Below are positions 1-35,193 of a stretch of DNA of 35,193 nt, one piece after another. This DNA comes from Dehalococcoidia bacterium. Its GTDB lineage: Bacteria > Chloroflexota > Dehalococcoidia > Lucifugimonadales > UBA3495. The position numbers and the translations under genes are program-made. The DNA lies in contig JBGPJN010000003.1 in assembly GCA_041485445.1 (NCBI GenBank), forward strand, positions 1 through 35,193, in the 5' to 3' direction. The notes below the pieces were generated by a model. The model ran no database searches, was not told the DNA's origin, and saw only the letters and a program-made list of their open reading frames with translations. Positions within the stretch are counted from its first letter, which is position 1, and each line of letters opens with the position of its first letter.

Positions 1-90
1 GGTCCCGGCGTAGTCAAACTCAGCGGCCTGCCCGATGACGATGGGGCCCGAGCCGATGACCAGCACCTTATGTGGTTTGTAGCCTGGCGT
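1..90 (-). CDS. carB: Carbamoyl-phosphate synthase large subunit, N-terminal fragment (runs off window start)
   Basis: Manual translation gives [29 protein letters not shown], the canonical CarB N-terminus; lies downstream of carA. Start codon uncertain (ACG at 90-88 or GTG at 66-64). Confidence 0.93.
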
Positions 91-131
91 AGCGTCCTCT
101 CTTATAGCCTACCCAAGAAATCACCGAAATC

Positions 132-210
132 ACCGCTGAGCACGCAGAGACCGCTGAGCTAGTGGACGATCAATCGTAAGTCTCTCTGCGTTCTCAGCGC
201 GCTCTGCGGT
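132..210. repeat. Imperfect palindromic intergenic repeat (CGCAGAG/CTCTGCG family)
   Basis: ACCGCTGAGCACGCAGAGACCGCTGAG ... CTCTGCGTTCTCAGCGCGCTCTGCGGT; the two arms are complementary. Confidence 0.75.
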
Positions 211-224
211 TATTGGTCCGGCTT

Positions 225-1370
225 TCAGCCGTTGCCGCGGCGGGGGCCGGCTTCCTCCACCATGCGGATGAAGTTGTCGAACAGGTACTCGCTGTCGTGG
301 GGGCCGGGGGAAGCCTCCGAGTGGTACTGGATGGTGAACATGGGCAACTCCCGGTGGCGCAGCCCCTCCACGGTGCCGTCGTTCAGGTTAAGGTGGGACA
401 CCTCCAAGCCCGGCGGCAGGGTCTGGGCGTCCACCGCGTAGCCGTGGTTCTGGGCGGTGATGTGGACCCGGCCATTGCTCAGGTCCTGCACCGGGTGGTT
501 GGCGCCCCGGTGGCCGAACTTGAGCTTGAAGGTCTGGGCGCCCAGGGCGCGGGCGGCCAGCTGGTGCCCCAGGCAAATGCCCATAATCGGAACCCGGCCC
601 AAGAGCCGGCGCACGTTGTCCACCACGTAGTCCAGCCGCTGGGGGTCGCCGGGGCCCGGCGACAGCAGGATGCCCGAGGGCCGCAAGGCCAGCATGTCCG
701 CGGCGGAGGTGGTGGCGGGCAGGGCGATGACCTCGCAGCCGCGGCGCTGCAGCAGCCGCAGGATGTTGTACTTCAGGCCGCAGTCAGTGACCAGGATGCG
801 GTGGCGGGCCAGGCCGTCCTTCTCGGGAAGCACCGGCGCCGCGCCATCCCCCAAGCCGTCCCAAGAATAGCTCTCCGGGGTAGTGACGGTGCGGACGAAG
901 TCCAGGTCGTCGTAGCGAGGCAGGTCCTCCAGCCGGGCCAGGGCGGCTTGGGGGGCTTCGTCCGTAATAAGGCCCATCATCACGCCCTGGGTGCGCAGGC
1001 GGCGGGTCAGGGCGCGGGTGTCCACGCCGCTGATGCCGGGAATCCCTTGGGCGTGGAGAAACTGGTGGAGTGTGCGCCGGCTCTGGCCGTGGCTGGGACT
1101 GGCGCAGTGCTCCCGCACGATGAACCCCGCCACCTGGATGCGCCGGGACTCCCCGTCCTGGTCGTTGATGCCGTAGTTGCCCACCAGGGGGTAGGTCAGG
1201 GCCACCAGCTGCCCGGCGTAGGAAGGGTCGGTGAGGATCTCCTGGTACCCGGTCATACTGGTGTTGAACACGACCTCGCCGGCGCCCCCCGACGAGCCGG
1301 GGTCCGCCCCAAAAGCCTCGCCCTCGTGCACCGACCCGTCGGCCAGCATCAGATACCGCGCGTTGGTCAC
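225..1370 (-). CDS. carA: Carbamoyl-phosphate synthase small subunit
   Basis: GEVVFNTSMTGYQEILTDPSY, LSPGPGDP, GICLGHQL (catalytic Cys), FGHRGANHPV, ITAQNHGYAV, QYHSEASPGPHD. Confidence 0.98.
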   Translation of the reverse strand: MTNARYLMLADGSVHEGEAFGADPGSSGGAGEVVFNTSMTGYQEILTDPSYAGQLVALTYPLVGNYGINDQDGESRRIQVAGFIVREHCASPSHGQSRRTLHQFLHAQGIPGISGVDTRALTRRLRTQGVMMGLITDEAPQAALARLEDLPRYDDLDFVRTVTTPESYSWDGLGDGAAPVLPEKDGLARHRILVTDCGLKYNILRLLQRRGCEVIALPATTSAADMLALRPSGILLSPGPGDPQRLDYVVDNVRRLLGRVPIMGICLGHQLAARALGAQTFKLKFGHRGANHPVQDLSNGRVHITAQNHGYAVDAQTLPPGLEVSHLNLNDGTVEGLRHRELPMFTIQYHSEASPGPHDSEYLFDNFIRMVEEAGPRRGNG

Positions 1371-1371
1371 G

Positions 1372-2736
1372 TTACCCCTTGGCCTCCTGTGCCACCGGAC
1401 TTTGGAAGACCACCTGGCCCGCTACCAGCGTCGCCACTACCCGGCCCTTGAGCCGGACGCCTTCCAGGGGGGTGTTCTTGCCTTTAGATGCAAACTCCCC
1501 GGTGTCCACCACCCACTCCTGGTTGGGGTCGAAGACCACCAGATCGGCCCAGGTCCCGGGCTGCAGGGTGGCCAGCTCGGCGTACCCCGGACCCAGCACG
1601 CCCGCAGGGCCGGTGGTGAGGCGCTGGACCAGGGTCGCCAGCGGCAGCTTGCCCCCGTGCACCAGTTGCAGCAAGGACCCCAGGGCCGTCTCCAGGGCGC
1701 TGATGCCGAAGGCCGCGTCCTGGTAGGTGACCCGCTTGCTCACCAGGTCGTGGGGGGCGTGGTCGGTGGCGACGCAGTCGATGACACCCTCGGCCAGGCC
1801 GGCTACCAGGGCATCCACGTCGGCCTGCTGGCGCAGCGGCGGGTAGACCTTGGTGGAGGTGTCGTAGCCGTGGCGCCCAACGGCCTCGGCCTGAACTCCT
1901 TTGGCGCCCAGCACCCACTGGTCGGTGATGGTCAGGTGGTGGGGACACACCTCCGCGGTCACCGGGATGCCCCGCTCTTTGGCCCGGCGCACCAGGTCCA
2001 CCGATCCGGCGGTGCTCAGGTGGGCCAGGTGCAGACGGCCGCCGGTCAGCTCCGCCAGGGCCAAATCCCGGGCGATCATGGACTCCTCGGCGGCGGCGGG
2101 AATCCCTCTCAGGCCCAGCCGGGTGGCCACCCAGCCCTCGGCCATCACGCCTTCCCGGGACAGGGCCCGGTCCTGACAGTGATTGCTGATGGGCCGGCCC
2201 AGGTCCAGGCTGTAGGTCAGGGCCAGGCGCATCAGGTTGGCGTCGTGCACTGGGTCGCCGTCGTCGCTGAAGGCCACCACGCCCGCGGCGGCCAGCTCCT
2301 CCAGCTCGGCCAGCTCCTTGCCATGGCGGCCCTTGGTGACGCAGCCGATGGGGAACACCCGCACCACGCCCTCCGCCTGGGCGCGGCGCAGGATGAAGTC
2401 CACCACCGCGGCGTTGTCGATGGCCGGGTTGGTGTTGGGCATGCAGCAGATGGTGGTAAAGCCGCCCCTGGCGGCCGCCCGGGTGCCGGTGGCGATGGTC
2501 TCCTTATACTCGAATCCCGGCTCCCGCAAATGGCAGTGGAGGTCGATGAAGCCGGGGCAGACCACTAGGCCGGCGGCGGGGATCACCCGGCAGCCCTGGG
2601 GAATCTCCGGGACAGGCACGGCGTCGCCTGCGGAGGCGATCTTGCCGTCCCGGCAGAGCACGTCTCCCACCTGGTCCAGGCCCCGGCTGGGGTCCAGGAT
2701 CCGGGCGCCCTGAATCAGGATGGTGTCAGCGGCCAA
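1372..2736 (-). CDS. pyrC: Dihydroorotase (multifunctional-complex type)
   Basis: PGFIDLHCHLREPG, MPNT, HLST, EVCPHHL, ATDHAPH, SKGKNTP. Start placed at TTG 2736, 6 nt after AAGGAG (ATG 2742 is an alternative). The ORF-track extension to 2814 reads through a REP element. Confidence 0.96.
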   Translation of the reverse strand: MAADTILIQGARILDPSRGLDQVGDVLCRDGKIASAGDAVPVPEIPQGCRVIPAAGLVVCPGFIDLHCHLREPGFEYKETIATGTRAAARGGFTTICCMPNTNPAIDNAAVVDFILRRAQAEGVVRVFPIGCVTKGRHGKELAELEELAAAGVVAFSDDGDPVHDANLMRLALTYSLDLGRPISNHCQDRALSREGVMAEGWVATRLGLRGIPAAAEESMIARDLALAELTGGRLHLAHLSTAGSVDLVRRAKERGIPVTAEVCPHHLTITDQWVLGAKGVQAEAVGRHGYDTSTKVYPPLRQQADVDALVAGLAEGVIDCVATDHAPHDLVSKRVTYQDAAFGISALETALGSLLQLVHGGKLPLATLVQRLTTGPAGVLGPGYAELATLQPGTWADLVVFDPNQEWVVDTGEFASKGKNTPLEGVRLKGRVVATLVAGQVVFQSPVAQEAKG

Positions 2737-2777
2737 GACCATCTCCTTTGCGGACACCTGATGTTGGTGATTTTGCC

Positions 2778-2830
2778 GTAGGGGCGCACCTGTGTGTGCG
2801 CCCAGGGCAGACACACAGGTCTGCCCCTAC
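2778..2830. repeat. GTAG-type REP doublet (inverted pair)
   Basis: GTAGGGGCGCACCTGTGTGTGCGCCC-A-GGGCAGACACACAGGTCTGCCCCTAC; related copies at 4788-4865, 4900-4927 and 13186-13285. Confidence 0.88.
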
Positions 2831-2881
2831 GTTACCCGCATTGGCTTCACGCATGTGGCAACGACGCAGCATGTTCTGCCC

Positions 2882-3934
2882 CTACCTGGGACCCGCCGAG
2901 AGTTGGTACAGCAGCGCCATGCGCACCGCCACGCCGTTGGTCACCTGCTCCTGGATCACCGAGCCGCCGCCGTGGGCCAGGGCGGCGCTTACCTCAATGC
3001 CCTGGTTCATGGGGCCGGGGTGCATCAGCAGCGCCCCGGGCTTGGCCCGGCCCATGCGGGCTTCGGTGACCTGCCAGCGCCGGACGTACTCCCGCAGGCT
3101 GGGCAGGAACCCGCCGCTCTGCCGCTCGGTCTGCAGACGCAGGGCCATCACGACGTCGGCGTCCTCAATGGCCCGATCCAGGTTGGTGTCGGTCTGCACC
3201 GAGGCCAGTTCCCCTTGGGTCGCTTCCCGCCGGCCGTTGCCCCGCAGCAGCTCCAGGGGCAGCAGGGTGGCCGGCCCGCACAGGGTGACCCGGGCGCCCA
3301 TCTTGGTGAAGCCCCACATTCCGGAGCGGGCCACCCGGCTATGCAGCACGTCGCCCACTATGACCACCTTGAGGCCCTCCAGCTTGCCCAACTTCTCCCG
3401 CACGGTGTACAGGTCCAGCAGCGCCTGGGTGGGATGGGCATGCAGCCCGTCGCCGGCGTTGATGACGCTCACCCGGTCCAGGTGCCGGGCCAGCAGGTAG
3501 GGCGCGCCGGAGTGGGGGTGGCGAAGGACAATGACGTTGATGCCCATGGCCTGCAGCGTCAGGCCCGTGTCCAGCAGGGATTCCCCCTTCTCCGCGCTGC
3601 TGCCCGAGGCGGCCACGTTGATGACGTCGGCGCTGAGTATCTTGCCCGCCTCCTCAAAGGAGACGCGGGTGCGAGTGCTGGGCTCGTAGAACAGGGTGAC
3701 GATCACCCGGCCCCGCAGGGTGGGCACCTTTTTAATGTCCCGGCCCAGGACCTGGCCCATGGCCCGGCTGTTGTCCAGCACCGAGGTGATTTCCGCTGGA
3801 GAAAAATCGTCCAGGTCCAGCACGTGGCGGCGTGCCGGCCTGCCGGAGCCGTCCTCGCGCAACGCCGTGGGCAGGGGGGCCGGGCTTGCCGCGCCTGGGC
3901 GCACGTCAGCCGGGGAGGTGTGCTGGATGCTCAC
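2882..3934 (-). CDS. pyrB: Aspartate carbamoyltransferase catalytic subunit
   Basis: FYEPSTRTRVSFE, NAGDGLHAHPTQALLD, GDVLHSRVARS, LRLQTER, MHPGPMNQG. Confidence 0.98.
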   Translation of the reverse strand: MSIQHTSPADVRPGAASPAPLPTALREDGSGRPARRHVLDLDDFSPAEITSVLDNSRAMGQVLGRDIKKVPTLRGRVIVTLFYEPSTRTRVSFEEAGKILSADVINVAASGSSAEKGESLLDTGLTLQAMGINVIVLRHPHSGAPYLLARHLDRVSVINAGDGLHAHPTQALLDLYTVREKLGKLEGLKVVIVGDVLHSRVARSGMWGFTKMGARVTLCGPATLLPLELLRGNGRREATQGELASVQTDTNLDRAIEDADVVMALRLQTERQSGGFLPSLREYVRRWQVTEARMGRAKPGALLMHPGPMNQGIEVSAALAHGGGSVIQEQVTNGVAVRMALLYQLSAGPR

Positions 3935-3939
3935 TGGCG

Positions 3940-4527
3940 TCAGTCCTCCCGTCGCACCAGGGCCACCTGGTCCACGCCGTCGGTCTCCATCAGGCGCACC
4001 TGGACCTGCTCGTCCTGCCCGGTGGGGAGGTTCTTGCCCACGTAGTCGGCGCGGATGGGCAGCTCCCGATGCCCACGGTCCGTGAGAATGGCCAGCTGCA
4101 CCTGCCGGGGGCGGCCGTAGTCCTTGAGGGCGTCCAGGGCGGCCCGGATGGTGCGGCCCGTGTACAGCACGTCGTCCACCAGCACCACCGTCAAGTCTTG
4201 GATATCCACCGGGAAGCTGGTGGGGTGAAGCTTCAGGCCGGAGCGCCGGGACAGGTCGTCCCGGTACATGCCGATGTCCAGCTCCGCCACGGGCACCGAG
4301 CGGCCCTCAAACTGCAGGATATTCGCCGCCAGCCGGCGGGCCAGGGGCACGCCCCGGGTGTGGATGCCCACCAACACCAGCTCCTGGCTGCCCCGGTTGC
4401 GCTCCAGGATCTCATGGGCAATTCTGGCCAGGGCCCGCTGGATCTCTTCCGGGCTCATGACCTGGCGCTCGGAGGTGGGACTCCGCTGCTGCCCTGGTTG
4501 CGGTTTTGATTCTTGCGCCGGACTCAC
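3940..4527 (-). CDS. pyrR: Bifunctional pyr operon attenuation regulator / uracil phosphoribosyltransferase
   Basis: [61 protein letters not shown]. Confidence 0.97.
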
Positions 4528-4560
4528 AAAAAACCCTTGCCTTCAGGTTGGCAAGGGGTC
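4528..4560 (-). terminator. Attenuator terminator of the pyr leader
   Basis: Minus strand reads GACCCCTTGCC-AACCTGAA-GGCAAGGG-TTTTTT, directly before the pyrR GTG. Confidence 0.85.
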
Positions 4561-4620
4561 TTAAGGCCCGGCATCCAGGTTTTCCCGGAGTACCGGATAG
4601 CTTCGCGAGCCTTGAGGACA

Positions 4621-4651
4621 CTTTGCCAGCCTCTCTGGACTGACTTAAAAG
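4621..4651 (-). promoter_or_regulatory. PyrR-binding RNA stem-loop (anti-antiterminator)
   Basis: Minus strand CTTTTAAGTC-AGTCCAGAGAGGCT-GGCAAAG matches the PyrR-binding consensus ARUCCAGAGAGGYU. Its 3' arm GGCAAAG can pair with the terminator 5' arm CCTTGCC. Confidence 0.92.
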
Positions 4652-4712
4652 TTTGGCGGCGCGGTTGCCCGTACCGCCGGAAGTCCACAGTTATTCAGTT
4701 GTTGCTGGATTT

Positions 4713-4721
4713 ATATTATCA
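4713..4721 (-). promoter_or_regulatory. Putative extended -10 promoter of the pyr operon
   Basis: TG-A-TAATAT on the minus strand, about 60 nt upstream of the PyrR site. Confidence 0.55.
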
Positions 4722-4760
4722 GTTGGAACCGCTAGTGGGAAGCCCACTGGTGGTTTTCGG

Positions 4761-4889
4761 CAGGGGCTGTTGATTTTCGGCCTGCCCGTAGGGGCGTCCT
4801 TCCCCCGAAGGATGCGCCCTGGCAGGGACTTCAGCCAAAGGGCAGACACATAGGTCTGCCCCTACTTCGTGGAAAATAAAACGGCCCTG
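4761..4889. mobile_element. MITE-like element with CAGGG... terminal inverted repeats enclosing a GTAG REP pair
   Basis: Left end CAGGGGCTGTTGATTTTC; right end (reverse complement) CAGGGCCGTTTTATTTTC; internal REPs 4788-4865. Same shell as 13159-13310. No TSD seen here. Confidence 0.6.
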
Positions 4890-4899
4890 TGATGGCGAT

Positions 4900-4927
4900 G
4901 TAGGGACGCACGGCTGTGCGCCCCTAC
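4900..4927. repeat. Single GTAG...CTAC REP palindrome
   Basis: GTAGGGACGCACGGCTGTGCGCCCCTAC. Confidence 0.8.
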
Positions 4928-4932
4928 GGGTC

Positions 4933-6963
4933 TTATGCCGCCACCCGCTTCTTGCGGTTATTGACATAATCCACCAGCAGGTACTCGCCCAGGTTGGACG
5001 CGCTACTGTAGAAGGCCCGCCCCCGGTTGATGCGAGTCATCCGGTCCACAAAGTTGACCAGCTGGAGTGTGTTCTCCAGCATGAAGGTGTTGATGACGAT
5101 GCCTTCCTTGGTGCACTGCTTGACCTCTTTCAAGGTCTCCAGCTCGGTGCGATAGCTGGGCGGATAGCTGAAGTAGGCGCGGCCTCCCTCCAGGTGGGCC
5201 GTGGGCTCCCCGTCGGTGATGACCAGAATCTGGCGGGTGCTGCCCTTGTCCCGGGACAGCAGCTTGCGCGACAGCATCAGGGCGTGCTGCATGTTGGTGC
5301 CCGACACCCAGGCGTTCCAGTTGACCTTGGCCAGGTCCTGCTCCTTGATCTCGCGGGCGTAGTCGGAGAAGCCGATGACGTACAGGTTGTCCCGGGGGTA
5401 CTGGGTGCGGATGAGGGCGAAGAGGGCCAGGGTGACCTTCTTGGCCGCCTGGAAGTTGTTGTACAGCCCCATGGAGCGGCTCTGGTCCAGCAGCACCGCG
5501 GTGGCGGCGCGGGTTACATGCTCGGTGCGGTAGATCTCAAAGTCCTGGGGGCTCATGTGCACGGGCAGGCCGGCGCCGCCCCGCAGCACCGCGTTCTTCA
5601 GGGTGGCCTGGAGGTCCACCTGGAACGGGTCGCCGAACTCGTAGGGTTTATTGTCGCCGGTGAGGTCGCCGCCGGCGCCGCGCTGGTTCTGCTGGTGGCT
5701 GCCGGACCGGTCCTTGCGCAGCTGGACGAACACCTCCTTCAGCGCCTTCTGCCCGATGCGGCGGATGCCCCGGGCGGTGAGCTCCAGCTTGTCGTCGCCG
5801 GTGACGTACCCGGCGTCTTTCAGGAGCTGGCGCAGCCGGTCCATCTGCTCCCAGGCGCGGCGGGCCTCCTCCCCAAGGAGCTTGGCCAGCTGCTCCGGGT
5901 CCACCCCGTCCATCTCCCCCGTGCGCATGGCCCGCTGCAGGGCCTCCTCCAGCTGGTCCATCCCCTGAAGCTGGCGCATCAGCTCCAGGGCCTGCTCCAT
6001 GCTCAGGGAGTCGTCCCCCAGGAAGGGGTACTGGCGCCGGAGCTGGTCCATGGGCATCATCTGCTCCATGAGGGAGGCGAACTCGGCCATCTGCCGCCGG
6101 GTCTCCGGGTCCAGGGACGCGTTCAGCGCCTCTTCCAGCTCCCGCCGCATCTCCGGAGACATGCTCTCCAGCATGGACTGCATCTGGGCCAGCTGCTGCT
6201 GGAGATGCTCCATCAGCTCCTGGAAATTCTGGGGCGGGTTGTCCCCAAACATGGGCCCGAACTGGTCCATGAAGCCCTGGAAGTCCGGCTCCCGGCCGGC
6301 CATCTTGTCCCGCATCATCTGGTTGAGCTGCCGCAGCATCTCCTGCATGCCGGCCATGGCCTCGGGGGACATGCCCTGGGCCTGCTGTTGCATCTGCTGG
6401 GACATGTTCTGGGCCATCTGCTGCTTCAGCATGTCCAGCAGCTCCTGGAACATCTGCTGCGCCTGGGGGTCCATGAAGTCGTACTCCATGAGCCCCTGGA
6501 TCTGGCCGCCCAGGCCCTCGGGCAGGTCGTCCAGCTTCTGCTTATTGCGCTGGGCGCGCTGCTCCAGCAGCTTCTGGAGGTTCTCCTGCTGGGGGCGGTC
6601 GGCCTGGCTGGCCTGGCCCAGCTGCTCTCTGGACTGCTCCAGGCGGCGGTCGATGCCCTCCCGCTCGGTGCGGAGGATGTTCTCCAGCCGCTCCTTCAGG
6701 TCGTCCACCACCGAGTCCATGTTGTAGCTCTGGAGCTGGCGGCGGCGCTGCTCCTTGAGCTGCTCCATCATCTCCCGCAGGCCGGTCATGCGCTGGCCCT
6801 GGCGGTTCTGCATCCCCTGGCGCAGCAACTCCCGCAGGGCGCGCATCACGTCGCCCTGCTTCAGCAGCTCGTCGGAGAGCTGGTCCATGAGCTCGTCGGC
6901 ATCCAGGTTGAAGAGCTCCTGAGTGCCGTCCCACCGGGAGTAGCGATAGGTGCGGTACAGCAT
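4933..6963 (-). CDS. von Willebrand factor A domain protein with long Met/Gln-rich helical N-terminus
   Basis: YRYSRWDGTQ N-terminus; MIDAS DQSRSM, GTNMQHAL, ITDGEPTAH. ATG 6963 follows GGAGGT. Confidence 0.88.
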   Translation of the reverse strand: MLYRTYRYSRWDGTQELFNLDADELMDQLSDELLKQGDVMRALRELLRQGMQNRQGQRMTGLREMMEQLKEQRRRQLQSYNMDSVVDDLKERLENILRTEREGIDRRLEQSREQLGQASQADRPQQENLQKLLEQRAQRNKQKLDDLPEGLGGQIQGLMEYDFMDPQAQQMFQELLDMLKQQMAQNMSQQMQQQAQGMSPEAMAGMQEMLRQLNQMMRDKMAGREPDFQGFMDQFGPMFGDNPPQNFQELMEHLQQQLAQMQSMLESMSPEMRRELEEALNASLDPETRRQMAEFASLMEQMMPMDQLRRQYPFLGDDSLSMEQALELMRQLQGMDQLEEALQRAMRTGEMDGVDPEQLAKLLGEEARRAWEQMDRLRQLLKDAGYVTGDDKLELTARGIRRIGQKALKEVFVQLRKDRSGSHQQNQRGAGGDLTGDNKPYEFGDPFQVDLQATLKNAVLRGGAGLPVHMSPQDFEIYRTEHVTRAATAVLLDQSRSMGLYNNFQAAKKVTLALFALIRTQYPRDNLYVIGFSDYAREIKEQDLAKVNWNAWVSGTNMQHALMLSRKLLSRDKGSTRQILVITDGEPTAHLEGGRAYFSYPPSYRTELETLKEVKQCTKEGIVINTFMLENTLQLVNFVDRMTRINRGRAFYSSASNLGEYLLVDYVNNRKKRVAA

Positions 6964-7128
6964 GGCCACCTCCGCAAGGGCTACGTGGCGCCATCATACT
7001 CCGTCGATAGCGGCGCAGGCAAGGCTGGCGACAGGTCCACTTGCGCCTGGAGCGAGCAGCGATTATAGTTTTTCCCAGGTTCCGCCGGCAAACGGATTAC
7101 TGCGGGCAATGGGTTGAGGGCCAACGGA

Positions 7129-7704
7129 GTGCGCGTTTTGGTGCTGAATGCCCACCCGGACGCTGGTAGCTTCTGCGATCAGATAGCAGAAGCCTATGCA
7201 GCCGGTGCGAAGGTCGGCGGCCATCAGGTTGAGGCTGTGGCCCTTCGTGATCTGAGGTTCGACCTCGTTCTTCGGGGTGGGTACGCCCATCCGATTCCGC
7301 TTGAACCGGACTTGGTTGAGCAGCAGCGACTGCTGACTTGGTGCGAGCATCTGGCGGTGGTAAGCCCCAACTGGTGGTGGAGCGCCCCTGCCCTGCTTAA
7401 GGGATATGTCGACCGGGTGTTCCTGCCTGGGTTCGCCATGCGTTACCGCGAACGCTTTCCTTACGTAGAACCGCTCCTCAGAGGGCGGTCAGCACGAGTG
7501 ATCTACGCCCAGAATTCGCCTCGACTGGTGGGCTTGCTGTTCCGAGGCGACTTATTTTGGCAGTGGATCAGGCGCGCCGTGCTGCGCCACTGCGGCTTTT
7601 CGCCAGTGCGTCGGCTTGTGCTCTATAACGCACGTAACACAGCGGAAAGCGCCCGTAGCCGGTTCCTGAACAAAGTCCGGGAACTCGGCACCCGCGCAAT
7701 GTAG
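7129..7704 (+). CDS. Flavodoxin-fold NAD(P)H-dependent (quinone) oxidoreductase
   Basis: VLVLNAHPDAGSFC, PNWWWSAPALLKGYVDRVFLPGFA, LLRGRSAR. GTG 7129 lies 8 nt after GAGGG. Confidence 0.9.
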   Translation: MRVLVLNAHPDAGSFCDQIAEAYAAGAKVGGHQVEAVALRDLRFDLVLRGGYAHPIPLEPDLVEQQRLLTWCEHLAVVSPNWWWSAPALLKGYVDRVFLPGFAMRYRERFPYVEPLLRGRSARVIYAQNSPRLVGLLFRGDLFWQWIRRAVLRHCGFSPVRRLVLYNARNTAESARSRFLNKVRELGTRAM

Positions 7705-7791
7705 TGCCCGACGCATGCGGAGAACTGGCGAATGCGGTCTCGCAGCCGCCGCCCAACATGCAGACCGTGGACTTCGGCCACGGGCTTCCGC

Positions 7792-8700
7792 TTACAGACG
7801 CCGCAGCCGGGGGTCCAGCAGGTCCCGCAGGCCGTCGCCCAGCAGGTTGAAGCCCAGCACGATCAGCACCATGGCCGCCCCCGGCGCCAGCAGCAGCCGG
7901 GGCGCCGTCTGCAGGAAGGGCCGGGCGTCGTTAAGCATGGCGCCCCACTCCGGCGTGGGGGGCTGAGCGCCCAGACCTAAGAAGCTGAGGCCGGAGATGC
8001 CCAGCACAATCCAGCCCAGGTCCAGGGTGACCAGCACCACCACCGGCCCCAGGATGTTGGGCCAGATGTGGGTTACCATAATCCGCAGGGGGCTGGCCCC
8101 CATGGCCCGGGCGGCCTCCACGTACTCCCGCTGCCGGGCCGCCAGCACCATGCCCCGGACCAGGCGGGCGTAGCCGGCCCACCAAACGGCTGCCAGGGCC
8201 ACCAGCAGGTTCAGCAGGCCGGGGCCCAGGGTCCCCGCGATGGCCACCGCCAGCACCAGGCCGGGAAAGGCCAGCAGCAGGTCCACCAGGCCCATGAGCA
8301 CGCTGTCCACCCAGCCGCCGAAGTAGCCGGATATTGTGCCCAAGGTGAAGGCGATGCCCATGACCACCGCCAGCACCACCAGGGCCGCGCCCAGGGTGGT
8401 GCGAGCGCCGTAAAGCAGGCGGCTCAACTCGTCCCGGCCCAGGTGGTCGGTGCCCAGGAGGTGCTGCCCGCTGGGCCCCAGCAGGCGCTGCTCCAGGTTA
8501 ACGGCGGTGGGGTCATGCGTTGCCAGCCAGGGGGCCAGCGAGGCTCCCGCCACGGTGACTAACACAATGCCCAGGCCCAGCATGGAGGCGGGGTCCCGGA
8601 GCAGCAGGCTCGGGGCGCGCTGCCGGCGGGGGGGGATTCCCCCAACCCCCCTTTGCCAAAGGGGGGCCAAGGGAGATTTCTCCCTCCACCTGTGGCTCAT
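7792..8700 (-). CDS. Opp/Dpp/Nik-family ABC permease (C-type)
   Basis: HLLGTDHLGRDELSRLLYGAR; EAA motif EYVEAARAMGA; LSFLGLGAQPPTPEWG. Confidence 0.95.
   Translation of the reverse strand: MSHRWREKSPLAPLWQRGVGGIPPRRQRAPSLLLRDPASMLGLGIVLVTVAGASLAPWLATHDPTAVNLEQRLLGPSGQHLLGTDHLGRDELSRLLYGARTTLGAALVVLAVVMGIAFTLGTISGYFGGWVDSVLMGLVDLLLAFPGLVLAVAIAGTLGPGLLNLLVALAAVWWAGYARLVRGMVLAARQREYVEAARAMGASPLRIMVTHIWPNILGPVVVLVTLDLGWIVLGISGLSFLGLGAQPPTPEWGAMLNDARPFLQTAPRLLLAPGAAMVLIVLGFNLLGDGLRDLLDPRLRRL
8636..8679. repeat. CCCCCAACCCCCCTTT-NNN-AAAGGGGGG palindromic repeat inside the permease 5' region
   Basis: Near-identical to the intergenic copy at 21546-21582. Confidence 0.8.
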
Positions 8701-8751
8701 CCCCTTGATTCCAGTTCCCAGCAGCGGTCTCCTCGCAGCATTTTGGGTCCT

Positions 8752-9699
8752 TCAGCCCTTCTGGCGGCCGAAGTGGAGCCGGGGGTCCAGCCACCGGTAG
8801 CTCAGGTCCACCAGCAGGTTGACCAGCAGAAAGACCAGGGCCATGTAAAGCACGAACCCCTGGATGATGGGGTAGTCCCGCAGGAATATGGCGTCCACCG
8901 CCAGCTTGCCCGCCCCCGGCCAGCCGAAGATGGTCTCAATGATGACCGCCCCGCCCAGGAGGTGTCCCAGGCTGAGGCCGATGATGGTGACGGAGGGCAG
9001 CAGGGCGTTTTTGAGAGCGTGCCCAAGCACCACCGCCGTTTCCCCCAGGCCCTTGGCCCGCGCCGTGCGCACGTAGTCCTGGTCCAGCGCCTCCAGCATG
9101 CTGGCGCGGGTCAGCCGCATCACCTGGGCGGCGCTTCCCGTGGCCAGGGCCAATGCCGGCAGCACCAGGTGCTGAAGCCCGCCGTGGCCAATGGCGGGCA
9201 GCCAGTGCAGCTTCACGGCGAACAGCAGGATCAGCAACAGCGCCAGGACGTAGCCGGGGACTGCGGCGCCCAGCAGCCCAAGCAGGCGGCTGGCGCCATC
9301 CACCAGGGAGCCGCGCCACACCGCGGCCAAGACGCCCAGGGGCAGCCCCACTCCAACCGCCAAGGCCAGGCTAGCGCTGGTCAGCAGCAGGGTGGCCGGC
9401 AGGCGCTGCGCCAGCTCCAGGGCCACCGGACGGCCGGTGCGGTAGGAGTCTCCCAGGTCGCCCATCAGGGCTTGGACCAGCCACCGGCCGTAGCGCCACG
9501 TCAGGGGGTCGTCCAACCCCAACTCCCGGCGATACTCCAGCACCGCGGCCCTGGGCGGCTCGGTGCCCGGGTTCTGGAGGCGCAGCAGGATGTCCGCCGG
9601 GTCGCCGGGGGCCAGGTTCAGCAGGGTGAAGCTTATGATGGAGATTCCCAGCAGCATGACCGGCAGGGTGGCCAGCCGCCGCATCAGATAGGACTGCAT
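8752..9699 (-). CDS. Opp/Dpp/Nik-family ABC permease (B-type)
   Basis: MQSYLMRRL start, APGDPA, GDLGDSY, DYVRTARAKGL, ETIFGWPG, RDYPIIQG, LDPR. Confidence 0.95.
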   Translation of the reverse strand: MQSYLMRRLATLPVMLLGISIISFTLLNLAPGDPADILLRLQNPGTEPPRAAVLEYRRELGLDDPLTWRYGRWLVQALMGDLGDSYRTGRPVALELAQRLPATLLLTSASLALAVGVGLPLGVLAAVWRGSLVDGASRLLGLLGAAVPGYVLALLLILLFAVKLHWLPAIGHGGLQHLVLPALALATGSAAQVMRLTRASMLEALDQDYVRTARAKGLGETAVVLGHALKNALLPSVTIIGLSLGHLLGGAVIIETIFGWPGAGKLAVDAIFLRDYPIIQGFVLYMALVFLLVNLLVDLSYRWLDPRLHFGRQKG

Positions 9700-9700
9700 G

Positions 9701-11290
9701 TCACTTCTTCCCCATCTTGTTGTCCACGAAATACCAGGAGAATGGGTGCGGGTTGTCAAAGCCGGTGACTCGTTTGGACACGCCAAAAAGGAAATTGGGG
9801 TAGAGCAGGGGCACCACTGCCACGTCGTCCACAATGGACTGGGAGGCGGAGCAGGCCAGGTCCTCCCTGGTCTGGCGCAGCTTGGCGACGCGAAGCTGGG
9901 CGGTTACTCCATCAACCAATGGGTTGGAATAGCCGCCGAAGTTGGCCGAGCCGCCGGTGTTGAAGTACTGGGACAGGTTCAAGTACGGGTCTCCGGAGAT
10001 GCCCATGGTGGTGAAGTACATGGCGCCATCCCAGTCCCCCTGCCGTAGTGCGGCGTCGATCTGCTCCACCAGGGCTACCTCCACCTTGATGCCGACGGTC
10101 TTCAAAGCAGCTTGAATCGCCTCAGCCATGGGCGGCAGCTCCGGACGTTGCCGGTAAGTCAGCAGCTTCATGGCCAAAGGCTGGCCTTCCTTCTCCACAA
10201 TGCCGTCCCCGTCGTTGTCACGGTAGCCAGCCTCCGCCAGAAGCACTCTGGCTCTGGATGGGTCGAAAGAAATGCCTCTAAGCTGCGGGCAGGCGAACAT
10301 GGCGGGTGGGAAGGGACCGGTGGCCGTGATGGCCTGGTTTTGGCTTATGGCCTTCACCAGCCCCTCGCGGTCAATCGCTGAGGCCACCGCCTGCCGCACT
10401 CGGGCGTCCTTCCAAGGCCCGCGCTGGTGGTTGAGGTACAGAAACTCCAAATATATCGGCGGGGCGGAGCGCACCGCCAGATTTCGGTCCGCCGCAACGG
10501 TCGCCGCGCTCTCCGGCGCAATGTTGACCGCGATGTCAATGTCGCCGCTTTGCAGCGCCAGCACCCGGCTGTTGTTATCCGGCAGATACAAAAATATCAC
10601 CCGGTCCAGTAGCGCCGGGGTGCCCCAGTAGTCTGGATGGCGCACCACTGCCAGCTCCTTGTCAAGCTGGAATCGCTCAACCATGAAGGGGCCGGTCAGC
10701 ACCGGCTTTTCTGTAAAGGCGTCCCCCAGGGCCTCCGCGGCGGCAGCGTTCACAATGCCGGCGCTGAGCTCGGTCAGCAGTGCCGGCAGGATGGGGCTTG
10801 GCTTGTTGGTGGTGATGATTACGGTGGAAGCATCCGTTACTTCAAGTTGGCTTATATCCAGCAAGTTCTTGGCCCTGGGGGACTTGGCGCCGGCGCGGTC
10901 CAGGGAAGCCTTGACTGCAGTGGCATCCATCAAATCGCCATTGTGAAACTTGACACCCTGACGCAGGGTGATCTCCCAGGTCTGCTCATCCAGTTGCCTG
11001 GCGTTGGTGGCCAGCCACGGCTCCGGCTTCAGGTCGGCGCCCAGCTTGAACAGGGTCTCGGCCACCCCAGTTTGGACCGGTTGGAAGCCGCCCCTGACAG
11101 GATCAGGCGGCTGGCTGATGAAGGGAAGGCCGACCCGAAGCGTGCCCCCCGGAATACTGGCGGGGTTGGAAGCTGGCGGCGCCGGCGTGGGTGCGGTGGT
11201 TGGGCCGCAGGCCGCTGCCAAGAACGCCGACAGCATTAACACGACCGAGAATAGAGCCGGGACCAATGAGCACCTCCAGGACCGGTTCAT
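9701..11290 (-). CDS. Family-5 (NikA/DppA/OppA-like) ABC substrate-binding lipoprotein
   Basis: Lipobox LAAAC, PWLAT, LRQGVKFHNG, TGPF, DYWG, VRQAVASAIDRE. SD GGAGGT upstream. Confidence 0.93.
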   Translation of the reverse strand: MNRSWRCSLVPALFSVVLMLSAFLAAACGPTTAPTPAPPASNPASIPGGTLRVGLPFISQPPDPVRGGFQPVQTGVAETLFKLGADLKPEPWLATNARQLDEQTWEITLRQGVKFHNGDLMDATAVKASLDRAGAKSPRAKNLLDISQLEVTDASTVIITTNKPSPILPALLTELSAGIVNAAAAEALGDAFTEKPVLTGPFMVERFQLDKELAVVRHPDYWGTPALLDRVIFLYLPDNNSRVLALQSGDIDIAVNIAPESAATVAADRNLAVRSAPPIYLEFLYLNHQRGPWKDARVRQAVASAIDREGLVKAISQNQAITATGPFPPAMFACPQLRGISFDPSRARVLLAEAGYRDNDGDGIVEKEGQPLAMKLLTYRQRPELPPMAEAIQAALKTVGIKVEVALVEQIDAALRQGDWDGAMYFTTMGISGDPYLNLSQYFNTGGSANFGGYSNPLVDGVTAQLRVAKLRQTREDLACSASQSIVDDVAVVPLLYPNFLFGVSKRVTGFDNPHPFSWYFVDNKMGKK

Positions 11291-11342
11291 GGGCAGGCAC
11301 CTCCAGGACGCAGATTGACCCTCGGACGTTCACCGGACAAAC

Positions 11343-11375
11343 AAAAAAACCCTGGACTCTACTCTGTCCAGGGTT
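11343..11375 (-). terminator. Riboswitch expression-platform terminator
   Basis: Minus strand AACCCTGGAC-AGAGTAGA-GTCCAGGGTT followed by a T tract, between the riboswitch and the SBP start. Confidence 0.85.
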
Positions 11376-11464
11376 GAAGGACCCCCGCTACGGGCAGCCA
11401 AAGGAACCGCGCTTGTTGGGCTGCCAGGGAGCTACCTCTGTTGGGCGCAGAGTAGAACTCCGCC

Positions 11465-11640
11465 GACCCAGGCAGGTCTCCTGGCTTACGGATCAACGCC
11501 GGCCCACGCCTTCCCACCCCGATATCGTCGGGACAGTGGCATTCCAGTGGACCGGCTCCCCGCTTACAGTGGCGCGACCGCGGCAGATTGAACTGCCTTC
11601 CCTTTTGAACCTTGCGGTACCTGGGGGCACCAGTCTAAGT
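11465..11640 (-). ncRNA. Cobalamin (B12) riboswitch
   Basis: Minus-strand motifs in canonical order: GGTGCCC..AAAAGGGAA..CGCGCCACTGTAA..GCCACTG..GGGAAGG..B12 box AAGCCAGGAGACCTGCC. Confidence 0.95.
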
Positions 11641-11668
11641 TGTTAAGCTCCCCGGAGGGTTGGGCAAG

Positions 11669-11697
11669 ATGATAATCGGGCGACGCCGGCCTGTCAA
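11669..11697 (-). promoter_or_regulatory. Sigma70 promoter for the riboswitch/ABC operon
   Basis: TTGACA-17 nt-TATCAT. Confidence 0.8.
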
Positions 11698-11704
11698 CCC
11701 CAGG

Positions 11705-11733
11705 TTGACCGGGCCTGCCCTCGGGTATACACT
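11705..11733 (+). promoter_or_regulatory. Sigma70 promoter for trxA(-selC)
   Basis: TTGACC-17 nt-TACACT. Confidence 0.75.
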
Positions 11734-11814
11734 GGCAACAGGTGGCCCCCAAGCTGGTGCGAGGCCGCAGCCCGCGAGGGCACTTAATCGTGTTATTTCT
11801 GGAGGACCAGGGAT

Positions 11815-12147
11815 ATGGCGGAACCCATTGAAGTCAGCGAGAGCACTTGGGACCAGGAGGTCCTCAAGTCTAACCTGCCGGTATTGGTGGACTTCTGGGC
11901 GGAGTGGTGCGGCCCGTGCAAAATGATCGCTCCGGCGGTGCATGATCTGGCCACGGAGTACGCCGGGCGGCTGAACGTGGCCAAGTTGGACGTGGATAAC
12001 AGCCCCGGCATCGCCACCAAGTACGGGGTGCGCAGCATCCCGGCGCTGATCTTTTTCAAGGGTGGGAAGCCGGTGGACCAGATTGTGGGTGCGGTGCCCA
12101 AGGGGGCCCTCAAGCGGAAGATTGACGCGGTGCTGGCCAGCAAGTAG
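11815..12147 (+). CDS. trxA: Thioredoxin
   Basis: VDFWAEWCGPCKMIAP, YGVRSIP; SD GGAGGA. Confidence 0.98.
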   Translation: MAEPIEVSESTWDQEVLKSNLPVLVDFWAEWCGPCKMIAPAVHDLATEYAGRLNVAKLDVDNSPGIATKYGVRSIPALIFFKGGKPVDQIVGAVPKGALKRKIDAVLASK

Positions 12148-12170
12148 CCACCCAGCGGCAATTTGAGGTT

Positions 12171-12267
12171 GGGAGTGGATGGGGCCCGGTGGCCCTTGCG
12201 GACTTCAAATCCGTTATGCCTCGTGATGAGCGGGGTAGGTGGGTTCGACTCCCTCCCACTCTCGCCA
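12171..12267 (+). tRNA. selC: tRNA-Sec (anticodon TCA)
   Basis: 8-bp acceptor stem GGGAGTGG/CCACTCTC, G discriminator plus CCA, anticodon arm CGGA-CTTCAAA-TCCG (TCA at 12205-12207), long variable arm, GGTTCGACT T-loop, 97 nt; selA is nearby. Confidence 0.95.
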
Positions 12268-12401
12268 GCTCCCCGGCAGTAAGCACCGCCGGGTGGGTGA
12301 GCGGGTTGGCGCAGTGGCCGGGGCAGGGTTGCCCAGGGGCAGCTTCTTCCCTGTGGGTAGCCCGACCCGGCGCGTCAGTTTGGTTGGGTGCGGCGCCGGG
12401 G

Positions 12402-12530
12402 CTACAGGTGGGTCACACCCACCGCCACCAGGAAGGCCAGGATCCCCAGCGTCACCAGCACTTCCACCCTGGTAAAAAGCCGAGCGCCGCCGGGCATTCG
12501 GGCCGTTGTCCGTGCCAAGAATTGCGCCAT
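12402..12530 (-). CDS. 42-aa single-TM microprotein resembling a type IV prepilin N-terminus
   Basis: Manual translation MAQFLARTTARMPGGARLFTRVEVLVTLGILAFLVAVGVTHL*; not in the ORF track because it is too short. Confidence 0.55.
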   Translation of the reverse strand: MAQFLARTTARMPGGARLFTRVEVLVTLGILAFLVAVGVTHL

Positions 12531-12845
12531 AAACTCTCTGCCGACCTCCACTTTCGATGCCCCTGACCGCCCCTCGTCCCTTCGTTCTTGCGTGTTCTAG
12601 ACATTGTCGCCGATGAACCTCACAGGGCCAAAACAAGGTTGTGCCGGCAAATCACACGGCACTTACGGCAGGGTCTCAACAGCCTCTCGGGCCGGTCGCA
12701 GGCACGTCACAGGGGCTGGTCCAAGCCCTAACCGGGGCTGACGGATGGCGCAGACCGTCCGGGAAGGGCGGTGGGGTGATGGTTACTAATGGAGCGGACT
12801 ATGGACCGGCGAGTCCCATGAAACCGGCAATGAAACCCGCGCTAG

Positions 12846-13067
12846 CTAATGGAAGGGGCAGACCAGCTTGAAGGCGCTGACGGCCAAGTTGTCGCCCGGT
12901 TGGCTCCCGGTTTGCCCGGCGGGCATGCCCCCATGGGCCGGGGACTGGAGAGAGGTCCCGGCGGCCTGACCTGAGGCAGCCCGGTACACCACCATGCCTG
13001 CCCCTGCCAAGGTAGAGACAGTCATCAGCACTACCATCGCCGCGCCAAAGGCCCGGACCTTCAACAA
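12846..13067 (-). CDS. Small exported/membrane-anchored hypothetical protein ending in CPFH
   Basis: SD GGGAGG before TTG; N-terminal hydrophobic helix; upstream TGGCAA-17 nt-TAGAAT (13140-13112). Confidence 0.6.
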   Translation of the reverse strand: MLKVRAFGAAMVVLMTVSTLAGAGMVVYRAASGQAAGTSLQSPAHGGMPAGQTGSQPGDNLAVSAFKLVCPFH

Positions 13068-13158
13068 TGGCCCTCCCGGATGCGCTGTTCAGTTGCCGCA
13101 GGAACAATTCTATTCTAGCCCGCGGGGCTCCAAATTGCCACCGGCGGCCCGCCTACAG

Positions 13159-13310
13159 CAGGGTCGTTTCGTTCTCGGCCGGCTCGTAGGGGCGCACCTG
13201 CATGTGCGCCCCCCTGGACAGACCTTCCACCCGAAGGGCAGACACCCTTCGACTCGGCTCAGGGCAAGCTCCGGTCTGCCCCTACATTCTGGGACAATGA
13301 AACGGCCCTG
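13159..13310. mobile_element. MITE with CAGGG terminal inverted repeats and 10-bp target-site duplication (ISAs1-like ends), carrying nested REPs
   Basis: Left end CAGGGTCGTTTCGTTCTC; right end (reverse complement) CAGGGCCGTTTCATTGTC; flanked by direct repeat CCGCCTACAG (13149-13158 and 13311-13320). Confidence 0.8.
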
Positions 13311-13334
13311 CCGCCTACAGCCTCCCGCGGCCCG

Positions 13335-13343
13335 TGATACAAT
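13335..13343 (+). promoter_or_regulatory. Putative extended -10 promoter for selA
   Basis: TG-A-TACAAT about 50 nt upstream of the ATG. Confidence 0.55.
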
Positions 13344-13395
13344 AGAGCGCTGTTGCACACTGGGCGCTGCTCCATCCTTCTTCCGGCGCAGGAAA

Positions 13396-14826
13396 ATGAC
13401 GCAATTCCGCGACCTCCCCAGCGTGGAAAGGGTGCTGGCCGAGGAGATTCTGGCCCCGCCCGGTGCCGTCTACCAACGGGCGTGGCTGGTGGAGCTGGTT
13501 CGTCAGGAGCTGGACCAGGCCCGCCAGCGCCTGCGTCCTTCGGGTGAAGGACTGCGCCCGGGAGTGAAGGCGCCCAGCGCCGCTGAGGTGGCTAAAGCGG
13601 TGGCGGGCCAGCTGGCGACGCTGACCCGGGTGGCCCCCACGCGGGTGATCAACGCCACCGGGGTCATTATCCACACCAACCTGGGCCGGGCCCCCTTGAG
13701 CCAGGCCGCCACCCAGGCGGCGGTGCAGGCCGCCCAGGGGTACACCAATTTGGAAATGGACCTGGAGGGCGGGCGCCGCGGCTCCCGGCAGGCCCACTTG
13801 CAGCCCCTGCTGCGGCAGCTCACCGGCGCGGAGGCCTGCCTGGTGGTGAATAACAACGCCGCGGCGGTGCTGCTGGGGCTGTGCGCCCTGGCCGCCGGCA
13901 AAGAGGTCATCGTGTCCCGGGGCGAGGCCATTGAGATCGGCGGCGGGTTCCGCATTCCAGACGTGCTCAGTCAGAGCGGCGCCACCCTGGTGGACGTGGG
14001 CACCACCAACCGGACCTACGTCCGAGACTACGAGGGCGCCATCACCGACCACACCGGCGCCTTCCTGAAAGCCCACGCCAGCAACTTCCGCGTGGAGGGG
14101 TTCACCGCCGCGGTGGAGTCCCGGGACCTGGTGGAGCTGGGCCGCCAAAGGGGCATCCCGGTGCTGCACGATGTGGGCAGCGGGTGCCTTTTGCCCACGG
14201 AGCGGTACGGCCTGGCCCACGAGCCAACCCCCCAGGAGAGCATTGCCGCCGGCGTGGGGCTGGTGTTCTTCTCCGGCGACAAGCTGCTGGGCGGGCCCCA
14301 GGCGGGCATCGTGGTGGGTCAGCGGGACCTGGTGCAGAGGCTGGAACGGCACCCGTTGGCCCGGGCGGTGCGCATCGATAAGCTGAGCCTGGCCAGCCTG
14401 ACCGCCACCCTGCTGCACTACCTCCGCGGCGAGGCCGAGCAGGAGGTCCCCATCTGGCGGATGATCGCCACCCCCGCCGACCGGGTCCGCCGCCGGGCAC
14501 GGAGCTGGAGCCGCCGGCTGGGGGCCAACACCTCGGTGGAGCAATGCCAGTCGGCCATCGGCGGCGGGAGCCTGCCTGGGGAGACGCTGCCCTCGTGGGC
14601 GCTGGTCATCCCCACACCAACCCCGCGGGGCGCTGGGCCGGAGGACATCCTGGCCCAGTTGCGCCGGTGCAATCCGCCGGTGGTGGGCCGCATCGAGGCC
14701 AACCGGGTGCTGCTGGACCCCAGGACGGTGCTACCTGAGGAGGACGACCTGCTGCTGAGGGCGGTGGGCACGGTGTTGGGGTGTCGCCAAGGGCGTCCTG
14801 GCGACGAAGTGGAGCGCCCGGAGTGA
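13396..14826 (+). CDS. selA: L-seryl-tRNA(Sec) selenium transferase (selenocysteine synthase)
   Basis: VINATGVIIHTNLGRAPL, VNNNAAAVLL, SRGEAIEIGGGFRIP, VGTTNRT, PLP-lysine motif FSGDKLLGGPQAG. Start at ATG 13396 (MTQFRDLPSV). Confidence 0.97.
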   Translation: MTQFRDLPSVERVLAEEILAPPGAVYQRAWLVELVRQELDQARQRLRPSGEGLRPGVKAPSAAEVAKAVAGQLATLTRVAPTRVINATGVIIHTNLGRAPLSQAATQAAVQAAQGYTNLEMDLEGGRRGSRQAHLQPLLRQLTGAEACLVVNNNAAAVLLGLCALAAGKEVIVSRGEAIEIGGGFRIPDVLSQSGATLVDVGTTNRTYVRDYEGAITDHTGAFLKAHASNFRVEGFTAAVESRDLVELGRQRGIPVLHDVGSGCLLPTERYGLAHEPTPQESIAAGVGLVFFSGDKLLGGPQAGIVVGQRDLVQRLERHPLARAVRIDKLSLASLTATLLHYLRGEAEQEVPIWRMIATPADRVRRRARSWSRRLGANTSVEQCQSAIGGGSLPGETLPSWALVIPTPTPRGAGPEDILAQLRRCNPPVVGRIEANRVLLDPRTVLPEEDDLLLRAVGTVLGCRQGRPGDEVERPE

Positions 14827-15581
14827 CCGACTACCTGCTGGTGCACGGGGCCACCGAAGGCGCCTGGGCTTGGGGCCGCGTGTGGGGTTATCTGACCGCG
14901 CCTGAGGAACACCCGCCGCGCCTGGACCGGCCCCGCCGGATCGACCGCGTCTATGCGCTGGACCTGCCGGGCCACGGCGCCAACCGCACCGTCCCGGCGT
15001 CCCAGGTTGGCGTGGAAGAGTGCGTCCAGGCGCTGGTGCAGGCGGTGGCGGCCCAGAGGCTGCGGCAGCCGGTGCTGGTGGGCCACAGCCTTGGCGGGGC
15101 GCTGCTGCTCCAGGCCATGGGCCAGTTCCCCCAGCCGCCCAAGCGACTGGTGCTGCTGGCGGGACTGGTGCCAGGCCCCCAGACCAGCTTGCTTGGCCTG
15201 CTGCCCCGCCGCGCCAGGGCGGCCTTTCGCGTCATGTCGGCCGTGGGCCTGGTGTCCCGCCAACCGATGAAGCTGCCCGGTCTGGTGATCCGCCGCTGCG
15301 TGTGCGACGGCCTGCCGCCCATGGAGGTGGCTCAGGCGGTGGGCCGCTTTGGGCCGCTGCCGGTGCGGCTCCTCAAAGCGCGTTTCGACCTCAGTGACCT
15401 CAAGCCGCCGTGTCCGGTGACCTACGTGGTGCTGACCAGGGACTCGGCGGTGCCGCCGCCGCTCCAGCGCTGGATGGCCCAGCGGATCCCCGGCGTGGAG
15501 ATTGTGGAGCTGGACTCGTGCCATGAGCCGATGCTGCACCGGCCCCGGGAGCTGGCCCAGCTACTGTCGCGTTACGCCTGA
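14823..15581 (+). CDS. Alpha/beta hydrolase (methylesterase/SABP2-like)
   Basis: LVHGATEGAWAW, LDLPGHG, nucleophile GHSLGG, candidate Asp (TRDSAV) and His (SCHEPM). GTGA overlap with the selA stop. Confidence 0.9.
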   Translation: MTDYLLVHGATEGAWAWGRVWGYLTAPEEHPPRLDRPRRIDRVYALDLPGHGANRTVPASQVGVEECVQALVQAVAAQRLRQPVLVGHSLGGALLLQAMGQFPQPPKRLVLLAGLVPGPQTSLLGLLPRRARAAFRVMSAVGLVSRQPMKLPGLVIRRCVCDGLPPMEVAQAVGRFGPLPVRLLKARFDLSDLKPPCPVTYVVLTRDSAVPPPLQRWMAQRIPGVEIVELDSCHEPMLHRPRELAQLLSRYA

Positions 15582-15765
15582 GCCTGGGGCGGTGCTACGC
15601 TAACAGCCGGGGCGCCGGGCGCCGCAACCTGCGCGGATCACGTCCCACAGGGGACCGTTCTCATGGCCGCACTGGGAGCACTACCACGCGCCAGTCATCT
15701 GCTCAATCTCCTGCCAGATCCTTTCTCCCGCACCGGTTCGGCGGCATGCAATTTATCAACATAAC

Positions 15766-15884
15766 CACCCTTGCACTGGTTTCTAAACTGGGCGCCTGAC
15801 CCGCTCACCCTGAGCTTGTCGAAGGGCGCGGCCACGTGGTTCGACAGGCTCACCACGAGCGGTTTAAGAAGCAATGCAAGGCTC
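15766..15884. mobile_element. MITE-like element (CCTTGCA...TAAAC inverted ends) enclosing a TTCGAC/CTCAG palindromic repeat pair
   Basis: Left end ACCCTTGCACTGGTTTCTAAAC; right end (reverse complement) GAGCCTTGCATTGCTTCTTAAAC; internal repeat 15801-15862. Confidence 0.7.
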
Positions 15885-15922
15885 AGTAATATGCGGGCCA
15901 AGCGCCATCAAGAGGTGACCCA

Positions 15923-16774
15923 GTGAACATCCGCCGCATCCCCGGACGGTTCCTGCTCCGCCGGCCCGCCAGGCCGGTGGCCCTGGCCGCCACCGTGGCG
16001 CTCCTGCTGGCCGGCTGCCAGGGCGCGCCCGCGCCTACGCCAACCACCTCCCGGCCGAACCTGGCCGTCGCCACTGCGGCCGCACCCGTGGCCACGGCTA
16101 CCGCTACCGCGACGACGGCAGCCCCAGTCACTGCGCCCTCTGCCACTCCATCGTCGCCGCCCTTCGGCACTCCGGTCCCTGCACCCTCCCCGACTCAGCC
16201 GCCCACGGCAACGGCCCAGCCAGCCGGCACAGGCGTGGTGGTGACCATCGGCCCTGACTCGGTGGCCCGTTACCTGGTGCGGGAGCAGTTCGCTCGGCTA
16301 AACCTGCCCAACGATGCCGTGGGTGTGACGTCAGAGGTCAGCGGAGCGGTGGTCTTGGACGCCGCCGGCCGGGTGGTTTCGGCCGAGTCCAAGATCACGG
16401 TCAACTCCCGAAGCCTGCGCAGCGACGAGAGTGACCGGGACGATTACCTTCGCGCCGACGGGCTGGAAACCGACAAGTTTCAGCAGATTAAGCTGGTGGT
16501 GGAGTCTGCGCCTGGGCTGCCCTGGCCCCTGCCCAAGGACGGGGAGGCGCAGTTTCAGCTCCAGGGCAGCATGACCGCCCACGGCGTGACCAGTCCCATC
16601 ACCTGGGAGGTCACCGCGAAGTTCACGGCCAGCGGCGCCCAGGGGCAGGCCAAGACCAACTTCCCCTTCGCCAAGTTTGGGATGAAGCGTCCCAGCGCCT
16701 TCTTCCTGCTCAGTGTGGAGGACAACATCCGGCTAGAGCTGGACTTTGTGGCCACGGTGCAGCCGCGGACGTGA
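15923..16774 (+). CDS. YceI-family lipoprotein
   Basis: Lipobox LLAGC; Pro/Thr/Ala linker; ARYLVREQF, AVGVT, LRSDESDRDDYLR, GSMTAHGVT. Confidence 0.88.
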   Translation: MNIRRIPGRFLLRRPARPVALAATVALLLAGCQGAPAPTPTTSRPNLAVATAAAPVATATATATTAAPVTAPSATPSSPPFGTPVPAPSPTQPPTATAQPAGTGVVVTIGPDSVARYLVREQFARLNLPNDAVGVTSEVSGAVVLDAAGRVVSAESKITVNSRSLRSDESDRDDYLRADGLETDKFQQIKLVVESAPGLPWPLPKDGEAQFQLQGSMTAHGVTSPITWEVTAKFTASGAQGQAKTNFPFAKFGMKRPSAFFLLSVEDNIRLELDFVATVQPRT

Positions 16775-16935
16775 GCGGGGCGGCAGGGTAGTCGCAGCAT
16801 CGTCGCCAGCCGGCGGCCACGTTGGGTGCTGGACTGTTGCCCAACTCATGAATCCAATCGGTCCTCCTGGACGTAAACGTCAGCGAACGGCCTTGAGCTT
16901 GCCAGGGCTGGCAGATAACATGAAGGGGGAATCCG

Positions 16936-18147
16936 ATGTCTAGGTTGCTCTGGTCTCAGCACCACTTTGGGCGCGCCCCATCCGCCGCGTGGCTCTCTAG
17001 AAGACCGGCGTTGGCATTGGCCGGGGTCGTGGTTTCGGCGGGCATGCTGCTGGCCGTCGCCTGCGCCGGGCCGCTGGGCCCGCAGGGTCCCGCGGGCGTG
17101 GCCGGGCCTGCGGGCGCCGCCGGACCTGCCGGACCTGCCGGCGCCGCTGGGCCCGCGGGGGCAGCAGGGGCCGCTGCCGCGGCAGGGCAGAACGGCAAGG
17201 CCATCGCCGCAGTGGTCCAGTTCGGCGACGCCGGTTTCCGCACCTCCGGCGACAAGCGGAACTGGAACATGGGCCCCAACACGGTCCAGGCCAGCGCCGG
17301 CCAGACCTTGCGTTTCAACGTGAACGGTTCCCATCAGGTGGCGGTGTACAAGGTCGCCGCGGGCACTACGCGGGCCCAGGTGACCGCCGCGCCGGACACC
17401 TTCGTCAACACCACGGTCAACAGCCCCTTTGACAACCGGGATATCGGCGATGCCACCAACCGGGTGGCCCTGGGCCCCAGCCCCAGGGCGGTGGACACCG
17501 CCGCGGCCGACCGGGATGACGCCCTCAACATGGACGTGACCATTAACGAAGCCGGCAAATACCTGGTAATTTGCGCCGTCCGGGGCCACTTCCTGGACAA
17601 GGACCCCGCCTCCAACGGCGGCATGTTCGGGTTCGTGGAGATCGGCAAGCCCTTGACCGGAGAAACGCTCGCCGACCTGACCGCCCCCGTGGGCGAGGAC
17701 GCCGACGTCACGGTGCGCTTCGGCGACCCGCGTTTCCTGGGCAGCGGGGACCGGCGCAATCGCAGCATTGTTCCCAGCACGGTGGAGGTCAAAGCCGGGG
17801 CGACGGTGCGCTTCCAGGTGGGCGGCAACCACCAGGTGGCCGTCTACAAGGCCCCCGCCGACGCCACTCGCCAGGCCGTGGCCGCCAATCGGGGCGCATT
17901 CGTCAACACCACGGTCAATGGCCTGTTCGACATGCGCGATATCGGCGACACCACCAACCGCGTGGTGCTGGGCGCCAGCCCGCGAACCGTGGACACCGCC
18001 ATCGTCAACCAGAGCGACGCCACCAACACGGACGTGACCATTACCGTGCCGGGGCGCTACCTGGTAATTTGCGCCATCCGTTCCCACTACATGGACGACG
18101 ATCCTTTGGCCAATGGCGGCATGTTCGGTTTCTTGGACGTGCGCTGA
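16936..18147 (+). CDS. Lipoprotein with collagen-like stalk and two tandem cupredoxin-like domains
   Basis: Lipobox LAVAC; 12 consecutive Gly-X-Y triplets (17068-17175); two internal repeats each with HQV...GxYLVICAxRxH...GGMFG. Confidence 0.8.
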   Translation: MSRLLWSQHHFGRAPSAAWLSRRPALALAGVVVSAGMLLAVACAGPLGPQGPAGVAGPAGAAGPAGPAGAAGPAGAAGAAAAAGQNGKAIAAVVQFGDAGFRTSGDKRNWNMGPNTVQASAGQTLRFNVNGSHQVAVYKVAAGTTRAQVTAAPDTFVNTTVNSPFDNRDIGDATNRVALGPSPRAVDTAAADRDDALNMDVTINEAGKYLVICAVRGHFLDKDPASNGGMFGFVEIGKPLTGETLADLTAPVGEDADVTVRFGDPRFLGSGDRRNRSIVPSTVEVKAGATVRFQVGGNHQVAVYKAPADATRQAVAANRGAFVNTTVNGLFDMRDIGDTTNRVVLGASPRTVDTAIVNQSDATNTDVTITVPGRYLVICAIRSHYMDDDPLANGGMFGFLDVR

Positions 18148-18195
18148 TGCGGCGCAACCCAACATTGAGTTAGCGCCCCTGGGGCGTCATCACTG

Positions 18196-18235
18196 GAGCC
18201 GGTTCCTGGCCGACTGCACCGCCAGGAACCGGCTC
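18196..18235 (+). terminator. Strong hairpin after the cupredoxin gene (no U tract)
   Basis: GAGCCGGTTCCTGGC-N10-GCCAGGAACCGGCTC, a perfect 15-bp stem. Confidence 0.5.
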
Positions 18236-18301
18236 TCCGGCCGGTTCAGTGCCTCAGGCCATCACGGTGGCAATTGTAGTGACCTGTGCTAGACTGGTGG
18301 C

Positions 18302-19597
18302 GTGAGCTACGCAGCAGACCTGCACCTGCACTCCCCATATGCTTACGCCACCAGTCCCTCCCTGACCCTGGAGAACCTGGCCCGCTGGGCCCAGCTCAAG
18401 GGCATCGACCTCCTGGCCAGCGCCGATTTCACCCACCCCGCCTGGCTGCAAGTGCTGCGCCGGGACCTGACGCCGTCGGGTCTGGGCGTCTACCGGTTCG
18501 CCGGCACGCAGTTCATCCTGGGCACCGAGGTGAGTTGCGTCTACTCCCAGGGAGGACAGGTCCGCCGGGTCCACCTGCTCCTGCTGGCCCCCGATCTGGA
18601 GACGGCTGCCCGGCTGACCACGGCCCTGGCGCCCTGGGGCAACCTGGAAGCCGACGGTCGTCCGACTCTAGGCCTCTCCGCCCGGGACCTGGCCGCCCTG
18701 GCCCTGGAAACCCACCCTGACTGCATTGTCATTCCCGCCCACGTCTGGACGCCCTGGTATGGAGTATACGGCTCCAAGACGGGCTTCGACCGGCTGGAGG
18801 ACTGTTTTCAGGACCTGACCACCCAGGTGCGGGCCGTGGAAACCGGGCTCTCCAGCGACCCCGCCATGAACTGGCCGGTGCCCGAGCTGGATGACAAGAC
18901 CATCGTCTCCTTCTCCGACGCCCACTCCCTGCCCAAGCTGGGGCGGGAGCTGACCATCTTTGAGGGGGAGCTGAGTTACCCTGGACTACGCCAGGCCCTG
19001 GCGGACCACCGGGTGGCCTACACGGTGGAGTTCCACCCGGAGGAGGGCAAGTACCACTACAGCGGGCACCGCAAGTGCGGCGTGCGCCAGGCGCCGGAGG
19101 ACACACTGCGAGACGGCGACCGCTGCCCGGTGTGCCGGCGTCCTCTCACCCTGGGGGTGCTCCACCGCACCAGCCTGCGGTCGGAACGCGGCTTCTCGGC
19201 GCAACCCGGCGCCGATGGCTTCATCCGTTCTCCTCAGGGCCGTCCACCCTTTGTACGCCTAGTCCCCCTCATGGAGATCATTGGCCAGTCCCTGGGGCAG
19301 GGTCCGGAGTCCCGGGGAGTGCAAGCTCGGTACCAGCGCATCGTCCAGGAGCTGGGGAATGAGCTGAACGTCCTGCTGCGGGCCACCGCCGCGGACCTGA
19401 CGGCGGCGGCGGGAGAAACGGTGGCCCAGGGCGTGCTGCGGGCGCGCCGTGGCGACGTCGTGGTGGACCCCGGCTACGATGGCGTTTACGGGCGGGTGCA
19501 GGTCTGGCCCGATGGTCCGCCTGACGCGGGGCCGGCGGCGCCCAAGCAGGCGCATCAGACCCCGCGGGAGGGTGCGCCGCCGGCCGGCTCACTGTAG
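18302..19597 (+). CDS. Endonuclease Q family (PHP domain) DNA repair protein
   Basis: ADLHLHSPYA, ADFTHP, PAHVWTPW, ETGLSSDPAMN, FSDAHS, EEGKYH, Zn-finger HRKC...CPVC, PGYDGVYG. Confidence 0.9.
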   Translation: MSYAADLHLHSPYAYATSPSLTLENLARWAQLKGIDLLASADFTHPAWLQVLRRDLTPSGLGVYRFAGTQFILGTEVSCVYSQGGQVRRVHLLLLAPDLETAARLTTALAPWGNLEADGRPTLGLSARDLAALALETHPDCIVIPAHVWTPWYGVYGSKTGFDRLEDCFQDLTTQVRAVETGLSSDPAMNWPVPELDDKTIVSFSDAHSLPKLGRELTIFEGELSYPGLRQALADHRVAYTVEFHPEEGKYHYSGHRKCGVRQAPEDTLRDGDRCPVCRRPLTLGVLHRTSLRSERGFSAQPGADGFIRSPQGRPPFVRLVPLMEIIGQSLGQGPESRGVQARYQRIVQELGNELNVLLRATAADLTAAAGETVAQGVLRARRGDVVVDPGYDGVYGRVQVWPDGPPDAGPAAPKQAHQTPREGAPPAGSL

Positions 19598-19723
19598 CGG
19601 AACGCAAGGCTGAGGCGTAATGGTCCTGAGCGTACCGCCAACTCCGTCGCCGGGACTATTCGGCGGCCGTCCAGGGGTATGTTAAAATTGACGCAACTTT
19701 GGTCAGAGACCGGCAGATAGGCA

Positions 19724-20395
19724 ATGGACGTTTCCCTGCGCCGCATGCGCGCCGACGACATTGAGCAGGTGGTGGAGATCGAGCGCGAGGCCTTCACCCC
19801 CATGTGGGTGGGCACGCCCTTCAAGCGGGAGATGGGCAATCGCTACGCCCGCTACCTGATGGCGTTGTCCCAGGAGGGCGCCTCCTCCAACGGATCGGAC
19901 GCTCCTGCCTCCAGCCCAGCGATGCGCCGCGCTCAAGGCACGACGCTGTGGGGCTGGCTGCGCCGGCTGTTCTCCCGCGCCGGCGACGAGGCGACGCCTC
20001 CGCCCGCGCCCAGCGCGGCCTCCCCGGCGGCGGGTTACGTGGGGGTGTGGTTCCAGGGAGATGAGGCCCACATCACGGAGATCGCGGTGCGGGAGCGGCT
20101 GCGGGGCAAGGGGATTGGAGAGTTGCTGCTCATCGGGTCGGTGAGGGCGGCCATTGAGTACGGGTCCAGTGTGGTGACGCTGGAGGTGCGGGTTTCCAAC
20201 TTGATCGCCCAGCGGTTGTACGAGAAGTACGGGTTCAAGCAGGTGGGCATCCGCAAGGCCTACTACTCGGACAACCGGGAGGACGCGGCCATCATGACCA
20301 CCAGCCCCATCCACAGCGCCGAATACCAGGCTCTGTTCAGCAGGCTGCAGGAAGCCTACCAGACCCGCTGGCGACCCATCCGCATCGACCCCTGA
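19724..20395 (+). CDS. rimI: Ribosomal protein alanine N-acetyltransferase
   Basis: EAHITEIAV, RGKGIGELLL, TLEVRVSNLIAQRLYEKYGF, RKAYYSDNREDA; low-complexity internal insertion; upstream TG-T-TAAAAT at 19680-19688. Confidence 0.9.
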   Translation: MDVSLRRMRADDIEQVVEIEREAFTPMWVGTPFKREMGNRYARYLMALSQEGASSNGSDAPASSPAMRRAQGTTLWGWLRRLFSRAGDEATPPPAPSAASPAAGYVGVWFQGDEAHITEIAVRERLRGKGIGELLLIGSVRAAIEYGSSVVTLEVRVSNLIAQRLYEKYGFKQVGIRKAYYSDNREDAAIMTTSPIHSAEYQALFSRLQEAYQTRWRPIRIDP

Positions 20396-20417
20396 GAGGG
20401 TTCTAAAAAGCCACCTT

Positions 20418-20580
20418 CTCCCCCTTGCCAAGGGGGAGATACAGAGGGGGTGGTCTGTCCTTCTGCGGGAAGGATGCCGTGCGGCGGCGGCGTATGGGCA
20501 CGACCCCCCTGTAGTCCCTCCTTCGTAAGGGGGGACGGGACGGCCCTCCCATCTCCCCCTTGCCAAGGGGGAGATGGGGC
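20418..20580. repeat. Cluster of CTCCCCCTT-NNN-AAGGGGGAG palindromic repeats
   Basis: CTCCCCCTTGCCAAGGGGGAGAT occurs twice, plus one degenerate inverted copy, between converging genes. Confidence 0.8.
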
Positions 20581-20589
20581 CCTCCCCGC

Positions 20590-21396
20590 CTAAGCGCCCC
20601 TGGCGTCAAAGGCCGCTTTGGCCTCCTGCAGGGCCTCCTCCACGTAAGGCCAGCCCCGGTACCACCCCGCTTGGGAAAACACCTCGCAGATCTCCCGCTG
20701 GGTCATGCCCAGGTCCAGCGCATAGCCAACGTGCCGCCGCAACTGCTTCATATGTCCGCGGCACATCAGCGCCACCAGGATGCACACCGTGCGCTCCTTG
20801 GGGCTTAGGTCGGCCCGCGCCCAGACCTCGCCGAAGTTGTAGGCCTCCACCAGGTCCGCCACGTCGGGCAGGAGCTGCTGCGTTAAGGAGCCTTCCATAT
20901 CCGAGTGGGCCTGCTCTCCCCAGTTGTGCCGCCGCAGCCGGGCGCCGCGCTCTAGCTTCTCCTCCACCGAGGCCAGCCACTGGGCCTGCAGTGGCAGCTT
21001 GTCCTCCTGTTGCCACATCGCCTGCTCGTTAATCACCTTCTGGGCCTGGGTGAGGGCAAACACCGTGGCCGGAATCCCGGCGTAGAACATGAGCTGCAGG
21101 AAGATGCCCTTGATCTTCTGGGGGCTCATGCCCAGGGTGAGCCCAACCCGGATCTGGTGGTGCAGGCCGAAGTCCCAGCCGTTGCAGCACTGGGCGGCGA
21201 TGGTGGCCATGCTTCGCAGACTTATATCCAGCCCGGGCACTTGCCAGATGCCGCCCCACATCACCTCGTCCTGCAGCTTGACATAGTCCAGGCTGATGCC
21301 GGGCAGGGCGCCGGTCAACCGCCCGGCGGGGACGTACTGGTCGATGAAGGCGTGCAGGTTAACCGCATGCCGGTACAGCTCATCGGCGGTGGTCAT
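20590..21396 (-). CDS. Two-domain carboxymuconolactone decarboxylase (CMD/AhpD-like) family protein
   Basis: Two CMD units: WGGIW..PGLD..RS....FYAGIP and FGEVWARADLSPKER...QLRRH...WYRGWP. Confidence 0.85.
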   Translation of the reverse strand: MTTADELYRHAVNLHAFIDQYVPAGRLTGALPGISLDYVKLQDEVMWGGIWQVPGLDISLRSMATIAAQCCNGWDFGLHHQIRVGLTLGMSPQKIKGIFLQLMFYAGIPATVFALTQAQKVINEQAMWQQEDKLPLQAQWLASVEEKLERGARLRRHNWGEQAHSDMEGSLTQQLLPDVADLVEAYNFGEVWARADLSPKERTVCILVALMCRGHMKQLRRHVGYALDLGMTQREICEVFSQAGWYRGWPYVEEALQEAKAAFDARGA

Positions 21397-21511
21397 CGTG
21401 GATGCTCCTGTTCACAGTTTGACTGGCGGATTTCAAGAGACGAACGTGACTCAACCAGAGTCTGTCCAATAAGCGCTTCTTCTCCCCCTTTCCAAGATGC
21501 GTGATGCTATA

Positions 21512-21637
21512 GACCCTTGCATAACTTCTTAAACTGTGTCGGACGAAATCCCCCCAACCCCCCTTTGCGAAAGGGGGGCAAGTGGCCGTTTCCACCGCAA
21601 ACGCCTTCCAACCGGTTTAGATACTTATGCAAGGGTC
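21512..21637. mobile_element. MITE-like element with GACCCTTGCATAA inverted ends enclosing a CCCCC/AAAGGGGG repeat
   Basis: Perfect 13-bp TIR extending imperfectly to 23 bp; same end family as 15766-15884. Confidence 0.75.
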
Positions 21638-21667
21638 GTTAGTTGTCCGACATCCCAATCTTACGGA

Positions 21668-21768
21668 TGTCATTCTGAGCCGCAGCGAAGAATCTAAAGT
21701 AGTGGGCACAGCACCATCGCAGGTTCTTTAGATTCTTCGCCTTCGCTGCGCTTCGGCTCAGAATGACA
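21668..21768. repeat. TGTCATTCTGAGC...GCTCAGAATGACA palindromic repeat
   Basis: Complementary arms with inner GCGAAGAATCT/AGATTCTTCGC. Confidence 0.85.
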
Positions 21769-21921
21769 GTTTTATAGATATGAAATGCTCCTTGGACTTC
21801 GAGGGTCTGACTAGTATCAGGCATCTTACCACGGGGGAGCTAGGGGGGCCTTCGGCTGAAGGACGACCCACCCTGACCTCCTTGGTAACGAGGGGGATTC
21901 CCACCCACCATCTTGGGCGAC

Positions 21922-22743
21922 CTAGAGTCCCCTCTCCTGGAAAACCTTCTGGGCCTGCTCCAGGGCGTCCTCCACGCAGGGCCATCCCCGGTACCAGCCC
22001 GCCTGGGAGAACACCTGGCAGATCTCCTCCTTGGTCAGCCCTGCATTCAGGGCATACTCCACGTGGCGCCGTAGCTGCTTCATGTGCCCACGGCACATGA
22101 GGGCGGACAGGATGCAGACCATCCGTTCCTTTGGGCTGAGGTCATCCCGAGCCCAGACCTCGCCAAAGTGGTAGCCGTCCACCAACTCGGCGATGTGCGG
22201 CGCCAGCCGGCGGGCCACGGAGGTCTCCTCCGCCTGGTTTGCATCCACTCCCCAGTGCCGGATGCGCAGCTCCCTCCCGCGCTGGAGCCCCTCTGCCATG
22301 GTGGAGCGCCAACCCGCATCTATCTCAGGGGGCACGTCCTGGGACTTCCACTGGGCACGCTCGTTGATCACCTCCTGGGCCACGCGCAGGCCGAACACCG
22401 TGGCAGGTATTCCGGCGTAGAACAGGAGCTGGATGAAGATGCCCTTGATCTGCCGCGGGCTGAGACCCACCGTGAGGCCGGTGCGCACCTGGTGCTCCAC
22501 GCCGAAGTCGTAGCCATTGACGCACTGGGCGGAGATGGTGGCGAAGCTGCGCAGCTTCAGGTCCAGCCCCGGCTCCAGCCACACGCCGCCCCACATGAGC
22601 TCATGCTGGACGCGGACGAAGTCCGCCAGCACCGGCGTGGGCCGAGCGTAAGGCAGGTGCTGGTCGAAGAACTTCCGGAGCTTGGCCGACTTCTGTTGCA
22701 GCTCTTCTACTGTAGTCACTTGGGTAGGCTTGGGGGTGGTCAT
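21922..22743 (-). CDS. Two-domain CMD/AhpD-like family protein
   Basis: Paralog of the flanking genes with the same motifs; 4-nt overlap with the upstream gene. Confidence 0.85.
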   Translation of the reverse strand: MTTPKPTQVTTVEELQQKSAKLRKFFDQHLPYARPTPVLADFVRVQHELMWGGVWLEPGLDLKLRSFATISAQCVNGYDFGVEHQVRTGLTVGLSPRQIKGIFIQLLFYAGIPATVFGLRVAQEVINERAQWKSQDVPPEIDAGWRSTMAEGLQRGRELRIRHWGVDANQAEETSVARRLAPHIAELVDGYHFGEVWARDDLSPKERMVCILSALMCRGHMKQLRRHVEYALNAGLTKEEICQVFSQAGWYRGWPCVEDALEQAQKVFQERGL

Positions 22744-23525
22744 GGGGTTTGGTCCCTCCGCTGGGCGAAGACTGCGGCCGCCTGCTCCAGTCCGTCCTCC
22801 ACATGGGGCCAGCCGCGATACCAGCCGGCTTGGGAGATGACCTCACAGACCTCCCGCTGGTCAAAGCCCATGTTCAATGCGTAGCCGATGTACTGACGCA
22901 ACTGGCTCCAGTGGCCCCGGGCCATCAGCGCGGCCAGGACGCACACCATCCGTTCCTTGAGTTCCAGGTCAGCGCGCTGCCACACCTCGCCGAAGTTGTA
23001 CCCGTCCACGATGTCCGAGGCCTCCGGGACCATCTGCTGGGCCAGGGAGGTCGCAACCTCCTGGTCGGCCTGGTCTCCCCAGAGGCGCCGCCGGATGGCG
23101 CTGCCGCGTTCCAGCTTGGCCGCCACGGTGTCCAGCCAGGTTTCCTCGGCGGGCACGTCGGCGTCCTTCCACTCCCATCGCTCGTTGACTACCTTCTGGG
23201 CCTGGAGCAGCCCAAAGACGGTGGCGGGTATGCCGGCATAAAACAGCAACTGGATGAAGATGCCCTTGATCTTCTGGGGACTCATGCCCAGGTCCAGCCC
23301 CATCCTGATTTGATGCTGCAGGCCGAAGTCCCAACCGTTGACGCACTGGGCCGAGATGGTGGCCAGGCAGCGGAGCTTCAGGTCCAGGCCGGGTGACTGC
23401 CAAATGCCGCCCCAGGTCAGCGGCACCTGGATGCGGGCGTAGTCACCGCAGACCTCCGTCAGCTGCGCGTGCTCCGGCAGAAACCGGCCCAGGGCCGCCG
23501 CGCGGTCTTCCATCTGGTCAGACAT
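22740..23525 (-). CDS. Two-domain CMD/AhpD-like family protein
   Basis: WGGIWQSPGLDLKLR...FYAGIPA; FGEVWQRADLELKER...WYRGWP. Confidence 0.85.
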   Translation of the reverse strand: MSDQMEDRAAALGRFLPEHAQLTEVCGDYARIQVPLTWGGIWQSPGLDLKLRCLATISAQCVNGWDFGLQHQIRMGLDLGMSPQKIKGIFIQLLFYAGIPATVFGLLQAQKVVNERWEWKDADVPAEETWLDTVAAKLERGSAIRRRLWGDQADQEVATSLAQQMVPEASDIVDGYNFGEVWQRADLELKERMVCVLAALMARGHWSQLRQYIGYALNMGFDQREVCEVISQAGWYRGWPHVEDGLEQAAAVFAQRRDQTP

Positions 23526-23597
23526 GGCTACTCGTCTACCCCATGGTGGTTGGATTCAAGTTCCAACCCCTTGCCCGTGCTGGAAGTTTATCTGCCT

Positions 23598-23626
23598 ATG
23601 GTAGTCAGTCAACCCGTTGGTTGCAA
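23598..23626 (-). promoter_or_regulatory. Sigma70 promoter for the CMD cluster
   Basis: TTGCAA-17 nt-TACCAT. Confidence 0.65.
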
Positions 23627-23740
23627 GGGTTGGGGGCGGTGGAGTCTGGCACGCGGGTCTTCAGTGGAAAGGAGGGAGAAGCGCTACTGGATCGCTGTGG
23701 AAGCCGTGTGGTGTGCTTGGTCGAGCCACACCTATCTGCC

Positions 23741-23884
23741 GTAGTGGGTCAGATAGGTTCCCGTCATTCCGGCGCAGGCCGGAATCCATCGGTGCATCTC
23801 AACCACGCTCGTACCTGGACACCGGCCTTCGCCGGTGTGACGGATAGAGTCCCCGTTCTCTGCCATAGCAAACTGACCCGGCAC
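23741..23884. mobile_element. MITE-like element (GGGTCAG/CTGACCC ends) enclosing a GTCATTCCGGC...GCCGGTGTGAC palindrome
   Basis: Left end GTAGTGGGTCAGATAG; right end (reverse complement) GTGCCGGGTCAGTTTG; internal palindrome about 23761-23843. Confidence 0.55.
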
Positions 23885-23913
23885 CCAAGCTGCGGGCATT
23901 GCTACGAAAATGG

Positions 23914-23990
23914 CCCCGTCTCCCTCTGGGAGAGGGTTGGGGTGAGGGTGATGCCCCTCACCCTAATCCTCTCACATAAGGGACGAGGAA
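23914..23990. repeat. CTCCCTCTGGGAGAGGGTTGGGGTGAGGG / CCCTCACCCTAATCCTCTC palindromic repeat pair
   Basis: Inverted arms directly visible. Confidence 0.75.
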
Positions 23991-24113
23991 ACCCTCTTCA
24001 TCCTTGCTGGTGCCCCGACTAGTCGGGGCATGAAAGATTCTGAGGGTGCGGGGAACGACAGTGGTCATTCCAAAGGTGACGGAGGGCCAGCCAGGCGCGG
24101 GGAGCAGGGCAGC

Positions 24114-25664
24114 TCAGGGGACGCCCAGGTTGTCCAGCACCTCTCGCAACTTCCGCGCCAGGTCGGAAGGCAAGAATGGCTTCTGGATGAACGGAACTTT
24201 GCCGGCCGGCATGCCCTGGAAAGTCACCGGCTCGGCGGTATAACCGGAAGTGAAGAGGATCTTGGCGCCGGGACGCAGGGCGCCGAACTGCTTGGCCAAC
24301 TCAATGCCGTTCATGCGCGGCATCATCACGTCAGTCAACAGGAGGTGAATGGTCTGGTCCTGGTGAGACCGGACCACAATGATGGCTTCCTCACCGTTAC
24401 CGGCTTGAAGCACCGTGTACCCCTGGGCCTGCAAGGTGGCGGCCACCATGCCCCGCACCGCCGGCTCGTCCTCCGCCAGGAGCACCGTCTCCGTGCCCCT
24501 GGGCATGGCCAAGTTTGCCGGGGGCGGTGTCCGGTGCTTGAGGGGTTCTTTGGTTTGGGGCAGGCACACTGTGAAGGTGGTGCCCTGGCCCACCGTACTC
24601 TGGACCTCCATGTAACCTCCGCTTTGCCGGATAATGTCCTGGCAGGTGGACAGGCCCAGGCCAGTCCCTTTTCCAGGCTCCTTTGTGGTGAAGAGCCGCT
24701 CAAAAATGTGGGCTTTGACCTCGCCGGACATCCCCGTTCCGGTATCCATCACTGAGAGTGACACATAGCTGGCGGGGGCCGCGCCGGCGGCATCAGGTTT
24801 GGGGGCGACATTGGCGGTGCGGATAGTAATCGTTCCACCCTGTGGCATGGCATCCCGTGCGTTGACCACCAGGTTCACCAGAACCTGCTGGCATTGGCCG
24901 GTGTTGGCCTTGGTGGTTTTCAGGTCTGGTGACAGCAGGGAGACAAGCTCGATCTCGTCCCCTACCAGCCGCTTCAGCATTCTGGCCATGTCAGTAACCA
25001 GCTCGTTCAGGTCCATGACGCTGAGGTCCAGGGTCTGACGCCGGGTGAAAGCCAGAAGCTGGCGGGTAAGGCTGGTGGCCCTTTCCACCGCCTGCCGGAT
25101 CTCGTCCAGGTTGCCGGCCGCCTGATGGCCGGTGGCCAAGGCCAAAGTCCCCAGCTCGGCGTTGCCGGAGATGGCGGTCAGCAGGTTGTTGAAGTCATGT
25201 ACCACGCCCGAAGCCACCCGCCCGATGACCTCCAGCTTCTGAGATTGGAGCGCCTGCTCCTGCTGCAGTTGTTTATTCTCCCGGCGCTGTTCGGCCTCCC
25301 GAAGCTCCCGGACGATGATGGGGATCAGCCTTGCCAGCTTGCCCTTGGTGACGTAGTCGTGGGCGCCGGCCCGCATGGCCGCCACGGCATCCTCATCGGA
25401 CACCACGCCGGACACGATGATGAAGGGCAGGTCCTTGCCTGTTTCCTGGACCAGCTTCAAGGCGGCGAGGGCATTGAAGCCGGGCAACCGGTAGTCGGAC
25501 ACCACCAGGTCCCAGGGGTGCTTCGCCAGGGCGGCCCGGACGGCGTCAGGAGTGTCCACGCGCCGGGACTCGGGCGCATATCCGCCGCGCTTCAGCTCCT
25601 GGAGCAGCAGCAGGGCGTCGTCTTCCGAGTCTTCCACCATCAGGACGCGCAGGGGTGTCGGCAT
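24114..25664 (-). CDS. Cytoplasmic hybrid histidine kinase (REC-HisKA-HATPase-REC, CckA-like kinase core)
   Basis: VEDSEDD...SDYRLP; H-box GVVHDFNNLL; NLVVNARDAM, DTGTGM, GKGTGLGL; C-terminal AEDEP...TDVMMP...KPF. Confidence 0.93.
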   Translation of the reverse strand: MPTPLRVLMVEDSEDDALLLLQELKRGGYAPESRRVDTPDAVRAALAKHPWDLVVSDYRLPGFNALAALKLVQETGKDLPFIIVSGVVSDEDAVAAMRAGAHDYVTKGKLARLIPIIVRELREAEQRRENKQLQQEQALQSQKLEVIGRVASGVVHDFNNLLTAISGNAELGTLALATGHQAAGNLDEIRQAVERATSLTRQLLAFTRRQTLDLSVMDLNELVTDMARMLKRLVGDEIELVSLLSPDLKTTKANTGQCQQVLVNLVVNARDAMPQGGTITIRTANVAPKPDAAGAAPASYVSLSVMDTGTGMSGEVKAHIFERLFTTKEPGKGTGLGLSTCQDIIRQSGGYMEVQSTVGQGTTFTVCLPQTKEPLKHRTPPPANLAMPRGTETVLLAEDEPAVRGMVAATLQAQGYTVLQAGNGEEAIIVVRSHQDQTIHLLLTDVMMPRMNGIELAKQFGALRPGAKILFTSGYTAEPVTFQGMPAGKVPFIQKPFLPSDLARKLREVLDNLGVP

Positions 25665-25685
25665 GTCGGGTAGCGTCCCGCTCCC

Positions 25686-26141
25686 TTACGCAGCCCGTGG
25701 CATGGGGTGATTGAGCACCAGCCAGTACAGGCCCACCTGCCGCACCGCCTCCACGAACTGGACGAAGTCCACCGGCTTGCGGATGTAGCTGTTCACGTGG
25801 TACTTGTAGCTATCCGCGATGTCTTTATCCTCGTTGGAGGAGGTGAGGGCCACCACCGGAATAGATTGAGTCCGGCGGTCCTCACGCAGGCGCCGCAGCA
25901 CTTCCAGGCCGCTCACCTTGGGGAGCTTCAGGTCCAGGAAGATGACCGTGGGCTGGACCTCGGGGTCCCGGTCCGCATGGGCGCCGGTGCAGAAAAGGTA
26001 GTCCAGCGCGTCGGCCCCGTCCCGTGTCACCACCAATTGATTGGCGATATTGTTCTTCTTCAGGGCGCGGATGGCCAGGGCCTCGTCGTCCGGGTTGTCT
26101 TCCACCAGCAGAATCACCTTGTCCTCTATAATAGTTGCCAT
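25686..26141 (-). CDS. Single-domain response regulator (Rcp1-like)
   Basis: LLVEDNPDD, LDLKLPKVSGLEVL, LTSS, NSYIRKPVDF, GLYWL. Confidence 0.93.
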   Translation of the reverse strand: MATIIEDKVILLVEDNPDDEALAIRALKKNNIANQLVVTRDGADALDYLFCTGAHADRDPEVQPTVIFLDLKLPKVSGLEVLRRLREDRRTQSIPVVALTSSNEDKDIADSYKYHVNSYIRKPVDFVQFVEAVRQVGLYWLVLNHPMPRAA

Positions 26142-26157
26142 TATTTCCTCTCCGCCG

Positions 26158-28038
26158 CTAAACTAGGATGGTAAAGTAGAAGGTAGCTCCCTTACCCACT
26201 GCCCCCTCCGCCCAGATCCGGCCGCCGTGACGGTGGATGACGCGCTGCACCGTGGCCAGCCCAATGCCCGAGCCCTCAAACTCATCGGTCTTGTGAAGCC
26301 GCTGGAACGCCCCGAAGAGCTTGTCGGCGTAGGCCATGTCAAACCCGGCGCCGTTATCCCGTATGAAAAAGGCCGGCTTCCCGTCGCTTTGGGTCACCCC
26401 GAACTCGATGCGGGCCTGAGGCTGCTTGGCGGTAAACTTCCAGGAGTTGCCTAGCAGGTTCTCCAGGGCGATGCGCAGCAGCTTGCCATCACCCTTCACC
26501 ATTGCTCCAGGGGCGATGGCGAACTCCGTCTGACGCTCCGGCTGCCGCTGTTTCAGGTCCGCGGCGACAGCCTCCACCAGCCCGCTCAGGTCCACGTCCT
26601 GCACCTCCATCTTGGTCCGGGTGGTGCGGGAGAGGCCCAGCAGGTCGTCAATGAGCTGGCCCATGCGCTGGGTGGCAGCGCGGACCCGCCTGAGGTACTC
26701 CTGTCCGGTGGAATCCAGCTTTTCCCCGTAGTCTTCCAACAGCGCCTGGCTGAAGCCGTCAATACTGCGCAGCGGGGTGCGCAGGTCGTGGGATACGGAG
26801 TAGCTGAAGGCCTCCAACTCCGAGTTGGTGGCAGTTAGCTCCGCGGTGCGCTCCGCCACGCGGTGTTCCAGGCTGTCAGCCAGTTGTTTGATATCTTGCG
26901 CCGCCCGCTCTGCCTCCTCCACCTGATGGTTCAGGCTGGCATAGGACGCCCGAAGTTGGGTGCTCATGCGGTTAAACTCCTCGCCGAGCTCCTCCAATTC
27001 GTCGCCGGTACGAACACGGATTGTCTGGTCCAGCATCCCCGCCCCAATGCGGGCGGCGCCGGACTGCAGGGCCAGGATTGGAGCCACCATTTTACGGGCC
27101 ATAACCACGCTAGCCAGAAATGACAGCCCGAGGCCGATGATCACGAGGAGAATGGCTCGCAGGATAGAGTCGTATAGGGGCGCAAAGGCCTCATTCAGAG
27201 GCTGTTCCAAGAAAACGGTCCAGCCCAGCGGAGCGATGGGTTGATAAGTAGTCAGAACCCGGTTCTTCTGGAGGTTTCGCTCGATAGATACTTGTGGTCT
27301 CCCCAGTGTAGCTGGTTCAGCCGATGCCGCCAGGGCCGCTTGGACCTGTGGCAAGGAGGACAGGTCGGTCCTCCGCAGAACCAGGCTGATGTCAGGATGG
27401 GCGATGAGCTGGCCGGAAGTGTCCACCACGTACGCATACCCGCCCTCCCCAATCTTGATCTGGGAGACCAACTCCGAGATGAATTTCAGGTTCACTTCGG
27501 CCACGGTGACCCCCGCGAGTTGTCCGGCGCCTACCATCGCTATAGTCATATACGGATCGGCGGACTCCTTGAGGAAATACACTGGGCTGAAGTAGGTTTT
27601 CCCGGTCTTGGCCAAGAAAAACTTGGGATCTCGTGACAAGTCTGACTGGCTCCCTATCACGTCCACGGCCAGGCGGGAGACTCTGAGCTGCTCCATGCCC
27701 AACGGATCCAATTGGCTTATTGCAGTGATTGCCGGGACCTGGCGAAGAAGCCTCAAATAGTCTAAGCGTCGCTGGTTCACAGCTTCTGAACTGGTGTTCC
27801 ACGGGTAATGGGTGGTCCAAGCGATCTGGTGCTCGGTCTCCTTAACAAACTGCTCTATTTGAGAGGCGGCGGCGATAGCCTTCTCCTGCTGGAGGAGGAC
27901 CTCCGCCGCCTTGTTTTGCTGGTAGACAAAATAGATCTCGATGAAACCGCTCGTCAGTGACGCCACGCCGATCAGGGTCACGAAAATGACCATGTACTTT
28001 CGGAAGAGGTTGCCCCGAGACTTACTCAGAGATCCCAT
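26158..28038 (-). CDS. Membrane sensor histidine kinase (dCache-HAMP-HisKA-HATPase)
   Basis: Two TM segments; YFSPVYF and GYAYVVDTSGQLIAHPD (Cache); HAMP GDELEELGEEFNRM; H-box FSYSVSHDLRTPLR; DNGAGFDM; GIGLA. Start at ATG 28038 (TTG 28059 is an alternative). Confidence 0.93.
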   Translation of the reverse strand: MGSLSKSRGNLFRKYMVIFVTLIGVASLTSGFIEIYFVYQQNKAAEVLLQQEKAIAAASQIEQFVKETEHQIAWTTHYPWNTSSEAVNQRRLDYLRLLRQVPAITAISQLDPLGMEQLRVSRLAVDVIGSQSDLSRDPKFFLAKTGKTYFSPVYFLKESADPYMTIAMVGAGQLAGVTVAEVNLKFISELVSQIKIGEGGYAYVVDTSGQLIAHPDISLVLRRTDLSSLPQVQAALAASAEPATLGRPQVSIERNLQKNRVLTTYQPIAPLGWTVFLEQPLNEAFAPLYDSILRAILLVIIGLGLSFLASVVMARKMVAPILALQSGAARIGAGMLDQTIRVRTGDELEELGEEFNRMSTQLRASYASLNHQVEEAERAAQDIKQLADSLEHRVAERTAELTATNSELEAFSYSVSHDLRTPLRSIDGFSQALLEDYGEKLDSTGQEYLRRVRAATQRMGQLIDDLLGLSRTTRTKMEVQDVDLSGLVEAVAADLKQRQPERQTEFAIAPGAMVKGDGKLLRIALENLLGNSWKFTAKQPQARIEFGVTQSDGKPAFFIRDNGAGFDMAYADKLFGAFQRLHKTDEFEGSGIGLATVQRVIHRHGGRIWAEGAVGKGATFYFTILV

Positions 28039-28152
28039 GGTGTCTATGCCCCCGGACAAGCAGTCATTCGTTCATCTCGTCGTCATTGCAGTCAGGCGCC
28101 GTCCCACCTGCCTGAGCCTGTCTTGTTTGACCGTACGCCGGGCCGCGGACCC

Positions 28153-29172
28153 TCATTCTTCAATCAACTTGTCTGCCAGAGCAAGGACCTCTCTGGGCAG
28201 CTCGATTCCCAAGGCCTTCGCCGTTTTAAGGTTAACGATGAATTCAAACTTCAGGGGGATTTGAATGGGGATTTCGCCAGGCTTTATGCCTCGCAATACT
28301 TGGTCCAGAGTTCCTGAGCACTGTCTTCCAAGCAGCCGCCATGACGGGCCGTACGAGGCGAGCATACCCCTTTTCGCGAAACCTTCTTCATGAGCCATGG
28401 TGGGAAGCTTGATTCTATTTGCCGCCTCAATGACCGCATCAGCCGCTCCAGTCACTTTTGCCTCGCCGAGATGGAAGAACGCATCATATTCGCCCTGAAC
28501 AAGGCCATTCATCACTGTCACAACCTCGTCTTTGGACCCAACATGTTTCTCCGCGAGGGTAACGCCTAGTGTGGTTGCAGCTTCACGGAGGGTGACGATG
28601 GCATCTTGCGAGAATTTATTTGCCGGATCGTAAAGAACGAGTACATTCTGAAGGTTGGGCAGCATCGTCCTGAGAATTTCCAGCCGCTTTGGGCCGGTCT
28701 GCCCGACGAAGTTACTGCAACCGGTAAGATTCGCTCCCGACGCGGTTAGGCTTTTTGCCAAGCCAGCGCCGACCGGATCACTTACAATATTGAAAACAAT
28801 CGGGATATCCTTTATGACCTGTGCCACCTCTAGTGTCACTGGCGTGGATACAGAGTAAATGGCATCGACCTGTTGGCTCAAAAACCCTTCAGCGGCAGCC
28901 TTTGCCTGCTCATTAGAACCCCCGGCATCGATGATGGTGTACTCAATGTTCTTTCCTTCCTCATAGCCAAGAGCGTTCATTCCCTGCTGCACGCCTATGA
29001 TAACTTCGGTTTGCCCACCGCCAAAGGAAACCACGCCGACTCGATACGGCTTTTGAGGTTGCGCTTTAATAGTTTGTCCCAGTGAACCTTGACACCCAAC
29101 CAGGGTGGCCAACATGATGACCACCATTGGGACCATAGTTAGAAAGGTTTTCTTCGTCCATGACCGGTTCAT
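28153..29172 (-). CDS. ABC-type substrate-binding lipoprotein (ABC_sub_bind / aromatic-amino-acid-binding-like), orphan
   Basis: Lipobox LVGC, LGYEEGKNI, VSDPVGAGL, ANLTG, LASYGP, IVNLKTAKALGI; SD GGAGGA. Confidence 0.9.
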   Translation of the reverse strand: MNRSWTKKTFLTMVPMVVIMLATLVGCQGSLGQTIKAQPQKPYRVGVVSFGGGQTEVIIGVQQGMNALGYEEGKNIEYTIIDAGGSNEQAKAAAEGFLSQQVDAIYSVSTPVTLEVAQVIKDIPIVFNIVSDPVGAGLAKSLTASGANLTGCSNFVGQTGPKRLEILRTMLPNLQNVLVLYDPANKFSQDAIVTLREAATTLGVTLAEKHVGSKDEVVTVMNGLVQGEYDAFFHLGEAKVTGAADAVIEAANRIKLPTMAHEEGFAKRGMLASYGPSWRLLGRQCSGTLDQVLRGIKPGEIPIQIPLKFEFIVNLKTAKALGIELPREVLALADKLIEE

Positions 29173-29208
29173 CGAATCCTCCTCCGTTTGCAGCTTTCCT
29201 ACACAGTG

Positions 29209-32169
29209 TCAGGATTTGTAAATTGGAATAGGCACAGAAGGTGAGTTGCTTGCCGCTACCGGTTGGCGCTGCCGTAGAGCCACCCGAAGGACAAACTCGG
29301 CTGAGTCCCGCACCTTGAGCCGCACTACTATTGCAGCGATGACTGAAACACTCAGAAAGAAGTATCCAACCATTGAGAAGCCGCCCGTAGCGAGTATCAG
29401 TCCTCCAATTGATCCACCCACCAAAGCACCGAACTGGCTGCTAAAGCTTGACATCGCCGTAGCTGTGGCCCGAGACTTGCCAGCCAGCTCCAATAGTAGG
29501 GTCGGCGTAGCAGCGTTTGAGACTCTCAAGAGCGCCACGGCTCCAAAGGCCAGCGCCACCGTCACCCATGGAGACATGTTGGTAGTAAATACCAGTTCAG
29601 CCAGAAGTCCACCCCACAGGGGAAAAGCGGTGAAGAAGGCCAAGCGATGGGGATGGTCAGCTACTTTTCCACTGATAAATCCGGCCGCTACTATGCCACT
29701 TCCGGCCAAGGACAGTGGCAGAATTGTTTCTCTTACGCTCATACCGTGGGTCTGAATGAGATTGGCCGCCAGGTAGGTGAACACGCCGTAAACAGCCATT
29801 TCCTGGAGGGCGTTGGCTGCCAACGCATACCACGCCACCCTGTTTGATCCCACTTCCCTGTAGTGAGTCAGGAAGGATGGAGTGTGGTCCGCCTCGCGCT
29901 GGCTCCTCGGGCACCACACCCAGAACAGCGCCAATAGTATCAGCAGCAGAATGCCAATGACGAAAAAGGGGAGTCGCCAGCCACCTAAGTCGAGCAGGAG
30001 CGCCACCACACCAATGCCGAAGCCTGCGCCGAGCCCTTGTGCACTGACCAGCCTGCCAATAGCCTTCCCGCGTTTTTCAACTGGAAATATGTCGGCTACA
30101 GTAGCTAAACAATTGGCGTAAACTATGCCGAGTCCCGCTCCCGTGACTAGACGGAATACCAGGAGCGAACCGTAGCTCCAGGCTAGGGCTGCGCCCAGCA
30201 CGCCCACCGCCATCAGCGCCAGACCGCTGAGAAGCATAGGACGTCTTCCGTAGGCGTCTGACAAGGGCCCCGACGCTAGCACTGTGAAAATCCGGGTTAT
30301 GGCCATGACCGTTACCAGTTGCCCAGCGACGGCCAGCGAAGTGTCTAAATCTCTAGCCAGGTCCACAAGTAGCGGCCCCAGCATCACAGTCACTGTGAAA
30401 GTTGAGAAGGTCGCTGCGGCGAGCAATAAAAGAACAAGATTAGCGGGTGGCTGACGTTTAGCCTTACTCAACTCCTGCGCCGCAACCGGCGTCCTCGGCA
30501 CGCCGCTGTCCATGCCTAGGGTAAAGTAGAAGGTAGCTCCCTTACCCACTGCCCCCTCCGCCCAGATCCGTCCGCCGTGACGGTGGATGACGCGCTGCAC
30601 CGTAGCCAGCCCAATGCCCGCGCCCTCAAACTCATCGGTTTTGTGAAGCCGCTGGAACGCCCCGAAGAGCTTGTCGGCGTAGGCCATGTCAAATCCAGCG
30701 CCGTTATCGCGTATGAAAAAGGCCGGCTTCCCGTCGCTTTGGGTCACCCCGAACTCGATGCGGGCCTGGGGCTGCTTGGCGGTAAACTTCCAGGAGTTGC
30801 CCAGCAGGTTCTCCAGGGCGATGCGCAGCAGCTTGCCATCACCCTTCACCATTGCTCCAGGGGCGATGGCGAACTCCGTCTGGCGCTCCGGCTGGCGCTG
30901 TTTCAGGTCCGCGGCGACAGCCTCCACCAGCGCGCTCAGGTCCACTTCATGCACCTCCATCTTGGCCCGGGTGGTGCGGGAGAGGCCCACCAGGTCGTCA
31001 ATGAGCTGGCCCATGCGCTGGGTGGCAGCGCGGACCCGCTTGAGGTAGTCATGCCCGGTGACATCCAGCTTTTCTCCGTAGTCCTCCAACAGCGCCTGGC
31101 TGAAGCCATCAATGCTGCGCAGCGGGGCGCGCAGGTCGTGGGACACCGAATAGCAGAAAGACTCTAGCTCTGAGTTAGTGTCCTCCGGGCCCACCGCGCG
31201 GCTTGTCAACTCCTCCTCCGCACGCTTACGTTGGCCTAGCTCACGCTGCAGCTTTTCATACATTCCGGCAAGTTGTTTGCTAGTGATTGCTCCGAAGAGC
31301 AGGAGCAGGAATAGGGAGGCCCCAGAAAAGCCCCAAACTATGTCGGTCAGAAGTTTCCGGTTGGATTGAAAGTTGGCCTGGGCTGCTGCGGTCTCTTGCG
31401 CTCCATCGGCAATGGCCTGGCGCATGAACCCTTCCAGTTCGTGGGATACCTTGTGCTCCTCGTCCAGGTGCAGCTTCAGGGCGGCGTCAATTTCCCCGGC
31501 TTCGTACAGGGCCAGCACACGGGCGCTGGCTTGGGAGAAGCGGAGATCAGCCTCCTTTACCTTGGCGAAAAGGTCCGCTTTGTCGGGCTCAAGTCTCTCC
31601 AACTCCTCTAGGTCAACTGAGAACCCTGCCTTGGCAGTAACGATCTTGGCATTGTTGGCATCGTCGCCCGTGAGGAGTGCCATGGCCCGGAAGTGGCTCT
31701 GGGAGGTGATGGCGTAAATCATCTGCTGGACTCGGCTTTCGTACTCTTGGCGGACCCCCAGCCGTTCCACGCTCACGCTCATGCGCTGGATGACGGCCAT
31801 GCTGAGGCCCGCCATACCCAGGAGGAGTAAGGCCCCCACCATAAAGCCGGACAGCAGCTTGAAGTGGACCCCCAGCTTCGCCTTGGCCGCCAGGTCTACC
31901 AGGGGGCGCAGCGGGTGGGCCCAGAGGGGGAGCAACCCGCGGGAGGTTTTCACCGGCGCGTCGGCATTCCGCGGTGCCTTGGGCGGTGGGGTGCCTTCCT
32001 TCACCGCTTTAGGCGCCGCCTTAGGTGGCGCCGCCTTAGGTGGCGCCGTCTTGGGGCGTTTCGGTGGCCGCTCCGGGCCAGCCGCGTGGTGGGCTTCCAC
32101 CACCCAGCCGCGCCGGACCGACGTATCCGGAGCTTCCTGCTGGGGTGGTATTTGTGGAGTTTTGGCCAC
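29209..32169 (-). CDS. Sensor histidine kinase fused to a C-terminal MFS transporter
   Basis: Single open frame: Pro/Lys-rich N-tail, TM1, helical extracytoplasmic domain, TM2, H-box FCYSVSHDLRAPLR, HATPase, then about 400 aa hydrophobic MFS region with motif A GPLSDAYGRR. Start placed at GTG 32169 after GAGGA (ORF track gives 32184). Confidence 0.85.
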   Translation of the reverse strand: MAKTPQIPPQQEAPDTSVRRGWVVEAHHAAGPERPPKRPKTAPPKAAPPKAAPKAVKEGTPPPKAPRNADAPVKTSRGLLPLWAHPLRPLVDLAAKAKLGVHFKLLSGFMVGALLLLGMAGLSMAVIQRMSVSVERLGVRQEYESRVQQMIYAITSQSHFRAMALLTGDDANNAKIVTAKAGFSVDLEELERLEPDKADLFAKVKEADLRFSQASARVLALYEAGEIDAALKLHLDEEHKVSHELEGFMRQAIADGAQETAAAQANFQSNRKLLTDIVWGFSGASLFLLLLFGAITSKQLAGMYEKLQRELGQRKRAEEELTSRAVGPEDTNSELESFCYSVSHDLRAPLRSIDGFSQALLEDYGEKLDVTGHDYLKRVRAATQRMGQLIDDLVGLSRTTRAKMEVHEVDLSALVEAVAADLKQRQPERQTEFAIAPGAMVKGDGKLLRIALENLLGNSWKFTAKQPQARIEFGVTQSDGKPAFFIRDNGAGFDMAYADKLFGAFQRLHKTDEFEGAGIGLATVQRVIHRHGGRIWAEGAVGKGATFYFTLGMDSGVPRTPVAAQELSKAKRQPPANLVLLLLAAATFSTFTVTVMLGPLLVDLARDLDTSLAVAGQLVTVMAITRIFTVLASGPLSDAYGRRPMLLSGLALMAVGVLGAALAWSYGSLLVFRLVTGAGLGIVYANCLATVADIFPVEKRGKAIGRLVSAQGLGAGFGIGVVALLLDLGGWRLPFFVIGILLLILLALFWVWCPRSQREADHTPSFLTHYREVGSNRVAWYALAANALQEMAVYGVFTYLAANLIQTHGMSVRETILPLSLAGSGIVAAGFISGKVADHPHRLAFFTAFPLWGGLLAELVFTTNMSPWVTVALAFGAVALLRVSNAATPTLLLELAGKSRATATAMSSFSSQFGALVGGSIGGLILATGGFSMVGYFFLSVSVIAAIVVRLKVRDSAEFVLRVALRQRQPVAASNSPSVPIPIYKS
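30520..31170. repeat. Near-identical duplicate of the kinase-core DNA at 26170-26820
   Basis: Aligns at offset 4350 with only scattered substitutions; both copies begin GGTAAAGTAGAAGGTAGCTCCCTTACCCACTGCCCCCTCCGCCCAGATCCG. Confidence 0.95.
32012..32056. repeat. 15-bp tandem repeat encoding PPKAA
   Basis: GGCGCCGCCTTAGGT twice plus one degenerate copy. Confidence 0.8.
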
Positions 32170-32272
32170 GGTGGCAGTCCTCACATTGAACGGGTCAAAA
32201 TTGACGCCCGGGATTCATCGTTGCTGGAAGGGCATGCTATCTGCGCCGCCAATGCCGGCGACGCCCTGGGCG

Positions 32273-32803
32273 TTAGTCCCGGTCGTCCTTCGGCTTCCAA
32301 ATGCTGGCGTAAACGGCCAGAGAAGCGGCCACCCAAACCACGTTCTTGATCACGTATTCCCCAATCTTGGTCAACAGGAACGGGTTGCCGTGGCGGAAAG
32401 CCACCTCCGGCAGGACCGGCAGCACCAGGAAGGTGCCGCCCATGTGGATGAAGAATGCGAATAAGCAAAGGTGCAGAAAGAGTCCCCGACCCACCAAGAA
32501 CCCCGACCCTATGATCATCTCCCCAACCCCCATCCAGGGGATCAGGTCCTCGGGCGCGGCAGGGAACCAATACAGCGTGTCGGTTACCAACTTGAAGTTG
32601 GAGTCGGGACCGATAACCTTTTCGGCGCCGAACCAGACGTAGACTAAGCCCAGGGATAAGCGGATGGCCGGGACCGCCAGGACCGCCAACAACCGGGCCA
32701 GCCGCCGGTCCTCACGAGTGACGGCCGCGACCAGCCCGCCAGGTTGGCTAATCCCGGAGAGCCTGGAGCCCGCCGGGATGCGATGAAACCGTGATGCTGC
32801 CAC
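32273..32803 (-). CDS. DoxX/DUF417-like membrane protein
   Basis: IRLSLGLVYVWFGAEK, GVGEMIIG, HMGGTFL, GEYVIKN. Confidence 0.75.
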   Translation of the reverse strand: MAASRFHRIPAGSRLSGISQPGGLVAAVTREDRRLARLLAVLAVPAIRLSLGLVYVWFGAEKVIGPDSNFKLVTDTLYWFPAAPEDLIPWMGVGEMIIGSGFLVGRGLFLHLCLFAFFIHMGGTFLVLPVLPEVAFRHGNPFLLTKIGEYVIKNVVWVAASLAVYASIWKPKDDRD

Positions 32804-33065
32804 GCGTTCCTCTTTCGTCTCGCGCTTCCGTGGTCCACTCGTTGTCTCTGCGCGATGGTGCCCGGTGCCGGATTGGGTTTCTCGGTGCTATAACCCCAAC
32901 CAGAAGTAAACGGGCGTGTGACTCTTAAGTTACCATCACGGCGAACTTAATCCCAAAGGGCAGGCACCCCTTTGCCAAGGTTGGCCAGGTCGCCCATTGA
33001 AAGAGCGTCAGGGATTAGTGGGGACAATGGGGGTGATGTAGTCTGGAACCGGTTGGGTTGCGGCA

Positions 33066-33099
33066 ACGAAAGGCCCACCGGCTTGGAGCCGGAGGGCCT
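33066..33099 (-). terminator. Intrinsic terminator after the UGSC gene
   Basis: AGGCCCTCCGGCT-CCA-AGCCGGTGGGCCT-TTCGT on the minus strand. Confidence 0.6.
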
Positions 33100-33170
33100 G
33101 GCAAGGGATGCGGGTTAGACGCCGGCGCGGTCCGCGGAGGGGTCCGCGCCAAAGGCGCGCCGGCCGGGCC

Positions 33171-33740
33171 TTACTCCAGGGTGCGGGCGCTGCGGTCCAG
33201 CAGAATGCGCTCCACCTCGGCGGCCAGCTGAGCGGCACGGGCCTTGCACTCTTCACCGGTGAGGCTGGACAGCGGGTGCTGGGCCACCACGAACTCAAAG
33301 CCGGGCACGCCCATCATCCGGGTCATGGCCTTGGCGGTGTTGAGGAAGACGTGGGTGATGATGGACGCGGTGGGGATGCCCAGCCGCTCCATTTCAATGC
33401 CGTCGTGCACACTGCACGAGCTGCAGGACCCTCAATCGCCGATGCCGGTGATCAGCACATCCACCTGGTTGAGGATGTCCTGGATCACCTCCGGCCTGGT
33501 GGGCAAAGAGGCGTGGTGCTTGCTGAAGTAGCGCACCTCCGCCAGGTCATACTTCTGCCGGAGAATCTCCCCCAGCTCATGGAGCACCTTGTCGGAGTTG
33601 GCCTTGGAGTTCTCCAGCAGGCCCAGGCGCTTGCCGCTGAGGCTGGTGAGGCGGGTGTTCAGGTGGAACTCGCCTGGGGCCAGGTCGGTGCCCCGGGGGT
33701 TGACCAGCCGCATGTTGCGAATGGTGACGGTTTCTGCCAT
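33171..33740 (-). CDS. UGSC-family selenoprotein (Sec at residue 103; 189 aa)
   Basis: ORFs 33432-33797 and 33171-33410 are one frame joined through TGA 33434-33432: ...TGIGD-U-GSCSSCSVHDGIEMERLGIP. SD AAGGAGGT before ATG 33740; selA and selC are in the same window. Confidence 0.9.
33403..33419 (-). promoter_or_regulatory. Candidate bacterial SECIS hairpin
   Basis: TCGTGCA-GTG-TGCACGA begins 12 nt 3' of the UGA, with G in the apical loop. Confidence 0.7.
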
Positions 33741-33895
33741 GTGTACCTCCTTGCCAGGGTATGTAACGGGGATATCGGCGTGACTCCTATGATACACCGG
33801 AGGCAGGGAAGCGCAAGATATGGCCTTGGGGAGTTGGGACTTGCCAGCCGCTACCCCCCTTGCTTCCGGCCCAGGGCGGAGCAGCAGTGTTTACA

Positions 33896-34300
33896 TCATT
33901 TCTTGGCGCGGAGCCTGGCTTTGACATCGCCCCACGCAATTCCAGGTTTGGCCGAGGAATGATGCGCCTCAAGGCGATGTTCCAGCTCATCTCGCTGCGC
34001 CTGGGTTACCTCCACCGGACGCAGGTTTAGCCAGTAGCAAATGGGCAGGCTGAAACCCAGGCCGCCCAGGATGGAGAGGACAACGAACCAGGGCCAGCGC
34101 ACCGGGCCGATGGGCCGCCGGGCGAAGTACGCCGTGATGATGGCCAGCGCCAGGAGGGCGTCCAGAATGAAGGCCAGGGCCAGCTTATCCTGCAGCACCG
34201 GCATAATGCCGTGGAACTCGGCCAGCAGCCAGTAGATAAAGAGACCGTTGGGGACGGTTAGGCCGAAGAGGGCAACGACCAGCAGCCACATGGCGGTCAT
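33896..34300 (-). CDS. Small membrane protein (DUF2834-like) with addiction-module-antitoxin-like C-terminal tail
   Basis: Three hydrophobic segments with GGLGFSLP, then EVTQAQRDELEHRLEAH...GIAWGDVKARL; SD GGAGG. Confidence 0.6.
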   Translation of the reverse strand: MTAMWLLVVALFGLTVPNGLFIYWLLAEFHGIMPVLQDKLALAFILDALLALAIITAYFARRPIGPVRWPWFVVLSILGGLGFSLPICYWLNLRPVEVTQAQRDELEHRLEAHHSSAKPGIAWGDVKARLRAKK

Positions 34301-34371
34301 GCCTCCGAGAGAGGGCAGGGACGACGATGTACGCCGCGCGGTGGACGCAGGCGATGGGGCGCCCCCGTTGG

Positions 34372-34569
34372 TTAGGCCGCTACTTGCTCATAGGTGACCT
34401 GCGTAATATCGGCGCGGTCCCTGGCATGTTCGATAGTAATAGCGCAGATATTGCCGTCGCGGTCCAGATCAAGCAAGGTGCTCTCGTCGAGATCCCGAGT
34501 CTCGGCGACCTCGGCATCCTTGAACTCAACGTAAAGGGTATCAGTATCTTGGAAGTATTTGATCTTCAT
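34372..34569 (-). CDS. DUF2283-like putative antitoxin
   Basis: MKIKYFQDTDTLYVEF...LLDLDRDGNICAITIEHA; ATGA overlap with the upstream gene. Confidence 0.85.
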   Translation of the reverse strand: MKIKYFQDTDTLYVEFKDAEVAETRDLDESTLLDLDRDGNICAITIEHARDRADITQVTYEQVAA

Positions 34570-34802
34570 AGCGTGAACGAGCGGTCAAAGAAGGCGTTGT
34601 GTACTGTATCCCCATCTGGAAGAAGTATAACACGCAGATACCTGCCGTCCATCTCCTCAATCGGCGCCCAGCGACGGATGCGGTCGTCTCCTTGGATGAC
34701 TTCCTTCACTGGATGCTGGACGACACGCTGAATCCACTCTAACCTAATCATCGCGCGGTCAGGACGCCGCTGCATGGCATGGAAATACTGGGTGAACTTC
34801 AC
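34566..34802 (-). CDS. DUF4258-like putative RelE/BrnT-type toxin
   Basis: MKFTQYF...EWIQRVVQHP...GRYLRVILLPDGDTVHNAFFDR; paired with the DUF2283-like gene; GTG start at 34802. Confidence 0.7.
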   Translation of the reverse strand: MKFTQYFHAMQRRPDRAMIRLEWIQRVVQHPVKEVIQGDDRIRRWAPIEEMDGRYLRVILLPDGDTVHNAFFDRSFTL

Positions 34803-34822
34803 GCCCCCGTTCCTTGTGCAAG

Positions 34823-35122
34823 TTAGGAAGAACGTCCTTTCAGCCACCTTTTGAAGGAAGCCTGGCTTTCGCCCGACGGCCGGCCCGCCAGCAACCCTTC
34901 AACGCTGATGTCCTCGTCCAGGTCTTCCCAGTGGATGCCCTGGCCCTTGCCGATTAGCCGCCACCGGTGGCGTTCCTCTTGGGAGCCATGCAGCAGCCTG
35001 GGGAACCAGGCCAGGGGGATTGAAATGGTCCGGCCATCGCTCAACTCAACGGTCAGCGTGTCTTCGTTCACCGTTACATTCTCAGCATTCGGGATCCGAA
35101 CCTCACTGGCGGAAGTAGACAT
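34823..35122 (-). CDS. DUF2442-like putative antitoxin
   Basis: LTVELSDGRTISIPLAWFPRLL, GIHWEDLDEDISVEGLL. Confidence 0.9.
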   Translation of the reverse strand: MSTSASEVRIPNAENVTVNEDTLTVELSDGRTISIPLAWFPRLLHGSQEERHRWRLIGKGQGIHWEDLDEDISVEGLLAGRPSGESQASFKRWLKGRSS

Positions 35123-35193
35123 TCCAGACCTCCACTAGCTGGGCGTGGTGTTCAAAGATGAGTCTTTGGATACGGGCCACCTCCGTCCGAGAA
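35103..35193 (-). CDS. DUF4160-like putative toxin, C-terminal fragment
   Basis: Manual translation SRTEVARIQRLIFEHHAQLVEVWNVYFRQ*; overlaps the DUF2442 start, the usual pairing. Confidence 0.75.
   Translation of the reverse strand, partial: SRTEVARIQRLIFEHHAQLVEVWNVYFRQ

Follow-up and report, generated by a model that had tools for sequence, protein, structure and literature searches.

A sensor histidine kinase fused in frame to a complete MFS transporter in an uncultured sediment bacterium, read as a probably young fusion of two intact modules

The fused gene occupies positions 29209..32169 of the minus strand of the window (the whole 35,193-nucleotide stretch of DNA analyzed here), whose host is an uncultured sediment bacterium. 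The ORF listing with translations gave a single open frame of 986 codons plus stop, and Pfam together with the database copy of the gene (P0003) identified it as encoding a sensor histidine kinase joined to an MFS transporter. The original prediction had described an uninterrupted ORF at 29209–32169; the location was right and no stop was found over 29209..32184, but the gene sits on the minus strand, as do all features given below. The frame stays open upstream to GTG 32184, from which the product would be 991 aa long. We placed the start at GTG 32169, because this fits the 986 aa of the database copy; GAGGA lies 8 nt upstream of this codon. Residues are numbered here from GTG 32184. The 986 codons contain no frameshift and no stop, and a scan of the minus strand inside the ORF found neither a promoter-like nor a terminator-like site.

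In order, the fused protein consists of TM1, a sensor region of helices, TM2, and the HisKA and HATPase_c domains, after which a ~20-residue linker leads into a DHA1-like MFS with all 12 helices. HisKA (PF00512; residues 342–403, E = 5.7e-12, 45.9 bits against a cut-off of 26.9), HATPase_c (PF02518; residues 448–557, E = 8.3e-20, 71.7 bits against 26.4), and MFS_1 (PF07690; residues 588–880 in two stretches, E = 2.5e-48, 165.2 bits against 33.4) each exceeded the Pfam gathering score, and apart from these only Sugar_tr was listed for the whole protein. Residues 1–100 (31885..32184), where the true start is uncertain, form a Pro/Ala/Lys-rich low-complexity region without a family match; residues 1–92 had low pLDDT and no secondary structure in a single-sequence model of poor quality. 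A Kyte–Doolittle scan placed TM1 at residues 114–132 (31789..31845), TM2 at residues 282–300 (31285..31341), and 11 further hydrophobic blocks in the MFS part. The predicted extracytoplasmic helical sensor region between TM1 and TM2 (residues 133–281; 31342..31788), assigned from Pfam, genome comparison, and the model, gave no Pfam match of significance (4HB_MCP_1 at E = 1), and a search of 40 related genomes found nothing related to it. The ~14 TM helices anticipated by the original prediction agree with the hydropathy scan and with the model and superposition of the 12-TM MFS. The topology that it considered viable also holds, as both the CA domain and the N-terminus of the MFS that comes after it are cytoplasmic.

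The DHp+CA transmitter module of this kinase (HK1; residues 336–555, TNSELE...FYFT; 30520..31179), delimited by repeat alignment and Pfam, is copy A of a 660-nt duplication. Copy B (26170–26829) covers residues 411–630 of the paralogous kinase HK2 (26158..28059) and is 94.4% identical, with 623 of the 660 nt shared, which bears out the duplicated kinase DNA suspected earlier. The kinase boxes are readable in the fused protein: SHDLRAPL, which we take to be the H-box, and GNSWKF, DNGAGF, FGAFQR, and GAGIGL, presumably the N, G1, F, and G2 boxes. With a HisKA domain carrying the phosphoacceptor motif and a HATPase_c domain carrying four boxes, the protein has the features of a class I kinase, and its match to the kinase modules of HK853 and a bacteriophytochrome extends to residues 554–557. 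The codon differences between the two copies comprise 21 synonymous and 13 non-synonymous changes. Since the duplication, HK1 has acquired 10 non-synonymous changes versus 2 in HK2 at equal synonymous change; nine of the 10 fall in DHp (two in the DHp of HK2), and the HK1-derived changes in the CA domain are three synonymous and one non-synonymous. Judged by these sequences, the HK1 kinase is not decayed, and its DHp+CA module was recently duplicated from that of the neighboring kinase. The non-synonymous excess in its DHp could reflect relaxed constraint rather than retained function.

The linker (residues 556–573, LGMDSGVPRTPVAAQELS; 30466..30519) contains an in-frame ATG (30513–30511), and the linker text of the original prediction, LGMDSGVPRTPVAAQELSKAKRQPP, can be read directly in the translation. 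Pfam found no domain between residues 557 and 588, and no STAC, HAMP, PAS, or coiled-coil was found between the modules. With an AlphaFold pLDDT of 55–57, the linker is probably a flexible stretch, modeled with low confidence. Immediately after it, codon 574 is AAG (Lys574; 30463..30465), 16 residues after the linker Met. This position is the start Met, 27 residues before the TM1 motif, in 65 of the 109 homologues in which that motif is recognizable. A putative Shine–Dalgarno-like relic, AGGAG (30472..30476), precedes codon 574 by 6 nt, a spacing that resembles those of the SBP, RR, and CMD genes of the window. Because the usual homologue start aligns with Lys574, 6 nt past AGGAG, the linker resembles once-intergenic DNA between kinase and MFS that is now translated. 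The alignment of homologue starts also suggests that a change of ATG to AAG has probably deprived the MFS of a start codon of its own. The AGGAG-N6-AAG arrangement could be a coincidence in G+C-rich DNA, and the loss of a start codon with the whole ORF intact can equally be read as the fused form being the selected form.

The MFS core (29209..30462, with the stop codon at 29209–29211) was classified from Pfam, NCBIfam, and its fold as a 12-TM, DHA1-like transporter; GPLSDAYGRR, the motif named in the original prediction, is readable in the translation between TM2 and TM3. An AlphaFold model based on a 70-sequence alignment (mean pLDDT 90.4, pTM 0.87) contained the full helix set. Foldseek matched this model to NorA, VMAT, MdfA, and YajR in the PDB (probability 1.00, 378–398 aligned columns), and it superposed on NorA, VMAT1/2, MdfA, YajR, and SotB with TM-scores of 0.69–0.89 depending on the target; by both programs the fold is complete, with two six-helix halves. 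The nearest solved sequence match was NorA (profile positions 13–394 of 403, E = 4e-22), and this nearly full-length match is the main likeness to the DHA1-type exporters (NorA, MdfA, SotB, YajR; NCBIfam Cmx/CmrA, AraJ). It differs from them in standing at the C-terminus of a kinase and in reaching no equivalog cut-off among the NCBIfam matches listed: none of the best 25 of 63 matched a curated subfamily (Cmx/CmrA, AraJ, Bcr/CflA, and others) at its cut-off, the best score listed being 92.2 bits against 400. The MFS part probably acts as a proton-coupled exporter. Its three closest relatives are 431–442 aa long and 68–71% identical in an alignment, and all 120 homologues among the matches listed are stand-alone proteins of 292–505 aa without a kinase Pfam domain. 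Homologues encoding the MFS separately from the linker Met had been named as evidence against a genuine fusion; this largely applies, as the listed homologues are all separate, with 65 of the 109 that have the TM1 motif starting exactly at the position of Lys574, 16 residues past that Met.

The next gene in the operon encodes a PF04392 substrate-binding protein (28153..29172; TrpX-like, below the NCBIfam cut-off; Pfam and NCBIfam). It is followed by HK2 (dCache_1-HAMP-HisKA-HATPase_c), a REC-only response regulator (25686..26141), and a hybrid kinase with two Response_reg matches, HisKA, and HATPase_c (24114..25664), the last two identified by domain scan. The same-genus genome G002 has UGSC, kinase, RR, and hybrid kinase in synteny, and the kinase–RR order of HK2 matches it. 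No MFS, no SBP, and neither the HK1 nor the HK2 sensor was found at the G002 locus, which the window exceeds by ~5.3 kb. In a second same-genus genome, G001, a REC-only protein is encoded by the first ORF past the UGSC match that reaches 110 aa, and no kinase was found among the ORFs scanned at the locus; the MFS and the HK1 sensor were found in neither genome. The kinases also differ in how they begin and end. HK2, with DHp+CA DNA 94% identical to that of HK1, has its own dCache-HAMP sensor and ends in FYFTILV-stop. The G002 kinase (~76% identity across the wider kinase–RR stretch) has a third, unrelated sensor and ends in FYFTLE-stop (TTT ACT CTG GAG TAG). Among the three, HK1 alone runs into another gene. 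Within the window, G+C content is lowest in the MFS/SBP stretch (0.53–0.57 versus ~0.65), where GC3 is 0.60 (MFS) and 0.55 (SBP) versus 0.80–0.84 in the kinase modules and RR. Taken from these sequence comparisons, this is a two-component locus undergoing rearrangement within the genus.

To check the junction, Logan contigs of four sequencing runs (X1–X4) were aligned to the window. The original prediction had called for reads across this site, and contigs from three runs cross it. X2 record 12 (30442–31390) and X4 record 28 (30432–30670) span 30513–30520 with no gaps, as does X3 record 20 (30399–30549), which extends just 30 letters beyond 30520 into the kinase. No indels were listed for any of these, so a stop or misassembly at ~30515, the finding that was to overturn the fusion, did not appear. 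X2 record 12, a single 949-nt contig, joins the MFS, the kinase, and the HK1-specific sensor. No listed X1 piece spans the junction, and one corresponds to the 3′ end of the paralogue. All differing letters in the bridging contigs (six in X2, four in X4) are alleles of the paralogue, which may stem from gene conversion or from path mixing by the contig assembler. The fusion in the DNA is thus real, and neither an assembly nor a homopolymer error. The runs are sediment metagenomes of 2024–2025, possibly from one campaign or population, and one may be the window's own source; the shared junction therefore does not establish persistence across independent populations.

Other genomes were searched for the same architecture, as had been proposed, and no second kinase–MFS fusion was found. 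The kinase-then-MFS order occurred in one of 120 listed sequence-database matches, the window's own protein. This was also the sole good scorer among 20 long proteins (545–1735 aa) sharing words with the MFS part (next E = 6.6e-8). Among the best 150 of an exhaustive phmmer search, in whose representatives the window's own protein is absent, no kinase–MFS fusion occurred: in 148 of 149 kinase-type matches, the protein stops no more than 24 residues past the kinase stretch (CA domain), the exception, P0264, being a double kinase. Around 15 loci with MFS relatives, the fetched flanks contained no kinase-like ORF. A survey of 300 same-phylum genomes, with seven candidates scored per genome, gave no match spanning CA domain and MFS. 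No close relative with both the kinase and the MFS genes was found in a comparison that took in the three nearest MFS homologues as proteins alone. The fusion looks like a singleton confined to this lineage within these searches, which cover relatives of these two modules and do not reach analogues built from distant ones. On the same comparisons, it is not a conserved fusion family with the same order in at least two separate lineages. The original prediction knew of no characterized kinase with a C-terminal MFS, and our literature searches found no published description of one either.

Transporters and kinases are combined differently in known systems. Ks-Amt5 is an Amt–kinase fusion, and in UhpC/UhpB an MFS-type transporter works with a histidine kinase. 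Amt-type fusions have the transporter N-terminal and a helical HAMP-like connection to the output; the fused gene has no such connection. One of them, Sd-Amt1, with its transporter fold and signaling output (Amt-HAMP-GGDEF), is outlined in PMC11152129. DctA or DcuB with DcuS and BceAB with BceS are presented as transporter–kinase co-sensing pairs (PMC11109136); in these, as in UhpC/UhpB, separate membrane polypeptides interact, whereas the fused gene predicts no more than a covalent tether. The closest likeness in kind, a secondary transporter and a histidine kinase in one polypeptide, is to the CbrA/CrbS type (SLC5/SSS-STAC-PAS-HisKA-HATPase_c). CbrA is characterized as a rare "transceptor" in one account (PMC13022988), and another places the CbrAB system in Pseudomonadaceae (PMC8871633). 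In CbrA, the SLC5 transporter is N-terminal and a STAC four-helix bundle leads to the kinase input, whereas here the MFS follows the CA domain through a probably disordered linker, the kinase brings a sensor of its own, and no second example of the fusion was found. Pfam found no N-terminal SLC5/SSS domain in the whole fused protein, and neither STAC nor another structured coupling domain was found at the transporter–kinase join.

We consider it rather probable that the gene arose recently, after stop-codon loss, as a fusion restricted to this lineage in which both modules are still intact, and that it is not a conserved signaling device. The HK1 DHp+CA module would have been copied from the neighboring kinase, and a membrane sensor kinase at this rearranging locus would have lost its stop codon, so that the frame now crosses 54 nt that used to be intergenic and enters a once separate DHA1-like MFS gene, whose start would have changed from ATG to AAG. 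If translated as one chain, the predicted product has 14 TM helices: TM1, sensor, TM2, cytoplasmic kinase, a flexible tether of ~20 residues, and the 12-TM transporter. Both modules would work much as when separate, the kinase signaling to the downstream REC proteins. The fusion would bring only obligatory co-expression, 1:1 stoichiometry, and co-localization, with no allosteric link.

The original prediction proposed a flux sensor or a kinase-gated exporter. It is unlikely that the protein is such a working transceptor, in which the MFS cycle restrains or releases the tethered CA domain or the kinase state gates the transporter, and the fusion is the selected unit. The topology is compatible with it, the 986-codon frame is intact and recurs in other runs, and the apparent loss of the MFS start implies that the MFS can be made only by way of the kinase ORF or from a start codon that lacks an SD-like site. 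The faster change of the HK1 DHp may fit a kinase adapting to a new role, and such fusions act as units elsewhere, as described for CbrA (PMC13022988). Against it, the lack of a second example leaves selection on the join without conservation backing, the MFS relatives do not lie beside kinases at any of 15 loci, and an extracytoplasmic sensor is already part of the kinase. The join comes after the CA domain and not at the DHp input helix, and the short, low-confidence, intergenic-like linker holds no STAC- or HAMP-type helical element; with separate homologues besides, the proposal found no support. It is quite doubtful that the alternating-access cycle of the MFS alters, via the tether, the access of CA to the DHp histidine and so reports export flux to the REC/hybrid-kinase relay, and equally doubtful that start loss with an intact frame and fast DHp change would then be the first adaptive steps.

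It is likewise improbable that the fusion arose by accident and, tolerated or mildly harmful, is now being lost, with neutral or degenerative losses of stop and start and at least one module without fitness value. It is a singleton at a variable locus, the MFS start codon is gone, and the DHp excess of non-synonymous change points the same way. The absence of the MFS and HK1 sensor from the two same-genus genomes suggests that they are dispensable for the genus. However, 986 codons without frameshift or stop, intact kinase boxes and MFS fold, mostly synonymous change in the CA domain, and the same junction in three further runs argue against this.

There is little chance that the transporter is made by internal initiation (at ATG 30513 or elsewhere), with the fused chain as a minor by-product. 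The ATG heads the linker and would give a normal MFS N-tail, and AGGAG could still recruit ribosomes; however, no SD-like site was found within 20 nt of this ATG, the codon 6 nt past AGGAG is AAG, and an in-frame TTG abuts AGGAG with zero spacer. The ORF also contains no promoter-like site, and without a kinase stop ribosomes must run on into the MFS. An artifact, by chimeric assembly over the 94% identical repeat in a 342-contig MAG or by an indel in the junction CCC run (30519–30521; CC would give TAG, then GC, then ATG, separating the genes), is scarcely credible even with X1 contigs breaking at the junction, as independent contigs from X2, X4, and X3 share it without gaps, one ties in the HK1-specific sensor, the synteny of HK2 agrees with G002, and both copies code for kinase over the 51 nt that precede the junction, so the MFS is fused in frame whichever copy is attached.

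To our knowledge, transporter–kinase fusions are rare, and in those studied the transporter always comes first and is connected to the kinase by a structured coupler. Here the order is reversed, kinase and then transporter, and the locus appears very young. A singleton architecture in a MAG is a poor guide to function. Should the tether couple kinase and transporter, it would offer a natural way to wire an exporter into a phosphorelay; should the fusion be the selected unit, it would be a transceptor observed as it originates, with its parts arranged in the reverse of the CbrA order. Its likely steps appear legible in the DNA as a duplicated module, a lost stop, translated intergenic DNA, a relic RBS, and a lost start, and its main value may thus be as a worked example of how a multidomain membrane signaling protein originates.

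The frame that holds the fused gene (29209..32169, minus strand) is open from 32184 to the stop codon at 29209-29211 and comprises 991 codons counted from a GTG; residues are numbered here from 32184. A start at GTG 32169, as in the original prediction, agrees with the 986-aa database copy of the fused gene (P0003) and with a GAGGA motif 8 nt upstream of this codon. The first ~100 residues are rich in Pro, Ala, and Lys and may not be entirely translated. Pfam placed HisKA at residues 342-403, HATPase_c at residues 448-557, and MFS_1 in two stretches at residues 588-880, all above the gathering score. By hydropathy, TM1 spans residues 114-132 and TM2 residues 282-300, with the MFS helices thereafter. 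The sensor region between TM1 and TM2 had no significant family match in Pfam (E up to 10), the best non-significant matches being NuDC (E=0.12) and 4HB_MCP_1 (E=1). It was labeled a helical sensor only from its composition and the poor full-length AlphaFold model, which was computed without an alignment (mean pLDDT 44.1, pTM 0.28) and gave a weak hint of secondary structure with unreadable contacts. Modeling on a combined alignment of kinase and MFS homologues was dropped because the kinases were put in the wrong place by MAFFT, at 12-24% identity to the query.

The MFS part, modeled with 70 homologues, reached pLDDT 90.4 and pTM 0.87, with the first 20 residues, which form the linker, at pLDDT 55-57. 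This model superposes on NorA, VMAT1/2, MdfA, SotB, and YajR, and the MFS sequence profile matches NorA over almost its whole length. None of the curated NCBIfam subfamilies matched at cut-off. Judged from these results, the transporter half is a complete DHA1-like MFS. The original prediction of a kinase and a complete MFS in a single frame is confirmed by the open frame, the Pfam domains, the modeled MFS fold, and the contigs crossing the junction.

The kinase-then-MFS order had also been put forward as an architecture to be sought in other genomes, and the searches made returned no second case. Among 120 listed homologues of the junction region (residues 440-760), kinase and MFS occurred together only in the window's own protein; this search was swamped by kinases and says little on architecture, as all listed matches except the window's own two proteins cover just 34-43% of the query. 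When proteins of 545-1735 aa sharing words with the MFS part were scored, only the window's own protein scored well, and the next best was an EmrB/QacA-type MFS (E 6.6e-8). In an exhaustive phmmer search that took the full protein as query and covered 1.84 billion representatives, the best 150 matches were 149 kinases and one stand-alone MFS. The kinase stretch ended at most 24 residues from the C-terminus in 148 of these 149 kinases, and the exception, P0264, has a second kinase along with PAS domains (domain scans covered 7 of the 20 two-stretch matches). The 120 MFS homologues listed range from 292 to 505 aa, and their Pfam domains are all of MFS type.

The four closest MFS sequences found related loci in metagenome contigs at up to 55% identity and none in genome contigs, and a wider MFS alignment found 58 loci in genome contigs at up to 58% identity. 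No kinase-like ORF was present in the fetched flanks of 15 loci with MFS relatives at 40-58% identity (the best 10 of the 58 genome loci and the first 5 of 80 metagenome loci listed). In three public records (L024, L025, and L118), frameshifts or sequence errors in the contigs divide the MFS relative among two or three frames. In a sample of 300 genomes of the same phylum, with 7 candidates scored per genome, each match at E <= 1e-25 lay on the catalytic ATP-binding (CA) part or on the MFS part, and no match spanned the two; two of these genomes (G078 and G312) are unpublished. These searches reach relatives of the two modules, with fusions of unrelated modules out of range. Searches of an open-access library returned no paper describing a kinase fused to an MFS.

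On the minus strand, the operon comprises, in order, a 176-aa ORF, the fusion gene, a binding protein of family PF04392 (SBP), the paralogous kinase HK2 (dCache-HAMP-kinase; 26158..28059), a REC-only protein, and a hybrid kinase. In the same-genus genome G002, the order is UGSC gene, kinase with an unrelated sensor, response regulator, and hybrid kinase. The MFS, the binding protein, and both of the window's sensors are missing from that locus, and ~5.3 kb of DNA is extra in the window. In the second same-genus genome, G001, a REC-only protein is encoded by the ORF that, of those with 110 aa or more, comes first past the UGSC match, and none of the three ORFs scanned there is a kinase. Neither the MFS (E <= 1e-20) nor the sensor of HK1, the kinase half of the fusion (E <= 0.001), was found in these two genomes, and the HK1 sensor was present in 0/40 relatives. 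Within the window, G+C dips lowest in the MFS/SBP stretch, whose GC3 is below that of the kinase modules, which suggests imported DNA.

The slot by the UGSC gene (window 24114-32803) differs among all three genomes of the genus, and one kinase module carries three unrelated sensors. Relative to the kinase, response regulator, and hybrid kinase of G002, the window slot has two kinases plus the MFS and binding protein. The hydrophobic 176-aa ORF directly ahead of the fusion gene (32273-32803, minus strand) has no Pfam match, and at the corresponding G002 site no ORF reaches 100 aa. At ~4800-4830 of the G002 locus, the kinase orthologue lacks 7 nt that both window copies have, and its frame is broken there, so that it is either a pseudogene or misassembled. 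The carboxymuconolactone decarboxylase (CMD) family is represented by three tandem paralogues (20590-23525, minus strand), with two CMD stretches apiece, that are conserved in G001 and G002. The gap between these genes and the hybrid kinase (23741-23990) contains G+C-rich palindromes, has dozens of matches in the two genomes at 71-96% identity, and looks like a dispersed REP/MITE-like repeat family. Elsewhere in the window, a selenocysteine tRNA (12171-12267, plus strand; ARAGORN and Rfam RF01852, 67 bits) adjoins a cobalamin riboswitch (RF00174, 109 bits; 11454-11639, minus strand). The 90-nt tRNA-Pro that ARAGORN called at 33046-33135 (plus strand) had no Rfam tRNA match at gathering score and is probably a false call.

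The G002 kinase ends in FYFTLE-stop. The end of HK1 (ACC CTA G...) tracks the G002 sequence (ACT CTG G...) until four bases short of the G002 stop codon, beyond which the two differ; the stop could have been lost by a small deletion or in a larger recombination. A Campbell-type integration, with the kinase copies as direct repeats around the MFS-SBP-dCache block, was considered and set aside: paralogous kinase modules would stop at the gene end anyway, so the repeat boundary at the junction does not separate this model from a small deletion. We consider the gene to be, with moderate probability, a young, lineage-restricted stop-loss fusion in which the two modules are still intact.

A rival reading is a true transceptor in reverse order. 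In the CbrA-type transporter-kinase fusion (PMC13022988) and in Sd-Amt1 (PMC11152129), the transporter comes first and is followed by a structured connector; in the window the transporter is last and has no such connector. Kinase and MFS would here be joined by a flexible tether without a coupling element. The original interpretation was only partly supported: the fusion is real in the DNA, but flux sensing and kinase gating found no support, and we regard a transceptor as unlikely.

Divergence between the kinase copies bears on whether the fusion is a decaying accident. The two copies differ in 34 of 220 codons (21 synonymous and 13 non-synonymous). With G002 as outgroup, which left 5 changes unassignable, HK1 acquired 10 synonymous and 10 non-synonymous changes, and HK2 10 synonymous and 2 non-synonymous. 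Nine of the non-synonymous HK1 changes lie in the dimerization/phosphoacceptor (DHp) part, and its faster change may be due to a new specificity for partners or to a relaxation of constraint. In the HK1 CA domain, 3 changes are synonymous and 1 is non-synonymous, which indicates that the catalytic half is under constraint. Decay appears improbable. The asymmetry after duplication is between the DHp of HK1 (30976-31179) and that of HK2 (26626-26829), at equal synonymous change.

The three closest MFS homologues (431-442 aa) are 68-71% identical in alignment (70-73% by BLASTP). A TM1 motif occurs in the first 120 residues of 109 of the 120 listed homologues, and 65 of these 109 start exactly 27 residues ahead of it. 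The equivalent window position is Lys574 (codon AAG at 30465-30463), and AGGAG lies 6 nt upstream of this codon (30476-30472), at the spacing that precedes the SBP, response regulator, and two CMD genes. We infer that the MFS's own ATG was turned into AAG and that at residues 556-573 the frame runs through DNA that was once intergenic. The in-frame ATG at 30513 has no such ribosome-binding-like site nearby, and internal initiation that keeps the transporter separate seems very unlikely.

The junction reads TTC TAC TTT ACC CTA GGC ATG GAC in the kinase frame, and loss of one base from the CCC run would give TAG, two bases, and ATG. Since the source genome is a 342-contig MAG and a 660-nt copy of the kinase module (DHp+CA) lies 3.6 kb from the fusion, an artefact needed to be excluded. 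Logan contigs of four sediment metagenome runs of 2024-2025 (X1-X4), one of which may be the source of the window, were compared with 29100-32300, and no indels were listed. With 0 gaps, X2 record 12 (30442-31390) links the MFS, the complete kinase module, and part of the HK1-specific sensor; X4 record 28 (30432-30670) also has 0 gaps, and X3 record 20 (30399-30549) has 0 differences, with just 30 letters past 30520. No listed X1 contig crosses 30489-30519, and one X1 piece is the 3' end of HK2 itself. Wherever the X2 and X4 contigs differ from the window, they carry the HK2 allele, which may reflect gene conversion or mixing of assembler paths. Both kinase copies share the same 51 nt ahead of the junction; whichever copy it adjoins, the MFS is therefore in frame with a kinase. 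The stop or misassembly named in the original prediction as refuting the fusion was thus not encountered in the contigs from X2, X4, and X3, and an artefact is hardly credible.

If its own start was lost, translation of the transporter would depend on the kinase ORF. The kinase and the MFS, linked through a flexible tether, would gain co-expression and co-localization from a young stop-loss fusion, rather than allostery.
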